In this document: piece by piece, positions 1 to 64,000 of the stretch
Numbering within the stretch: position 1 is the first letter of the stretch
Layout: every line of letters starts with the position of its first letter
IMG/VR virus record: IMGVR_UViG_3300025012_000046
Coordinates: 35,506-99,505 of that record
Source: a virus
Reading direction: 5' to 3' (one strand)
DNA length: 64,000 bases
Program-made: the position numbers and the translations under genes
The notes under the pieces: model-generated
Seen by the model: the letters and a program-made list of their open reading frames with translations, nothing else
What the model was told of the DNA's origin: nothing
Database searches by the model: none

Positions 1-1
1 T

Positions 2-640
2 GGGAAGCGCGTACAATTTTTAAGTTTATTTGGCGGAGGTGCTGAAACGCTTGCTAAAGGCGTTAATATCGAAAACAGAAACCGTGTAGACGAGAATGGT
101 AACAAGCTTAATGACGACCTGACCGAAGAACAAGCGCAGCAGATTCTTGATAACTACTTTGAAAAGTATAGTGGTGTAAAACAATGTATAGATGATACCA
201 CAAAGTTTATTGAAAAGAACGGTTACTCTGTATCTATCTTTGGTAGAAAAAGGAGAATACCAGAAGTAAATGCTGAAGATAAAGGAGCTAAAGCTAGAGC
301 AATTAGACAGGGAGTGAATAGCATTTTTCAGTCTCCAGCAAGTGACAGCTTACTTTTAGCTTTGTATGATTTTCAAATATGGATAGAGGAAAATGAATAT
401 GACTTTAAACAGCTAGGTCCGTGCCACGATGCGGGTTATGGCGAAACCACTGAAGAACTTAAAGTAGAGGCTAGTGAACTACTTTTAAAGTATTTACAAA
501 CGCCACCAATACCAGTTAATATTCCTATAATAGCAGAATGTGAAGGTGGAATTTCTTGGGCCGATTTTAGTGATGATTTTGGTAATGAACTTTTAAAGGA
601 AGAAGAGGACGAAGACGAATTAGATGATGAAGCAGCATAA
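2..640 (+). CDS. polA: Family A DNA polymerase, C-terminal part (5'-truncated by window)
   Basis: Frame +2 is open from base 2: motif B GKRVQFLSLFGGG, then GYSVSIFGRKRRIP, RQGVNSIFQSPASD, motif C CHDA, and an acidic tail. Confidence 0.92.
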   Translation, partial: GKRVQFLSLFGGGAETLAKGVNIENRNRVDENGNKLNDDLTEEQAQQILDNYFEKYSGVKQCIDDTTKFIEKNGYSVSIFGRKRRIPEVNAEDKGAKARAIRQGVNSIFQSPASDSLLLALYDFQIWIEENEYDFKQLGPCHDAGYGETTEELKVEASELLLKYLQTPPIPVNIPIIAECEGGISWADFSDDFGNELLKEEEDEDELDDEAA

Positions 641-1172
641 AGATGGTTATTTTAATTGGATAGAGTATGAAGACCACGCCGAATTTGTAGTGTACAAAAA
701 CGAAGTTAAGTATTTTATTATAGTGGACCTTGAAGATGTGCCTAAAATAATTAACAACATAAACTCTTGGTATTTGTGTAAGCAAATAGGAGAGGTTCCT
801 AGAGTAGCAGTTAGATATGGAGAGCACGGCAAGGTTAAGCGGGATTATCTGCATAGGTTTTTAATTAAGGCACCTAAAGAGCTTATAGTGGACCACAAAG
901 ATAATAACCCACTAAATAATCGTAAACTTAATTTGAGATTAGCTGACATGTCTAATAATATGTTAAACAGGCGCGGGGCTGCTAGACAAAGCAAAACCCA
1001 GGTGAGAGGTGTATATTATGATAAGTGTAGAGATAAGTATGTGGCTGCTTTACAGGTAAATGGTGAGGTAGTATTTAGGAAACGTTTTGACACAATATCT
1101 GAAGCAATAGAAGCAGTTAAACAAGCTAGAGCTAAGTACGCGCCTTTCAGTAAAGAAGCTAGTGAGGACTAG
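624..1172 (+). CDS. HNH homing endonuclease with C-terminal AP2-like DNA-binding domain
   Basis: YLHRFLI..IVDHKDNNPLNNRKLNLR HNH motif; RGVYYDKCRDKYVAAL AP2-like motif. Confidence 0.9.
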   Translation: MMKQHKDGYFNWIEYEDHAEFVVYKNEVKYFIIVDLEDVPKIINNINSWYLCKQIGEVPRVAVRYGEHGKVKRDYLHRFLIKAPKELIVDHKDNNPLNNRKLNLRLADMSNNMLNRRGAARQSKTQVRGVYYDKCRDKYVAALQVNGEVVFRKRFDTISEAIEAVKQARAKYAPFSKEASED

Positions 1173-1177
1173 GCAGC

Positions 1178-1432
1178 ATGATAACAAATAAAGAAAACAT
1201 CAACACCATCTTCGACGAAAAGTTCCGCCCAACCAAATTTGAAGCAAACCAAGACGGAGACTGCTGTACACTAGACGCATTAAATTCAATCCACCTATCA
1301 GTAGAATCAGGAGGAGCCGGTGACGTTCTTATTGCTGCTTTGCTAGGGATTCTAGGCCCACTAAGTTTTATCTTAGGTTGGTCACTACATAGTGATAAAG
1401 CAAAACAACCGCTAATAAAACGCAGAAAATAA
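1178..1432 (+). CDS. Hypothetical protein with C-terminal transmembrane segment
   Basis: ORF in tightly packed operon; hydrophobic VLIAALLGILGPLSFILGW. Confidence 0.55.
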   Translation: MITNKENINTIFDEKFRPTKFEANQDGDCCTLDALNSIHLSVESGGAGDVLIAALLGILGPLSFILGWSLHSDKAKQPLIKRRK

Positions 1433-1708
1433 ATGTCAACAATACTCTGCAAAGAAAATCAAAATCTAGCTATCACCACCTCTCTACTGATCATATCACT
1501 TACGAATATGAATGTAGACCCCGCATCATTTATGCTTGAGGTGGGAGAAGAGTTGAATGCTGAAGAGTTACTAGAGTATACTAACAGTATAAGTAAGGTA
1601 CTGCTTAAGGTGTACAATAAAGATAGTGACTCGTATAAGTACTTGTGGTTAGTGAATAAAACTTTAAGAGGATGGGCCGAAAGAGGCTATTCAGTGAGGA
1701 TAGTATAA
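1433..1708 (+). CDS. Hypothetical protein
   Basis: 91-aa ORF abutting both neighbours. Confidence 0.6.
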   Translation: MSTILCKENQNLAITTSLLIISLTNMNVDPASFMLEVGEELNAEELLEYTNSISKVLLKVYNKDSDSYKYLWLVNKTLRGWAERGYSVRIV

Positions 1709-1984
1709 ATGAAACCTGTAGTTTTTGAAGGGCACAACATTGTGTTAGGTGAAAGCCAACCTGAGTATTTAGATTTACCTGCTCTTAGGTGTGATGATGA
1801 TTGTGATACTGTGTGGTCGTGTTGGGAACTAGATAAAAACGATATTGAAGACCTAATTAAAACTAGAAAGCTTTGGGTTGGGCAATTAACGTTTGGCTAC
1901 CCGTTTCATCCTCAAATGGTAACAACGGTAATGCCAGCAGAAGTATCAGTGGCTGTTTATAAATCACGTAATGGAGGTATGTAA
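1709..1984 (+). CDS. Hypothetical phage protein
   Basis: 91-aa ORF; QPEYLDLPA..SCWEL pattern typical of small phage proteins. Confidence 0.7.
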   Translation: MKPVVFEGHNIVLGESQPEYLDLPALRCDDDCDTVWSCWELDKNDIEDLIKTRKLWVGQLTFGYPFHPQMVTTVMPAEVSVAVYKSRNGGM

Positions 1985-2142
1985 TGTCTGATTTGGTAAA
2001 AGTAAGCGCCACTTTGACTGCACTAGCTATGTGGTTAGTTACTAGTGCATTTTTAGTTTGCACCTTAATTGGTGCTCTTATTGTGATTGACGATTCTTGG
2101 TTAGAAATTGGAAGTAAATTGGCGCAGGATTTAAGGGGCTAA
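1984..2142 (+). CDS. Small membrane protein (52 aa, below ORF-track cutoff)
   Basis: MSDLVKVSATLTALAMWLVTSAFLVCTLIGALIVIDDSWLEIGSKLAQDLRG; GGAGG upstream; TAATG overlap with previous stop. Confidence 0.6.
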   Translation: MSDLVKVSATLTALAMWLVTSAFLVCTLIGALIVIDDSWLEIGSKLAQDLRG

Positions 2143-2144
2143 AA

Positions 2145-3470
2145 TTGAAGGAATTCAAAACGCTAGAGCTTATAGCAGCAACCCCAAGTAAAAATGACAA
2201 AATAAGATTGTTGAAAGAGAATGAGACACCTGATCTTAAGAAGCTGCTCAACTACACGTATGACCGATACAAAACTTATCGTGTAAACAAGGTAGACAAG
2301 CCTGAAACATACAATATTATCCAGCCTGAGATGGGAAATGAACTTTTCAATCTGCTAGACCTTTTGAGAGAACATAAGACAGGCTCTAATGATGCCAAGA
2401 AGCTTATCAAAAGCACAATGTCTAAGTGTACCGAAGCTGGAGCTAAATGGATTGAAAGAGTATTCAAGCGCAACCTAGACATAGGAATGGATGAGAAGTC
2501 TATAAACAAGGCTTTCCCTGATCTTATCCCTGTGTTTGACGTTCAGCTGGCCTTTCCTATTGACGAGCATTGGGATAGCATCGTATATCCAGTTATCCTT
2601 GATCCTAAGCTTGATGGTATGCGGGTTATCACCATAGTTAAGGATGATAAAGTTTCCTTCTTATCAAGAGAAGGTATGGAATTTATTAACATGCAGGCGT
2701 TTGCCGAAGAGGTTAAGTCTATACGTCCCGGTACAAACTTCGTGTTAGACGGCGAGATTTACGGTGGCAAACTAAACCCTAACTGCAAGAAAGCTGTAGA
2801 AAAAGTTAAGGCAAATAAGCCCTACAAGTTTACTCAAGCTTCGTCTATGGTAAAGGATAGTAAAACTACGCCGCAAGAGATGCGCAAGTACCTTGAGTAC
2901 ATCGTGTGGGATATTATAGAGCTTGACTACTTTGAATCACAAGGTAAACGCGGAACAAACGAAGAGTGTGGTGAGCGGAGACTTAAGCTTGCTGCTCTGT
3001 TTGAACGTATCGGTGAGCGTGAGTTCAAGAATGTGAAGTACCTTGAGAATGTTGTAGCTTTCTCTAGGGAAGAAATAATAACGTATCGTGACAAGTGTAT
3101 TGCTGAAGGCTTTGAAGGCTGTATGATCAAAGCTGTTGCTGGTAGTTATGATTTCAAGCGAAGTAAATCTGTGCTTAAGTTTAAGGAATTCCATACAGGT
3201 GACTTTAGGATTAAAGTCGCTATTGAAGGTACAGGTAAGTATGAAGGTATGCTTGGTGCAGTTAAGGTGGAAGCTCCAGGTGTTGACTCTGAGATTGGTA
3301 CTGGCTTCACAGATGACGAGAGGGCTGATCTTTGGGTAGAGTGGTTGGCTGGGAGGCTTACCGGGCAGATTATTGAAGCTCTGTATCAGGAAATTACTAG
3401 TGAAGGTGCTTTGCGTTTTAGTAGCTTCTTACGTATGCGTCCTGATAAGAGCGAACCTAGTCTTTACTAA
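2145..3470 (+). CDS. lig: ATP-dependent DNA ligase
   Basis: Motif I PKLDGMR, motif III VLDGEI, motif IV EGCMIK, motif V LKFK, OB fold ending LRFSSFLRMRPDK. Confidence 0.95.
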   Translation: MKEFKTLELIAATPSKNDKIRLLKENETPDLKKLLNYTYDRYKTYRVNKVDKPETYNIIQPEMGNELFNLLDLLREHKTGSNDAKKLIKSTMSKCTEAGAKWIERVFKRNLDIGMDEKSINKAFPDLIPVFDVQLAFPIDEHWDSIVYPVILDPKLDGMRVITIVKDDKVSFLSREGMEFINMQAFAEEVKSIRPGTNFVLDGEIYGGKLNPNCKKAVEKVKANKPYKFTQASSMVKDSKTTPQEMRKYLEYIVWDIIELDYFESQGKRGTNEECGERRLKLAALFERIGEREFKNVKYLENVVAFSREEIITYRDKCIAEGFEGCMIKAVAGSYDFKRSKSVLKFKEFHTGDFRIKVAIEGTGKYEGMLGAVKVEAPGVDSEIGTGFTDDERADLWVEWLAGRLTGQIIEALYQEITSEGALRFSSFLRMRPDKSEPSLY

Positions 3471-3529
3471 CACACTAATTGAACACTAACATTAGTTATG
3501 TTAATTTGCAAACTCATGTTAAAATTTGC

Positions 3530-3558
3530 TTGACAAAAGGTATGGCTTGTGTTATAAT
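3530..3558 (+). promoter_or_regulatory. Sigma70-type early promoter
   Basis: TTGACA-17 bp-TATAAT with extended -10 TG. Confidence 0.9.
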
Positions 3559-3601
3559 GCGGCATCTTTTGAAATTGAAATGTTAATTAGAGGTCTAACA
3601 A

Positions 3602-3739
3602 ATGATCGACTTTGAAAAAGAAGCAAGGGATTTCTGTAACAAAGGCCCAATTAGTGTTGAAACACTAGCTGAGTTGTTAGCTGCTACTTGGGACAAAGGG
3701 TATAACTACGCTGTACGATACTTTTACGAGAGGGACTAA
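3602..3739 (+). CDS. Small hypothetical protein (45 aa)
   Basis: MIDFEKEARDFCNKGPISVETLAELLAATWDKGYNYAVRYFYERD; AGAGG RBS; first ORF after the promoter. Confidence 0.65.
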   Translation: MIDFEKEARDFCNKGPISVETLAELLAATWDKGYNYAVRYFYERD

Positions 3740-3741
3740 AT

Positions 3742-4221
3742 TTGGCAAAGTTTAAAGTTGGAGATAAAGTGGTATTGGCTAGAATTCTAACAGGAGACGG
3801 TACTAGTTATAATATTGGCGACTCTGCATACATAACAGATGAATTTATTAATTATAACGGCGAACATACGTATATGATTAACGATGACGAAGAGTGGAGT
3901 GAAGACGAACTAGACCTCTACGTAGAAGAAAAAGAGCCAGAAGCAGTTAAAGTAGTAGACAGTAATTCTAAAGAAATTGAGGTAGGATTTGTGCCTAAAA
4001 CAAAATTTGACGAAGTAAACAAGGCTGAGCACTACAATCAAGGCAAGTATGAAGTTATCGACGTGCTTAAGGACTGGCTCACTAAAGAGGAATTTATAGG
4101 CTTCTGTCGTGGTAATACGTTGAAGTATGTTGCTAGGTATCAGAAAAAGGGTGGAGTTAAAGACCTACAGAAAGCTGAGTACTATAACAATAAGTTGATG
4201 GAAGCTTTGGGCGAGAAATAA
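3742..4221 (+). CDS. DUF3310 (T7 gp1.7-like nucleotide kinase) domain protein
   Basis: C-terminal VNKAEHYNQGKYEVID..GFCRGNTLKYVARYQKKGGVKDLQKAEYY. Confidence 0.85.
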   Translation: MAKFKVGDKVVLARILTGDGTSYNIGDSAYITDEFINYNGEHTYMINDDEEWSEDELDLYVEEKEPEAVKVVDSNSKEIEVGFVPKTKFDEVNKAEHYNQGKYEVIDVLKDWLTKEEFIGFCRGNTLKYVARYQKKGGVKDLQKAEYYNNKLMEALGEK

Positions 4222-4224
4222 CCT

Positions 4225-4881
4225 ATGGAAATAAACCTGCTACACGTAACACCTATGTCTGTGTTGGTAAAAGCAATACGCACCTGTTATGACTCACATG
4301 AAAGAAGTGATAGCGTTTGGTATACTGCTGACACTTTTGATCTTGGTCCTAAAGACAAAGCACTAATACAGCAAATTATAGACTCAGGTCACTTGTCAAC
4401 CCTTGAGCACGTCAACTTCACCTTCTATCTAAAGGGATTCTCAAGGGCAGTTCTTCAGCAACTTAGCAGGCATCGGATAACTACCCCTAGTGTTAAGTCA
4501 AGCCGGTACACGCTAAAAGAGCTTAAGAATGAGCCTCCGTTTTTGGATAAGTTTTTAAATCCTCTGACTGAAAGAGCTAGCAAATACTTGGTCTTCACAG
4601 GAGTAGAGGAAGTAGACATTTATTCGGTATGGGCGTTGGAGCACGTTAGACGCTGCGTTTCAAAAGGTATTCAGAATGATAAAGCAAAATACTGTATGCC
4701 AGATGCTTATAAAACTGACGCTACTTTAACACTGAACGTTAGGTCATTCCGAAACTTGCTTCAACTTAGAACGTCTGAAAAAGCTTTATGGGAATTTCAG
4801 GATTTGGCTCACGGTATGTTTAGTGTAGTACCTGAAGAATACAAATTTTTGATGGAAGATTGTGTGCATGGAAAACTTTAA
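4225..4881 (+). CDS. thyX: Flavin-dependent thymidylate synthase
   Basis: GHLSTLEH and signature RHRITTPSVKSSRY; NVRSFRNLLQLR..ALWEF. Confidence 0.95.
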   Translation: MEINLLHVTPMSVLVKAIRTCYDSHERSDSVWYTADTFDLGPKDKALIQQIIDSGHLSTLEHVNFTFYLKGFSRAVLQQLSRHRITTPSVKSSRYTLKELKNEPPFLDKFLNPLTERASKYLVFTGVEEVDIYSVWALEHVRRCVSKGIQNDKAKYCMPDAYKTDATLTLNVRSFRNLLQLRTSEKALWEFQDLAHGMFSVVPEEYKFLMEDCVHGKL

Positions 4882-5263
4882 CTGGTGTGGTGGTAAAATA
4901 ATAGTGTCAGACTTAGTTCCTAAAAAGTTAGTTCAAACTAAATTTCCACGCTCTAAGAAAAGGCGCATACGTGAAAAGTGGGCTAAGAGGTATACTAAAG
5001 AAGTGCCACAGGCTTTAGTTTTAAATTACGGTGATTGTATATTGCCACGCAGCATTTATAACGAGATGCAGCGTTATTGGGATAATAGGTATAAAGATTG
5101 CCTTGAGGTAGGCAACACAGTAACTGTTAGCGCAAATGAAAAGTACAGTGACACTGTTACAACAGACACGATTAAAAATGTAATGGAAATGATGAAATCT
5201 ATTGAGGTTAAAACGCCAGATACTTTGTTTAGTTGGCGTAGAATGGACGATATAATTGGCTAG
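4868..5263 (+). CDS. Hypothetical protein
   Basis: ORF with basic FPRSKKRRIREKWAKR motif. Confidence 0.6.
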   Translation: MENFNWCGGKIIVSDLVPKKLVQTKFPRSKKRRIREKWAKRYTKEVPQALVLNYGDCILPRSIYNEMQRYWDNRYKDCLEVGNTVTVSANEKYSDTVTTDTIKNVMEMMKSIEVKTPDTLFSWRRMDDIIG

Positions 5264-6227
5264 AATACTTTTAATAGATACACTCAACTCAATGTACTGC
5301 CTTTATCACAGAAAAGAAGTTAAGCCTGCTTACAACTTTATCTGTGCTGTTAGGAAGATGATAGAGGACTATTCAGTTGACAAGGTAGTTCTAAGTACAG
5401 ACTGGGGTAAGTCTGTTTATCGTGCTAAACTTCATCCTGAGTATAAAGCACCTAGAGAAGAAAAACGTAAGCAATTAACTACAACAGAAAAGGCTCAGCT
5501 TGCCAAGTTCTACAAAGAAGTAGAAAGATTAATGGAACTTGGGCCTCTGTTTGGGATGGAAACAATAAAAGGCTTTGGTGTAGAGAGCGACGATTTCATA
5601 AGTGCCATCGTAAATAACGCTGACCTATCCCAACATGAAATTATGGTTCTGTCTACTGACACAGACCTTCATCAGCTTATCAGGAAAGGTGTGATTCAAA
5701 GGTCTTACGCTAGCAAGATGAAGTTTGGAAATGACTATCTTCCAACTAATGTTTGGGTCAATAGAAAGCGCTACGTAGACATGTACGGAATTGAGCCATG
5801 GCAATATGCTCATGTTAAAAGTCTGACTGGCGATACTTCTGATAACGTTCACGGTGTGCCTGGACTTGGTAATGTTAACGCCTTGAAATTGATACAGAAG
5901 TATGGGACGTTAGAAGGAGTGCAGCAGAACATAGGCAATATACTTGACGAGATTCCTAAGTTCCCAAAGAAAGTAATACCTGAGCTAGAATCTAATTTTG
6001 CTGTGGTTGAAAAAGCATTTAAACTGATCAATCTGAATCATGAATCAGAAGCTTATCACGAAATATTTTCTATTGAGGATCAGAATAATATAACTAGAGT
6101 GTTAAACTCGTTTGACAAGTCAAACCAAGTTGATGAAGAAAAAGTAAAAGACTTCTTGTACGAAGTTGGTGCTGTAAATCGCGTAGTGGAATTTGAGAGC
6201 TTTATTAGACCGTTTTGGGGCAACTAA
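5256..6227 (+). CDS. 5'-3' exonuclease / flap endonuclease (T5 D15-like)
   Basis: LLIDTLN, YRAKLHPEYKAPR, GVESDD, STDTDLHQL, LTGDTSDNVHGVPGLG helix-hairpin-helix. Confidence 0.93.
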   Translation: MARILLIDTLNSMYCLYHRKEVKPAYNFICAVRKMIEDYSVDKVVLSTDWGKSVYRAKLHPEYKAPREEKRKQLTTTEKAQLAKFYKEVERLMELGPLFGMETIKGFGVESDDFISAIVNNADLSQHEIMVLSTDTDLHQLIRKGVIQRSYASKMKFGNDYLPTNVWVNRKRYVDMYGIEPWQYAHVKSLTGDTSDNVHGVPGLGNVNALKLIQKYGTLEGVQQNIGNILDEIPKFPKKVIPELESNFAVVEKAFKLINLNHESEAYHEIFSIEDQNNITRVLNSFDKSNQVDEEKVKDFLYEVGAVNRVVEFESFIRPFWGN

Positions 6228-6257
6228 ATTTTAAATAACAAGTAAGTTATATTTTGC

Positions 6258-6286
6258 TTGACAAACTATAATCTTTGTGTTATAAT
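6258..6286 (+). promoter_or_regulatory. Sigma70-type early promoter
   Basis: TTGACA-17 bp-TATAAT; shares TGTGTTATAATGC with the promoters at 3530 and 14470. Confidence 0.9.
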
Positions 6287-6318
6287 GCGCCATCTTTAAT
6301 TGAATTGAGGTCACAAAA

Positions 6319-6546
6319 ATGAATGAAGAAGTAACAGGTAGACTTGAAAATTGGTATGTAGCTAACGGGGTGGTGTGGGGCAACTTGCACGACGATGTTC
6401 GTAAGCGGTGGGACGACGGAGAACACATACGCACATCAACGGTACAAGGCTCTACCACAAATCTGAAAGAAGGTGAGGTGGTTAAAACTCGTAATTCACT
6501 TTATTTGTTGGGCAAGAAAGCAGGACTAAAATCTAAAGAAGTATAA
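6319..6546 (+). CDS. Hypothetical phage protein
   Basis: GAGG RBS; WDDGEHIRTS..VKTRNSLYLL. Confidence 0.75.
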   Translation: MNEEVTGRLENWYVANGVVWGNLHDDVRKRWDDGEHIRTSTVQGSTTNLKEGEVVKTRNSLYLLGKKAGLKSKEV

Positions 6547-6587
6547 TTTAACTGTAATCAAACTTAATCTTAGGAGACAATTTTACT

Positions 6588-7421
6588 ATGGCAAAAGAAA
6601 CACTTACACCTGAACAAGAATTTGAGAAACTGCTTGAAGGACTTACCGAAGAACAGAAGGCTGAGCTTAGAAGGATTTCAGGTGTAAACAACGTTGGCAA
6701 TTTTGACAAAATCCCAGTGTTTAAAGTTAACACTCAGGAAGACGAAGATAAGAAGGGCAAGTCTATTAAGAAAGGCAACTTCGTTATTGGGCAGTCTATG
6801 AATAACGACGAGCTTGAGGATGCAGGTACGGACTTGGGGAGCACTTGTGAAGGCGTAATTTTTGCTGCGCCCAAGCAATACTCTTACTACCACAAAGACG
6901 CTAAGAAGCGTTGTATCAGTAATCTGATCTTCGATAGCAACGACGTGGCTATCGGTAGTACTCTTGGCTTCAAATGTGCCGACAAAACTTGTCCTCGCCG
7001 CCAAGAAGGTATTGCTAAAGAAGAAAAATGTGGTCAACAGTTTGTGGTTTATTCTCAGGTTAACGGTGAGAAGGTGGTTTCTTATCACAAGAAATCAAAC
7101 TACATGCCGATGAACGACCACCTTAAGGCTCTCGGCAGTTACCCATACATGTACACAACCAAGTTCAAGACTGCCAAAGAAAAGAACGGAAACGTTACGT
7201 ACTACGTTATTGTTCCCGAAAAAGGTAATCCGGTTCCTAGTATCGAAATGAAACAGAACCTTGACCTTGCTATGGAAACATGTAAGGGCATCAAAGCTTT
7301 TGAGCAGCAGAGAGAAACAAAGAACAAACAGCTTGCACACAAGCCTTCACAATCTACTGAAGGTCTTGGTTTTGAAGAAACTAAAACGCAAACCAAAGAA
7401 GGCGAACTGGTTTTTGAGTAA
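6588..7421 (+). CDS. Probable ssDNA-binding/recombination protein (T5 D11-like position)
   Basis: AGGAG RBS, Cys cluster, acidic-aromatic C-terminus (EGELVFE), own terminator, upstream of the SbcD/SbcC-like genes; function inferred from synteny. Confidence 0.5.
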   Translation: MAKETLTPEQEFEKLLEGLTEEQKAELRRISGVNNVGNFDKIPVFKVNTQEDEDKKGKSIKKGNFVIGQSMNNDELEDAGTDLGSTCEGVIFAAPKQYSYYHKDAKKRCISNLIFDSNDVAIGSTLGFKCADKTCPRRQEGIAKEEKCGQQFVVYSQVNGEKVVSYHKKSNYMPMNDHLKALGSYPYMYTTKFKTAKEKNGNVTYYVIVPEKGNPVPSIEMKQNLDLAMETCKGIKAFEQQRETKNKQLAHKPSQSTEGLGFEETKTQTKEGELVFE

Positions 7422-7427
7422 ATAATC

Positions 7428-7458
7428 AGGGAGGGTGTAAAAGCCCTCCCTTCTTTAT
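7428..7458 (+). terminator. Intrinsic terminator
   Basis: AGGGAGGG / CCCTCCCT stem followed by TCTTTAT. Confidence 0.8.
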
Positions 7459-7471
7459 CTGGAGGTAAAAA

Positions 7472-7660
7472 TTGAACATACTAGAAGTTATATTTGTAGG
7501 CAGTATTTTATCTGCACTTCTGTCTACACTTAGTTATTTCAAACTAGTGGCTTTGCCAGCTTGGTTTATATGGTCGCCAACCTTTATTATAACACTGCTA
7601 GGTATTTCATTATATTTGTTAGGAATAACCGTAGATATTAACTTAATACATACAAAATAA
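7472..7660 (+). CDS. Small two-TM membrane protein
   Basis: GGAGG RBS; hydrophobic; LPAWFIWSP motif. Confidence 0.65.
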   Translation: MNILEVIFVGSILSALLSTLSYFKLVALPAWFIWSPTFIITLLGISLYLLGITVDINLIHTK

Positions 7661-7672
7661 GCAGGAGATTAA

Positions 7673-7867
7673 ATGTCAAAATCAACCAATAGCAGTGGTA
7701 TAGGTTTTACCGGGCTTCTCACTATAGTATTCATTACACTTAAACTGCTAGGCTATATTAGTTGGTCATGGTGGTGGGTACTAAGTCCAATTTGGATTCC
7801 AGCAATTGTAGGTATTGTCCTGCTTGCGTTAGCTGGCGTAATATTTTATTACGCGGAGAAGAAATGA
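7673..7867 (+). CDS. Small two-TM membrane protein
   Basis: LLTIVFITLKLLGYISWSWWWVLSPIWIP, a common phage membrane-protein pattern; resembles the upstream neighbour. Confidence 0.75.
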   Translation: MSKSTNSSGIGFTGLLTIVFITLKLLGYISWSWWWVLSPIWIPAIVGIVLLALAGVIFYYAEKK

Positions 7868-8208
7868 ACCTTTACAGAGAAGCAAAGAAACTAAACCCAC
7901 TGCACACTCTCACTTCTGGTGACATTAAGAACTCAGATAGTGCGCTGCTTACAGAAGAAGTTGAAATGGAGCTTATTGGGCACTTCAAGCAGCCTAAAGG
8001 TTGGCAGAAGGTAAATAGTAAGTGGACTAAAAAAGAAAAGACAGATAAACGCGCAGATGTACTTTATAGTGAAACAGTAAAGACACTTAGCCAGCCTGAT
8101 ATTAACTGTCCTGTTTGTGGTGGTAGAGGGCACAAAGGTTATCTGACACGAAGCAACAAAGGGCAAGACACTAGCGGGTTTATCCTTTGTAAATGTGTGC
8201 TTAAATAA
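7864..8208 (+). CDS. Hypothetical Zn-finger protein
   Basis: ATGA overlap at 7864 is the likely start; CPVCGGRG..CKC. Confidence 0.6.
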   Translation: MNLYREAKKLNPLHTLTSGDIKNSDSALLTEEVEMELIGHFKQPKGWQKVNSKWTKKEKTDKRADVLYSETVKTLSQPDINCPVCGGRGHKGYLTRSNKGQDTSGFILCKCVLK

Positions 8209-9234
8209 ATGCAAAAATTTGTTACTTTCGGTGACGTTCACCTAAAGATCAATCGTGACGCGCCTGTTGAGTGGTCTTTTAAGCGATACAGAGCTTTATT
8301 TAAAGAGATAATTGATCGGTGCCTTAAAGAAGAAGCTACGCTTATAATCACAGGTGACTTATGTGACTCTGCTAGGCCCACTTTATCTGAATTGAAGTTG
8401 TTATTTGAGTTCTTCCATGCTTTAAAAGACAACAAAATAAACACAATACTCATATCAGGAAATCATGAAGAAGTTAACGACAAGCTAACGCTTTATAATT
8501 ACCTGCACCTGGAGAAGTTTGGTAATAAAGATGGGGCTTCTTATATACACTACCAAGACTGGAACAGCGGGTGGGTATTTGAAGACGCTAACGGAAAGCC
8601 TGAATGCTCTATATACCCAGTGTCTCACCATGAAGTACATAATTACGATTACACTAGGGGCATAAAAGGAACAAGGCCTAGCATCCTAGTCTCACACATA
8701 AGAGCGGAAATACCTCCGTTCATTTCAGAAGAAGCTCCTATAAATGAGATAGCAAAGAACTTTGATGTTTGTATTTTTGGTGACATTCACGACGAGCTTG
8801 AGTTTGATAACGTATACTACACTAATAATCCTTTAAATTGTTGTTATGAGGTCACACCTAACTGCGGTTACACAATACTTACCGTGGATAAAGGCAAATT
8901 TAACATTCAGCGTGTTAAAACTGATCTACCTAATCTGGTTAAAATCAACACGCAAGCAGAAGCATTCGAAAATGAAGTACTTAAGCTTGACCCCAAACAC
9001 TTCTATAAAATCGAAGTAGAGGGCTTAGCCGCTGAATTAAAAGCGATACCTAAGTCTGGTATCAATTTCAAAACTGAAAAACAAATCATAGAAGAGATTC
9101 AGACTGAAGAGGCGTACCACATACCAGTAAGCGACATTAAGCACGAAACTCTTGAAGAAGAGCTTATTTGGTATATGCAGCAACTAGAAATGAACGACAA
9201 AGACATACAAGGAATGATGGATGAATTTGTTTAA
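8209..9234 (+). CDS. Mre11/SbcD-like recombination nuclease subunit
   Basis: GDVH, GDLCD, GNHE, GDIH metallophosphoesterase motifs; adjacent to an SMC ATPase. Confidence 0.9.
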   Translation: MQKFVTFGDVHLKINRDAPVEWSFKRYRALFKEIIDRCLKEEATLIITGDLCDSARPTLSELKLLFEFFHALKDNKINTILISGNHEEVNDKLTLYNYLHLEKFGNKDGASYIHYQDWNSGWVFEDANGKPECSIYPVSHHEVHNYDYTRGIKGTRPSILVSHIRAEIPPFISEEAPINEIAKNFDVCIFGDIHDELEFDNVYYTNNPLNCCYEVTPNCGYTILTVDKGKFNIQRVKTDLPNLVKINTQAEAFENEVLKLDPKHFYKIEVEGLAAELKAIPKSGINFKTEKQIIEEIQTEEAYHIPVSDIKHETLEEELIWYMQQLEMNDKDIQGMMDEFV

Positions 9235-9445
9235 ATTTAGAGCAATAAACGACGCAAAAGATCGCACGTATGGTGTAGCCGTAAGGATATTGGGGTTAGA
9301 CTTCGCAGTTATATTTAACGGGTTCCTTGATATGTGGTATTTGTTTTATGTAAAAGCATTTGGCCAAGGCATCAGTGGGCTGTACCTACAAGTACTTGGG
9401 CTTGTGATAGTTATCGGCGCGAAAGCTGACATTCTGTATGAATAA
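9221..9445 (+). CDS. Hypothetical hydrophobic protein
   Basis: ORF overlapping both neighbours. Confidence 0.5.
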   Translation: MNLFKFRAINDAKDRTYGVAVRILGLDFAVIFNGFLDMWYLFYVKAFGQGISGLYLQVLGLVIVIGAKADILYE

Positions 9446-11342
9446 AATACTAAAGGTAGTTGCTGACGATACTTTTGCTTTTGAGCACGTTGAGTTCTCT
9501 TTTAGTAACGGTATCTGGGCTATTAACGGAGAAAACGGAAAAGGTAAATCAAGTTTGTTCTTTCTTTTGGCTCAGGGGTTCTTTAATAAGAACCCCAAGT
9601 CAACTGACATTGACGACATTAACAATTGCATCACAGGAAGACCTTCTGTTATAGAGATAGAATGGTTTAACACTGACTCTAGTGTGACGTACAAAGTGGT
9701 AAACTCTAGGAAGGCCGGGAAGATAGAAGTATGGGCAGACGAAACTAACATCTCCGGTAAGACTATCCCACAGAGCCTGAAGATTATAGAAGAGAAGCTA
9801 GGCTGTAACTACGAGAACTTCATAACACAGTGCTTTGTTGATAGCACAACCACACTTGATCTTGTAGAAAGCAGCAATGACGCACCACGTAAAGCTTTCA
9901 TCAATAAACTGCTCAAGTTTGAAGAGCTAGACGCCAAGCTGGAAGTATTTAAGCAGCGCAAGAAAAGCCTTGACTCTAGCATCGAAGCTGACAACAGGCA
10001 ACTGGCTACACTAACGTCATCTGTAGGAGAATTGCAAGAAGAGACTGAAGAAGACCTTAAGCTGGAAGAGGAGCTTAAGGCTAAGGTAACGGCTGCTGAA
10101 ACCAAATTGTCTAGTCTCAGGGAAGCTAGAGCAGTATTGCACAGTAAATTCCAAGCTACTAAAGATGAAATAGAAGCTTGGACGCAATGCAAAACTGCTA
10201 GAGATGAGATAAGCAAACTTGAGGCAGAGCTTTCTGAACTAGAGACAGTAATTACTGAAGTAGATCAGCTTGATGACTTGAAAGAAAGCAGAAAGAATTA
10301 CTACTCAGAGTTAAACCTACTAAAGATAAACGAGTCTGAGTACGTCAATAAAATTAGGGACTGTAACAACGCTATAAAAAATAAGACGTGCCCCACATGT
10401 GGGCATGATATTAACATTAAGCCTTTTGTTAAAGACTTGGTTGTTTACCAAACAACGCTTAACGACATACTCAAGTCAAAGGGCGCAGTTGAGGAGTCTC
10501 TTAATAGCATTAACGTTGACCTTAAGCTGTACGAAAAGCAGCAGGAATTATCTAATAAGCTAGATAAGCTTAAGGTACAAAGCAGTTCGCTGACTGTAGA
10601 CATTAAAGCAATTACCAAGAAAAAGGAAAAGCTACAAGAAGAGGGCAACACTTTAAACGCTGAGGTGTCAGCAAAGGAAACAGAGTTAAATGAGTACCGC
10701 AACGCTCATAGAAGAGTATTGGAGAGTAACCAGCAAGCTAAGACAATTAGAGAAGTCAATGCAAGAGTCACAGCAAACAATGAAAAGCTTAACAGAAACA
10801 TTGGAGAGCTTCAAACAAACATTGGACAGAATGAGCGACGACTGGAAGTAGTAAAAAAGTGGATAACTATACTTGGACCTAAAGGTTTCCGTGTCCACAA
10901 AATGAACAAGTTTCTTTCACAGCTTAACAAAGCTATGAAGAAGTACTCAGATATTTTGTCTAACGGTAGGATCGTCAGTAAGTTTTACGTTGACGAAGAT
11001 GGCAAGATACAGTTTAAGGTGCGAGATATTGACAAGGCCTTGCCGTTCGCATGTTGGTCTTCTGGGGAGAAGGCTAGGGTTAAGCTTAGTTGTTTATTTG
11101 CCGTACTGGAGTTGTTGGAAGATATTGGTGGCAGTTGTTTTAACATCCTATACTTGGACGAGATAGGCGTAACACTAGACCAAGAAGGTAAAGATAATTT
11201 GTTCGAAGTGTTGGCTTACCTTAAGAGCAAAGCAAAGTGTATCTACTGTATTAGCCACACACCTTTGGTAAACCCAGTTGTGTTTGACGGCAATTTCAAC
11301 ATGGAAAAAACTGACGGAATATCTAGCATTTTAGGAGCTTAG
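9438..11342 (+). CDS. Rad50/SbcC-like recombination ATPase
   Basis: Walker A GENGKGKS, coiled coil, zinc hook CPTC, signature WSSGE, Walker B LYLDE, ISH. Confidence 0.93.
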   Translation: MNKILKVVADDTFAFEHVEFSFSNGIWAINGENGKGKSSLFFLLAQGFFNKNPKSTDIDDINNCITGRPSVIEIEWFNTDSSVTYKVVNSRKAGKIEVWADETNISGKTIPQSLKIIEEKLGCNYENFITQCFVDSTTTLDLVESSNDAPRKAFINKLLKFEELDAKLEVFKQRKKSLDSSIEADNRQLATLTSSVGELQEETEEDLKLEEELKAKVTAAETKLSSLREARAVLHSKFQATKDEIEAWTQCKTARDEISKLEAELSELETVITEVDQLDDLKESRKNYYSELNLLKINESEYVNKIRDCNNAIKNKTCPTCGHDINIKPFVKDLVVYQTTLNDILKSKGAVEESLNSINVDLKLYEKQQELSNKLDKLKVQSSSLTVDIKAITKKKEKLQEEGNTLNAEVSAKETELNEYRNAHRRVLESNQQAKTIREVNARVTANNEKLNRNIGELQTNIGQNERRLEVVKKWITILGPKGFRVHKMNKFLSQLNKAMKKYSDILSNGRIVSKFYVDEDGKIQFKVRDIDKALPFACWSSGEKARVKLSCLFAVLELLEDIGGSCFNILYLDEIGVTLDQEGKDNLFEVLAYLKSKAKCIYCISHTPLVNPVVFDGNFNMEKTDGISSILGA

Positions 11343-11343
11343 T

Positions 11344-11532
11344 ATGTGTTTTATCTTTCATAATTGGTCTAAGTGGTGTGCGCCGGTAGACACAGGCACA
11401 CACTTTTATAAGGCACAGTATTCTGAGTGTTTAGATTGTGGTAAAATTAAGGTTAGACGCATTACTTTGTGGAAGGGTGGCAACGCATGTGCAGTGCCTG
11501 CTGAACAAATTAAAAAGGCGTTAGGTAAATGA
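11344..11532 (+). CDS. Small Cys/His protein
   Basis: CFIFHNW..CLDCGK. Confidence 0.6.
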   Translation: MCFIFHNWSKWCAPVDTGTHFYKAQYSECLDCGKIKVRRITLWKGGNACAVPAEQIKKALGK

Positions 11533-13187
11533 AGTGGTGGGAAGTTCAACCTGAAGACGTTGCAGAGCTACTTGCGGTTACAAATTCCATTAAGGCTATT
11601 AAGTCTCACAAGGAGAAAAAGGAATTTGTAACCGTAACTGTACCTAACCTTAGACCTGAAGTTAGTTACCTGTTTTCGGTGTTTCTGTATCACTCTTTGT
11701 TTAATTCTAGGTGGGCTGTAATTGATATATCTAACTACTTCACAGTGCGCAAGAAGAATGCAAATGAGTCTACAGCTGAAGACTTTATTAAACTGCTTAG
11801 AGCGTATGATAGAAAAAAGCCTAGACTACGCAAAGACTCAAAGCTGTTCAAGTTTTTGCAGCTGTGTGATAAGCCATACTTTGATTTCTACGCTTCTCTA
11901 TTAGAAAAGAAGTTCCATGAGGGGTTGCCACTTACTGAATGCCAAGAGCTTCTAAACCTGGAAGAAGTTTCACTATCTGACATTTATGACCCAGAGGAAA
12001 AGGTAAGGGAGAACCTAGAAGCCCTTACCTTCCCAGTGGCTATTACTAGGGTTGACCACATTGAAGCTGAGTTTGTGATATTTGTCAAGCGCACAGACGC
12101 AGTATATTGCTATAAAATTGTGAATGGGCAACTTAAAACCACATGGGGAGCATTATACAACATCCGGTCCACCAGTACTATATTTGATCAGCCTGTTTAT
12201 GCTGTAGCTGGTATTAGGGTTAAGATAGATGACCCTAATTTTGCGGGAAGAAGGAAAGCTACTACAGCTATTAGAAACAAAAAGAGAAACACAACGTACT
12301 ACAAGTTCATTCCGATGGATTTGTTCAAAGACAGGACAGAGATAGAGGCTTACATTAACGGCGAAGAGGTAACTCCATTTATTGAGCGTTATAAAAATCT
12401 ACAGGAGTTCCTAGACTATAGCTTTGTATTCGGCAGCTCAGACGATTATGTTGGATTTGCGAATAGCGAACAAGACTTACAAGAAGAGGTCACTAAGCTT
12501 CTAGGCAAAAATAAACAAGGATACTTGGTATTTTACGACGAGAATTCTGTAAGAACCATGACCGTATCTGCTAAGAAGTGTGCCACAGTAGAAACCGTTA
12601 TTGACAGCTTATGGGTAGAGGGTGAAGAAGTAAAAGGCTTTATTGTTTGGCACAACGCAGAAATGCACAAGGTAGCTTTGGACTTGCCTAGTAAACACAA
12701 AGGATTGCTTAAAAATCCGCAGGCGCTTAAAACTAGAGTTTTAGACTGTATATACTTTAGAGTTAACGATAAGTGCTTTTATTTCCCGGTGCAGTTCAAC
12801 TTTAACTCAAAATTTTGGGGGAGTACTAGAGCAGGCGTGTATTTAACTTGTTGCTGTGTTTGTGGTGGAACTGAATATAAACATGATGGAAACGGTATCT
12901 GTACCTCTTGTCTGATGAATATGTATAACATTTTTAGGAGGGTTGGTCCTAACAATTGGCACAATGAAACAAGGAATCAACAAAAGAAAAGGTCAAAAGT
13001 AGGCTGGCACCACAGTATTCTGGATAACGCTAAGGTTAGGTTTCAGGGATACAGGCTTAAGGGTAGGGTAGACGGGGCTATAATGTACGTGCCAGATGAA
13101 GAGGCTCAAGCTAAGTACGAGCATGAAATATCAAAGCAGGGTTGGAATAAAAACTTAAAGAAGAGCAAAATGAAAGGTAAAATATGA
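11529..13187 (+). CDS. Hypothetical protein; probable inactive ATP-dependent-ligase-fold paralogue with C-terminal Zn finger
   Basis: Collinear by-eye similarity to the 2145..3470 ligase without KxDG; CCVC..CTSC. Confidence 0.5.
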   Translation: MKWWEVQPEDVAELLAVTNSIKAIKSHKEKKEFVTVTVPNLRPEVSYLFSVFLYHSLFNSRWAVIDISNYFTVRKKNANESTAEDFIKLLRAYDRKKPRLRKDSKLFKFLQLCDKPYFDFYASLLEKKFHEGLPLTECQELLNLEEVSLSDIYDPEEKVRENLEALTFPVAITRVDHIEAEFVIFVKRTDAVYCYKIVNGQLKTTWGALYNIRSTSTIFDQPVYAVAGIRVKIDDPNFAGRRKATTAIRNKKRNTTYYKFIPMDLFKDRTEIEAYINGEEVTPFIERYKNLQEFLDYSFVFGSSDDYVGFANSEQDLQEEVTKLLGKNKQGYLVFYDENSVRTMTVSAKKCATVETVIDSLWVEGEEVKGFIVWHNAEMHKVALDLPSKHKGLLKNPQALKTRVLDCIYFRVNDKCFYFPVQFNFNSKFWGSTRAGVYLTCCCVCGGTEYKHDGNGICTSCLMNMYNIFRRVGPNNWHNETRNQQKKRSKVGWHHSILDNAKVRFQGYRLKGRVDGAIMYVPDEEAQAKYEHEISKQGWNKNLKKSKMKGKI

Positions 13188-13390
13188 ATGTTGGTGATAC
13201 AGTACGCCTAACAAAAGATATTTGGGACGATGGGTGTGATAATCATCACCCTCCAGGGTATCTAGCTCGTAAAGGGGAGATACTTGTAGTTAGAAGTATA
13301 GAACAAGGCCGTACTTGGGTTGGAGTATCACACGCTAACAGACCGGACGGGTGGTTTAATGTATACAATGGAGAATACGAAATAGTATGA
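13184..13390 (+). CDS. Hypothetical protein
   Basis: ATGA-coupled ORF. Confidence 0.6.
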   Translation: MNVGDTVRLTKDIWDDGCDNHHPPGYLARKGEILVVRSIEQGRTWVGVSHANRPDGWFNVYNGEYEIV

Positions 13391-13947
13391 TTATAAGCAT
13401 AGACCTATCTAAACGCTCAACAGGTGTGTGTGCGTTAGACATGAATGGGAACCTGATTGATTTTTTGCTAGTACATAATGAGCACCTACACGAAGAAGAA
13501 TTATTCATCTATAACATAAGTCAGATCGTAGATTTCAGCAGAGGCCTCGCTGCTAGGTACGTATTGGAAGGTTTTGTTACTGAAGCACTTGCGCTGCATG
13601 CTCCTAGTAAAGATAAAGATCAGTTGTTCGGGCAGTTCTGGATTCTGCAATACGAGCTAGCTAAGGAGTTTGCTACCGTACCTAGGGGTAAGATCACTGT
13701 TGCTGAGTGGAGAAGTAGTGTGCTGACTAAAGCAGAGCAGCGAGAGCTAAAGGCTGAAGATAGCAAGAATGGTTTGAAAATTGGGTGTGTACGTAAGCTG
13801 CCGGAAGATGTTAGGGAAAGGTTTGAGCACTACCTGGCTGTTAATAAAGTAAAGAGAATTGCTAGTAAAGAGCCTTTGTATGATTTATCTGACGCATATC
13901 ACATTGGCAAATATAGGTTATCTTATGGAAGAGAAAATAAAATATGA
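13387..13947 (+). CDS. RuvC-like Holliday junction resolvase
   Basis: IISIDLSKRSTG, central E (FVTE), C-terminal DLSDAYHIG. Confidence 0.8.
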   Translation: MIISIDLSKRSTGVCALDMNGNLIDFLLVHNEHLHEEELFIYNISQIVDFSRGLAARYVLEGFVTEALALHAPSKDKDQLFGQFWILQYELAKEFATVPRGKITVAEWRSSVLTKAEQRELKAEDSKNGLKIGCVRKLPEDVRERFEHYLAVNKVKRIASKEPLYDLSDAYHIGKYRLSYGRENKI

Positions 13948-14107
13948 ATACGAGGCGCACAAACCGATAAAGCATAAGCGTATACCTTGGCCTATTTGCG
14001 CTCATTGTGGTTTGGTATACCTTAATAATGATGTTACTAGGTGGTGCGTAAGGATGGGCTGCAACGCTTCTTACCATCCTCAGTATAAGAATCAGTTCAA
14101 ATATTAG
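13925..14107 (+). CDS. Small Cys/His protein
   Basis: H..CAHCGLVYLNN..MGC; likely ATG at 13925. Confidence 0.6.
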   Translation: MEEKIKYEYEAHKPIKHKRIPWPICAHCGLVYLNNDVTRWCVRMGCNASYHPQYKNQFKY

Positions 14108-14116
14108 GAGTTAGTT

Positions 14117-14448
14117 TTGGAAAAGTTACCTAGAGTAAAAGAAGAAGACATAAATATTGGATGCTATACTTGCTCAACTGTATCTTCTAAGGCCAATTTG
14201 CATATGCCAATTTGTGTAGGTTTTGGAGAGGCATATGTAACTAAAGACGGTGTTAGATATTACGACGGAGAGTTAGATTGTAACAAGGGCAACCAACCTA
14301 AGACCCTGTATGAGATAGAATTGGAAGCTAAAAATTATCCTGATGCAGACTGGCAGCTAGTAATGTATAGTCCTTGCACGGAGAAGTATATCAACGGCAA
14401 GGAGAAGGTGAGTGGTTTATGGTTGAAAGTAACAAAGGCTTTGCTTAG
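14117..14448 (+). pseudogene. Hypothetical phage protein, apparently frameshifted near 14374
   Basis: Adding one T (CCTTG to CCTTTG) gives ...YSPLHGEVYQRQGEGEWFMVESNKGFA* ending at 14448, a more natural C-terminus. Confidence 0.55.
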
Positions 14449-14469
14449 AGCAATTTAATAAAGTTTATC

Positions 14470-14498
14470 TTGACAAACCATTACGAATGTGTTATAAT
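14470..14498 (+). promoter_or_regulatory. Sigma70-type early promoter
   Basis: TTGACA-17 bp-TATAAT with extended -10. Confidence 0.9.
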
Positions 14499-14535
14499 GC
14501 TGTTACTTTAATAGATTGATATGTGGAGGTTTTAA

Positions 14536-14925
14536 ATGACAATCGTATCTACCACCAAACCAAACCAAGCATATCACAAATTCGTCGGCTTTTTAACTAA
14601 AAAATTTCCTATCAATCGGCCTAATAACATAGAAATTCGTCTAGAGGATTACAAATACATTCCTTACAAAGTCAACGGAGAGCTTACAAGAGCTTACGCC
14701 ACAATCAACGCTGTAAGGAATTCAGACAAACTTGTTATTAGGCTGGCTGTAGGAAAGAACGGACACACAATCAAAGAAAAGTTAAATTCAATTGCGCACG
14801 AATACTGTCACTGTATGCAGCACTACAGAGGGGAGGTGTTTAACACAGACTGGGACGCTAGGTTGGAACTAGAAGCAATAGAGTTTGCAAATTCAGTTGT
14901 GAGTAGTTACTATAAAATGATATGA
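14536..14925 (+). CDS. Putative Zn metallopeptidase (HExxH)
   Basis: SIAHEYCHCMQ..ELEA; GGAGG RBS; first gene after the promoter. Confidence 0.65.
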   Translation: MTIVSTTKPNQAYHKFVGFLTKKFPINRPNNIEIRLEDYKYIPYKVNGELTRAYATINAVRNSDKLVIRLAVGKNGHTIKEKLNSIAHEYCHCMQHYRGEVFNTDWDARLELEAIEFANSVVSSYYKMI

Positions 14926-14938
14926 GGTCTAAACCAAA

Positions 14939-15736
14939 TTGGAAATATTTTCAGAGTTCACCACTAGCTTGGTGATACCAGATGCTCATATTGAGCCTGG
15001 GCAAGATTTAAGTAGATTTGAAAAGCTAGGAAAGCTGATAGTAGAAAGAAAGCCTAACAGGATAATATCTCTTGGTGATTTTGTAACGCTAAGTGCTTTA
15101 AGTAACTGGGATTTATCCAAGGCCGGCGTCATGGAAAACCGAAGGTACTCCTTGGATATGGAGGCAGGTAAGACTGCTATTAACCTAATGTTGTCACCAC
15201 TAAGGGAAGTGCAAGAGAAGCAGAGAAAAGCTAAGGAAAAGATTTATAAACCACGACTAGTATTCATAAAAGGGAACCATTGCAGTCGTTTACCTAGGTA
15301 CTTAGAGACTAAACCTGAGCTTAAAGACCACCTAGATATTGACAAAGATTTGCAGTTAGTTGAAAACGGATTCACTGATATAGTTGAATACAGAGACTAC
15401 ATTGAATTTGATGGTGTAAACTTCACACACGCACCACAAAACGCAGCTAATCAGCCTGTAAGCGGAAAGTACGCTATACATCGTGCAGCAGAAATGACGG
15501 CCAAGAGCTTAGTATTTGCCCACAGTCACCGTAGAGAAGCGGTAAATTACTACCGACACGGCTCTCATAACTTGACTCAAATTTATATGGCAGGGGCATT
15601 TTTTGAGCATACTGAAAGTTACGCTTATGGTGGACTTAACGCTTACTGTAGGTCATGTGCAATACTGACACACTTTGCTGAAGGTAGATTCGACGTAGAG
15701 GAAATAAGCTTAGAAAGATTGCACAGGATGTTTTAA
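14939..15736 (+). CDS. Calcineurin-like metallophosphoesterase
   Basis: PDAH, LGDF, GNH, FTH, AHSH motifs. Confidence 0.85.
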   Translation: MEIFSEFTTSLVIPDAHIEPGQDLSRFEKLGKLIVERKPNRIISLGDFVTLSALSNWDLSKAGVMENRRYSLDMEAGKTAINLMLSPLREVQEKQRKAKEKIYKPRLVFIKGNHCSRLPRYLETKPELKDHLDIDKDLQLVENGFTDIVEYRDYIEFDGVNFTHAPQNAANQPVSGKYAIHRAAEMTAKSLVFAHSHRREAVNYYRHGSHNLTQIYMAGAFFEHTESYAYGGLNAYCRSCAILTHFAEGRFDVEEISLERLHRMF

Positions 15737-15756
15737 AGTATAATAGAGGCTAACAA

Positions 15757-15882
15757 ATGAAACACATATTTTTGATATTATGCTGTACCGGTTTGTTAAC
15801 ATCGTGCACAGTACAAATACCAGTTAAAAGATGTGGCGAATGTACTTGGTATCGGGTGGTGTGTGTTGAAGATTGCCGGTAG
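15757..15882 (+). CDS. Small Cys-rich lipoprotein (41 aa)
   Basis: MKHIFLILCCTGLLTS-C lipobox, then TVQIPVKRCGECTWYRVVCVEDCR; AGAGG RBS. Confidence 0.6.
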   Translation: MKHIFLILCCTGLLTSCTVQIPVKRCGECTWYRVVCVEDCR

Positions 15883-15897
15883 ATAAAGGTAAAAACA

Positions 15898-16158
15898 ATG
15901 GAACACGCAATGAGAGAGGCTGCTGAAGCCAAGCCTAAGAAAACAAAAACCAAAAAGAAGTCATTCATTGAAAATTTAATAGGTCAGAAAATAATCATCC
16001 TTGATGACTATGGTGATCAGCTATACGCAAAAGCTGGAAAAGATATTGTACTAGTTGAGATAGATGATGTGCGTAGAGTTTACGTTATCGCTATTGGAGA
16101 AAAACAATTTGCTGTACATTACGACAACATAGGAGGAATAGGCACGCTTAGTGAGTGA
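15898..16158 (+). CDS. Hypothetical protein
   Basis: AAGGT RBS; overlaps next start. Confidence 0.6.
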   Translation: MEHAMREAAEAKPKKTKTKKKSFIENLIGQKIIILDDYGDQLYAKAGKDIVLVEIDDVRRVYVIAIGEKQFAVHYDNIGGIGTLSE

Positions 16159-16711
16159 GATATTTGAAGAAGAACTAAAACAGATACAGGATAATGAGAT
16201 ACGAGAGTTTACTAGGTATATACTTAGTAAAAGGCCTTCTTATTTCGACCACGTAGCAGCCTCATCTACAGGTAAATACCATAACCCAAATGAAAACGGT
16301 GTTGGAGGTTTGATTAGACACACCAAAGGGGTATGCTATATGGCTAAGGAATTTGCCAGTGTGTACAACTTCGCACCAATTGATGTTGACATTGTAATGT
16401 CTGCTGCCATTTTGCACGATATTTGTAAATATGGTATTGGTATAAAGCAGGCTCACACAACACGCGACCATGATGAACAAGGTGCAAAATATATACAGAT
16501 AATGGCAAAAACTGCCCCGCCTTGCCGTTATTTAGATGAAATATGTCGAGCAGTAGCAGCACACATGGGCAGATGGAAAGTAGGAAAAACGGTTGTATTT
16601 CCCAAAGACCTAAACGAAATACAACAGTGTCTCCACTTGGCTGATGTAGCTGCTAGTCGAAAGAAAGTAAACATAGAACTGTTTGACGAAGACACACCAC
16701 TAATAGGATAA
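16151..16711 (+). CDS. HD-domain phosphohydrolase
   Basis: SSTGKYH..GGLIRHT, ILHDICK, AAHMG, HLAD. Confidence 0.85.
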   Translation: MSEIFEEELKQIQDNEIREFTRYILSKRPSYFDHVAASSTGKYHNPNENGVGGLIRHTKGVCYMAKEFASVYNFAPIDVDIVMSAAILHDICKYGIGIKQAHTTRDHDEQGAKYIQIMAKTAPPCRYLDEICRAVAAHMGRWKVGKTVVFPKDLNEIQQCLHLADVAASRKKVNIELFDEDTPLIG

Positions 16712-16714
16712 CAA

Positions 16715-16981
16715 ATGGAAAAAGAATATTTCTGTCCCAACTGTAACGAAAACAAAACAGCATCTGTATTTGAGGGTGTAGATGGTACGCTGATTATTTG
16801 CAACACATGTGGTTCATTCGTAGAGTGTACCGCGTATCAAGACTTTGACGAGTTCTCTGTGCGAGAGATAAAGCTTCTCATAGAGCAACTTCAAACAAAA
16901 GTCACAAACATGCTTGACGAAGCTAACCAACTTCTTTTCAGAAAAGAAGCACTAAAAGATTTGATTAAGGATTATATTTAA
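16715..16981 (+). CDS. Zn-ribbon protein
   Basis: CPNC..CNTC followed by a coiled coil. Confidence 0.6.
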   Translation: MEKEYFCPNCNENKTASVFEGVDGTLIICNTCGSFVECTAYQDFDEFSVREIKLLIEQLQTKVTNMLDEANQLLFRKEALKDLIKDYI

Positions 16982-17268
16982 TGGAACATGAGTGTGAAGA
17001 TAATGTTTGTTGTGAGTGTGAACGTGTAGAAGAGTTGGTAGAGGCATTGGGCGATTTCTTTGAAGATACTGGATTTTCAGCGTATGACGTGCTTTTTGGT
17101 ATATCTATTATCGCACATGATTTGAAAATTGAGGCTGAAGAAGAGAGTGACTTTAACTTGGCTGAGTCACTTGCGGCTGACATAGACGCCTTTGAGACGT
17201 GCTTGGATAAACTTGAGCAGAACGCTGAGTTCTTTGGAAACTGTAAGGGTTCGGGAGTGACTAACTAA
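16981..17268 (+). CDS. Acidic hypothetical protein
   Basis: TAATG-coupled ORF. Confidence 0.6.
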   Translation: MEHECEDNVCCECERVEELVEALGDFFEDTGFSAYDVLFGISIIAHDLKIEAEEESDFNLAESLAADIDAFETCLDKLEQNAEFFGNCKGSGVTN

Positions 17269-17546
17269 TGGGTGTTGATTTTTATACTTGTGAGTACTGC
17301 GGAGAGGCATTTCCTGACTGCGGAGAGTACGTACACTGTGACGAGTGCTGGAGGCATTGGTGTTGTGAGGAGTGTGCAGAAAAAGACGGCGCTGTTTATA
17401 AAGAAGATGGTGATGTAGAAAGCTGCAAGTACTGTCGCTGCGAAGACGTTGATGACTATGTGTTGGTAGCGTTTATGCTACGTTACTTCAACACAACCAG
17501 AGAAGATATGGTTAAACAATATTTTAATACTAAGGGGAATAAATAA
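17268..17546 (+). CDS. Cys-rich hypothetical protein
   Basis: Four CxxC-type pairs. Confidence 0.65.
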   Translation: MGVDFYTCEYCGEAFPDCGEYVHCDECWRHWCCEECAEKDGAVYKEDGDVESCKYCRCEDVDDYVLVAFMLRYFNTTREDMVKQYFNTKGNK

Positions 17547-17547
17547 A

Positions 17548-17796
17548 TTGGAAAAAGCAGCTTTCGTAGATTTTGCTACTAGAATTATCCAGCTTGAGAA
17601 GGACAAGAAAGAAATCAGCGACGAGATTAAAGACTCCATTGCTGCGTTCGCTGAGAACAATGGACTTGAAACAGACTCAGTAAAAGATAGTCTATCGGCG
17701 TACAAAAAATACCTAAAGGACAGTGAGAAATTCTGTCTCGTAGATTCAGAACTCGCGGCTATTATAAATGCAGTCATTTATTCTGAAATCAACTAA
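17548..17796 (+). CDS. DUF2312/GapR-like (T4 DsbA-like) dsDNA-binding protein
   Basis: RIIQLEKDKKEISDEIKD..GLETDSVK pattern. Confidence 0.65.
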   Translation: MEKAAFVDFATRIIQLEKDKKEISDEIKDSIAAFAENNGLETDSVKDSLSAYKKYLKDSEKFCLVDSELAAIINAVIYSEIN

Positions 17797-17803
17797 AGAA
17801 TAA

Positions 17804-17970
17804 GCCCTCACGCCTCTTCTCAGAAAGCGCAACACGAGGATCAGGTGAATTCTAGGTAGTAGCCTGACGGTGTTTGTAGGAGTTCACTAGGCTAATAAAA
17901 CCTGCGGTGCTAAGGAGTTTGGCGGTTTGTACTTAGCATCAGTTATAACAACCGCTATAATTTAGAGGCT
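17804..17970 (+). ncRNA. Candidate structured cis-regulatory RNA with several pseudoknots
   Basis: 177-bp gap with at least six complementary segment pairs (see findings). Confidence 0.55.
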
Positions 17971-17973
17971 TTT

Positions 17974-18159
17974 ATGGAAGAAAAATTCAACTACGAGTAT
18001 TTCAGAAGCAGCCAGTTTTACCAAGAGCTTCAGGCTGACATGGACAAGCTACTTGAAAAAGCATTCAACCGTGGCTTTAAATACGCATGTGCCAAGCTGG
18101 ATAAAACTTTGAAGGAAATGAAAGAAGTACAACAAATACTAGATAAGATGGAGCAATAA
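17974..18159 (+). CDS. Hypothetical protein
   Basis: AGAGG RBS; AFNRGFKYA. Confidence 0.65.
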   Translation: MEEKFNYEYFRSSQFYQELQADMDKLLEKAFNRGFKYACAKLDKTLKEMKEVQQILDKMEQ

Positions 18160-18392
18160 TGGAACCTAATGTGTGGGAGAGCCGTAAGAATTTTGTTTTC
18201 GGTATAATAGAAGACGATAAAGAACTTAGGGCTATTAAGGAGAAAGAGCTTCGTATTGCTTTTACTTGTGGTTATGACTACGCTATGCGAAGCTTAAATA
18301 AAGCGTTGGAAAATATCACAGAACTTAAAGATCACATAGAACAGTCTATTAAGGAGCAAGAAACCAAAGATGACGCTGCCGAAAATAATTAA
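18159..18392 (+). CDS. Hypothetical protein, probable paralogue of the upstream ORF
   Basis: AFTCGYDYA followed by a coiled coil. Confidence 0.6.
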
Positions 18393-18810
18393 AATCAAAT
18401 ACTTTGACCCAGACATGCCGCGCATAGAAAAGATTGATAAAGGTGATTGGATAGACCTTAGAAGTGCTATTAATGTAAGCCTTAAGGCTGGAGAATTTAA
18501 GCTTATACCTCTAGGCGTAGCTATGCAATTGCCTAGTGGATTTGAAGCGCATATAGCACCAAGAGGCTCCTCATTCAAGAATTTCAGTATAACGCAAACT
18601 AATAGTGTAGGTGTAGTTGATGAAACTTTTTGTGGTGACAACGATCAGTGGTTTATGCCAGTACTTGCCAACAAAGACACCGAAATAAACAAGTATGACA
18701 GAATATGTCAATTTAGGGTAGTAGAGAAGATGCCTGCCTTAGTTTTTGAAGAGGTAGATATTTTAAATAATAATGACCGTGGAAGTCATGGCTCAACTGG
18801 AATTAACTGA
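18370..18810 (+). CDS. dut: Trimeric dUTPase
   Basis: [30 protein letters not shown]. Confidence 0.93.
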
Positions 18811-18824
18811 AATGAGGATATTGA

Positions 18825-21047
18825 ATGTCATATGAATTAAATGGGATGGCCGCTGATATTTGGGCTAAAAAATATAAAGCAGATTCCGACACAACTATAG
18901 AAGATATGTGGAGAAGAACCGCCAAAGCAATGTCTTCAGTAGAGCAAGACAAAGAGTATTGGGAAAACGAATTTTACCAATTACAGTATGACTTCAAGTT
19001 CATTCCTGGCGGTAGGATAAACGCGGGAGCAGGCACACTAAATAATTATTTGTTAAATTGTGCCGTCCTGCCGGTAGAGGACTCTATAGATGGTATCTAC
19101 GAAGCTATTAAACGATCTGCGGTTATGGCCAAGTGTAACTACGGAATTGGCTTTGACTTCTCCTCGCTCAGACCTAAAGGAGATATTGTGTCAAAGGGCG
19201 GCGTGTCTAGCGGCCCTGTTAGCTTCATGCGTGTTTTTGACACAAGCGGGGCTATTATTGAAACCGGAGGTGGAAGACGCGCTGCGGCAATCGGGATACT
19301 CAGAGTCGATCATCCAGACATTCTTGAGTTTATTGATGCAAAAAGACAAGAAGGTGTACTGACTCAGTTTAACATAAGTGTAGGTATTACTGACGAGTTT
19401 ATTAACGCTGTTAAGAACAATGAAGACTTTGATCTAAGCTTTAAAGGAAAAGTATATAAGACCGTTAAGGCCAAAGAAATTTGGGATAAGCTGGTTAAGT
19501 CTGGGTATAATTATAATGACCCTGGAATTTTTTATATAGATCAAGTTAACAAGTGTAACAACGGCTATTACTTGTACGACATTGCTGCGTCCAACCCCTG
19601 TGGTGAAATTCCACTACCACCCTACGGTGTTTGTGATCTTGGTAACATAAATCTGACTAAATTTGTAGTAGACCCCTTCACTCCAGTCTTGCGAGGGACA
19701 AGCTATAAAGATGAGTGGAGTTACAATTTTAACTGGGCATCTTACGAAGATACTATTAAGACGGCTGTTAGATTTCTAGACAATGTTCTGGATGTTTCTG
19801 ATTATCCGTATAAAGAAATAGCAGACAGAGCAAAAGGGGATCGTAGAATAGGACTTAACGGAGTAGCAGGGTTAGGCTCGTTTTTGGCTATGCTAAGAGT
19901 GCCTTACGACTCAGCAGAAGCTATTGAGATAGCAAAAATTCTACAAGAATTCACAATGCGCACTGCATATAACGCGTCAGTAGAGTTGGCCAAAGAAAAA
20001 GGAGCATTTGCTAATTTTGACGCTGAAAAGTATACTAAAGCTGTGTTTATACTAAAGCACTTTACCGACTATGAACTTCTAGACGAAATTTATGATTACG
20101 GTATTCGCAACATAGCGCTGCTTACGATTCCACCTGTGGGTACTGGAAGTTTAATTGCTGGTAACATTTCAAACGGGCTAGAGCCTATATTTGCTCTTGA
20201 ATATAATCGTAACGTAAGGCAACTTGATGGCACTACTAAACAGGAGCCAGTTGAAGATTACGCGTGGAAATTATACAAACAAGCTAACAATACTGGAGAT
20301 ACTACTTTACCAACTAGTTTCTTTAAAACGTCAAGAGAAATTTCACCTAAAGCTCACGTAGATATGCAGGCTGCTTTGCAGGAATTTATTGATGGGTCTA
20401 TAAGTAAAACCGCTAACATACCAGAAAGTTTTACTATAAAAGAGTACGAAGAGTTACTTTGGTATGCCCTTGACAAAGGGTGTAAGGGCTTCACTACTTT
20501 TAGAGAAGGAACCAGAGAAGGTGTATTGGAGACTAAAAAAGAAAAGCCTAAAGTTCAACAGGAAGAGAAAATAAAGTCAGTTGAGCCAAAAAAGAAACGA
20601 CCTAGAGCACTTGACGGTAAGACCTATAAACTGAAAGATGACTTAGGCAACTTATACGTTACTATTAACGACATAGAAGAAAGAGGCAAGACTAAGCCTT
20701 TTGAAATATTTATTAATAGTAATGGCGAGAACTCTCAGTACGCTCCTTGGTACAGAGCTATGGGTAAGTTAATGTCTGCTGTTATGAGGAGAACAGACGA
20801 TTGTAGCTTCATGGTAAAGGATTTACAGTCAATATACGGGCAGCATGGCTTCTTTTCAGACGGGACTTATGTGCAATCCCAACCACAGATGGTGGGAAAT
20901 GTACTACGAGAGCATTTAGATAGCCTTAACCCTGACGTTAAAAAGGAAGTTAAGCACCTTAAATGCCCTGAATGTGGAGAGATGAGTTACGTTAAGGAGG
21001 GTGGTTGTAGTAAGTGTCTTAGTTGCTCTTACTCTACTTGTGGTTAG
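18825..21047 (+). CDS. nrdJ: Class II (adenosylcobalamin-dependent) ribonucleotide reductase with TSCPD/Zn-finger C-terminus
   Basis: PGGRI, NCAV, NPCGEIPL..CDLG, PPVGT, SISKT; C-terminal CPEC..CLSCSYSTCG; no beta subunit in window. Confidence 0.92.
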   Translation: MSYELNGMAADIWAKKYKADSDTTIEDMWRRTAKAMSSVEQDKEYWENEFYQLQYDFKFIPGGRINAGAGTLNNYLLNCAVLPVEDSIDGIYEAIKRSAVMAKCNYGIGFDFSSLRPKGDIVSKGGVSSGPVSFMRVFDTSGAIIETGGGRRAAAIGILRVDHPDILEFIDAKRQEGVLTQFNISVGITDEFINAVKNNEDFDLSFKGKVYKTVKAKEIWDKLVKSGYNYNDPGIFYIDQVNKCNNGYYLYDIAASNPCGEIPLPPYGVCDLGNINLTKFVVDPFTPVLRGTSYKDEWSYNFNWASYEDTIKTAVRFLDNVLDVSDYPYKEIADRAKGDRRIGLNGVAGLGSFLAMLRVPYDSAEAIEIAKILQEFTMRTAYNASVELAKEKGAFANFDAEKYTKAVFILKHFTDYELLDEIYDYGIRNIALLTIPPVGTGSLIAGNISNGLEPIFALEYNRNVRQLDGTTKQEPVEDYAWKLYKQANNTGDTTLPTSFFKTSREISPKAHVDMQAALQEFIDGSISKTANIPESFTIKEYEELLWYALDKGCKGFTTFREGTREGVLETKKEKPKVQQEEKIKSVEPKKKRPRALDGKTYKLKDDLGNLYVTINDIEERGKTKPFEIFINSNGENSQYAPWYRAMGKLMSAVMRRTDDCSFMVKDLQSIYGQHGFFSDGTYVQSQPQMVGNVLREHLDSLNPDVKKEVKHLKCPECGEMSYVKEGGCSKCLSCSYSTCG

Positions 21048-21052
21048 CAAAT

Positions 21053-21625
21053 ATGTCTAAGTGGAAGTGGGATGAAAGTTTAACAGATTTTTTGCCTGGA
21101 GCCAATTTTAAAGATAGAACAGGTATAGTATATAGTCAACTAACTTGCTTATATCCTACAGGAAGAAAACCAAAACATACCTATTGGATGTGCATATGTT
21201 CATGTGGTAATTTTATAGAAGTTTCATCCAATAATTTACATACATATACAACTACGTCGTGTGGTTGCAGGAGAATAGGTGAAACAAATCCAAGGTGGAG
21301 TGGTTACAAAGAAATACCAGGAAGCTATCTTAAAAACTTAAAGAGCAGCGCAGAAACTCGTAATATAAAAGTTGAAATAACCATAGAAGACCTGTGGAAT
21401 AAATTAGTTGGGCAAGATTTTAAGTGTGCTTTATCTGGACTAACTATAGGATTTAAAGGTAAGCGCGGAAGCGAAAATACCGCATCGTTGGACAGAATAG
21501 ACTCCAATAAAGACTATGTTTTGAGCAACGTACAATGGCTACATAAAAACATTAATAAAATGAAATGGGATTTAGACCAAGACTTGTTTATACAATACTG
21601 TAAGCTTATAGCAAACAACAAATAA
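21053..21625 (+). CDS. HNH-type homing endonuclease
   Basis: WMCICSCGN..TTSCGC repeat; CALSG..SLDRIDSNKDYVLSNVQWLHKNINKMK. Confidence 0.85.
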   Translation: MSKWKWDESLTDFLPGANFKDRTGIVYSQLTCLYPTGRKPKHTYWMCICSCGNFIEVSSNNLHTYTTTSCGCRRIGETNPRWSGYKEIPGSYLKNLKSSAETRNIKVEITIEDLWNKLVGQDFKCALSGLTIGFKGKRGSENTASLDRIDSNKDYVLSNVQWLHKNINKMKWDLDQDLFIQYCKLIANNK

Positions 21626-21668
21626 AAAGAGCCGCTATAGACTGGAGGTAGGTCTATAGCGGCTTATC
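21626..21668. terminator. Terminator hairpin between the convergent arms
   Basis: 13-bp stem AGCCGCTATAGAC / GTCTATAGCGGCT with an A run on the left flank. Confidence 0.85.
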
Positions 21669-21702
21669 TGTTCAGAGCACCCGAACAGAGCATAGTAAAT
21701 TT

Positions 21703-22366
21703 TTAAGCTGCACCGTACCCAGATTCTTCATACCAAAATAGGTTTAGGTTAACAGCCGCAGCTGCCGTTCCGTTATTTATTATTCTAAAAACATAATTAG
21801 TAGAAGGCTTAAGTACCCACTCGTTGTCGTTGGAAACAGCCCCCACCAGTCCTGACTGTCCCGCCAGTACCAGTTCCACCACCAATATAATCGGCAGGAA
21901 GTATTTTACCAGCACCTAAGCTTATACCTACGTCACGCTTTACAACTACCTGACTAGCATCTGGAAAATTTCTATTTCTATTCAGCGGAGTAATTAGTGT
22001 ACCGTTTGAAACTGCGTCTGGTCCCTCTAGTATGTCTGTTACTATCTTTGGTCCATCAGTCTGTATCGAAGACGGTTTAAGATGAATGTATGGAGACCCA
22101 GCTGGAGTAGTAAACTGAGTATATGACGTAGCTCCGTTACTTATAGTATATAAGTATTGTGCGCTGTATGCTATGCCGCTATGTACATACTTATGTGCCA
22201 CGTCAATGCCACTTACAGCTTGCGTAACTAGCTCTAGCGGAAGTATAACTCCAAGCTCTCCGTTACTGTTTATTTTTACGAAGTGATATTCTCCATCTAA
22301 ATTACCAGATAGAACTGAGAATGGTCTTCCATTTCTATCGTTAGGCATTACAGTATTTTTATTCAT
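21703..22366 (-). pseudogene. Hypothetical (possibly virion) protein split by a +1 frameshift in a G5 run
   Basis: Removing one C at 21840-21844 joins ..GGTVRTGG to AVSNDNEWVLKPSTNYVFRI..FWYEE. Confidence 0.7.
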
Positions 22367-22375
22367 AGATTTTCC

Positions 22376-22681
22376 TTAACTAATTACCTTAGATATAAGC
22401 GCTAGAAACTCTCTAGCGTCCTTAAACTCAATCTCTCTTTCAACCGCATCTGCTAGCCAACCATTTAAAACCTTCCACTGCTTATTATCTATCTTTTTAT
22501 GTGTAGATATTTTATCTTTAAGAGATTCATACCTCTTATACTTCAATAAACCGCTATCTTCTAAACAAACAGCCCACTTCTCGTTTAACCTGACTGCTAC
22601 GCCTTGGTATCTTGTTATTCTAAGTAAATTCCAAAACGAAGATAGTTTATACGTTATTATTTCTAGGTTTACAGTTTTCAT
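22376..22681 (-). CDS. Hypothetical protein
   Basis: ATGA-coupled ORF. Confidence 0.6.
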   Translation of the reverse strand: MKTVNLEIITYKLSSFWNLLRITRYQGVAVRLNEKWAVCLEDSGLLKYKRYESLKDKISTHKKIDNKQWKVLNGWLADAVEREIEFKDAREFLALISKVIS

Positions 22682-23050
22682 GGTTGTGGATTAACTATAT
22701 TGTTAACTATTTTGCTAACTTCAGCGTAAGCTTCTACCTTCTTCTTGCCGTCCTCTGCTTCTTTCTTCATAACAGCAACTTGGTCTACTACGTTAACTAC
22801 ATTAATAGCCTTTTGGGTCACAGCCTCTACTTTTGAGGTATCAGAACCTATAGCATGTATCCCACTAGTAGCCATAGCACCAGTAAACATTATTGTGGCT
22901 TCGTTTACAGGCACAGTTCCGGTTGCCATCCCGTAAACAGCTACACCAGCGGAAGCTAGTTGCACAACTCCCTTACCAGTTGACATTGGATCGCTTTTAG
23001 CATTTTTTAAAAAGTTTTTTATAAACTGTCCTATTTTTTTTTTTAAACAT
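22678..23050 (-). CDS. Putative membrane protein (holin-like); N-terminus out of frame at an A11 run
   Basis: AGGAG RBS and ATG at 23050; with A10 it reads MFKKKIGQFIKNFLKNAKSDP into the 22678..22986 ORF, which has two weakly hydrophobic segments. Confidence 0.5.
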
Positions 23051-23058
23051 ACATACTC

Positions 23059-23637
23059 CTATGCAGCTATCTTATAGTTGTTAGTGTAAGCGTAAACTCT
23101 ATTTTTATATACATTTATATTGTGGTCTTTAATATCTATCCCGCCGTCATTATCGTGTAAAATTAAGCTAGGAGCCTCTAGATGTTTATACAGCAGTTTA
23201 GGTATCATTGGTACAGGGTCATCGTCACAAATAACCCTATAGTGATTTAAAGAAGGCCCTTTGAAGAACTTAAAATACACTCTAGGACAGCCAAAGCTCA
23301 CTACAGGCTTATCAAAAGCTTCACCTAGAAGAACAGCAATTGCACCGCCAAGTGAATGTCCAGTAAAAACTACATTATCACCTAAATCTTTAAAGTGGTC
23401 TTGCAGCACTTTAAACGCGCTGATAAATCCTTTATGCCCTAAAAATCCTTTTGGAGTTTTACTTGGAAATACTCTTAAGTCTCTAGCTACGTTTTTATTG
23501 TTGTCTGTGCCTCTAATAGCAATGTAAGTAGTTCCGTTTCGTGTTGTTTTGGTGTAATAAAGGTCATCTACTTTAACGCAATTCTGGTCAAAATAGCTTT
23601 CGTAGCAAAGATCAATACACGTTATAAGATGTTCCAT
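23059..23637 (-). CDS. Lipase class 3 (alpha/beta hydrolase)
   Basis: IAIRGT, HKGF, FTGHSLGGA, SFGCPR, DPVP, C-terminal DH. Confidence 0.92.
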   Translation of the reverse strand: MEHLITCIDLCYESYFDQNCVKVDDLYYTKTTRNGTTYIAIRGTDNNKNVARDLRVFPSKTPKGFLGHKGFISAFKVLQDHFKDLGDNVVFTGHSLGGAIAVLLGEAFDKPVVSFGCPRVYFKFFKGPSLNHYRVICDDDPVPMIPKLLYKHLEAPSLILHDNDGGIDIKDHNINVYKNRVYAYTNNYKIAA

Positions 23638-23645
23638 ATTGGCCT

Positions 23646-23927
23646 CTATTTAATGACAGCACTGTTAACGCTGTTGTTTAGTAAACTGCTCCCAACTCCA
23701 GCTATCCCTGTAGGCACTGCTTCGGTTAGATTGTCGAAGAGCGAACGGTTGCCTCTGTTGTCAACTGATATTTTTACCTTGTAGTCTTGAAACTCAAACT
23801 TAGCGTCGTGCTGAGAGTTAATAACATAAGTTTCACCGGAAGGTAGCGTTATGTTAGACTGACGAGAGCCTAGCGTGGAACATCCAGTTAATGTTAGGCA
23901 TATGATTAGTATGGGTAGTGGTTTCAT
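23646..23927 (-). CDS. Lipoprotein
   Basis: MKPLPILIICLTLTG-C lipobox. Confidence 0.75.
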   Translation of the reverse strand: MKPLPILIICLTLTGCSTLGSRQSNITLPSGETYVINSQHDAKFEFQDYKVKISVDNRGNRSLFDNLTEAVPTGIAGVGSSLLNNSVNSAVIK

Positions 23928-23942
23928 ATTTATTTTACTAGT

Positions 23943-24041
23943 TCACGACTCTATATTAGAGTGGCTGTAAATTCCAAGCGTCCAGAGGCAGATAATACGC
24001 GAATACAGTGTATGGTTCTTCTTGCGGAAAGCGACTTTCAT
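23943..24041 (-). pseudogene. 32-aa remnant, probably the N-terminus of a permuted NlpC/P60 (YiiX-like) phage protein
   Basis: GGAGG RBS, then MKVAFRKKNHTLYSRIICLWTLGIYSHSNIES*; the WT..YSH pattern ends just after the His. Confidence 0.5.
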
Positions 24042-24083
24042 GCTACCTCCACAGTTATGATCTTAGTTCGTACCGGCAGGGCC

Positions 24084-27000
24084 TTACCCACCATCTGTGC
24101 CTAACGTTACATCCTTCCAAGCAAAGGTAGTACCTCCGTCAGTAGATACACATATCTGTAACTGGTCGGTGCCGCTGGTCTGTTTGTGCGCCCACAACGT
24201 CAACCGTGTTGCCGCCGCGCATGTGGGGCGGGCAAAGTTAGGAGCGGTGCCCCCTTCTGTGCTGCCGGTCAATTGCATCCCGCTATCGTTGCGGAGGGTC
24301 AGGTTAATCGCCCCAGTGCTGCCTACGCTGCCCATAAGTAAGTCGGTGGGGATAGTGTCACCCGATACTGTTCCGTTGATTTTGGCGTAAAGTTGCGCTC
24401 TCATCTGATAATCAGGACTTGCCCCACCATAGGCATACCATCGGAAGCCACCTAAGATATGAGTATCAGCCATAGCGGAGGGGGAAGCCCAACTGCCTTG
24501 TGATGCTGACATGACTATCCAGGGTCCACGCGGATTAGTGGAGCTGGAACGGCCAAACCAAGGGCCGCGCGTGTTGGTTGTGCCTTCGTCAACTGTTAAG
24601 AAAGGGTGTGCATTGGTGCCAGCGGCGGTGCTTCCTGGTGCTGCCGTGCCTATGGACAGCCTGCCGCCTGATAGGCGCATTTGTTCGGTATTGTCCTCAG
24701 TGAAAGAAAGGTATCCATCTGAGGTATCAGTGGCAGTTATGGAGGTGTCGCCAGCGCCTACAGATGTTGCCGCACCTGACACGACACTTTCAACCTGATA
24801 AACCCCCGTTGTTGAATCCAAGGGGGCAATAACAGCGCCCTTATACGCGCCCAATGTCCAAGCTGCGTTACTTCTGGCACCGTTAATATTGAAGTAATCA
24901 CCAGCAGAAGCACTATCAATGGTCATGTCTGAAGATGTATTATTGACCAGCAGCGTTCGTGCTGGCTTTGTCGTATAAGTTGACCCGGTGCTAATAATCT
25001 GTGGCACTGTGTGCGCCGTCCCTCCCGTAAAAATAACCACCTTTCCAAAGTCACTTACACTAGGATTCTGACCATCGCCATAGGATACTATGGCGCTGTA
25101 TTGCATCCCCCCAGCGCCGGTAAGCTGTGACCCATCCCCAATAAACGCCGTTGCTTTGACATTGCCGCCAACTTCCAACGCTTCCGTAGGGTCAGAGGTA
25201 AATTGACTTGGATTGCCAGAACGAGCTAAATTGATACCTACATAGCCATCCTTAGTTATTCGTAGCCCTTCGGTTTCGATTGTAGAATCTGTAGGAATGG
25301 TGTAAAGAGAAGTCCGAAATGGATTGGACGTTGCGGACCATGCACCTTGAGATACAGAGTCTTGAGTGATTTTACCTACTGTAAATTTAGAATTATCAGC
25401 ATTGGTTCCTGAAGCAGTAGCCCCCTTTACCTGGAATACTCCCAACCTCATACCATCGGTAATCGCAGTGAAACTTTCTTTTGTCCCACCTGCACGTTGA
25501 AAAACATGTCTTGCGGCTCCGGCTGCGGTATCCTGAAATGAAGCTATGGCGAAGCCGGTAGAACCATTCGATGAGCCGTGTACATCATAAATAGCTTCGG
25601 TAGTGGACATATTACCAAAGGCCACCCTCCCATTACTTGCATTCACCTTCAAAGTGGAGTGGGTAAAGCCACCAGCCCCATCGGTTATCTGCACCGCTCC
25701 GGTCTGCCCACTGGACACCGCCCCGCCTGCCCCTGCCTGCCACGAACCGTCATCGCGTAAAAACTTGGTGCCAGTGCGTGTTCCAGACCCTAACCATGCA
25801 GGATTCGCGTAGGTCACATTTGCAGGGTTAGACATAAGAACCATTGAGGTCGAGCTGTTGATTATATTGGTTCCTGATATTGTTCTAAACTCGTTGAATC
25901 CAACTGTGCCAGTACAACCAGTCCCTATATTGATTCCATCGGTAAGATTAAACAGTATGTTACCTGTGATGGATGCAGAAAGAGTGTCAGTTATTTTAAT
26001 GCCTGTTGCCGCCGTACTCGCTGCACCCATGATTTCGTTGCCGGTAATAACAACATCATAAGCGTTATCTATATCAATTCCGTCAACGCCAGCGTTCCAT
26101 GCTCCTAATTCGTTGCCAGTTATCCAGATTCTACCCATACCATCACCAGCGGCATCTGATCTGATCTTGATAACAGCCCCAGACGTTCCTATGTAATTTT
26201 CAAAGGAACAGCCAGTAACCTGTAGAATGGTCAGAGCACCAACCGGGCCTTTGGTGGTTACGTTGTATTCAATAGCGGCAGTAAGGCCGTTGAACAGCTT
26301 GGAGTTTTCAATACTCAATCCACTGCCAGAAACAACATAGATAAGTTTATCCATGTTGTTGCCGCTGAACTGGCACTGTGTTATTCGATGATCGCCGCCG
26401 TCAGTGTCAGGATGGTCTATGTATAAACCGATAGCGCCAGTAGAGTTTGAGTGTATGCGACATAGGTGGAGTTTGGCAAAGTTTGCCTCATAAAGAGCTA
26501 TACCTATTTTATTATCAAGTACGTCCACTCGCACAATATCGGTATAACGAATATAAAGAGATGGATCGCCGGAATACGTCTTAGGCCCAACCGCAATTCC
26601 TGTCTGCCCTGTTCCTGGTGTACCTAATGGTGAAATAGTGAAGTCTTGTAAGGTACAGTTGAAAGATTTTATCCAAAGTATCTCACCTGCAAAATCACCT
26701 TTTATAATAGTCTTGTTGCGCCCCTGCCCTTCGATCTTGGTATTAACATCTAGGGTTTCATTGAGAACATACGTCTTCGGACCTAATACTACTTTCTTGG
26801 TAGTCCCGGCTGCAACAGATGCCTCCTTGAGTGCTGCGTAATCCACATACTGAGTGTTTACGTTAGTAATTCCGGCATTGGGCCATTTGGCTTGTGCCGT
26901 CCCTAATGTATAACCAGCAGATGCGAGGGTATGTGCTGAACCATCGCCTATGGGGTCATAGACATCTGCATAGACAATCAGCCCTACAGCGTTGAGGAGT

Positions 27001-27353
27001 TTGTACCAAAGGGGTTTTAGTAGCCCCGCACTGGTGGCTGTTGCATCTGGTATCCGGTCATCCCCACTAGATGTGTAGTGCTGTAGCGCGTGGGCTTTGG
27101 TAGCATACCCCTCCGCCACCCCATCATTCGTAGCCCTGCCCCCACCTGCGGAGGTATACGCCCCAAACCCCGCCTGCGTCTGGTAGGTGGCGGCGGCTTC
27201 CGTTTTGGGTAAGCGGTCAACGGTCGTGTAGTTTTTAAGAGCAGTATTGTCCTTAACCGGGACCCACGCTCCATCCTTACGCACATGGAGAGTAGGCGCA
27301 GCTATTGCTGCGGTACATATTAATGCTAGTGCGAGTGTGAGTAACTTTTTCAT
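24084..27353 (-). CDS. Tailspike/fibre-like protein with a parallel beta-helix (pectate-lyase-like) domain and N-terminal signal peptide
   Basis: MKKLLTLALALICTAAIA-A; ITGN/IENS beta-helix repeats; fibre motif GYVGIN..PTEALEVGGNVKATAFIGDGSQLT. Confidence 0.75.
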   Translation of the reverse strand: MKKLLTLALALICTAAIAAPTLHVRKDGAWVPVKDNTALKNYTTVDRLPKTEAAATYQTQAGFGAYTSAGGGRATNDGVAEGYATKAHALQHYTSSGDDRIPDATATSAGLLKPLWYKLLNAVGLIVYADVYDPIGDGSAHTLASAGYTLGTAQAKWPNAGITNVNTQYVDYAALKEASVAAGTTKKVVLGPKTYVLNETLDVNTKIEGQGRNKTIIKGDFAGEILWIKSFNCTLQDFTISPLGTPGTGQTGIAVGPKTYSGDPSLYIRYTDIVRVDVLDNKIGIALYEANFAKLHLCRIHSNSTGAIGLYIDHPDTDGGDHRITQCQFSGNNMDKLIYVVSGSGLSIENSKLFNGLTAAIEYNVTTKGPVGALTILQVTGCSFENYIGTSGAVIKIRSDAAGDGMGRIWITGNELGAWNAGVDGIDIDNAYDVVITGNEIMGAASTAATGIKITDTLSASITGNILFNLTDGINIGTGCTGTVGFNEFRTISGTNIINSSTSMVLMSNPANVTYANPAWLGSGTRTGTKFLRDDGSWQAGAGGAVSSGQTGAVQITDGAGGFTHSTLKVNASNGRVAFGNMSTTEAIYDVHGSSNGSTGFAIASFQDTAAGAARHVFQRAGGTKESFTAITDGMRLGVFQVKGATASGTNADNSKFTVGKITQDSVSQGAWSATSNPFRTSLYTIPTDSTIETEGLRITKDGYVGINLARSGNPSQFTSDPTEALEVGGNVKATAFIGDGSQLTGAGGMQYSAIVSYGDGQNPSVSDFGKVVIFTGGTAHTVPQIISTGSTYTTKPARTLLVNNTSSDMTIDSASAGDYFNINGARSNAAWTLGAYKGAVIAPLDSTTGVYQVESVVSGAATSVGAGDTSITATDTSDGYLSFTEDNTEQMRLSGGRLSIGTAAPGSTAAGTNAHPFLTVDEGTTNTRGPWFGRSSSTNPRGPWIVMSASQGSWASPSAMADTHILGGFRWYAYGGASPDYQMRAQLYAKINGTVSGDTIPTDLLMGSVGSTGAINLTLRNDSGMQLTGSTEGGTAPNFARPTCAAATRLTLWAHKQTSGTDQLQICVSTDGGTTFAWKDVTLGTDGG

Positions 27354-27367
27354 TTATATCCTCCGGC

Positions 27368-29566
27368 TTATTCTATTACGAAAGGCTGCCCTGCTGTCCA
27401 ACTCCCTGTCTGTGTTCCACCTTCGGTCTTATTCTCTATTACACGTACTTTAGGTGTATATGTTCCAGTGCTTAGTTTAGAGATTGATACGTTATACCCA
27501 GCACCTTGGAACGCTGATACATCTGAAGTCTCAGTTAGCGATACTGTTCTGCTATCAGCTATGGCAGCATCTTCATCAGCGTCAGTACCACTTAATTGCC
27601 AGATGATCTGGATAGTGTTTATTGTGTCACCGGTGCCTATGCCTGATACTGTGCCTGTAATTGTGAATGTGGTGTTACTTAGTGGTTGTACCGCGCCGAT
27701 ATAAGTGTTGGTAAGCGAAGGATCGCCTGATGCCATAAAAGACGCTGTTGGTTTTAGCGCCGTCCTGACGTTGGATAGAACAGCCGTCAATGTGTACTCC
27801 GACGGAGTGACCCTTTGTGCGGGGCTACTATGATCCCATCCATTTATGGACACGATCCGTTGAGCACACACAGCGGTTGTGGCCGCATTACCACAGGCAG
27901 ATAAAACTGTAATGCCCCTGTTGGCGAACAGTGGGTCGCCGTAGCGGTCATGTGTGGCGTAGTCAGCACCAAAAGTTTGACCACTGATCCAAGCTACCCC
28001 GCCTCCTTCCGCGCCCATGTAGCTGTTTTGACTTGCTGCGTGAGTATGCCCTACCGGATAATCCAGATTCCCTGCGGTAGTGTTAAGATATGACGCGTTA
28101 TAGTCTAGTACCAGTTGGGTCTGTGCTTGATTGGCCTGTCGGTGAATACCGGCAGTTGCGGGAGACTCACCCGAATCCCATCCCATAAAGTTGTTTTTTA
28201 CTGTTTTGAGCATCGTTACTGGCGCTAAAGTTTCGCCGGTCTGAATTAAACTGGACTTTGCACCAACGACAGTATTGTTGATAACGTCTATATCCGTGTC
28301 CGCAGCCTGAGTACCGCCGACCAACGCCCCTATACCTGCCAGCCCAATGTTGTTTTTGACCGTTGCATAGCCATTAATGACTCCTTCACCATAATCACCG
28401 GCAGGCGTATTTATACCAGTGAAAATATTTCCATCAGCAACTAACCCGTTTCCAGCTCCGTCAATTATTGCGCTTCTATCTGCTGCAATGTAATGGGGAT
28501 TTATAACTGTATCTACCAGGAACAGAGAGTTACTGATTATCATGTTCTGACGATCTTTGGTCGCAATGCCCGTCCAGCCGGTAACTGCTATATCTCGCAG
28601 CAAAGCAACCTTATCATATGTTTGCCTGTTTAATGCCAACACTGGAGTTGATAAATTGGCTTTTGCGTCTATATGCGCGTTGTAGAGATATAAATTACTG
28701 ATTGATAAGTCAGCCATTGTGGTCGTAAACACCCGCGCTGTGACTGTGCCATAATAAGTAAGGTTTGTTATGCTTCGTGTAGCTCCAACGTCTTTTACTG
28801 TTGATCCATCCATCCACAGTGGGCCGCTGGCGCTGTATGCGATAGAGTTACGTATATCTACACCACTAAGATTTATTTCGGTATCAGCCAATGGAGTTGA
28901 TATTTTCATGGTGCCACAGCCGTCGAGCAGTACGTTCGACATTCTTACAATCTGACCGGTGACTGCTGCTTTTGGCACTATATTGACGCCATGCAGGTTA
29001 CTGGCGTTTTCGCCCAAATTGAGTAGTTTCACATAGCTGAAAATTAACTGCGTCCGTTCTGCTAGACTGATTGCGCCGTTATCGTTAGGGTCGGCAGTCG
29101 TGGCTACCCCATCTATTGTGGCGAACTCTCCCGCGCCCCATCCCGTGCCAGAGGCTTTGATATAGGCATAGGTTGTTCCCGCCCCCTCTGTAAGCAATGG
29201 TCTGCCCCCCGCACCACCCTTCAATCGCAGTATGCCCCCCGGCTTCACATCGACAGTAGCTCCAGATGAGGTTACAGTTATGTTGCTGGTAGATGTTAAA
29301 TCACCAAATACATTCAAGGTTCCGCCAGTTCCGGCTGACGCAGAGATAGTAATTCCTGCAATAGTCCGCGTATCTCCTGAAGTGACCGTAATAACATCAC
29401 TGCTCCTAATGGTGATGGTGTCGGTGTCTACCGGGATAGTCCCGCTAGGCCATGGAGCGTTAGGTGTAGTGCTGTTCCAGTTCCCTGTTCCAGCGGTAGT
29501 TATAGCTGCACCCCAAGAGTTACCTGTTATGAACAGCAAAGATATAATTAAAAGGAATAATCGCAT
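27368..29566 (-). CDS. Secreted beta-helix-rich protein (G8/adhesin-like N-terminus)
   Basis: MRLFLLIISLLFITGNSWG-A; TGNWNSTT..W..GTIP..DTITI start; VKNN/INNT repeats. Confidence 0.65.
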   Translation of the reverse strand: MRLFLLIISLLFITGNSWGAAITTAGTGNWNSTTPNAPWPSGTIPVDTDTITIRSSDVITVTSGDTRTIAGITISASAGTGGTLNVFGDLTSTSNITVTSSGATVDVKPGGILRLKGGAGGRPLLTEGAGTTYAYIKASGTGWGAGEFATIDGVATTADPNDNGAISLAERTQLIFSYVKLLNLGENASNLHGVNIVPKAAVTGQIVRMSNVLLDGCGTMKISTPLADTEINLSGVDIRNSIAYSASGPLWMDGSTVKDVGATRSITNLTYYGTVTARVFTTTMADLSISNLYLYNAHIDAKANLSTPVLALNRQTYDKVALLRDIAVTGWTGIATKDRQNMIISNSLFLVDTVINPHYIAADRSAIIDGAGNGLVADGNIFTGINTPAGDYGEGVINGYATVKNNIGLAGIGALVGGTQAADTDIDVINNTVVGAKSSLIQTGETLAPVTMLKTVKNNFMGWDSGESPATAGIHRQANQAQTQLVLDYNASYLNTTAGNLDYPVGHTHAASQNSYMGAEGGGVAWISGQTFGADYATHDRYGDPLFANRGITVLSACGNAATTAVCAQRIVSINGWDHSSPAQRVTPSEYTLTAVLSNVRTALKPTASFMASGDPSLTNTYIGAVQPLSNTTFTITGTVSGIGTGDTINTIQIIWQLSGTDADEDAAIADSRTVSLTETSDVSAFQGAGYNVSISKLSTGTYTPKVRVIENKTEGGTQTGSWTAGQPFVIE

Positions 29567-29577
29567 CCTAAAGTCTC

Positions 29578-29991
29578 CTATGGTACAAGATTGGTAACTG
29601 CTATAGTGGCGCTGGGAGGCTCGTTATATACTCCGTCAGGGTATACCCACATATCACCTTCTGATGGTGAAGTCGGGGCAGACGCTCCGTATGATATTTT
29701 CGCTACTCCTGAACCGCCTACCTTTTCTATCATTGCAGTAGATAAGTTTTGTAGTGTAGTGCTTTGAGCGTCCCACTTACTTCTATCTTCGTCGGAGACA
29801 TGTGGAGCAACCCCAGCCCCACCATGCGATCTTTGCCAATTAAGAGTAGCGCTGCTCAACTGCTTATGCCTAGTGCTGGATACACTACCAGTAGGAGTTA
29901 CGTCACCTGGAGCCGCAAACGCCTGTGCCAAGCACAATAGCGCAGCAGCTGCCACAGCAAGATACGTTAATTTACCTTTTATAAATTTCAT
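29578..29991 (-). CDS. Small secreted fibre-associated protein
   Basis: MKFIKGKLTYLAVAAAALLCLAQAFA-A; HVSDEDRSKWD and APTSPSEGDMW fibre-type motifs. Confidence 0.65.
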   Translation of the reverse strand: MKFIKGKLTYLAVAAAALLCLAQAFAAPGDVTPTGSVSSTRHKQLSSATLNWQRSHGGAGVAPHVSDEDRSKWDAQSTTLQNLSTAMIEKVGGSGVAKISYGASAPTSPSEGDMWVYPDGVYNEPPSATIAVTNLVP

Positions 29992-29992
29992 A

Positions 29993-32194
29993 TTAAAGCT
30001 CCACTATCTTAAGTATCTTATTGCCTTCTTCGTCTAGTCCGACTATAAGCGTATATGTAGTGGATACTCCAGTATCCTCGTCAGGTATAACTAAGCTTCC
30101 ACTCACAGCGCTGACTATCTCTACACCTCTTAGGTTTATTAAATACCCGCTAGAGATACTGTCGGCAAAAAACACAGGCTTACTGACGTTGCCTACAGCA
30201 GAAGGCTCTACTGGAGTTAAAGTACCAGCTGTACTTTCGGACAAATAAAATACTGTTCCAGGCGCTAGCCCAACCAAACCGTCAACATACCCAGCCACAG
30301 TTAAAGTAAATGTGTCAATGTCTGCTACGCTAGAAACAATCCCAATAACATCAGCAGTGTCTGCTACGTCAGCCAAAGATTTAACATAACCTAGACCATC
30401 GTGTCTTACTAAATTTCCTATAAAAAGACCGTGACTAGCTTGTGTTATTTCTTTGCTTATAGATGTTCCGCTACCAGCTCCTAAAGCCAAGTCATCTATT
30501 TTATCTAGAGCTTTCTGCACTGTATCTTCAGAGGCAGTTAAATTACCTGCAAACCCAGAAGTAGTTACTGATATAATACTAGCTTCGTGAGTAGAGGGAT
30601 GTGTGTAGTTATTAGCACTGGCCTCTATTCCAGCAAGCTTAGTTTTCTCTGTAGCTGTATAGGCCTTGTTAGTAGTTCCATCCGTAATTATGTCAGCGGA
30701 ATGAGTCTCTGGGTGTGTATAATTATTGGCGCTAGAAGCTATACCTGCTAGTTTAGTCTTCTCTGCCGCAGTAAAAGCTTTATTATTAGTACCATCAGTA
30801 ATTATGTCAGCAGAGTGTGTAGACGGATGAGAGTAGTTGTTAGCGCTCTCAGCTATACCACTTAGCTTAGTTTTTTCAGTTGAAGTAAACGCTTTATTAA
30901 CAGTTCCGTCGGTTATTATGTCAGCAGAATGTGTAGCAGGATGCGTGTAGTTATTTGCACCATCAGATACTCCAGCTAACTTTGTTTTTTCTGTAGCAGT
31001 GAATAATTTATTGGTTGTGCCAGCAACATGGTTATCAACGTTTCTATCAGCAGCATGGTAGTGTAAAGTGCTGTCACCGCCATCAGTAAGGTCTGTCCGT
31101 TGAGTCCCAGTTATATGATGGTGGTCGTTAGCAGCGCCACCTGAAAGTCCGGTTAGCCCTTCATGATCAGTCAGGCCAGAAATATCTGCCCACTCATATC
31201 CAGTATTAGTAGCGTTTCTCTTTAAAGCCTTGCTAGCAACTGGTGTAGGAACGTCTGCTATGTCTGTTAATACAGAGCCTGTTTTACTTACAGTATTCCA
31301 TGCCTGAGTTCCGCTATGGTTAGCTCTATCTCTGTCAGTATTGTGAAAATGCAGCGTTGTATTAACACCGTCGTCTAAAGCATTTAAGTTGGTTACAGAT
31401 ATAGTTACATCGTCTATTGTAGACAGTTTTTGAGTGTGGCTAAGCGGAGTTCTAGCATCACCAAGCCTTGAATCATTGTCGCCTACAGCTATTGGGTTAG
31501 TTGGGTCACTAGCGGCAGTAGATAGTTTAACAGCGCCTGCCACCATATTAGTAGCAGCACTTGTCTCACCTGTTACGATAGTGACTACAGTAGCTCCGTT
31601 AGTAGGGTCGTCAGAAACCTGTACGCCAGCACCAGTAAAGTTTAACTTTCCCTGTGCAGGGGCACTTACACCTTCGTCTTGTATTACATGGCCACCTCCT
31701 GACAACACTATGTCATTGAGTGTGGCAAGCGGGTTTGCTAACGAAGGATTATTAGCAGCATCCAGCGCAGAATTTTGCGCTGAAGTCAGATGTAAGCTCA
31801 TATCCTGCACATGTTGTGCAAACCCAGAAGTTTCGTTAGACGCTAATGTAGCGCCAGAAGCTTTAAATGTAGCCCAAGATAAAGCATCAGCTCCCTCAAC
31901 CAAAGGCGCTATAAAGTCTTTAATCCCAATATGATTTACAGAACATTTATAGAAAGCTGTCTCAGTGGCCCTTGACGTAGGCCAAAGCTGCACTGAGAAC
32001 TCAGCGTTGCTATCTGTTACAACTTCCTGAAGTACAGAAGCAATTCTTTCCCCACTTACGCTGTCAAAGAAATCATGTGCCTTACCGTACCTATCGCACA
32101 AAGTAAACGAAACTTCTATATTTGTAAGCAGATTACCAGCAGGGTCTTTTAGTCCTGCTCCGCTATTAGATATAGTGCGCAGAGTTAATGCCAT
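29993..32194 (-). CDS. Tail fibre protein with His-rich repeats
   Basis: DSRLGDARTPLSH, RANHSGTQ, 38-aa repeats, C-terminal LAPGTVFYLSESTAGTLT. Confidence 0.8.
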   Translation of the reverse strand: MALTLRTISNSGAGLKDPAGNLLTNIEVSFTLCDRYGKAHDFFDSVSGERIASVLQEVVTDSNAEFSVQLWPTSRATETAFYKCSVNHIGIKDFIAPLVEGADALSWATFKASGATLASNETSGFAQHVQDMSLHLTSAQNSALDAANNPSLANPLATLNDIVLSGGGHVIQDEGVSAPAQGKLNFTGAGVQVSDDPTNGATVVTIVTGETSAATNMVAGAVKLSTAASDPTNPIAVGDNDSRLGDARTPLSHTQKLSTIDDVTISVTNLNALDDGVNTTLHFHNTDRDRANHSGTQAWNTVSKTGSVLTDIADVPTPVASKALKRNATNTGYEWADISGLTDHEGLTGLSGGAANDHHHITGTQRTDLTDGGDSTLHYHAADRNVDNHVAGTTNKLFTATEKTKLAGVSDGANNYTHPATHSADIITDGTVNKAFTSTEKTKLSGIAESANNYSHPSTHSADIITDGTNNKAFTAAEKTKLAGIASSANNYTHPETHSADIITDGTTNKAYTATEKTKLAGIEASANNYTHPSTHEASIISVTTSGFAGNLTASEDTVQKALDKIDDLALGAGSGTSISKEITQASHGLFIGNLVRHDGLGYVKSLADVADTADVIGIVSSVADIDTFTLTVAGYVDGLVGLAPGTVFYLSESTAGTLTPVEPSAVGNVSKPVFFADSISSGYLINLRGVEIVSAVSGSLVIPDEDTGVSTTYTLIVGLDEEGNKILKIVEL
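30585..31030 (-). repeat. About four tandem 114-bp (38-aa) coding repeats
   Basis: Equivalent positions at 30597, 30711, 30825 and 30939; unit ANNYTHPATHSADIITDGTVNKAFTSTEKTKLSGIAES. Confidence 0.9.
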
Positions 32195-32224
32195 TAAATT
32201 AACCCTCCTAGTAAAATTTAGTAC

Positions 32225-32269
32225 CTACTATATTTATATACACAAAAACGGCAAAAATTATTAATTTTT
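32225..32269 (-). promoter_or_regulatory. Putative late promoter element, copy 1
   Basis: AAAAATTA-A-TAATTTTT, 14 bp, TATAAATA on the - strand; upstream of 32194. Confidence 0.75.
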
Positions 32270-32741
32270 ATTTTATATTTAACGGAAGTTGCATGTGCGG
32301 CCAATCTTTAAACGTCTTCCAAAATGCTCCAGCTTCAAGTCCAACTGATTGAGCAATGTTAGCAGCCTCTAAATAATCAGGAATTGAATCTTTATCTCCG
32401 TCCCACTTAACATCCCAAGTGGGCACTTTACCGTTTTTCATAATAACTATGTCAAAAGCCCTGGACTTTCCACTTGCGTCAGGAAAATGTTTGCTATTAA
32501 GTGTCTTGGTAACGGTATATTTGTTCTCTGCTGGTGTTAGCATTCCCATACCAGCTGTCTGTCTAAGTTTATTTACTTCCACTAAAGACTTTCTTCCTTG
32601 AGCGTAGTAAGCTTCCTGTTCCGCTTTGGTTCTAAGCACACAAGTAAGTGCAAAAGGAACTCCAGCTTCAGCCATCTTAGCCGCAAACTCTTTATACATT
32701 TCAAGCAACTTAGGGTGCATATCTTCAATTTTAGATTTCAT
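32268..32741 (-). CDS. Endolysin, M15 family (L-Ala-D-Glu peptidase-like)
   Basis: LRTKAEQEAYYAQGR, SKH..AFD, W..FKDWPHMQ. Confidence 0.9.
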   Translation of the reverse strand: MKSKIEDMHPKLLEMYKEFAAKMAEAGVPFALTCVLRTKAEQEAYYAQGRKSLVEVNKLRQTAGMGMLTPAENKYTVTKTLNSKHFPDASGKSRAFDIVIMKNGKVPTWDVKWDGDKDSIPDYLEAANIAQSVGLEAGAFWKTFKDWPHMQLPLNIK

Positions 32742-32902
32742 TTTCTGCCCTTTTTATCTTTAGTTGCATTTTTAGTTGTAGCTTTAGAGTTCTTAGAGTT
32801 GCCTTGGTTGGTCTTTTTATTTTGACCCTTCTTAACGCCTTTCTTTTCAACATCACCCACTTTAGTCTTCTTTGTCGCCGTTTGCGCTGGTTTCTTAGCC
32901 AT
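32738..32902 (-). CDS. Lysine-rich 54-aa peptide
   Basis: GGAG RBS; MAKKPAQTATKKTKVGDVEKKGVKKGQNKKTNQGNSKNSKATTKNATKDKKGRK; ATGA overlap with the endolysin. Confidence 0.7.
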   Translation of the reverse strand: MAKKPAQTATKKTKVGDVEKKGVKKGQNKKTNQGNSKNSKATTKNATKDKKGRK

Positions 32903-32924
32903 TTTAATTCTCCGGTGTGTTATT

Positions 32925-34085
32925 TTACTCGTAGTAAGGTATTTTCCTTACGTTTCCGTCAATTGTTATTTTTAAGTATCCAGCTGGTGTGGCCGGTAAT
33001 GCCGAAGCTGCGCCTTGTGTGGCTGAAGAGTATGTTGTGACAGAGGTTAACGCTATATCACCTGCAACCTGTAGTTTACCAGTATTAGCGTCAGTACTGG
33101 TTCCTATAAGCACGTTTTTACCTGTAGTAACCTGTAAAGCTAGAGGAGCACCAACACCTTGATTGTATGTGTAACCATCTATTATTGGTGTTGTGGCCCC
33201 TCCTGTTATCAATACTCCTGTGCCAGATGTATCAGAATTTCTTATAAAAGCAGAACCCTTTACTTGTAGTTTATCGTTGTTAATATTAGTAGCCGTGCTG
33301 ACAAGCACACTACCTGTTGGTAGAGCCAAATCACCGCTGCTATCCTTAACTGGAATCTCGTTAGCAACCGCAGTTTTACTAGCATTAAAACCGTCAACTT
33401 TATCTACATCTAACCCGCTAGCAGTTCCGCTACCGAACTTCTGGTCAAGCTTTCTTATAACTTCAGCTGTCAACCAGTATGGCCAATCAGCAGTACCTTT
33501 ATCTATCTCGGCAAGCCCAAGGTTAGGGGTGTAATAATTACAAACTTGGTATCCTGAATTTATAACAGCAGATGCTGTGTAGTTAACACTTAGCGTTAGC
33601 TTGGTATCGCTAACTACAGAAGCTACTTGATATATCACAGGGTCAAGCGAAACTTTAAAACTATTACCAGCTATTACTCCGCTAGTTGAAAATGAAGTGC
33701 CTGAGCCAAGCACAATGTTACTTACCTCGTCAGAAGTTTGCGGAGAACCGTCAGACTGTATTTGATTAGTGTCAACAACTGAATTAGTAGTAGAAGTTAT
33801 ATACTTAACATAGTTAGAATCAGTTGAAAGCTTGCGGTAAATCTTATACGAAGACGCGCCTGTTACCGCAGTCCATGTTAATATAACTGCGTCATTAGTA
33901 GAGTTGGCCACCGTAACATTAGCCGCTGAAGAAGGTAATGATTCTCCTACACCAGAAAAAACAGCTGCAACTTTATAATTATAAGTTCCGTTTGGTATGC
34001 TTCCGCCTGTTGTTAAGTTAGCAGCCACCCCTGTAGGTGCAGTTCCTTTAAAAATTGATATTGTTCCATTTGATATGTACGCCAC
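32925..34085 (-). CDS. Tail fibre/tail tip accessory protein with an FN3-like domain
   Basis: LTWTAVTGASSYKIYR; SGLDVDKVDG; NVLIGTSTD..KLQVAG. Confidence 0.75.
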   Translation of the reverse strand: MAYISNGTISIFKGTAPTGVAANLTTGGSIPNGTYNYKVAAVFSGVGESLPSSAANVTVANSTNDAVILTWTAVTGASSYKIYRKLSTDSNYVKYITSTTNSVVDTNQIQSDGSPQTSDEVSNIVLGSGTSFSTSGVIAGNSFKVSLDPVIYQVASVVSDTKLTLSVNYTASAVINSGYQVCNYYTPNLGLAEIDKGTADWPYWLTAEVIRKLDQKFGSGTASGLDVDKVDGFNASKTAVANEIPVKDSSGDLALPTGSVLVSTATNINNDKLQVKGSAFIRNSDTSGTGVLITGGATTPIIDGYTYNQGVGAPLALQVTTGKNVLIGTSTDANTGKLQVAGDIALTSVTTYSSATQGAASALPATPAGYLKITIDGNVRKIPYYE

Positions 34086-34102
34086 TTTAAACCTCCGTTT
34101 AT

Positions 34103-34372
34103 TTAAACGTCTACTGCCGAGCTAAGGTCATCTAGTTCTTTTAATTTTTTATACGCAAAATTAAAATGATTACCGTTAAAGTTTAAATCTAAATCAACTA
34201 CCACGTTTTTAACCTCTACTGGCTCTTTATTTAAGTCCCTAAGCTCCTTGGTTGGGTACACAGCATATTCTATGTCAAGTTTTTCTTTATCGCCGTGTAA
34301 GTAGGTTACACGCACATACGCTCCTGCTAAACTAAGTCCGTGTTTTGTAGTTACATCACAAGTTAACGCCAT
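34103..34372 (-). CDS. Small tail-fibre-associated protein
   Basis: Lies between fibre genes; AYVRV..AYKKLKEL..AVDV. Confidence 0.6.
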   Translation of the reverse strand: MALTCDVTTKHGLSLAGAYVRVTYLHGDKEKLDIEYAVYPTKELRDLNKEPVEVKNVVVDLDLNFNGNHFNFAYKKLKELDDLSSAVDV

Positions 34373-34381
34373 TTTCTTCTC

Positions 34382-35815
34382 CTAGAAATCTGCCCAAGTT
34401 CCGTTTACATTTTTTCTAAATTTGTGGGTTGAGCTGTTATAATATGTTGCGCCGTTCACAGACGATACTGGGTCACTAGTCCTACTTCCAAGCCTAAGCG
34501 CTCCCGCACTTCCTGCATTAAAATCTCCACCTAAATAACTACCTGTAGCACACACCCCAGTACCTGTGTAGTAGCTTCCAGAACTTCCAGCCTGTCCTAG
34601 CACACCTATGCCGTTAGATTGTACATCAGACCTAATTCCATAAGTAGCTCCAGTATCTCCAGGTACATATACCCTAATACCAACATTTATTGTACTTGTG
34701 CCATTATTTACTATCTCGGTTGTAACCCCACCTTTAGTCTCGCCTCTGAAGGCCATATTAGACGTGTTAGCAGACCCACTTTTAATTAATATATAGTCAG
34801 TTGATACTTGACTTAACCCAATAGTTATTAACTCCTCAATAGTGTCATAACCATTATCAGCGAAAAAGTGTGCTTCTCCGTCAGCACTGCTAACAACAAA
34901 CCTTTTAGCGTTAACATCTGAACTTGTTTGCAAAGTTTTGCCAGTAATAGTATTACCAGATATATTTTCGGCATAGACATTAAACGTTGCTACGTTTTGT
35001 GCGTCTATATATGTAGACGTGTGCATTATTGTGTTTGGCACGCCATCTACGTTATCCCAGCTGATAGTGGCATTTTCCCCCATAGTAATGCCTTCGTCTC
35101 CAACAACTAAACCGTAGACCTTAGCTTGAGTAATAGCAGCGTCAGCTACTTGTAACGTTCCAACAGTAGCCTGTCTAAGAATAGCCCCATCAAACTCCAC
35201 GCTGTTAGCTTGGCGCATGTAGCAAAGGTAGTTATTAGTGCCAGAAGAGGGAGACGAAGAAGTAACCGCAATTATTATCTGATTATCGTTTAAAACAGGA
35301 GCAGCGCCAAACGCAACCGAAGATAGTGTAGCAGCTCCTGCTGATAAAGTGGCTATGATATATTTGTTATTAGCACTAGCCATTGTGCCTTGTGCTAATG
35401 TGTATGTAGCGTCGGCTCTAAATACACTTCCAGCTGTCCACTCAAGGGTAGTGCTGGCAGTTCCAGAATTTGTAAACCTGAAGATTGAATTATTAACCCA
35501 AAAATCAGTTCGCATAGTAGTATACAGCTCGTTAGGGAGAAGTTGCATATCTCCTACATAAACTGAATACTCAGCTGAGTAGTTTGTATTTTCCGGGCCG
35601 AATACATCTACTGCACCAATCCGCACGTAATAAGTTCCGCCAACATCAACTCTGTGAAAGTATGAAGTCTCAGGTCCACGGTTGATTAGTGTTGATTCAT
35701 TAGGCGTGAACCCTTGAGTTTGACTAGCGTGTATCTCGTAGTAGTCAATGTCTATCTCAGTAGAAGGGGTAAAGTTTACGCTAAATGCTCTTATAAACGA
35801 AGTTACAGTTACCAC
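34382..35815 (-). CDS. Tail tip/central fibre distal protein
   Basis: FN3-like N-terminus (YYEIHASQTQGFTP..YYVRIGAVDVFG); ADAAITQAK; follows the J-like gene. Confidence 0.7.
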   Translation of the reverse strand: MVTVTSFIRAFSVNFTPSTEIDIDYYEIHASQTQGFTPNESTLINRGPETSYFHRVDVGGTYYVRIGAVDVFGPENTNYSAEYSVYVGDMQLLPNELYTTMRTDFWVNNSIFRFTNSGTASTTLEWTAGSVFRADATYTLAQGTMASANNKYIIATLSAGAATLSSVAFGAAPVLNDNQIIIAVTSSSPSSGTNNYLCYMRQANSVEFDGAILRQATVGTLQVADAAITQAKVYGLVVGDEGITMGENATISWDNVDGVPNTIMHTSTYIDAQNVATFNVYAENISGNTITGKTLQTSSDVNAKRFVVSSADGEAHFFADNGYDTIEELITIGLSQVSTDYILIKSGSANTSNMAFRGETKGGVTTEIVNNGTSTINVGIRVYVPGDTGATYGIRSDVQSNGIGVLGQAGSSGSYYTGTGVCATGSYLGGDFNAGSAGALRLGSRTSDPVSSVNGATYYNSSTHKFRKNVNGTWADF

Positions 35816-35829
35816 AATTACCTCTCAGT

Positions 35830-38800
35830 TTATGATATAGCAGCTGGTGCAGGGTTACTTACAGACAACGTAACAGGCGCAGAACGTCTACCTAATTTGT
35901 CAACAGGAGTTATTCTTATTGAAAAATACCTAGTTATACCGTCAGCGTGATTATCAATATGGTTATACGTATACTCTTCTACGGTTATCTTATCGTTTCT
36001 TCGTACACTGCCGCTTTGGTTTAAAATCTCAATAAGGTAGTGCTTTAACCAGCTTGATGAGTCATTAACTCCCGCGCCACCATCTTCCCCAGCTGGTAAA
36101 TTGGTAAGCGCATCAACAAGCTGCGGCTTTCTCCAAGTAAAGGCAGCATCTCTACCCACAAACACATTATCATTTCCCTGACCTTTTAACTGAAGGCCTG
36201 ACACTCCACTTAGCGTAATATTATTAGCCAGAGTTGAAGAAACAACTAAGGTTGTAAACGGGTTATTTATCAAATCTACCAAAGACTCGTTTATAGTTTG
36301 CCTAGTATTATCTTTATAAACTGAACAGGCTATAAACTGTAATGTGCCTGCTGTGCCTATATCTGGTATGAACACGTACCCAGACTTATCCACAGGCAGC
36401 TGTGTGTAAATACCTGAGCCAGCAGTTCCGTAGTTAATAATAACACCAGCCCAGTTTAGAGCTGTAGGGACTGAATAGTAGCAGTCAACCCCAACCTTAA
36501 CGTTACCAGCAGAGTCAGTGTAAGCTCTCTCTTCTACAGTAAAATTACTTACAGAAAGCTGTACTGGGTCTGGTAGTGTTGAGTAGTCATAAGTTACAAA
36601 AGTTCCAGCTCCAGTTATATCATCAGCAAGGTCATAGATACTTTCATTATATTCTACACACGAAATTTCTACTAACTCATCAGAATCTCTTTTCACAGCC
36701 AGTACTTTAAAAGGCTTAACAACGTTGGTTGTTTCGCCTACAACATAATCGTCTCCTATTGCTGGGGCTGTTGCTGGCGTGCCAGTCAATGTTACTGTGT
36801 TATATGTTCCGTTGGCTTTTGCAGTTAGAGCTAGTGTAACAGGCTCGGCACCGTTACTAGAAATCATGATAGACATTGCGTTACCGCTGTATATCACGTC
36901 ACCACTTAAAGTTAATTCTAATGTGCCAGCATTGTACCCCTCTATTTTTCCGCCGTAACCCCAAGCAGGAACATCATGTTGAATCCCAACTACATCTCCT
37001 ATAGTAGACAATAACCCATAAGTTCCTGTTTTAAATGACACAGACGTAAGTAAATTTTCTCCTGCTAGCAAAGCATACCTAGCTAGAGCTTGAGCTTGCC
37101 TATAATCTGTTACTCCAACTAAGTCTAAGGTCTTCTTTCTTTCTTCTAGCTGGGAGTTAGTATTAAGACTCTCGGCCTCTATTAAAAGAATATCTTTTTC
37201 GTAGTCTTTTTCTTTATTAATAAACTGTGCTTCGTAAGAGTTTATCATACCTCTATATGAAAGCCCAGTTTGAGTAAAGTCTTTAATATTACTCATGTTA
37301 AACAGCTGCGTAATGTTCTTTTTACGGTCTATGTCGATCCATACTATGCCTTCAGAGTAATACCAAGAAGCACGCATAACCCCACATATAGCAGTAAGCA
37401 GCTCTGGTATAGACTTAGATTCATCCAAAACTATATTCAAACTGAACCTAGGTCTAGCCGCCGCCCACTCTGCGGAAGCAGGGTCAGTTACAATTGTACC
37501 ATCATCTTTTATTCTGGTGTCGCAGTACTCAGCCATTACATAAAAATTGGCCAGCATAAGACCAAGTTTTGTTTGATCTATAGTAAAATAATTACCTGCG
37601 CCGTATCTGGTATTAGTTATTAAATCCCACAGGCACCAAACAGGATTATCCGTCCACGCTTTTGTGGCTGATAATTGACCGCTCCAATTAGCCACACCAC
37701 CGGGCATGTATCTATCGGTGCCGTTATAATCAGAGCCATTAGTACCTTCAGGGACAGCCACTTTTACACCGCTAACAACAGAAGTAATTACTGGCATGTT
37801 CCCTGAAATCTGATCTGTGGCCTTTATTCTAACACCAAGTAACGCAGTATTAACATACGCAACGTCACTATAAACTATCTCGTCTAGGTTCTTAAGATAT
37901 ATAGTGTCACCTATATTAAGATCAGCGTCATGATTGTTTGTGGTCCTAAGTACGCATATATCGTATTGGTCTAACGCTGGAAACACTAACTCCCTGGATA
38001 CAGATACCTCAGATTTACTGGCTGGAGAAGTTATGTAATTCCAGTCTGGGTAGTTGTTAGGAGCTGTGTACTCTACCCAGCTATCTGATGGAGCATCTTT
38101 TATTTTATAAAATATTTTAAAGTCTACCCTAGCAGCTCCACCGTTACTGTACAAAGCTGGTGCTGATATTATAACTTTGCAGGCGTGAACTGGTTTAGAC
38201 GTAGTTGCTACTGCTCCCATATCTTTAGTATCTTCATTAGGTGGAGCAGGCTTTGCAGCCAAAATATTGTGTGTCACCGAGTTCTCTATGCGGTTAAACC
38301 CGTACATAGAGTTCCTATTGTCAAGCGTATCAAGAGTAGTGGTTTTTAGAGTATAACCGTCTATAACTAAATAATGGCGTAGAGTTTCCCAACCATCCCA
38401 CACACCTTGACCTAACTCTGTATAAAAATAGAATTTTACTTTAAGGTCAGTGCTTAAAGTATTAAAATTAAAATCTTTTTGCAGTATAAAAGGCAGTATT
38501 CTAAGCCCCCAATTTCCGTTATTGAAAGACACTGGGTTATCTGTAGCCCCTAGTAAAGTGTCACCGGAGTAAACCTCTATCCTACTCTGTAATTCTGGCA
38601 GCGGAGAAGGGGTAGTTTCAGAGTCACCTTTATACATATCACTAGCGTACAAAGCTATCTTCAAGTTAAACTTAAGAGAGATGCCAGTTATGTCTTCACT
38701 GTTTAATAGGATACACTCAGCTAAGGTGTCACTAACACGGGCCAGTTTTATTGGGCTTGCACTAGTATCGTATAAACTAGTTGTTTCTTTAGGAGTTATT

Positions 38801-39552
38801 AAGGGCCATTGCGGTTCATTTACATTGCTACCAGTTCTCCAAAAAGCAGCTATATCTTGGTAATGTAGTATGCTTTGGTTGTTTACTTGAACAGAGTTTA
38901 CGTCTATGCTGTCAATTTCTCCTTCAGATAAACCATACTGCGCATATAGAAATTGGTCTACGCCAAGTACATCAACAAAGGCGTTTAATACATGGCCACC
39001 TACTCTATGCTTACCGTAAATTATATTTACAGGAGTGCCTGGAGTAGTAGTGTTTTTTATACCAGAAAAGCTATATGTGGCAGACGATGAATTTCCTGAG
39101 TCGTAGGTAGGAAGCTGAGGTTGGCCCATAACAAGCTCGGACATACCACCCATCGTCATTGACACCCCAGCCATTACTGCCATTTTGCCCCAGAACCCTA
39201 GTGCGGCCCACGACAAAGAGCCAGCAGAAAGAAAAGCTGCGGCTATAAGAACAACTCCTACTATTATTTTTCCTATACCACCTGAGCCTTCAGGAACGTC
39301 TCTTCCAAACTCAAGCACATCTTCAGAACTAACCTTCTGCCACAAACAATCTGAGTAAAGTAAATACTCGTTATTCAACTTTAAAGAAGTTTTGTTGGAC
39401 TCTTCACCAGCGTCTGCTACTAAAAATACGTACAGTTGTGGGTAATCACAAAGTAACTTCTCAAGGCACTGAGATAAAGTCGCTCCATCAACAACTACCG
39501 CTTCCTTAAATGAAACGTATTTTTTAAATTCTGGGGAAAATTTTACTAACAA
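35830..39552 (-). CDS. Tip attachment protein J-like (host specificity) with N-terminal lambda gpI-like ubiquitin-fold segment
   Basis: YSFSG..GTPVNIIYGKHRVGG, LSEGEI, WTDNPVWCLWDLITNTRYG, YCD, FN3 domains. Confidence 0.88.
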   Translation of the reverse strand: MLVKFSPEFKKYVSFKEAVVVDGATLSQCLEKLLCDYPQLYVFLVADAGEESNKTSLKLNNEYLLYSDCLWQKVSSEDVLEFGRDVPEGSGGIGKIIVGVVLIAAAFLSAGSLSWAALGFWGKMAVMAGVSMTMGGMSELVMGQPQLPTYDSGNSSSATYSFSGIKNTTTPGTPVNIIYGKHRVGGHVLNAFVDVLGVDQFLYAQYGLSEGEIDSIDVNSVQVNNQSILHYQDIAAFWRTGSNVNEPQWPLITPKETTSLYDTSASPIKLARVSDTLAECILLNSEDITGISLKFNLKIALYASDMYKGDSETTPSPLPELQSRIEVYSGDTLLGATDNPVSFNNGNWGLRILPFILQKDFNFNTLSTDLKVKFYFYTELGQGVWDGWETLRHYLVIDGYTLKTTTLDTLDNRNSMYGFNRIENSVTHNILAAKPAPPNEDTKDMGAVATTSKPVHACKVIISAPALYSNGGAARVDFKIFYKIKDAPSDSWVEYTAPNNYPDWNYITSPASKSEVSVSRELVFPALDQYDICVLRTTNNHDADLNIGDTIYLKNLDEIVYSDVAYVNTALLGVRIKATDQISGNMPVITSVVSGVKVAVPEGTNGSDYNGTDRYMPGGVANWSGQLSATKAWTDNPVWCLWDLITNTRYGAGNYFTIDQTKLGLMLANFYVMAEYCDTRIKDDGTIVTDPASAEWAAARPRFSLNIVLDESKSIPELLTAICGVMRASWYYSEGIVWIDIDRKKNITQLFNMSNIKDFTQTGLSYRGMINSYEAQFINKEKDYEKDILLIEAESLNTNSQLEERKKTLDLVGVTDYRQAQALARYALLAGENLLTSVSFKTGTYGLLSTIGDVVGIQHDVPAWGYGGKIEGYNAGTLELTLSGDVIYSGNAMSIMISSNGAEPVTLALTAKANGTYNTVTLTGTPATAPAIGDDYVVGETTNVVKPFKVLAVKRDSDELVEISCVEYNESIYDLADDITGAGTFVTYDYSTLPDPVQLSVSNFTVEERAYTDSAGNVKVGVDCYYSVPTALNWAGVIINYGTAGSGIYTQLPVDKSGYVFIPDIGTAGTLQFIACSVYKDNTRQTINESLVDLINNPFTTLVVSSTLANNITLSGVSGLQLKGQGNDNVFVGRDAAFTWRKPQLVDALTNLPAGEDGGAGVNDSSSWLKHYLIEILNQSGSVRRNDKITVEEYTYNHIDNHADGITRYFSIRITPVDKLGRRSAPVTLSVSNPAPAAIS

Positions 39553-39944
39553 ATTAAACCTCTCTTGTACCTAAAAACAGAGTGAATTATTTGGCTGTAT
39601 ACACCTACCAAGTAAGAATGACAAAACGTGCCGCTTTCTAGTGTGTGTAGAAAGTATCCATCGTTTATAACTACGCCTAGATGTTTTGGGTAGTTAGACT
39701 CATTTATTAAAATAACGTCGCCAAACTTAGTATCTGGTACTTTTTTGAACCCAAATTTAGTGTATAGCCTTAATATCTTTTTTGCGTCTGTAAGCTCCCA
39801 GTTTTTAGCATAATCATCGCAGTCTGGTAGTGTTACATTAAACTCATTTTTATAGATAAGTTTTACTAACCCAAAACAATCACACCCACTGAAGTCTGCT
39901 CCAAGGTGTTTATTCGGTATACTCAGATACTTTACGTAGTTCAC
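39546..39944 (-). CDS. NlpC/P60 tail assembly protein (gpK C-terminal half)
   Basis: GCDCFGLV, GDVIL, HLGV, FLH. Confidence 0.88.
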   Translation of the reverse strand: MNYVKYLSIPNKHLGADFSGCDCFGLVKLIYKNEFNVTLPDCDDYAKNWELTDAKKILRLYTKFGFKKVPDTKFGDVILINESNYPKHLGVVINDGYFLHTLESGTFCHSYLVGVYSQIIHSVFRYKRGLIC

Positions 39945-39967
39945 AAAACCTCAATAAAATAAAATAG

Positions 39968-41053
39968 TTAGAATAGTATGCGCCTAACACCACTTGCTGG
40001 AACTCCAACGAACCCACCAAACCTAGCAACGTTACTGTGGGCTTCACAATCAGTTATATCTTTCTTGCAAGTAGACAAAGCACCAACATACCCACACTCA
40101 GCAGATTTATACCGCCAATAACAAAGATGAGTAAACCTGCGCCTAGGAAGTCTAACAGAGAAATCCATAGAAGGCTCAAGATTAAACTGAACGGCAGACT
40201 CGGTTGCGGTGTATGAATCTATTACATAAAATTCTTCTGTAAACGAGGTGGTGCTGACATTTACATTTGGTATAGGAAAAATATTATTGTAGTCGTCAAT
40301 TAACGCTACGTATTCAACCTGAAAAACGTCTTCAGTTGTAGTTCCAAAATCAAACCTTAAACTGTCTATTACACTGGTTGCCCAATCGCTCCCGCCAGCT
40401 GTTAGTTGAGACATATCTAGGGTTATCTCTATGGTGTTGCTAAAATTCTCTGGCTCTGCGAAATCCTTTTTATAAGACTCAGATGCACCATGCCCTGCTG
40501 TGTGGTAATATAACGTACCTTGCCAGCCACTGCCTGCTAATCTTTTGACTCTCACCTTAACATTTTTGTAAACAGAACCAGTTACTGATAATCCAGTAAT
40601 ATAAAACATTGGGTCAGTTGACGTGGATGTTACTATCACACCGTATGGGTCTGTGGTTAGCGTTGCACCAAATCCGCCCCAGCCATTAGCTGTGTTATCG
40701 AAATACCATCCGGTATTGTAAACTTTATCTAAGAATTTAGCGAATACAGTTTTTATACTTATAGGACAATTTCTAAGTCCATTGTAGTTTTCTATGAATG
40801 ACTGTATGGTTCTGTCTGCGTTAGCTACAACTACGTTAGCTTTGCTAATGCTGCCGTCTCCGTTTATTTCCATGCCGTTATATTTAACCGGAAACTTAGT
40901 GTAAGTTATTCCGTTGTACTGAACATCATCATTATAGGCAACTACAGTCAAATCTGTGTCCTGATTTATAGATACAGTTATCAGGTGCAAAAGTGGCTCT
41001 TGCTCACTAGCAACAGCCTCTTCTTTAAATAGCGTAGTAAGAGTTCTAGGCAC
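39968..41053 (-). CDS. Minor tail protein L-like with an inserted beta-sandwich domain
   Basis: YTKFPV, LPRRRFTHLCYWRYKSAECGY..C..C..RFGGF. Confidence 0.82.
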   Translation of the reverse strand: MPRTLTTLFKEEAVASEQEPLLHLITVSINQDTDLTVVAYNDDVQYNGITYTKFPVKYNGMEINGDGSISKANVVVANADRTIQSFIENYNGLRNCPISIKTVFAKFLDKVYNTGWYFDNTANGWGGFGATLTTDPYGVIVTSTSTDPMFYITGLSVTGSVYKNVKVRVKRLAGSGWQGTLYYHTAGHGASESYKKDFAEPENFSNTIEITLDMSQLTAGGSDWATSVIDSLRFDFGTTTEDVFQVEYVALIDDYNNIFPIPNVNVSTTSFTEEFYVIDSYTATESAVQFNLEPSMDFSVRLPRRRFTHLCYWRYKSAECGYVGALSTCKKDITDCEAHSNVARFGGFVGVPASGVRRILF

Positions 41054-41357
41054 TTATATATCTCCACTTACTTCCAGCAACTATTAGAAAATCGTAATTT
41101 AGTCTTTTCTGGCACGCTAAGTCATCTTTGGAGGGTTCAGGATCGCCGTTAACGTGGCTGTGGTAAATACATCTTATTTCTGGCTTAGTGTTCAAAAGCT
41201 TGAACCATTCAGTTTTGTCGAAGATAAATGTGTGGTTGGTTGTAGAAACATTTTTTATCTCTACTATAGAGTTGTCTTTTAGTACCACTCCACATATCTC
41301 TTTTGTTTTAAGTGAAGCTAGCCATTGTATTTTTTCTATGGTGTCTTTTGAGCACAC
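41046..41357 (-). CDS. JAB/MPN metalloprotease (gpK N-terminal half)
   Basis: EICGVV..IYHSH..PSKDD. Confidence 0.88.
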   Translation of the reverse strand: MCSKDTIEKIQWLASLKTKEICGVVLKDNSIVEIKNVSTTNHTFIFDKTEWFKLLNTKPEIRCIYHSHVNGDPEPSKDDLACQKRLNYDFLIVAGSKWRYISA

Positions 41358-41740
41358 TAGAATACTTCCTCCAGCTTTATACCTACTTCATATAAAGGGG
41401 TGTTTGCGTTGTGCATCTTGTAGTTTCCGACGAAGTTTTCCATTGAAAAATGTACGACGAAATTAGAATTGGTCACAGGATCGACCCAGTTGAATGACTT
41501 CACAGGGCCATTACAAAAGATGTAGAAGTCCCGCAGAGTTTTGTACTCGGTAGCATTAAGTGCCAAATAAGAAAACTCAAAAGTGTTCTTTGCTCTGCCT
41601 CTAGCTCTGCGTTGGCTGTGACCTGCGTCGAACTCGCTGATAATGGTGCTAGTTTTAACTCCATAATCTATTGGCCGGGACGGTCTCGGCATTGCCTTGC
41701 CAGTCGTAGAATCCGTAACAGGATAGTTTGGTATTGCCAT
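41357..41740 (-). CDS. Distal tail protein (lambda gpM-like)
   Basis: SEFDAGHSQRRAR..SFNWVDP..LEEVF; follows the tape measure gene. Confidence 0.75.
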   Translation of the reverse strand: MAIPNYPVTDSTTGKAMPRPSRPIDYGVKTSTIISEFDAGHSQRRARGRAKNTFEFSYLALNATEYKTLRDFYIFCNGPVKSFNWVDPVTNSNFVVHFSMENFVGNYKMHNANTPLYEVGIKLEEVF

Positions 41741-41752
41741 AAAAATTTACCT

Positions 41753-41796
41753 CTACTATATTTATATACACAAAAGTTGTAAAAATTATTAATTTT
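41753..41796 (-). promoter_or_regulatory. Putative late promoter element, copy 2
   Basis: Same palindrome (one mismatch), 14 bp, TATAAATA; upstream of 41740. Confidence 0.75.
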
Positions 41797-41812
41797 AGTT
41801 TGCGTAGTAAAG

Positions 41813-42732
41813 TTAGGCTACTAGTTTAGTGTTTATGAACTCTATGAATTGCTCTCTTGTGTTGTTACCATAACCATAAGTTTTATGAAATTCTACGTGA
41901 CATTTCTTACATAAATAAACTCCATTATTAACATCTGTTCTAAGCTCTGGGTTACTTCTATAGCTTTCTAAGTGGTGCGCGTTACCATTATGTGTATATT
42001 TACCACAACATTGGCAAATGTTTTTGTACTTTTTGTATATTATTAGTGTCCATTCTTTATACTCAGGTATTGCGCGCCTATCAATTCTATCCTCTTCAGT
42101 TAAGTTTGAATTATACTGTGGTGTAGTGACCCAGTGTGCGTTCTGCTGTACTCACTCAGTCTTTTCGCACTAAGTTCTTTTTTATGACAACTACAACTAA
42201 CGGTTCCGCCGCTGGTTAATTGTCCAGTAACTACATTTATAACGTTTCCACAATCACATTTTACATCCCACCTGCTACCACCTTTTCCGTTTGATTTATA
42301 CTCCTTTATTACTACTAATCTACCAAATCTTTTTCCTAATAACTCCACGCCTGCTGGACCTTTGCGCATACAACCACAAGACAACATTTTTCCAGAATTC
42401 AAATGTCCAGTATATATTTCCTTTACGTTACCACAATCACATTTACATACCCAATATGACCTTTTCTTACCGCTGACTGTATACTCAGTTCTAGTAATAG
42501 CCACTAACATACCAAAACGCTTACCAGTTAAGTCATATCGTTTATCTTTTGTTAAGCAACCACATGAGCGTACATTTCCATGTTTTAATGTTCCGGCACT
42601 TACTTCCTTAACCGCGCCACATTCACACTTACATACCCAATACGCTATCTTTTTCTTTCTAGTAACGCCTTTATAAAGTACTGTTAATCTACCAAAAACT
42701 TTTCCGGTTAAATCTGTAGCAACATCACCCAT
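41813..42732 (-). pseudogene. HNH homing endonuclease, frameshifted near 42120
   Basis: Three DLTGKxFGxL..CKCDCG..SCGC repeats; the nuclease domain (CQCCG..NAHHLESY..NNGVYLCKKCHVEFH..KLVA*) continues in another frame to 41813. Confidence 0.85.
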
Positions 42733-42734
42733 CT

Positions 42735-45700
42735 TTAATTCCCCTGCATTATTCCTTTAATTTGTCGGTATAATACATCCCTTTTGCTTAACGAAAACGA
42801 AACTGTATTTATAATCTCAGGCCCAGTGGTACGTGGCACTGATTCTATATCAGCTATGTTATAAATATTGAGAACCCACGGCTGCTCACTTTTACCGCTG
42901 CTAGCACTAGCACTCACCCCACTAACACTGCCCCCAGCGGCAAATCTCTTAACGCGCCCTGCATTAAGTTCCTGCATAAAGTCAACACCGTACTTATCTA
43001 CTGCCGAAGCTCTTACTATGAATTCTTTCGGCATAGCTAGGATAGGCACAGAGTCTTTTCCAGGTATTCCACCAGTCACAACGCCACCGTCAGCAAACTG
43101 GGCAGGAGACAACCCATTAGCCCCTAGTGTGAAAGTTCCGGCACTTGTGGAAGAAGTCATTGGGCTGCCGCCCCCGCCAGAGCTAGCAGTAGCCATCCCT
43201 ATCAACTGCTGAACAGCGTACACCACCATCATCTTTACTATGTACTTCTGCAAAACATCAGCTATGTCTTTAAGTATATTTCCTATTCCGTCCTTAAAAG
43301 AGCGCCACGCATTTTCTCCCTTACCTAAAGCGTCTATCATCCCATTTACTGCGCTCTCAGTAGATGTTTCTAGGGTATTGGTGATGTTGTAGCCAAGGTC
43401 TTCGGTCATGGATGCAGCGTCACCAAAACCTCTATTTGCTTTGTACATGCCTTTTTTAAAGTTTGTGCCAAAGCTGGTGTCTTTAAGTTCTGTTTGCTGC
43501 TTTAGAAGCTGTGAGTTGAGATTTACTATCTCTTCCATCTTGTCACGTATATTTATATAACGGCGCTCATTTTCAGATAGTTCAACCCCTTCTTCTTGCT
43601 TTTTACGCACAGATTCCTCTGACAATCCTAAAACCTTAAGATCGTTCTGGTACGATTTAACCTTCATATCGCCTGAATCTATCTGCGCTTGTAATATCTG
43701 TATGTCAAGGTTACGTATTTCTTCAGCTGTCTTAGCCTGCTCTTTCTGTAAATTTAGTGCTTGTGCTTCAGTTCTAAATCTACGCTCAGCTTGTTTCTCG
43801 TAGTAATCTGAAGTTAAACCTGACTTTTTATTTAGTTTGTAACCTAGAGGATTTGCCTCAGAACTAATATCAGCGTCAATTTTCTTGTCTAGATTTTCCA
43901 AAGCTTTAGTGTAATCATCAAACAAATCGTCGGTAGCGCCAGCAGACAAAAATCCCTCAACTATACTCTTTCTATCATCGGAGTATTTAGCTTCTACTTT
44001 TTTACGAATCTCAAGTTTGGCTTCTTCAAACGCAGATTGTTTTTCTTCGTATGTTTTTGTTGTGTCAGTTAAAACATCTTCAAGCGCTTTTATCCTAGCG
44101 TTAGCTTCACGCTCCTGAGTTGAATATTCCAGCTTCTCAACTTCTGACAGGAACTTATCTTTGTTTTTCTGTACATCTTTCAAGTAATCAAGATAATTTT
44201 TAGCAGCTTCTTCTTTAGCTTTTTCTAGTTCCTTTTGTCTTTCTTTTGCTGCGTTAGTTACTGCGTCTCCAGGCTCTATTTTTCCTTTTTTCTTGCTACT
44301 AAAATCATCGTTAAAACTCATAAGTCCGGTCATTGGGTCTACCTGACCGAATGTACCTGCTTGACTAGCTGATAAAGATTGCCACTGCTTAACTGTTTCT
44401 ATATACTCCTTCATCTTCTTTAATGCTGTGGTTGGATCGTCGTTATATTTTTCACCCAACTTATTAAAATACCTGTTACGTGCGCGTGTCTCTTTAGGAG
44501 CGCCTGCTAGTTCAGACTCTAAATTACTTGCGTTTGTCTCTGCTTTTTTAAGCAAGTCTCCGTAGAAGTTATAGCTGTTAACTCCTATCCTGGCCCCAAT
44601 ACGCTTGTTCTCTATTACTTTATCTTGTGCTTCATTTATTTGGTCTAGTAAATCCTTCTCTTTATTCAGGCCACTAAGATACTCAGGGTGGTTTTTTATC
44701 AAGTCATCTAGTGCTTTTCGCTGCTCTACAGTAAGTTGATTATACGTTACTTTAGATACACCTGTAGCGGTAATGCTCAGCACAAAGCTGTTCATGCTAT
44801 CTTCAGCCTGCTTTATTTTATCAGCGGTTTTTCCTATTTGTGATGTGTAATCTTCAAGTTCTTTTTTAGAACGTCTCTGTGAAGCACCAAATAAAGTTAT
44901 TGCCGCTGAAGCAGCCCCAAGCCCTAGTGTTAATGCAGCTACCCACGGATTTAGTTTTGTGAATATTGCTGTTGCCAGCCCTAACGCTTGGATAGTCTTA
45001 GTCAGATTTACTATCATAGGTATTAGCGCCATTGCAGCCACACTTATGGCAGACAAGGCCAACACAAACTTTCCGCCGTCAGTATTAAGCCCAGCAACGA
45101 ATGTTCTTAGTAACCCAAACGCAGCAGCCAAAGGACCACTTAGTATTTTTCCAATATCATTTACTGCAATTACAAATTCCTGTTTAACCACGTTCATCTG
45201 GTTTCTAACGCCTTCCATAGCTTTCATGTTAGCTATGAGTGTGGCGTTAGTTCCAGTTACTGCTTCTGTCATTCTTCTAAAGCCGTCTGAACCTACATTT
45301 AGTGTAGTTACTAGCGCCCTTGCCACACGCTTGTCTAGAGAAGACTGTATTTCTTGTAGTGTAAAGTCTGCTTTTTCAAGCTCCTTAACTACATCGGCAA
45401 AACTATTTTTGGCCGGATTTATAGCGTCTAAATTTACGCCTCGCTTTTCAAGTAAAGCACTAAACCTGCCTTTGGGCGCTACCAGATTAGATAAAAGTTG
45501 CGACATACCAGTACCTATAGTACTGGACATAATACCTTTTTGTGATATCGCAGATACTATACCAAGCGACTCTTCTAAGCTCATGCCCATAGCTGAAGCT
45601 TCGTTAGCTATATAGTTAAAAGCAGTACCAAGGCCACCGGCTTCAAGTTTAGAACTGTTTAACGCTGCGGTAAGTGCATTAGCCACGCGCATACTGTCTT

Positions 45701-46976
45701 TAGCTTCTATCTCAAAAGCATTCAGAGATGTAGTCATAAGTTTTACGGCTTGATCTGGTGTAGCACCTGCTCCTGTAGCAAACATAACTGTTGCTTTGGT
45801 AACATCAGGCATCTGATTTGCATTAACGCCAGCCTGTGCCAACGTCTTCATAACGTCCATAATGCCTTGCGCTGTGAACTTGGAGCTAGCTGCTAAGTTC
45901 AAGGCTACACGCTCAAGCCGCTGCATCTCTTCTACTGAAGCTCCAGAGATAGCTGCGGTATCATGTAAGGCTTGGTTCAAGTCCAACACAGAAGATATAG
46001 AATCTCTTATCTGTGTAGTCATTGCAAACAGTATAGCACGGACACTGTAGAATCTTGCTTCTAGGTTTAGAAGATTAAGTAGACCTCCGTTAAAACCTTT
46101 CATACTCTGTGTAGCTTCTACAATTGCGCCGTTTACATACTTAAACCCTTGTCGCCCTAACCCCTGTAAAAAAGCTTCTGCCTGTTTAGCCTGCGTTTCT
46201 ATATCTTTTGACCACTGCGTTGATACAGGGCCACCAGTTACTTTTCCTGCTTTGTTTGATGCTGAAAATACCTGATTAGCGTAGTTAACGCTGGCAGCAT
46301 GTTCAGCCCACGCCCTTTTTACTATCGCAGCTTCTTCGTCTGCGTCAGCTTTTGCTTGGGCTTTTCGATTATTAGATTCATCTCTTAGTACACGCTTACG
46401 TTCAGCGGCAGCATCCTTAAAAATCTTATTAGCGTAGTTAACGCTGGCTTTGTATTCGGCCCATATCCTATTCTGAAATGCTGCTTCTTCTGCTAAAGCT
46501 TGTTTATTCTCAGACTTTTTAAAAGCTGCTTCTCTTGCTTCCTGATACTTTGCGTAAGCTCTGAGAGAAGTATTAAGTTGCTTCTCTTCTTCAGACAACT
46601 GACGCAGCCTTGCCTTAAATACTTGATCGTTAACCTTTTGCTGATCTTCAGCAGCTTTCTTAGTAGCGGCAGTTTTTTCGTTAAGTCCTTTTTTAGTAAT
46701 GTCTAGGTCTTTCTGCACATACTTCTGGACTTGCTCTATGTCAAACATTTCCTTGAGGCGTTCTTTAGTTTTGGCTGTAGTAGTGCCCCACGCCTTGTTT
46801 AGAAGTTCTACTTGTGTAGTAGTAGCCTTAAACGTATCGTTGATCTTAGTAACGTCTACTAGTTTAGACAAGTCACCAAAAGTATTTTGCAGTTTACTTT
46901 TGATTTGACTTAGGTTAGCGTCAAGCTCCTTAAGATCAAAATATAATTGTATCCCTAAGCGTTCATTAGTAGACAT
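42735..46976 (-). CDS. Tape measure protein
   Basis: 1413 aa, helical and Ala-rich, TP901-type core, C-terminal FADGGVVTGG..KDSVPILA..EFIV. Confidence 0.93.
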   Translation of the reverse strand: MSTNERLGIQLYFDLKELDANLSQIKSKLQNTFGDLSKLVDVTKINDTFKATTTQVELLNKAWGTTTAKTKERLKEMFDIEQVQKYVQKDLDITKKGLNEKTAATKKAAEDQQKVNDQVFKARLRQLSEEEKQLNTSLRAYAKYQEAREAAFKKSENKQALAEEAAFQNRIWAEYKASVNYANKIFKDAAAERKRVLRDESNNRKAQAKADADEEAAIVKRAWAEHAASVNYANQVFSASNKAGKVTGGPVSTQWSKDIETQAKQAEAFLQGLGRQGFKYVNGAIVEATQSMKGFNGGLLNLLNLEARFYSVRAILFAMTTQIRDSISSVLDLNQALHDTAAISGASVEEMQRLERVALNLAASSKFTAQGIMDVMKTLAQAGVNANQMPDVTKATVMFATGAGATPDQAVKLMTTSLNAFEIEAKDSMRVANALTAALNSSKLEAGGLGTAFNYIANEASAMGMSLEESLGIVSAISQKGIMSSTIGTGMSQLLSNLVAPKGRFSALLEKRGVNLDAINPAKNSFADVVKELEKADFTLQEIQSSLDKRVARALVTTLNVGSDGFRRMTEAVTGTNATLIANMKAMEGVRNQMNVVKQEFVIAVNDIGKILSGPLAAAFGLLRTFVAGLNTDGGKFVLALSAISVAAMALIPMIVNLTKTIQALGLATAIFTKLNPWVAALTLGLGAASAAITLFGASQRRSKKELEDYTSQIGKTADKIKQAEDSMNSFVLSITATGVSKVTYNQLTVEQRKALDDLIKNHPEYLSGLNKEKDLLDQINEAQDKVIENKRIGARIGVNSYNFYGDLLKKAETNASNLESELAGAPKETRARNRYFNKLGEKYNDDPTTALKKMKEYIETVKQWQSLSASQAGTFGQVDPMTGLMSFNDDFSSKKKGKIEPGDAVTNAAKERQKELEKAKEEAAKNYLDYLKDVQKNKDKFLSEVEKLEYSTQEREANARIKALEDVLTDTTKTYEEKQSAFEEAKLEIRKKVEAKYSDDRKSIVEGFLSAGATDDLFDDYTKALENLDKKIDADISSEANPLGYKLNKKSGLTSDYYEKQAERRFRTEAQALNLQKEQAKTAEEIRNLDIQILQAQIDSGDMKVKSYQNDLKVLGLSEESVRKKQEEGVELSENERRYINIRDKMEEIVNLNSQLLKQQTELKDTSFGTNFKKGMYKANRGFGDAASMTEDLGYNITNTLETSTESAVNGMIDALGKGENAWRSFKDGIGNILKDIADVLQKYIVKMMVVYAVQQLIGMATASSGGGGSPMTSSTSAGTFTLGANGLSPAQFADGGVVTGGIPGKDSVPILAMPKEFIVRASAVDKYGVDFMQELNAGRVKRFAAGGSVSGVSASASSGKSEQPWVLNIYNIADIESVPRTTGPEIINTVSFSLSKRDVLYRQIKGIMQGN

Positions 46977-47013
46977 TTTAGACCTCTGAATTTGAATGTC
47001 ATTTTCAATTTAT

Positions 47014-47072
47014 AAACAAAAATATGGAGATGAACTGCGGGTTCATCTAGTCCCTGCTCATCTCCATATTTT
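47014..47072 (-). terminator. Terminator-like 15-bp stem with an alternative internal hairpin
   Basis: AAAATATGGAGATGA (47019-47033) / TCATCTCCATATTTT (47058-47072); U-tract on the - strand. Confidence 0.65.
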
Positions 47073-47275
47073 CACTTATACTTTTTCTTTTCTAAAGCAA
47101 TTATTACATTAGCTGCTACTACTGCTATTGTTAGTATAAGCAAGGCAACGGGCCATAACCCAGTAAACGCCAAGAATAGCAGTAACAATATTACTATAAA
47201 AACAATAACCGGGTCTTGTCCCAAAGGCAGCGGAGTCATCTTACCCTTACCAACCAAATTAAGCCACCGTAACAT
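47072..47275 (-). CDS. Moron-like small two-TM membrane protein
   Basis: AAGGAGGT RBS, own promoter, hydrophobic hairpin, basic tail. Confidence 0.65.
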   Translation of the reverse strand: MLRWLNLVGKGKMTPLPLGQDPVIVFIVILLLLFLAFTGLWPVALLILTIAVVAANVIIALEKKKYK

Positions 47276-47298
47276 AGCACACCTCCTTTTTAAAAGAG

Positions 47299-47326
47299 AT
47301 TATACCATGTTTCTCATTATAGGCAA
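47299..47326 (-). promoter_or_regulatory. Sigma70-like promoter of the moron
   Basis: TTGCCT-16 bp-TATAAT with extended -10 TG. Confidence 0.55.
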
Positions 47327-47397
47327 GCTACCAGTCAAAACAAAAATTTAAACCGTTTCTAGCTCTCTGTGCGTCTCTATTTATTATGAAATAGATG

Positions 47398-47735
47398 CTA
47401 TTCTTCAGCGTATTGTGGATAGATTTGAGCAAAGTTTGAACCAAGGCTTTTCTTGAGTTTTGCTATCTGTTCTTCTGACAATTCTATCTCTGAGCCGTCA
47501 GCTAATCCGTACTCCTCGTCATTCTTTTTTCCGCCTAGGGCTGCTGACACAATTTCGATAAATATTTCAACACCAGTATTAAACTTATCAGCGTAATCTT
47601 TTTGTTTGTGTTTGTAAAACTTTAATATCTGGTCCCAAGAAAACATCCACTTAAACCTTTTGAACGCTGTTGGGTTGTAACCAGCTAAGTGCATTATAAG
47701 CAGGTCGTACGTTATTTCTTCGTCTTTGTCTTTTC
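47398..47735 (-). CDS. Tail assembly chaperone, frameshift extension (gpT-like)
   Basis: The -1 frame is open across the upstream stop (KDKDEEITYDLLIMHLAG..). Confidence 0.6.
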
Positions 47736-48113
47736 TTTTTCTGACGCTTGGTTGGCAATCTCCTTCTGTGCTTCGGAGATTGCTAACATAAAATTTGTTA
47801 TAATCTCCTGTACAAGCATAAATGTATTGATAACATCAAGCGTTGACCTACCCTTGCAGGATATTTCATTTACAAGCTTGCCTTCTTCGTCGTATTCAGA
47901 TAGAAGGATTGTTCCAAGTTTGCTGAACTGTGAAACCATAGTCAACAGGTCTGTTTTTATCTCACCAGAAATTGGGTCAATTATTCCACCTTGTCCAGCA
48001 AACTCTTTCAGTATTGCTTCTGTCTTTCCCCAAGGCACGTTAACAGTTTCCCACTTATTCCCAAATAAAATTTGATACTCTGTTTCAGATACTTTCTTAA
48101 ACTTTTCAGACAT
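47712..48113 (-). CDS. Tail assembly chaperone (gpG-like)
   Basis: Between the major tail and tape measure genes; GGAGG RBS. Confidence 0.7.
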   Translation of the reverse strand: MSEKFKKVSETEYQILFGNKWETVNVPWGKTEAILKEFAGQGGIIDPISGEIKTDLLTMVSQFSKLGTILLSEYDEEGKLVNEISCKGRSTLDVINTFMLVQEIITNFMLAISEAQKEIANQASEKEKTKTKK

Positions 48114-48144
48114 TACTACCTCCGGTATTTCTAATATTAAAGTT

Positions 48145-48175
48145 TTAAATAAAGCGGGGTTATAATAACCCCGCT
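48145..48175 (-). terminator. Intrinsic terminator after the major tail gene
   Basis: Inverted repeat AGCGGGGTTAT-A-ATAACCCCGCT, then TTATTT on the - strand. Confidence 0.75.
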
Positions 48176-48215
48176 ATTAAGTATACCACAAAAATTCAGT
48201 TTGTCAAGTAAATTT

Positions 48216-49211
48216 TTAGTGCTCGTAATCCCCTTCATAAAACACTTTTGTATTAGTCAGCCATGTATTTGAAACAACTGCACCGCCAGAAACCTGAGTT
48301 TGTCGTGCAGCGTTAAGTGACCACGACTGGGCACTGTAGGAGTTAGTAGGCGCAAACTCAGGGAAAGTTTCAAGCTTAGCAGAAGGAACATAGTAGCTAT
48401 ACAGAGTTCCGTCAGAAGCTGCCAACATAATCTCGCAAGCCACTGCCCCCATCTTAGAGTCGTTAATAACAGAACTCATCAGCGAACGAAGATGGTCAAT
48501 GTTAGTGTTGGAAAATTCACTAGCTGTGAATGACACTGCAACGGAAGTCTTTGTAATTACTGATGAATATGTTTCAGCCGGAAACCCTGCCTCAAAAATC
48601 TCTTGACTATCAACCTTCGGGCTGAACTTGCTATCCCTAAGCGCTCCAGCGCTTTCATTAGCCTCACTAAAAATAGAGTAAGGGCAGATGATGTTAGTCT
48701 GAATACTGTCCTGAGCAGAACCAGAAACAACTGGGATGATGAAGGTCTGTCCGACAACGCCACCAGCTGTTACGTTACCAGAAACCAGTACTCCAGAGGT
48801 AGTAGCTGATTCAATATTCAGGTTTTTATTAGTGAGCGGAAGTGCCACATCTTCTTCTACGTAACCTGTAGGAGAGAAAATGTCTGCGGTAGCGCCTGCC
48901 GCAGCGCTCAATGTTTTAACTCTGATTATGAACGCTCCGTCTCTAGTTCCGGTATACGTGCCAGAAGCAGCAAGGGTACTAGTAATACCTGTGTTCGAAA
49001 GTGTAGTGCTTGGAACAACAATCTTAACAGAAGTAGAACCATCAACCCCTGTTACTGTAGAAATAGTACTATCAGGAACCTGACGTACTGCTTTAATTAC
49101 CGCCGTGCCTGCTGCTCTTACAGAGGGGGGGCTAAGGCGTACCTGGGCCACGCCTAAAAGGACTTTACCAGCATCGACCGGAACTGGCTGAAATTTCTTT
49201 GCTACCGCCAT
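48216..49211 (-). CDS. Major tail (tube) protein
   Basis: Synteny, AAGGAG RBS, downstream terminator, beta-rich composition. Confidence 0.7.
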   Translation of the reverse strand: MAVAKKFQPVPVDAGKVLLGVAQVRLSPPSVRAAGTAVIKAVRQVPDSTISTVTGVDGSTSVKIVVPSTTLSNTGITSTLAASGTYTGTRDGAFIIRVKTLSAAAGATADIFSPTGYVEEDVALPLTNKNLNIESATTSGVLVSGNVTAGGVVGQTFIIPVVSGSAQDSIQTNIICPYSIFSEANESAGALRDSKFSPKVDSQEIFEAGFPAETYSSVITKTSVAVSFTASEFSNTNIDHLRSLMSSVINDSKMGAVACEIMLAASDGTLYSYYVPSAKLETFPEFAPTNSYSAQSWSLNAARQTQVSGGAVVSNTWLTNTKVFYEGDYEH

Positions 49212-49226
49212 GATTATCTCCTTTAT

Positions 49227-49640
49227 TTAATTGCCTTTATACGACAATCCTATAGTTAAACTTCGTCTCAAACCACCGTTAGACCTTTCTACTACTGGGC
49301 CTAGCGTTGGAGATGTTACCCGCATTTTTCCTACTTCCAAGGTACTGTCTACATCGTATATATCTATTGGCTGTCCTTCTTCAAACAACACAATCAACTG
49401 ACTTATTAGTTTTGCTAAAGTTCTACTGCTATCTATATCTTTATTTTTTACGTTAGCGTGAATGAAAACTAACAACTTAGGCTGTACTCCTAACACAGAC
49501 GAGAGCGGGTCACACACGATCCAAGAGTCAACAGTACTATAATCAGTTAAAAATGGACTCTCTACCACAGGTACGTTAGAATTAACAGAAAGGTACTTGA
49601 ATAAAGATGCCTCTATATTTTCTTGTGTTATAGCAGCCAC
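49227..49640 (-). CDS. Tail terminator protein (putative)
   Basis: Size and position before the major tail gene. Confidence 0.55.
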   Translation of the reverse strand: MAAITQENIEASLFKYLSVNSNVPVVESPFLTDYSTVDSWIVCDPLSSVLGVQPKLLVFIHANVKNKDIDSSRTLAKLISQLIVLFEEGQPIDIYDVDSTLEVGKMRVTSPTLGPVVERSNGGLRRSLTIGLSYKGN

Positions 49641-49671
49641 TATAGTATAACCTCGTTTTTATATACAGTAA

Positions 49672-50359
49672 CTATTGCTGTGTTTCATAAGCTGCACGTC
49701 TCTCTGCCCAAACTTTTTTCTGTGCATCTCTTAGTTTTTGAACATGCCACTCTGGTAACTTCCTGCCAAGTTGTGTCTGTCTAGACTTTTCTTTAGCAGC
49801 TTCACTCATAGGCCTGCCTCTTCTTGCTTCTGATAATTTTCGCTTAGTTTCTTCACTAGCTTTTTTTACCTGTATTAGCCTCACGCAGTTTCTGCCTATG
49901 TTCGTCAGACCGTTCTTTACCTTTATTTGCTACTGATATTTTTGCCTTTGTTTCGTCAGCACACGGACCTCTTATTTTGCCTAAATTAATTTCGCGTAGT
50001 TTTTGTTTCTGTTCTTCAGACATTACAAAACCTGAATTGCCTGCGCCTCCAGTTGCTGAATTTACTAAACTAGCCCCTAAAAATTTTAAATAACTAATCC
50101 AAAATATCTCAGCTACTTCCCACTCTTCTGAGCTAACTACTTCAAGCTCAATTATACTTGGTGTAACTCCACATTTAACTAAATTATTTAACCAATTTGT
50201 TCTGTGATTGGTTTCTCTTTTTATTGCTTTTAAATGACTACGCAAACGCTCTTTAAGTGATTGCACTGTCTTGCCTATATATCTTACCTCATTATTACGT
50301 GGGTCTAATAAAGCGTAAATAGTAGTGTTTTCACATCTCAATATTAATACCTTCCCCAT
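49672..50359 (-). pseudogene. GIY-YIG homing endonuclease with NUMOD3 repeats, frameshifted at an A7 run (49861-49867)
   Basis: IYALLDPRNNEVRYIGKT; SEEQKQKL/SEETKRKLSE repeats continue in a second frame. Confidence 0.85.
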
Positions 50360-50913
50360 CCAGAATTTTCTATAGTTTTGTTTACCCTGCGCCTAACTTC
50401 CTCTACAATTTCATCTTTATTATCTACGAATATTTTATTAGCTATAGTGAATAAAGCTCTCTTAGGCCAACCCCCACCAAAACCAACTAGATCACCTAAA
50501 GTGTCACCGTATTCTGTGTTGATAGCTCTCTTATATTCTTCTGGGTTTCTACTTCCGTCTATCCCCGCGAAATCTCCGTACCTACCGACAGCTTGCTTAG
50601 TTTCTCCGGTATCTTCCCATATAGTCAAAGCAGCAGTGCTTGTTCCATTTTTATACGCTTTATAAGCCATAGTAAATGGTGCTAACCCTGCCCACCAAGA
50701 CCTAGCTGTTCCTAATTCAAAATCCAAAAAAACTGAGCCGCCACTTCCTTTAACCGATCCCATAGCCGCCGCAACTACATTCTTGTACTCATCCAGCAAA
50801 TGAACTTGATAAGATAAAACAGGAGATTTTTCATTTTGTAATTCCCTTGCTATTTTCTCTAGCCTCTGGGTAATTCTATTTAAATCGCTCTTTTTAACCC
50901 TAAGTTCAAACAC
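50344..50913 (-). CDS. Tail completion/neck protein (putative)
   Basis: Synteny; W..LAP.T..K and PKRALF motifs. Confidence 0.55.
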   Translation of the reverse strand: MFELRVKKSDLNRITQRLEKIARELQNEKSPVLSYQVHLLDEYKNVVAAAMGSVKGSGGSVFLDFELGTARSWWAGLAPFTMAYKAYKNGTSTAALTIWEDTGETKQAVGRYGDFAGIDGSRNPEEYKRAINTEYGDTLGDLVGFGGGWPKRALFTIANKIFVDNKDEIVEEVRRRVNKTIENSGWGRY

Positions 50914-50916
50914 TAC

Positions 50917-51546
50917 CTACCTCTTATCAAAATCGCAATAACAAACCCAAAGTCCAACCAAAGAAGACTTGTCAATATTCTCTATCTGTAGAACATCTCC
51001 GTTGTCTGTTTCTATACGATCATTTATTTTTACGCCAACTTTACTTTGAAGCACTACTTTTATCTTATTATCAGGGTTAAGGCCTTCTACGTATTCTGAT
51101 ACGCCAAAGCTTTGAGGGTTAACCATTAACTTCACATTACTAGCTAGTATGGTGAAACCTGTAGTTGATCTTCCAAAAAAGTCTGGTGTTGCGTCTCCTA
51201 TTCTTCTAATAGTAGCTACAGCACTTACTTTGTATAAAGTTGCATCTTTGTATGCGTAAGTTCCGTTACTGCCACCACCAAATATACCCTTTACGTCCAT
51301 AACAAGATAGTAAGAACTGTCTACTCTATCTTGTATCAAGTCACCATTCTGTACGTCAGAGTTTCCTTCTAGTCTGCAATCATGCACCTTAGTTCGCACA
51401 AAAGGGCTAGCCGCAGCAACGTTTACTTCGGCGTAGCCATAACTATAACTATCACGATCAACATTATAAATGCGAGGTAGCCCATTGTAGACCCCGTTGT
51501 TATTCTTTAATCGCCTGAGTGAAACATTGTATGCGAACTTTGACAT
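50917..51546 (-). CDS. Head-closure/neck protein (putative)
   Basis: Synteny; two beta-barrel-like halves (VQNGDLI, VKINDRI). Confidence 0.5.
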   Translation of the reverse strand: MSKFAYNVSLRRLKNNNGVYNGLPRIYNVDRDSYSYGYAEVNVAAASPFVRTKVHDCRLEGNSDVQNGDLIQDRVDSSYYLVMDVKGIFGGGSNGTYAYKDATLYKVSAVATIRRIGDATPDFFGRSTTGFTILASNVKLMVNPQSFGVSEYVEGLNPDNKIKVVLQSKVGVKINDRIETDNGDVLQIENIDKSSLVGLWVCYCDFDKR

Positions 51547-51648
51547 GTATTACCTTTAGTGTTAAGTATAATTTACATTTATAGTGGTTTTTGTAAATTA
51601 TGTTTTACATAAAGAACATTTTGTAAACTATTAGTTTACGTTGCTGTG

Positions 51649-52224
51649 TTATACTATAATAAAACGTTTGTATTTATCCAAAACCCTAGCCACTGCCGGT
51701 GTAATGTCCACTTTGTCATATTCAACTTCGTCCTGCTCAAAGCGCTCTTTATTTACACCTATATTCTCAGTGGTAACTCTATTAAAATATCTAACTACCA
51801 TTTCGGTAGCTGCCATCTTAAGTGACGATGGTATTTCAGAGTAACCGCCAGTGAAGCTTACTGTTACATTTTGAGTTCCAGCTGTGAAAGATGTTAAGGT
51901 TGCACTACCGGGTTTAAAATACAAAATACCTTCGTCGTCTATCGAAAGTATGTCTGCTGTTACGTCTGTTACTGCTCCTGAAGAATCTGATACGGTAACA
52001 GACGATACATTAGATATTGGATATACTTTAAGGTCAAACTGAGCAAGCCCTGTGCCGTTATACTTTTTGTCTGTGTAATCTTGTGCAAGTACATGCCAGC
52101 CACAATAATCTTCTATAAGACCGTCTACCATCTCAATCAACATTTCTACCTGTATAGTAGATAGTTGGTCAAGCTCTTCTTTATTCAAAAAATGTTGTAC
52201 TGTTTCAGTATCAGTAAACGACAT
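51649..52224 (-). CDS. Head-tail adaptor protein
   Basis: IEDYCG..NVTVSFTGGYSEIPSSLKMA..VLDKYKR. Confidence 0.82.
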   Translation of the reverse strand: MSFTDTETVQHFLNKEELDQLSTIQVEMLIEMVDGLIEDYCGWHVLAQDYTDKKYNGTGLAQFDLKVYPISNVSSVTVSDSSGAVTDVTADILSIDDEGILYFKPGSATLTSFTAGTQNVTVSFTGGYSEIPSSLKMAATEMVVRYFNRVTTENIGVNKERFEQDEVEYDKVDITPAVARVLDKYKRFIIV

Positions 52225-52524
52225 TTATTTTACCTTTTTAGGTCTGCCAACTTGTTTAGTTTCTATTTTAAGGTTTGATTCCAAATTAATTATCTTAAGT
52301 TTATCTTCAGGTGTTTCTATGTTAAATTCTTTAGTAGCGCTAGGTTTTTCTGTGTTGTCATTTGTAGGTTTTTCTGTTGTAGCTATAACTTCAAAATCTG
52401 CTGGGAATGTATCTACCAGATATTGTTTTTGTTCTTCTGTTATTTCAGGTCTATTTGTGGTTTCTTCTCCAGGTTCAAGTGAGAAGAACCTGTTTGAATA
52501 ATTTACTTTACTTTTGAGTTGCAA
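52225..52524 (-). CDS. Hypothetical head-associated protein
   Basis: GGAG RBS, TTG start, C-terminal GRPKK. Confidence 0.6.
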   Translation of the reverse strand: MQLKSKVNYSNRFFSLEPGEETTNRPEITEEQKQYLVDTFPADFEVIATTEKPTNDNTEKPSATKEFNIETPEDKLKIINLESNLKIETKQVGRPKKVK

Positions 52525-52544
52525 GGTTGTCTCCAGTTATTTTA

Positions 52545-52577
52545 TATTAAAGGCGGGAGGGGCATTGCACCCCTCCC
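52545..52577 (-). terminator. Terminator after the major capsid gene
   Basis: GGGAGGGG / CCCCTCCC stem. Confidence 0.7.
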
Positions 52578-52590
52578 TAGTTGGCAGGTA

Positions 52591-53940
52591 TTAAATGTTG
52601 TAGCCCACTGCGCAGAACTTCGCGGTATCAGAGCCAACTCTTTCGAAGTCAAGTCTCTGACTGCCGATGAGATTAGTGGTTTGAGAGAGCGGGTTTCTCC
52701 ATAATTCGAGGGAAAATTCAGTTCTATCTCCCCACAAATAACCATTCTTGTTAACAAGTACGCAGGTCTTTTTGGTCGCAGTGTTAGAATCCCAAACGCC
52801 GGAAGCATTCAGAAGACCAAGTGCGTCAGCAGCGTCAGTAGCCCCAGCAGGAAGCAGTTCAGTTACAATAATTGGGATACCGTCAAGACGGCCAAGCTCA
52901 CCGTTCTGGATAACTGCACCAGCACCGTACTGATACAGGAACTGATACCCAGTGAAACCAAGACACGCATTGTACTGTGCCATGTCCATAATGTAGGCAA
53001 TATCACCCGGCTTCTTACCGTACTTGCCCATCTGGGTACGAAGTGCGCGGAGGTTATCAGCGGTGAAACCTGAAGCAGCGCCGAAGTCTACTTTAGCGTT
53101 CAAGTTCATAGCATCCCTACGGATACCATTAACCAGACTACGAACGTCGCTAGCGGCAGGTACTTGACCGGAAGCATAAAGCTTATTACCACTAATCTCA
53201 CCATTAAGACACATGGTTTCCTGAGCAAGTGCGAAGGCCTCAATCAACTGAGTACGTAGGAAGTTAAGAGCCGGAACAAGAGAGTCCTGCTCAAACTCGT
53301 CGGTCATCTCAACGATTGCCATGATTTTCTTAGCGGTGAACACCAGTTTATCAGTGGTCGGCTTTTTCTTATCTACTGTAACACCTTCGGTGGTAGCAAG
53401 GGCTATGATCCTACCGGGATTGAATGGCAGGGTATAGGTAGGAGCAGGCATCTGAATCCTACGGAACAGCTTAGCGATTTCAAGGTTAAGCCAGATTTCT
53501 TCGTAAAGAGTAGAACTAAATGCTTCAGGAATCCACTCAGCACCAGTTCCAGTCCCGCCAGTAGTCATGGCATCAACTGCATCAAAAGTAGCAGCAGTTT
53601 TAATTGCGTCAGCATACATCGGGAGAGCTTTGATCCTATCGAAAGCAGCCTGATTGAATGCCTTAGTGTTAACATCGTGGCACAGCGCTTTGGCAAGGAA
53701 AAGTTCATCAAGACGAGTCTCTACTTCAGACTTACGCGCCTTGTCGAACGTCGCACCCTTCATCTGTGCAATTTCAAACTGGTGCTTCTTCTCAGAAAAC
53801 TCCTTCTGTACCTCTGCCAGTTTGGATTGAAGCTCCTTAACTTCACCGGAAGTAGCCCCAAACTCGTCAAATTTTTCTTTAATAGTCAGAGTAAGCTGTG
53901 CTACTGCTTTCTCAAGTTGTTCAACAATTGCTTTATCCAT
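52591..53940 (-). CDS. Major capsid protein, HK97 fold with N-terminal scaffold (delta) domain
   Basis: Coiled-coil N-terminus, GAEWIPEAFS, E..CLNG, LDGIPIIVT, RLDF. Confidence 0.92.
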   Translation of the reverse strand: MDKAIVEQLEKAVAQLTLTIKEKFDEFGATSGEVKELQSKLAEVQKEFSEKKHQFEIAQMKGATFDKARKSEVETRLDELFLAKALCHDVNTKAFNQAAFDRIKALPMYADAIKTAATFDAVDAMTTGGTGTGAEWIPEAFSSTLYEEIWLNLEIAKLFRRIQMPAPTYTLPFNPGRIIALATTEGVTVDKKKPTTDKLVFTAKKIMAIVEMTDEFEQDSLVPALNFLRTQLIEAFALAQETMCLNGEISGNKLYASGQVPAASDVRSLVNGIRRDAMNLNAKVDFGAASGFTADNLRALRTQMGKYGKKPGDIAYIMDMAQYNACLGFTGYQFLYQYGAGAVIQNGELGRLDGIPIIVTELLPAGATDAADALGLLNASGVWDSNTATKKTCVLVNKNGYLWGDRTEFSLELWRNPLSQTTNLIGSQRLDFERVGSDTAKFCAVGYNI

Positions 53941-53962
53941 TTTAAATCTCCTTTTATTATAC

Positions 53963-54988
53963 TTACTCTACAGTAAGCTCTTTAGTTGTATTTTCCAGAC
54001 TTTCCAGAAGGGACTTGAAACTCTCAGATGTTTCTGTATCATCATTCTTAGCGTCTTCGATTGCCTGACGCTTTTCTTTAATTTCATCTTCAGAGAAGCC
54101 TTTAGCCTCATCTACAGTGACACTAAGCTCCTCTGCAAGTGCTTCAAACTCTTTTTCCTTTGCTTCGGCAACAACACGCTCAGTTTCTTGTTTCTCAGCG
54201 TCGGCCTTAGCAGCTTCGATCATCTTCAACTCTGCTTTAACAATTGCAGCAATGAACTGTTTAATATCTACGTCAACAGTTTCGTCTAGTTTCTCTTGAA
54301 GGCCAAGAGACTCAAGCTTTGCTACATCTTCGGCAGAGAGGGTATCCCTGAATTTTACCTTCATGTCGGTATCCTCTTCTTGATTTTGATTTTTATTTTC
54401 AGTTGATTGTGAAAAATTTTCTTGTGCTCCTAGTTCGCCACCGTATATTCCGTTGCCATCTAGTGACTTTATAATTGAGAAGCCTGACTCAGTGTTACAC
54501 GGCAGGGCCACCAAACTAACTTCAAAAAGTAGCGCTTTGGTGATAAACCAAACATCACGCTGTCCTATCTTTTTCCATTCTCCGGCAACTGTCCTGAAGC
54601 CCACTGAGAAGTATGAAACCAAGCCCTTGGAAACTTTATACCAGTCTTTCTCTTCCATAGCTTGTTTGTGTACTTCAGCCTCAATCTCCAAACCTTCGTC
54701 TTTTTTAGTAGCTTTAGTACCCTTGCCACACGTATAATTTCTATTATGCTGCCAAAGAAGTTGCGGATTTTTGTTCCACAGTTTCAGATCAAAACCGTTA
54801 GGAACTATAACATCTCCTACTAAGTCAACGAACGCTCCCATTCCTTCTTCGTCCATAGTGCCGCAGTAGTTAGCCCAACCCTTAATCTTTATAATATCTT
54901 CTGAGTCACTATCTTCCTTCATACTAAAAGGAACATATACTTTAAACTCTTTAGTTTCCATTTCTTCTTTTTTAGTTTTTGCCATCAC
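53963..54988 (-). CDS. Prohead maturation protease (HK97 family)
   Basis: IKGWAN, D..GDVI, LLWQHN, FSVGF, LFEVSLVALPCN. Confidence 0.92.
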   Translation of the reverse strand: MMAKTKKEEMETKEFKVYVPFSMKEDSDSEDIIKIKGWANYCGTMDEEGMGAFVDLVGDVIVPNGFDLKLWNKNPQLLWQHNRNYTCGKGTKATKKDEGLEIEAEVHKQAMEEKDWYKVSKGLVSYFSVGFRTVAGEWKKIGQRDVWFITKALLFEVSLVALPCNTESGFSIIKSLDGNGIYGGELGAQENFSQSTENKNQNQEEDTDMKVKFRDTLSAEDVAKLESLGLQEKLDETVDVDIKQFIAAIVKAELKMIEAAKADAEKQETERVVAEAKEKEFEALAEELSVTVDEAKGFSEDEIKEKRQAIEDAKNDDTETSESFKSLLESLENTTKELTVE

Positions 54989-55025
54989 AGTATCCTTTAC
55001 TTTGTAAGGCTTAAAATTACTGCCT

Positions 55026-55070
55026 CTATTATATTTATATACACAAAAGTAGCAAAAATTATTAATTTTT
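55026..55070 (-). promoter_or_regulatory. Putative late promoter element, copy 3
   Basis: Same palindrome, 14 bp, TATAAATA; upstream of the protease and capsid genes. Confidence 0.75.
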
Positions 55071-55094
55071 TATTGAAAAAATTGAAAATATTTT

Positions 55095-55810
55095 TTAAGC
55101 TGCTAGTTTAATTCCATGTTCGCTTAGCTTTTCTTCAATAAAGTTGAGTAGTTGTAGTAAATAAGCTTCTCTTTCTGGAGTAATAAAATTTATCTTAGTT
55201 TCGTAGGTGATTGGGTCTTTTGCGTTCTTACTTATGTTGCAATTCTGACATAGTATTTGTATGTTTTCTGGCCCATTATACTTATACTTACTCTTTGGGT
55301 ATATATGGTCTACGTGGCCCTTGGCTCCTTTTTTAGAAAAGACATAACCACAATATACACACTTACCTGATTGCTTTTTATAGGCTTCGTGTATATCCTG
55401 CCCAGTTATTACACCTATAAAGTTTTCCTTGTTAGCTAGTTCTTTATTATTATACGCTATACGTGCTTCTCTATTTTCTTGGTAATATTCTCGCTGTCTT
55501 TTATTACGTTCTGGTTTTGTTTTATGCCAATATTTATTGTTACGTTCATTTATCCAGTCTTTGTTCTTTTCGTGATACTCTTTTTGCTCAGCTAAACGTC
55601 TCTCTTTATTGTTAGCGTAGAATTTTCTGTCAGACCTACGCTCAACTTCAGGATTCTCTTTTCTATACTCCACCTTCTTAGCGTATTCACATACTTTACA
55701 TATGTAGTAGGTATATTATTTTTAACTCTATAATCTTCTACAGGTTTATTTTCACCACAACAATTACATATTTTCTTTCCATCAATTACTTTATTTATAA
55801 TTCTACTCAA
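55095..55810 (-). pseudogene. HNH homing endonuclease, frameshifted near 55702
   Basis: KICNCCGENKP..; adding one base restores CKVCE joined to YRKENPE..CVYCG..HVDHIYP..NIQILCQNCNISK. Confidence 0.8.
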
Positions 55811-55818
55811 TGTTGTAA

Positions 55819-57270
55819 TTACTCCATCTCTCTGAGATATTTAGTTAGTTCTTTTAACTTATTAACTGAATCATACATAACGTAATCAATTTCCTTTTTA
55901 GGTTTAGCAGCAGGGTTGCCACTAGGAGTAGCCGCAGGTTTAGGTGCATTACTTCCTGCCCCTTGTTCACCTACAGACTCAAGTGGCAATAGCGCGTTTC
56001 CAAAAAAACTGTTAGAAATCAATAACTTATCAGCATTAGGATCAGATTCTTTAGGCTGACCGATAATACTTCTTGCCTCATTAGGCTTAAGAACTGAACA
56101 CCCCATAAGTGTCTCTATGTATTTAGCAACTTGAACTTTATCATCTGCCAAAGCTGGAACTGATGTTAAGTCAAAAGTAAAATATGCCTTTCCTCCACCA
56201 AAAACTACGTCTCTAAGTCCTTTGTTTATTGCTGTTTCAATTCTCTTTATCCTGGGAACTAGCGCTCCACGCCACCAAGCAGTTAATGCGGCTTTTCCTT
56301 CCTCGCCACCAGCCTCAGTTAAGTCACCTAGAACTATAGCAGGGGTTCTGTACAAATTAAGAATATCTGAAGTGCTAAGCTCCTTTAATGCTTTAACGTC
56401 AAGGTCTTTTAATCCAGACGCAATAGGTACATACTTCAGACCGCCTTGCAAAATAGCTGTTTTATAAGCATTATTTGTTCCTTGGTGTAATCTAGTCCAC
56501 TCACTTCTAAGCTTATTAAGTATAGTCTCACTAACTGTATTTTCAGTTTGAAGTACACCAAGTGGAACAGCACCATTAGAAAAGAAAGCGTTAGCGTAAG
56601 TTAACCTGTTATTCTCCAGAGACAATACTTTCGTTGCGGCTTTTAACGGACTTGCACCGAAATACGGGTCTTCTGGGTCTGAATACCTGATATGTATTAT
56701 TTCTTCGGGCTTATATGGTGTCTGATTACCATTTATGTAGTACCTATACTCTTTAACTTTTATTTTAGCATCAGGTATAATAGCAACGTTAGGTGTCTGT
56801 AATACGTAAAGTTCAAGTGGTGAGCCTTTTTCTATTGCGATAAAACAGTTTCCAAACAAATCTAAGTTAATACATATCTTTTCTAAAAACTCCTGTGACC
56901 CTTCATACGGATTAGGAGTTCTAAACACGTTATGAAAGTCATGTTTAGTATCTTCTACCTTCTCTCCACCCTTTACTTTGTATACCTTTATATCAAGAGA
57001 AGAAATAGCGTCAGCAATAGCGGTAACTACGCCACGGACCACTGGATAACTATTGAACGCATTAAGTGGTGCTTTATAGTTCTCAGTTGGAGGCAGCCCA
57101 GAGGCGTATTTAGTTCTACCAATACCTTGGTAGTTTACATCACTTGAGCGGTCAGCTTTTTCACTTAAGTCTATTGGTTGAGACGACTTTTGTGAAAATA
57201 TTACGTCTAAATCTGGAGCTACTTCAGGCACACTATCTTTAAACCAAAAATCTTTACTAAATATATTCAT
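55819..57270 (-). CDS. Portal protein (HK97 family)
   Basis: PNPYEG, L.GNCFI, EEIIHIR, G.SPL, FFSNGAVPLGVL, PNEAR. Confidence 0.93.
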   Translation of the reverse strand: MNIFSKDFWFKDSVPEVAPDLDVIFSQKSSQPIDLSEKADRSSDVNYQGIGRTKYASGLPPTENYKAPLNAFNSYPVVRGVVTAIADAISSLDIKVYKVKGGEKVEDTKHDFHNVFRTPNPYEGSQEFLEKICINLDLFGNCFIAIEKGSPLELYVLQTPNVAIIPDAKIKVKEYRYYINGNQTPYKPEEIIHIRYSDPEDPYFGASPLKAATKVLSLENNRLTYANAFFSNGAVPLGVLQTENTVSETILNKLRSEWTRLHQGTNNAYKTAILQGGLKYVPIASGLKDLDVKALKELSTSDILNLYRTPAIVLGDLTEAGGEEGKAALTAWWRGALVPRIKRIETAINKGLRDVVFGGGKAYFTFDLTSVPALADDKVQVAKYIETLMGCSVLKPNEARSIIGQPKESDPNADKLLISNSFFGNALLPLESVGEQGAGSNAPKPAATPSGNPAAKPKKEIDYVMYDSVNKLKELTKYLREME

Positions 57271-57296
57271 TTAAGTTTCCTCGTAGAAACATTTAT

Positions 57297-58820
57297 TTAC
57301 ATTTTTACGTAACCAGCCTCGTACATAGCCATTTCGTCTGCGGTCAGATCGTAATCTTTATCTGCGGCTGAGTTGAAGATGTTTACAGCTATACGTTGAT
57401 TTTTACCGTAAGAATATAGGCCGTACCTAGCAGCGTCGGCGCAGTCCCAGTCGGATTTGCGGTCTAGGTCAGCACACCAAGGCTTTGCCCCTTTTGAATT
57501 ACTACTTTCCATAGTAACTTTTGCTTGATTCTCTTTCCACTTCACAGTTAATAATTGTCTTATAGTTTCTGGGCACCTATCCTCAAGCACTATCAACTTT
57601 GACTCACCAGTAGCCTCTGACTTCTGGTAACACAAGCTATTTAGAAACTGTACTGTTTCGCGCATATTCTTTTCAGAGCTATTATAGTAAAAGCCATGCT
57701 CAGCTAAGTCAGCTATACTTTGTGCTGCCGCAGGGTCTGCGTACCGCAGGTCCGGTTCTCTGTCAACAAACTCATTTTCTAGTTCTGCCATATTTACAGC
57801 ATGTTGCGGTGTAGTGGTTTTATTTTTATTGTACTCTGCAAAGAATATATACGTGTCTATTTCTTCTACGTAAACAAAATAAAGAGAACTAGTATAATGG
57901 TTAAACCCTGTGTCCAGCGTATTTACTACTATATTATGCCGTATCCACGTTTCAAGGTGAGGATAGTATTCTGAGTTCCTTACGTTATTTTCGTGACTAA
58001 ATTCATAGAATACCCTACCAGCCCCCGCTGTAAACAATCCAAGTATTTCCTGTTCGAAAACATCAGGTGGTAGTGTTCTTCTTGCATTCTCTATCCACGC
58101 TTTAGGTATAGTTGGGTTACATGCTGTAGGTAAATTAATAGACCAATACCTACTAAAATCTGGGTCTTTGCTTATGCCATAATTGTAGTAAGTGTTTAGC
58201 CAGCCGTCCTCTGGGCTTGAAATAAGGATGGACCTGGAATAACTACTATAATCTGCGGTCATCGGTACTAGTACTTGCTCGTACAAAGTTTTATGAAATT
58301 TCTTAGCCTCATCCAATATAAGCAAACTTACTGCGTTACCAAGTCTACTCTCTACGTTTTCCACTGAAGCTACTGTTAATCTAGCCCCATTAGCAAGTTC
58401 AAGTTCTCTATCTTTTTTACGGTCAACCACTATTTCTATTTTAAGCTTTACTATAATCTCTCTTATTTGCTTAAAAATAATATCGCAGTTGTCTAGTGTG
58501 TAAGAAGCAAGCAGGACGTGGCTGTACGGGATCATAAGCTCCTGCGCGCCCAGTACACTAGCAAACCAGGATTTCCCAAAACGACGACCACAAACCGCTA
58601 CAATAACATCGTAAGCATAATCAAAGTCTAAATCTATACCGTAATGTTGTGCTCTGAGTATAGTCTCTTCTCTAGGTGGAATTCTTTCCTCATAAGCATT
58701 CAATATCTCAACTTGGCCTGGATGAGGCTCTTCGCCTATCATCTTCATAAACGCAAAACTGTTTATCTTACCTTTAAATTGCAAGTATTCTTTTATTTTA
58801 GGGTTTATTATTTTATTCAT
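57297..58820 (-). CDS. terL: Terminase large subunit
   Basis: PHPGQ, Walker A GRRFGKS, Walker B LLILDEA, ISSP, nuclease DTG, DPAA, DAARY. Confidence 0.93.
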   Translation of the reverse strand: MNKIINPKIKEYLQFKGKINSFAFMKMIGEEPHPGQVEILNAYEERIPPREETILRAQHYGIDLDFDYAYDVIVAVCGRRFGKSWFASVLGAQELMIPYSHVLLASYTLDNCDIIFKQIREIIVKLKIEIVVDRKKDRELELANGARLTVASVENVESRLGNAVSLLILDEAKKFHKTLYEQVLVPMTADYSSYSRSILISSPEDGWLNTYYNYGISKDPDFSRYWSINLPTACNPTIPKAWIENARRTLPPDVFEQEILGLFTAGAGRVFYEFSHENNVRNSEYYPHLETWIRHNIVVNTLDTGFNHYTSSLYFVYVEEIDTYIFFAEYNKNKTTTPQHAVNMAELENEFVDREPDLRYADPAAAQSIADLAEHGFYYNSSEKNMRETVQFLNSLCYQKSEATGESKLIVLEDRCPETIRQLLTVKWKENQAKVTMESSNSKGAKPWCADLDRKSDWDCADAARYGLYSYGKNQRIAVNIFNSAADKDYDLTADEMAMYEAGYVKM

Positions 58821-58828
58821 AATTAAAG

Positions 58829-59692
58829 TTAAGCTGCCTTTTTAATGCTATTTATTATTTCGGTATGCTTTTCTTTCAGATATTTAAAGTACTTTTTCTC
58901 AGCTTCCCTGCGCATTGAAACTGCTTCGTCATAGTTAAGTGAAAAGCCCAAATACGTTGAAACGCCATCTACAGTTATTACGGCTTGCCAACCCTTTCCA
59001 GCTTTAGCTACGCCAAAAACCTCGCCATTTTCACATTTCTCAATTGTTTTTAATATGTTACTAGATATTCTTAGTTGCTGCATTTCCTTAGTAACAACAG
59101 GCTTAGTATATTTTCTTGGTTTATCAGATTTTCTTTTAACCTTTCCTTTATTTGCTGCACTAATTTTTCTTTTAGTTTCTTCAGTGTGTGGTCGTCCGGG
59201 CTGGCCTTTCATACGCTCACTTATTGCTTTACGTTGTTCTTCCGGCATAGGTCCGTACGTTATACCCTTGTGCCCTTCTGATATAGCTCTCACCTGTTCT
59301 GGACTTAACTTCCTTCCAGTTAAGGTTTTACTTATTTTCTGTCTTGTTTCTAGCGAAGGCTTCCATCCTTTATTACCCTCGCCACCCTCCACATAATTAG
59401 TAATTGGATGTTTTTGTTCTCTGTAATGTTTTATCCAAAACCGTTCAAAAAACTCCCACTCTTCGTGGTATTTGTAAAAAACAGGCTCAAGTATTACAAA
59501 CTCAGGGCGTACTCCTTCAGATAGTAGTTTTAAAATCCAATTATTTTTATATGATTTTCTTTTGCCAGCTTTTGCTTCTTTTATGTGATCTTTCAGTCTA
59601 CTGAAAGGGTCATTTGACTTTCCAACATAACGCACAACTTCAGGTTCTCTAGGATCAACCAACTTGTAAATATATGTTATTCGTTCTTTCAC
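58829..59692 (-). CDS. GIY-YIG homing endonuclease with NUMOD3 and AP2-like domains
   Basis: YIYKLVDPRE..RYVGKS; SLETRQKIS/HTEETKRKIS repeats; WQAVITVDG..YLG. Confidence 0.88.
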   Translation of the reverse strand: MKERITYIYKLVDPREPEVVRYVGKSNDPFSRLKDHIKEAKAGKRKSYKNNWILKLLSEGVRPEFVILEPVFYKYHEEWEFFERFWIKHYREQKHPITNYVEGGEGNKGWKPSLETRQKISKTLTGRKLSPEQVRAISEGHKGITYGPMPEEQRKAISERMKGQPGRPHTEETKRKISAANKGKVKRKSDKPRKYTKPVVTKEMQQLRISSNILKTIEKCENGEVFGVAKAGKGWQAVITVDGVSTYLGFSLNYDEAVSMRREAEKKYFKYLKEKHTEIINSIKKAA

Positions 59693-59707
59693 TCTTAAAT
59701 TTACTCT

Positions 59708-59784
59708 CAGTCAAAAAGTAGTCAAAATTAAGGCGGGACTGTAGGGTGACTAAATCCTACACGGCTTGCAATCCGCTGTCCCGC
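59708..59784 (-). promoter_or_regulatory. Candidate structured RNA leader of the GIY-YIG gene
   Basis: Three-way junction plus a possible loop pseudoknot (see findings). Confidence 0.5.
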
Positions 59785-59790
59785 AACCTG

Positions 59791-60231
59791 TTATTTACCT
59801 ACCTGCTCAACCTTCGTATGGTTATTAAAGTCATTTTGCATCTTATTCACTGCAAATACAAAACCAACACCAGACAGAATAAAAGCAGTAATTATACTGG
59901 CCAGTATAGTGTTACGTATAAACTTTATTTCATTCCTAGTCTCTTCTAAAGTTTTTACTCTAAGTTCCTGCTCTTGCACCTTAAGCTCTTGTATATTTAT
60001 CTTCTCACTAAGCGCATCTATTTTATGAAATAGTTCTCTATGTGTCTTAGATGCTTCTTCTAGTACTTTGTTTATATTCAATACTTGGTTCAGCGCTTGT
60101 TCTATCTTTGGAATATACTCAGATAGTTTACTGATGAACGCCTTAATGTCGTCTATCTTTCCGTCTAAGTTTTTTATCTGCTCAGCTTGCTTAAGGTGTT
60201 CGTCGCAGTGTTCCATGTATATAGACCTCAT
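59791..60231 (-). CDS. Coiled-coil protein with C-terminal TM helix (XhlA/holin-like)
   Basis: Heptad region, then ILASIITAFILSGVGFVFAV. Confidence 0.55.
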   Translation of the reverse strand: MRSIYMEHCDEHLKQAEQIKNLDGKIDDIKAFISKLSEYIPKIEQALNQVLNINKVLEEASKTHRELFHKIDALSEKINIQELKVQEQELRVKTLEETRNEIKFIRNTILASIITAFILSGVGFVFAVNKMQNDFNNHTKVEQVGK

Positions 60232-60250
60232 TGAATTAAAATAAAAGTAC

Positions 60251-60295
60251 CTACTATATTTATATACGCAAAAACAGCAAAAATTATTAATTTTT
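60251..60295 (-). promoter_or_regulatory. Putative late promoter element, copy 4
   Basis: Same palindrome, 14 bp, TATAAATA; upstream of the terminase-portal block. Confidence 0.75.
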
Positions 60296-61039
60296 ATTCC
60301 ATATTTTTTTCTTGTAGTTATACTTTTCTTCGTCTAGTACCCAATCTTTAATGCTAAGTTCTGGATTATTATACGGAAATATGTATTTTTCGTCTCCTGG
60401 TGTCCCGCCCCACTTACTTACAAAGTAGTCACCATTCATAAAAAAGTTATTATTGTTAGCTGAGCCATAGTTCTCATCAATTCGTATTGTGGCTGAGCCG
60501 TAATGTTCAAACTTAGTTTGATCACCTACGTAATCCCACTTAATTCCAGATAAAAGTACGCGGTAATGATAGTCGTTGTCTTCCCAGTAGCAGGGGATAT
60601 ACGACAGGTCAAAGTCACCAACTACTTCATAGCATTTTTTAGTTATACACCAACAGTTCCAACTATACTCTCTGGTAACAGCAAAGTCTAGACCTTGACT
60701 TTCAATTTCATTTATAAAACCAACTAAAAAGTCATCCCTAAATTCTGTGTCAGAACCAACCACTACCAGCGCGTCAATGTCTTCGTTATCTTCAAAGGCT
60801 ACTTGTAGCAGCCTGTTCCAACTCCCAGAGCAACCATAGTGGTCACTGTCTCCGAAACCACCAACGCCAATCTCATTAAAAACTTCACGCTCTATTACAT
60901 CTTTAAACACTTCTTCCCACTTATATCCATCAAAGTAAACTAGCCTGTCCACCAAAAAATCCAGTTTAGGCCAGCTTCTGATACACTTCTCTAAAAGTTT
61001 AGGATTACTAAACGCGGCTGTTGCTAGTAAATATCTCAC
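60287..61039 (-). CDS. Glycosyltransferase, GT-A fold (GT2-like)
   Basis: GCSGSWN, GSDTE, VGDFD..YWEDNDY..R, H.GSAT. Confidence 0.85.
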   Translation of the reverse strand: MRYLLATAAFSNPKLLEKCIRSWPKLDFLVDRLVYFDGYKWEEVFKDVIEREVFNEIGVGGFGDSDHYGCSGSWNRLLQVAFEDNEDIDALVVVGSDTEFRDDFLVGFINEIESQGLDFAVTREYSWNCWCITKKCYEVVGDFDLSYIPCYWEDNDYHYRVLLSGIKWDYVGDQTKFEHYGSATIRIDENYGSANNNNFFMNGDYFVSKWGGTPGDEKYIFPYNNPELSIKDWVLDEEKYNYKKKIWNKN

Positions 61040-61761
61040 TAAAACACCTCTGGGTCATTTTCATGTGCTTTGCATTCCGCTACTATTTGTTCTTCAGTTA
61101 TACGGTGATGCTGAATGGTTAGTCCTTTGTTTAAGTTTGACTGTGACTGTCGTTCTTTCCTGTTCTTAATCCTACGCTCTATCACATAAGAAGGATCGGC
61201 CATACTCCAATGAGCACCTTCATAACCCCATCCAAAGTAGTTTTCATAATGCGCGAAGTGTTTGTCGCCCAGCCAGCACTCATGTATACCAAGACCCCAA
61301 CTAAAATTGTCCATTCTACCAAATACTACGTTAGGCTTTATGTACATAGGATCAAGATAACCATGTACACGTTGGTTCTTAATAGGCTTATTTATATCTA
61401 AATCTACGTCTGTATAGTGCCTAAAAACATTATAAAGCCTAGTAAACGTGACAGGATTTTCGTCTAGCGCGTATTGGTAGTTAAATATAAATTCATCAGA
61501 ATCCACTAAAATACACCTATCTGCGTCAACTTTTTTATAGAACGCATTGAAATGCGCAGTCTTTAGTATATCGTCCATTCCGTCAGGAAATGTGTATTCG
61601 TAAACTTTCACATTATTATATCTTTCGACTATTTCAAGTGTTTTGTCGTTAGTATCCGAATCAAGGAACAAGTGTATTTTATCTACATATTTGTAATGAT
61701 TTAAAAAGAAAGGAGCAAGAAACTCCTCGTTGTACCACATGGTCATAATTTGCGTGTTCAT
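61039..61761 (-). CDS. Glycosyltransferase, GT2-like
   Basis: YNEEFLAPFFLNHY, DSDTNDKT, VDSDEF, GIH. Confidence 0.82.
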   Translation of the reverse strand: MNTQIMTMWYNEEFLAPFFLNHYKYVDKIHLFLDSDTNDKTLEIVERYNNVKVYEYTFPDGMDDILKTAHFNAFYKKVDADRCILVDSDEFIFNYQYALDENPVTFTRLYNVFRHYTDVDLDINKPIKNQRVHGYLDPMYIKPNVVFGRMDNFSWGLGIHECWLGDKHFAHYENYFGWGYEGAHWSMADPSYVIERRIKNRKERQSQSNLNKGLTIQHHRITEEQIVAECKAHENDPEVF

Positions 61762-61762
61762 G

Positions 61763-62308
61763 TTAGCCTTTATATTTTACCCAACTAAAGTCACAAAATG
61801 TTTTGTCAGGGCCATTAAAAAAGAATTCATCTACTGCCTGTGTTATACCGCCGTAGCAACTATTATAATCATGGCCGCCAATAATTCCCCCAACTTTTAC
61901 TTTTGGCCAGTATAACTCTAACTCGCCCTTAACATGCCCATACTCGTGGCAACTGTCTATATAAATAAAGTCTAAGCTATTATCAGAAAACTTATCATAA
62001 ACTTCTAGTGAATTTCCTTTTACTTTTTCTACTTTTCCGTCAACCACCCAGTCAAACATATTGGTGTCAAAAGTTTTCTCAACATCTTCCAGGTCGTACT
62101 GGACAGTAGTTATATCATTTTTATCTAACCCGTTTTGCCATGCGTCTACTGCATACAACTTATTTATTTTTAAGCTTGACATGAACATTGTGGTGCTTTC
62201 TCCAGCAAAGCACCCAATCTCTACCATAGTTATACTAGTAGGCAGCAGTTTAATAAGATCATACAAACCATCTCGCATACAGCCGCTAGGCCTCATCACA
62301 TCTATCAC
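61763..62308 (-). CDS. Class I SAM-dependent methyltransferase (Methyltransf_24-like)
   Basis: VEIGCFAGEST, VDAW, DFIYIDSCHEY, GGIIGGHDY. Confidence 0.9.
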   Translation of the reverse strand: MIDVMRPSGCMRDGLYDLIKLLPTSITMVEIGCFAGESTTMFMSSLKINKLYAVDAWQNGLDKNDITTVQYDLEDVEKTFDTNMFDWVVDGKVEKVKGNSLEVYDKFSDNSLDFIYIDSCHEYGHVKGELELYWPKVKVGGIIGGHDYNSCYGGITQAVDEFFFNGPDKTFCDFSWVKYKG

Positions 62309-63189
62309 AATTCCCCCTTAAACCCTAAACCCTCACCACAAGTAGTATCGTCTGCAATATCTCCGCGATAATTACCAGGAGTCCAGTTGGGTATAGCTTG
62401 TTTTATTTCGTCTAAAGTTATTTTTCTATCAAACAGTTCCACGTCTGACTCAGACAGTTTGTTAAGACCCTTATCCTTAAACATTTGAAGTAAATTTGGC
62501 GTAAATTTCTCAGTTTTCTTTTTTATAAGCTCACGCTCCATAGGAATAGCCATACCACACAAACCACACAACTTGCGTACTTGCTTTTCATATGTTTCTG
62601 GTTCTACCTTCCACCAACCGTCAACCACAGGCCAAGCGTTAGCGCCATCAAAAAAAATGTAGTCTAGTGCTGCTCCGACTTCACACCAATACGCTCCGTA
62701 GGCATTGACCGTTCCACACCACTGTTCATCTACCCAACAGTTATTGATAAGTGTATTCCTAAGCTCCTCGTCATCTATTACTTCATCAATAGCAACAGTT
62801 AGTGGTTGGTGCTTACAAGTGTTCTCTTGAAACTCGTTATGCTCGTTATACGCGATAAAACTAAACGTTTCATCTATAACTGGTAAGTACTCTCTGTATT
62901 TAGGCCCACCTGAAGTCCACAGGTAGCACTTCTCTTTTGGAAACTTTTTTCTAAGTATTTCACAAAACTCTATAAAATTTGGATGTAGTACTGGCTCTCC
63001 ACCTATAATGCCTATTATGTTAGGCCAGTCTTTCAGCGTATCAGTGGCAGTCTCAAACTGCTCTATAGTCATGTGCTTACGCTGATCTTTTCTTAGGTGT
63101 CTATTGTACCGTGAACAGTAGAGGCAGCTATGCCCACAATAATTCGTGATATCCAGCTGCATTGTCCATTTTTCTTTAATGATTTTCAT
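62305..63189 (-). CDS. Radical SAM protein with extra C-terminal Cys (SPASM/twitch-like)
   Basis: ITNYCGHSCLYC (CxxxCxxC), GGEPVLHP, later CW..WC..YWCE..CGLCG. Confidence 0.88.
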   Translation of the reverse strand: MKIIKEKWTMQLDITNYCGHSCLYCSRYNRHLRKDQRKHMTIEQFETATDTLKDWPNIIGIIGGEPVLHPNFIEFCEILRKKFPKEKCYLWTSGGPKYREYLPVIDETFSFIAYNEHNEFQENTCKHQPLTVAIDEVIDDEELRNTLINNCWVDEQWCGTVNAYGAYWCEVGAALDYIFFDGANAWPVVDGWWKVEPETYEKQVRKLCGLCGMAIPMERELIKKKTEKFTPNLLQMFKDKGLNKLSESDVELFDRKITLDEIKQAIPNWTPGNYRGDIADDTTCGEGLGFKGEL

Positions 63190-63257
63190 AACTTACAAAC
63201 ACCTCAAATAAAAGTCGATAAGCATTAAAATTGTTGTTACATAGTCATACTGCCACG

Positions 63258-63988
63258 CTAGCATGTTACCCCCTCAACTACAACAGAGTCTTCAACCAAC
63301 ACTCTGTCAATAAGTTTCTCAAATTCACTACAAGCAAAGTCCCAATTAAATTCTTTACTATTTGCAAACTTAATTGCCTCAGTAGCGTATTTATCCCGCT
63401 TAGTCTTATTGCTAATCATCTCTTTCATAGCGTTAGCAAAATCATGGGGAGTCACTATTGGGCGCATAAAAGGCCCAGACTGGCCCCCAAGATAAACCTT
63501 CTGTGCCGGAACAAGGATACCGTGATCTTTAGTCATAAGCTCTATACTTCCAGCACCTTTGACTCCTATTTGTGGAAGTCCAGCAGCCATACTTTCTAAA
63601 TTTCCTAATTCAAAACCTCCACCAAAACAAGTACTTACGAAACAATCTCCTAAATTATAGACCTCATTTATACCTTCGTCGGTGAGTCCAGCATCAGCTT
63701 TAGCAGAACTATTATTGGTAAATATAATTCTATCTGCCGGTGCGTCTACTTGGTCGATAACGTCCAACAAATTCCACCCAGTATCCTGTACCATACATCC
63801 CAACACAAGCCAACTATTTCTATACTTCTTGTTAACTTCCTTAAAAGCTTGTATAAGCGTAGGCTGCTGCTTTCTAGGAGAATTCCTGCCTACGTAAACA
63901 AACACAAAGTCATTTTCTGGTATACTATACTTAGACCTTAGTTCTGCTTTATTGTCCAACGGCTTGTAGGTGTCTAAGTCAACTCCAT
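63258..63988 (-). CDS. Glycosyltransferase, GT-B fold (GT4-like), 5'-truncated
   Basis: HGVDLDTYKP, VGRNSPRKQ, GGFELGNLESMAAGLP. Confidence 0.88.
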
Positions 63989-64000
63989 GGAGTTGACTTA
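63975..64000. repeat. Perfect 26-bp palindrome running to the window edge
   Basis: TAAGTCAACTCCATGGAGTTGACTTA. Confidence 0.95.

What the first reader, a model, noticed from the sequence alone, without database searches (positions are those of the whole stretch)
24084..29991. Three consecutive tail-fibre/tailspike-like genes with Sec signal peptides: a candidate exported-appendage system
Seen: all three begin with a basic-hydrophobic-cleavage-site leader (MKFIKGKLTYLAVAAAALLCLAQAFA-A, MRLFLLIISLLFITGNSWG-A, MKKLLTLALALICTAAIA-A). Their bodies carry fibre motifs and beta-helix domains. They sit behind a leaderless His-repeat fibre gene under the same late-promoter copy (32225). Close Cys pairs (CGNAATTAVC; C-terminal PTC..QIC) are disulfide-compatible, and the N-termini repeat NYTT/AYTS/HYTS/NLST. 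Established: tailed-phage virions assemble in the cytoplasm and their fibres normally lack signal peptides; disulfide formation and PglB-type N-glycosylation are periplasmic. Inference: these proteins mature in the periplasm and either dock on virions at lysis or act outside the cell (matrix or capsule degradation for release, receptor masking). This is the best candidate for an undescribed system in the window.
Basis: partly seen in the sequence, partly recalled or inferred. Interest (0 to 1): 0.85.

Follow-up and report, generated by a model that had tools for sequence, protein, structure and literature searches.

The report
Phage fibre-like proteins with export signals
An uncultured T5-like phage puts bacterial secretion signals on three fibre- or tailspike-like proteins encoded just after its normal tail fibre, so these proteins probably mature outside the cytoplasm where the virus is built; this is unusual for tailed phages, and what they do there is unknown.

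Summary
Three tightly packed late genes on the minus strand (137, 732 and 1089 aa) each start at a strong ribosome site with a textbook Sec/signal-peptidase-I leader. Only five real genes in the 99.5-kb phage genome have such a leader, and four of them are adjacent.

A sister phage keeps leader-bearing genes at the same position, although their bodies differ.

The 732-aa protein is a right-handed beta-helix from a large family:
- Nearly all bacterial members carry a leader.
- About 20 members on other phage contigs have none and start, after Met, exactly at the cleavage site predicted here.
- The leader form recurs in at least four unrelated phage types.

Export is therefore very likely, but it was not tested with a trained predictor or an experiment.

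Function is open. I favour exported glycan-binding or glycan-cutting proteins that act on the host envelope (0.4). The main rival is virion appendages that mature in the periplasm and dock at lysis (0.3).

This scan has noted the same theme on about 80 other genomes, and I found no description of it in print.

The parts
32225..32254 (-). Late-promoter-like element (TATAAATA) upstream of the fibre operon
Evidence: No strong terminator follows before ORF C.
29993..32194 (-). Leaderless 733-aa tail fibre with His-containing repeats. The first ~480 aa and the last 33 aa are conserved in the sister phage. A ~127-aa knob (aa 574-700) is present only here.
   Evidence: PHROG tail-fibre families; alignment with L076.
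29578..29991 (-). ORF A, 137 aa: Sec leader followed by a small fibre-like protein. Its start is coupled to the fibre stop (TAATATG).
   Evidence: The sister-phage equivalent (283 aa) keeps the leader, about 30 mature N-terminal residues and the last ~15 residues, and carries a phage-fibre repeat.
29914..29991 (-). ORF A leader (aa 1-26), predicted cut after AFA
   Evidence: Three Lys in the n-region, an uncharged hydrophobic core, small residues at -3/-1; conserved in L076.
27368..29566 (-). ORF B, 732 aa: Sec leader, right-handed beta-helix, helical cap, C-terminal Ig-like domain
   Evidence: AlphaFold2 pLDDT 76.5. VIA best Z 19.4 to the cyanophage Pam1 tailspike, tied with polysaccharide lyases and epimerases. 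138 homologues.
29510..29566 (-). ORF B leader (aa 1-19), predicted cut after SWG
   Evidence: Leaderless homologues start with Met plus the residue after this site. The leader is 72% identical at nucleotide level to that of the sister phage's different beta-helix gene.
28082..29506 (-). ORF B beta-helix (aa 21-495), starting directly after the leader with no separate N-terminal anchor domain
   Evidence: Secondary structure of the model; fold searches.
27684..29362 (-). Swapped core of ORF B: 86-87% nucleotide identity to a leader-bearing gene of an unrelated T7-like podovirus
   Evidence: blastn against L002-L004; context of L003.
27371..27667 (-). ORF B C-terminal Ig-like module (aa 634-732), shared with the sister phage's P0008. 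Elsewhere it is fused to a major tail protein and to lectin-like virion proteins.
   Evidence: The model is of low confidence here.
24084..27353 (-). ORF C, 1089 aa: Sec leader, fibre-like stalk, beta-helix, long distal part
   Evidence: Pfam Beta_helix E 3e-5, below the curated cut-off; partial NosD hit. It is homologous to a leaderless collagen-bearing fibre (P0003) and a leader-bearing fibre-like protein (P0002). The structure model failed.
27300..27353 (-). ORF C leader (aa 1-18), predicted cut after AIA
26940..27161 (-). ORF C N-terminal module (aa 65-138), 69% identical to P0002, which also has a leader
23946..24040 (-). 31-aa ORF with a GGAGG ribosome site, between ORF C and the lipoprotein gene
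   Evidence: Sequence read; not examined further.
23646..23927 (-). 93-aa lipoprotein (lipobox LTGC). A lipoprotein sits at the same position in the sister phage.
23059..23637 (-). Leaderless class-3 lipase/esterase, 58% identical in the sister phage
   Evidence: Pfam Lipase_3 E 4e-14 and phrog_21992; synteny.

Best explanation
After an ordinary leaderless tail fibre, the late fibre operon of this uncultured T5-like siphovirus encodes three fibre- or tailspike-like proteins that start with cleavable Sec-type signal peptides. They are made late, pass unfolded through SecYEG, are cut by signal peptidase I after AFA, SWG and AIA, and fold in the periplasm. There, and in the medium once the cell lyses, they most likely bind and cut a host envelope polysaccharide (capsule, O-antigen or matrix). 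In this reading they are exported receptor-destroying or egress factors: they keep progeny from sticking to the dying cell and its debris, and they hinder superinfection. They would not be parts built onto the particle in the cytoplasm. Shown here: the leaders, their conservation, the family distribution, the beta-helix fold of ORF B and the cassette exchange between phages. Inferred: export itself, the substrate and the benefit.
For: - The leaders meet the n/h/c and -3/-1 rules and are clustered: 4 of the 5 in the genome are adjacent.
- Starts are unambiguous.
- The sister phage (113-kb contig) keeps leader-bearing genes at the same place, although one body is a different beta-helix and the other is twice as long.
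- In the ORF B family, about 50 of 59 bacterial loci have the conserved N-terminal motif directly behind a signal peptide, some with T9SS sorting domains. This is how bacteria use the fold outside the cell.
- The beta-helix of ORF B begins at residue 21 with no particle-binding N-domain.
- Residues 1-630 are about 90% identical in a T7-like podovirus, whose particle has a different architecture, so no phage-specific anchor travels with the gene.
- The phage already has leaderless candidates for host recognition: a J-like tip protein and the 733-aa fibre.
- The same operon continues into a lipoprotein, a lipase and a holin-like gene, which are envelope and lysis functions.
- Bacterial exported tailspike-like glycanases are known, for example WceF (PMC7949094).
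Against: - No trained predictor or experiment shows export.
- No catalytic site or substrate is identified. The fold match is generic: many beta-helix proteins are tied within about 2 Z units.
- ORF A and the stalk and distal parts of ORF C look like fibre shafts, which a soluble enzyme does not need.
- The conserved gene junctions with swapped middles, and the Ig-like end of ORF B, are patterns typical of virion receptor-binding proteins.
- Leaderless phage homologues may be virion parts.
- A periplasmic enzyme made late can do little to polysaccharide already on the surface before lysis.
- The host, and so its envelope type, is unknown.
Confidence: 0.4

Rival explanations
1. Export, then dock: A, B and C are true virion appendages. 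They mature in the periplasm and join the DNA-filled, tailed particle in the interval after the holin opens the inner membrane and before the outer membrane breaks, or just after lysis. They may extend the leaderless fibre through conserved end-to-end contacts.
For: - Fibre-like architecture of A and C (phage-fibre repeat in the sister A'; homology of C to a collagen-bearing leaderless fibre).
- Translational coupling of A to the fibre gene.
- The fibre's last 33 aa and both ends of A are conserved between the two phages while the middles vary, as expected for docking ends.
- The Ig-like end of B occurs on a major tail protein elsewhere.
- In another siphovirus (L008), two leader-bearing fibre-like genes sit between the J-like tip protein and a leaderless 877-aa fibre.
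- The same theme was noted on many other phages by this scan (a lead only).
Against: - No tailed phage is known to assemble this way.
- ORF B has no anchor domain and is shared almost unchanged with a podovirus.
- No motif is shared among A, B, C and the fibre.
- Conserved junctions can simply be recombination linkers.
- Later checks of sister claims in this scan priced this reading at 9-30 in 100.
Confidence: 0.3
2. Membrane tether for timing: the hydrophobic N-termini act as uncleaved or slowly cleaved signal anchors (SAR-like). They hold the enzymes inactive on the periplasmic face until the membrane is depolarised at lysis.
For: ORF A's hydrophobic core is long (about 19 residues) and Ala-rich. 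The operon ends in a holin-like gene with weakly hydrophobic segments (by eye).
Against: All three have canonical small residues at -3/-1. The cores of B and C are short and strongly hydrophobic, typical of cleaved leaders. Leaderless homologues begin exactly at the predicted cut.
Confidence: 0.1
3. Passive cargo, or leaders not used: the genes were picked up from the host or other phages (GC 0.48-0.50 against 0.39) and the leaders are relics. The proteins work from the cytoplasm and are released at lysis like ordinary free depolymerases.
For: Raised GC over 24-30 kb; bacterial relatives of ORF B are all leader-bearing; recent exchange with a podovirus.
Against: The leaders are kept in the sister phage across diverged or replaced bodies, and the leader DNA itself is a conserved junction. 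A lytic phage with tight gene packing would lose useless leaders, as about 20 other phage lineages evidently have.
Confidence: 0.08

Closest known systems
Phage tailspikes and depolymerases with a right-handed parallel beta-helix (cyanophage Pam1 tailspike 7eea, phi29 gp12, CBA120 TSP3, HK620 tailspike)
   Same: Fold of ORF B (VIA Z 19.4, rmsd 3.3 A over 425 residues to 7eea). Position in a tail-fibre operon. Cassette-like exchange between phages.
   Different: Those proteins are leaderless, are made and attached in the cytoplasm, and have an N-terminal particle-binding domain. ORF B has a Sec leader, and its helix starts at residue 21.
Bacterial exported tailspike-like or beta-helix glycan enzymes: Pantoea WceF (PMC7949094), periplasmic AlgG (4nk6), PL6 alginate lyases, Vibrio RbmB
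   Same: Export signal plus beta-helix acting on the cell's own envelope polysaccharide; structural neighbours of ORF B.
   Different: They are encoded in host polysaccharide loci. WceF uses a Tat leader, not a Sec leader. Here the genes are late genes of a lytic-type phage and carry fibre-like extensions.
Secreted or cell-surface beta-helix proteins of Bacteroidota, Verrucomicrobiota, Acidobacteriota and others that share ORF B's N-terminal GSGNW...NAPWP motif
   Same: Same N-terminal module directly behind a signal peptide (59 loci). True sequence homologues.
   Different: Homology mostly covers only the first 60-120 residues. They are much larger proteins, some with T9SS sorting domains. 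They are chromosomal, not phage-borne.
Envelope-directed accessory genes at the end of siphovirus tail modules (T5 Llp, Cor of phi80/N15, lambda Lom)
   Same: Exported proteins encoded next to tail-fibre genes that act on the infected cell's surface; a lipoprotein gene follows ORF C here. (Comparison from my own knowledge.)
   Different: Those are small lipoproteins or porin-like proteins that mask a protein receptor. They are not large fibre- or beta-helix proteins. No sequence similarity was tested or seen.
Signal-peptide genes reported in phages: Porphyromonas phages (Matrishin 2023, PMC10367356) and about 5% of prophage CAZymes (PMC13507307)
   Same: Phage-encoded proteins predicted to use the host Sec pathway and to modify the envelope.
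   Different: Neither paper names tail fibres or tailspikes. The second excluded tail-fibre-like genes by design. Both deal with prophages.

Membership tests
Sec / signal peptidase I (type I) signal peptide | Positively charged n-region | tested here: met
   Net charge +3, +1 and +2 before the hydrophobic core in A, B and C.
Sec / signal peptidase I (type I) signal peptide | Uncharged hydrophobic h-region of about 7-20 residues | tested here: met
   Best 10-residue Kyte-Doolittle means are 2.7, 3.35 and 2.9, with no charged residue up to the cut. AlphaFold2 places a separate helix at residues 2-14 of ORF B.
Sec / signal peptidase I (type I) signal peptide | Small residues at -3 and -1, no Pro at +1 | tested here: met
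   AFA|A, SWG|A and AIA|A.
Sec / signal peptidase I (type I) signal peptide | Leader kept in relatives; mature end matches leaderless relatives | tested here: met
   Sister-phage equivalents keep leaders. About 20 viral loci and 25 database proteins start with Met plus the predicted +1 residue of ORF B.
Sec / signal peptidase I (type I) signal peptide | No twin-arginine (Tat) motif and no lipobox | tested here: met
   No RR in the n-regions. No [LVI][ASTVI][GAS]C before a Cys in A, B or C. The neighbouring 93-aa ORF does have LTGC.
Sec / signal peptidase I (type I) signal peptide | Positive call by a trained predictor, and experimental export and cleavage | not testable with these tools
   No SignalP or equivalent is on hand; no isolate exists.
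Phage tailspike / tail-fibre depolymerase | Right-handed parallel beta-helix body | tested here: met
   ORF B: model pLDDT 76.5, strands 21-495, VIA Z 19.4 to a phage tailspike. ORF C is only inconclusive: Pfam Beta_helix 24 bits against a cut-off of 25.9, and the model failed at pLDDT 33.
Phage tailspike / tail-fibre depolymerase | N-terminal particle-binding (anchor) domain ahead of the helix | tested here: not met
   In ORF B the helix starts at residue 21, straight after the leader. ORF C has a 110-residue stalk of unknown role.
Phage tailspike / tail-fibre depolymerase | Leaderless, cytoplasmic synthesis and assembly | tested here: not met
   All three carry leaders.
Phage tailspike / tail-fibre depolymerase | Presence in purified virions; trimeric state | not testable with these tools
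   Uncultured phage; no proteome.
Bacterial exported beta-helix glycan-modifying enzymes (WceF/AlgG type) | Export signal plus beta-helix | tested here: met
   ORF B. The signal is Sec-type, not Tat as in WceF.
Bacterial exported beta-helix glycan-modifying enzymes (WceF/AlgG type) | Encoded in a host polysaccharide biosynthesis locus | tested here: not met
   The genes lie in a phage late operon between a tail fibre and lysis-type genes.
Bacterial exported beta-helix glycan-modifying enzymes (WceF/AlgG type) | Demonstrated activity on the cell's own glycan | not testable with these tools
   Host and glycan are unknown.
   0, 2 and 1 extended sequons in A, B and C, against 0.0, 0.7 and 0.9 in shuffles. 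The quoted NYTT and NLST have Leu at -2.

The most novel reading that the evidence does not exclude
These are real virion appendages made by an export-then-dock route. The fibre add-ons fold in the periplasm and are fitted onto finished particles only when the holin joins cytoplasm and periplasm. This would be a second, extracytoplasmic assembly compartment for tailed phages, used by several unrelated phage lineages.
Probability: 0.25. Interest if true: 0.9.

Novelty: new variant of a known kind. Interest (0 to 1): 0.6.

Why it matters
Tailed phages are taught to build their whole particle in the cytoplasm. Free depolymerases are thought to escape only at lysis.

A conserved set of Sec leaders on fibre- and tailspike-like late proteins would mean one of two things. 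Either phages pre-position glycan-active proteins in the host envelope, as a receptor-destroying or egress function comparable to viral neuraminidase, or part of the host-recognition apparatus matures outside the cytoplasm. Both would change three things:
- how receptor-binding proteins are predicted from genomes;
- how depolymerases are mined for biofilm or capsule removal;
- how phage-host range is modelled.

The ORF B family offers a natural experiment, because the same domain occurs with and without a leader in different phages and with a leader in bacteria. That makes the question testable.

Tried and rejected
- **Cultured phages:** the collection holds nothing like the region, ORF B, ORF C, the 733-aa fibre or a leaderless family member.
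- **Orphan genes:** ORF A and ORF C have almost no relatives. ORF C has two and ORF A has none beyond itself.
- **ORF C structure:** the model from a 3-row alignment failed (pLDDT 33) and was not searched.
- **Complex prediction:** the fibre tip (aa 538-733, three copies) with mature ORF A (three copies) gave no verdict, score 0.28 against a mark of 0.32. This is no evidence either way.
- **Scans that found nothing:** a viral scan with P0015 and a metagenome scan with P0006. The first broad alignment was too diverse to seed a locus search.
- **Lineage size:** scans with the fibre and the endolysin found only the one sister phage, so the lineage has two known members.
- **Disulfides:** C558/C567 of ORF B occur only in its 90%-identical relative. 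The leaderless P0003 also has a C-terminal Cys pair. Mature ORF A has no Cys.
- **N-glycosylation:** sequons are not enriched.
- **Profile libraries:** Pfam, PHROGs and NCBIfam name none of the three proteins above their cut-offs.
- **Literature:** searches found no paper describing Sec leaders on tail fibres or tailspikes.
- **Host:** it could not be identified.


Full report
**What the window is.** The window is the right 64 kb of a 99.5-kb IMG/VR virus record, estimated 88% complete.
- Its head and tail genes are recognisable: terminase, portal, protease, major head protein, a 1413-aa tape measure and a 1240-aa J-like tip protein.
- The large terminase is only about 27% identical to those of T5 and its relatives.
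- This is therefore an uncultured siphovirus distantly related to T5.
- No cultured phage matches the region under study.

**The observation.** Three ORFs lie back to back on the minus strand: 29578-29991 (A, 137 aa), 27368-29566 (B, 732 aa) and 24084-27353 (C, 1089 aa).
- They sit directly behind a leaderless 733-aa fibre (29993-32194). That fibre follows a TATAAATA promoter-like element, with no convincing terminator in between.
- Each ATG has a GGAG or GGAGG site at the right distance. The start of A overlaps the fibre stop, and no downstream in-frame start has a ribosome site.
- Each protein opens with a basic n-region, an uncharged hydrophobic core and small residues at -3/-1 (AFA|A, SWG|A, AIA|A).
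- A simple rule-based scan of every ORF in the whole genome flags only five real genes: these three, the lipoprotein just downstream (23646-23927, lipobox LTGC) and one 41-aa ORF elsewhere.
- Four adjacent leader genes out of about 130 is not chance. No trained predictor was available, so 'signal peptide' rests on the classical rules plus the comparative evidence below.

**Comparative evidence that the leaders are real and selected.**
1. A sister phage (113-kb contig, loci L075/L076) is syntenic. Its gene order is J-like tip protein, a 264-aa gene, an M15 endolysin (81% identity), the fibre (83% identity over the first 480 aa), a 283-aa protein, a 1032-aa protein, a lipoprotein and a lipase (58% identity).
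   - Both proteins after the fibre carry leaders.
   - The 283-aa protein shares with ORF A the leader, about 30 mature N-terminal residues and the last 15 residues. Its middle differs and holds a phage-fibre repeat.
   - The 1032-aa protein (P0008) has a different body from ORF B. It shares a very similar leader (72% nucleotide identity across the A/B junction) and the C-terminal ~100 residues.
2. The core of ORF B (nt 27684-29362) is 86-87% identical in DNA to a gene in an unrelated T7-like podovirus (L002-L004). The protein is about 90% identical over residues 1-630. That gene also has a leader. It lies between the major head gene and tail tubular protein A, beside two further small leader-bearing ORFs.
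3. An exhaustive profile search gave 138 relatives of ORF B.
   - Those that cover the N-terminus share a motif (GSGNW...NAPWP) that begins right after the predicted cut.
   - Roughly 70 have a signal peptide in front of the motif.
   - 25 start with Met followed at once by the residue I predict as +1.
4. Across species-representative bacterial genomes I found 59 loci, mostly Bacteroidota, with Verrucomicrobiota, Acidobacteriota, Ignavibacteriales and Planctomycetota.
   - About 50 of them have the motif directly behind a classical leader, and none is leaderless.
   - Some relatives from the protein search carry T9SS sorting domains.
5. In IMG/VR the picture is the reverse. About 20 phage loci are leaderless, on contigs with terminase and portal genes.
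6. Leaders occur only in this phage, its sister, the podovirus group, a further group (L078/L079) and a lambda-J-type siphovirus from another study (L008). In L008, two consecutive leader-bearing fibre-like genes lie between the J-like protein and a leaderless 877-aa fibre.

The leader is thus an optional module on one domain family. It is standard in bacteria, usually absent in phages, and consistently present in a few phage lineages. The leaderless forms mark the cleavage site.

**What the proteins are.**
- *ORF B* folds with good confidence (pLDDT 76.5). It has an N-terminal helix (the leader), a right-handed parallel beta-helix from residue 21 to about 495, a helical cap and a poorly modelled C-terminal domain.
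  - Structure searches return phage tailspikes (cyanophage Pam1, Z 19.4), phi29 gp12, alginate epimerases and lyases, PL6 lyases and autotransporter passengers. All lie within about 2 Z units of each other.
  - The fold class is therefore clear, but the enzyme class is not.
  - Conserved polar residues (Arg264, Asn356, His358, Glu445) hint at an active site.
  - The C-terminal ~100 residues are a mobile Ig-like module. It is also found at the end of a major tail protein and at the start of lectin-like virion proteins.
- *ORF C* has only two relatives.
  - P0002 carries a leader and fibre repeats, and is 69% identical over residues 65-138.
  - P0003 is a leaderless fibre with collagen repeats whose beta-helix aligns with residues 132-737.
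  - Profile hits to Beta_helix and NosD are below the curated cut-offs. Language-model neighbours are GH28-related or pectate-lyase-like proteins, which is a lead only. The structure model failed.
- *ORF A* is an orphan apart from the sister gene, with weak fibre-repeat leads.

- The Cys pair in ORF B is confined to its closest relative.
- ORF C's C-terminal pair has a counterpart in the leaderless P0003.
- Mature ORF A has no Cys.
- N-x-S/T and extended PglB sequons are at shuffle level, and two of the four quoted strings are not sequons at all.
- The raised GC of 24-30 kb (0.48-0.50 against 0.39) recurs in the sister phage. It matches the GC of the podovirus copies, in line with exchange within a shared gene pool.

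**Mechanism.** Export through Sec, with cleavage and folding in the periplasm, is the well-supported part; I put it at about 0.85. What the proteins do there is inferred.

I favour free exported glycan-binding or glycan-cutting proteins that act on the infected cell's envelope and, after lysis, on debris and neighbouring cells (0.4). The reasons are:
- ORF B has no anchor domain.
- ORF B travels almost unchanged between a siphovirus and a podovirus.
- Its bacterial relatives are secreted or surface proteins.
- The phage has leaderless candidates for host recognition.
- The operon runs on into a lipoprotein, a lipase and a holin-like gene.

The main rival is export-then-dock (0.3). The reasons are:
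- The fibre-like build of A and C.
- The coupling of A to the fibre gene.
- Conserved ends with variable middles in the fibre, A and B.
- The virion-type Ig-like module.
- The L008 arrangement.

A complex prediction of the fibre tip with ORF A gave no verdict. Signal-anchor tethering and unused relic leaders are less likely.

**Comparison with what is known.**
- Exported tailspike-like enzymes are known in bacteria, for example WceF, which is Tat-dependent (PMC7949094).
- Signal peptides on phage genes have been reported for Porphyromonas prophages without naming tail parts (PMC10367356).
- Signal peptides were also reported for about 5% of prophage CAZymes, with tail fibres excluded from that count (PMC13507307).
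- I found no paper describing Sec leaders on tail-fibre or tailspike-like proteins.
- This scan has already noted the theme on about 80 other genomes. Later checks upheld the observation but priced the export-then-assemble reading at 9-30 in 100. One of those notes describes leaders ending in an A-W-A/G motif in a T7-like phage, which resembles the podovirus group found here.

Noticed in passing
window 23646-23927 and 23946-24040 (minus strand): A 93-aa lipoprotein (lipobox LTGC) and a 31-aa ORF with a GGAGG site follow ORF C. The sister phage has a lipoprotein at the same spot. It could be a receptor-masking protein of the T5 Llp or Cor kind, or a spanin.
   Followed up: partly
window 23059-23637 (minus strand): A leaderless class-3 lipase/esterase is conserved (58%) in the sister phage, next to the lipoprotein and a holin-like gene. 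Its position recalls the envelope-lipid esterases (LysB) that some phages use to finish lysis.
   Followed up: no
window 22678-22986 (minus strand): A 102-aa protein has two weakly hydrophobic Gly/Ala/Thr-rich segments and a charged tail, which looks holin- or pinholin-like by eye. The holin type bears on whether periplasm and cytoplasm could mix before lysis.
   Followed up: no
window 29993-32194 (minus strand), aa 574-700 and aa 461-537: The 733-aa fibre has a ~127-aa knob and two extra His-repeat units that the sister phage's 533-aa fibre lacks. The last 33 aa are conserved in both.
   Followed up: partly
window 24001-30000: GC is 0.48-0.50 against 0.39 for the rest of the phage. The same rise is seen over the equivalent genes of the sister phage (L076 9-13 kb).
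   Followed up: partly
L003 8697-11947: A T7-like podovirus carries three leader-bearing ORFs (129, 140 and about 648 aa) and a small membrane protein, inserted between the major head gene and tail tubular protein A.
   Followed up: partly
L008 4828-6825: A lambda-J-type siphovirus from a different study has two consecutive leader-bearing fibre-like ORFs (361 and 299 aa) between the J-like protein and a leaderless 877-aa fibre.
   Followed up: partly
window 27371-27667; proteins P0016, P0021, P0040: The C-terminal module of ORF B is a mobile Ig-like domain. It is also fused to the end of a major tail protein and to the front of lectin-like (ConA-type) virion proteins.
   Followed up: partly
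window 42100-42732, window 21023-21625 and L076 5451-5990: Homing-endonuclease-type genes interrupt conserved modules. An HNH gene sits beside the tape-measure gene. A 200-aa ORF follows the 740-aa ORF at 18825-21047, which I take to be ribonucleotide reductase by eye only (untested). The sister phage has an extra 179-aa gene between the tip and fibre genes.
   Followed up: no
window 15757-15882 (plus strand): A 41-aa ORF has a lipoprotein-like leader (LTSC). It is the only other leader-like start among plausible genes outside the fibre operon.
   Followed up: no
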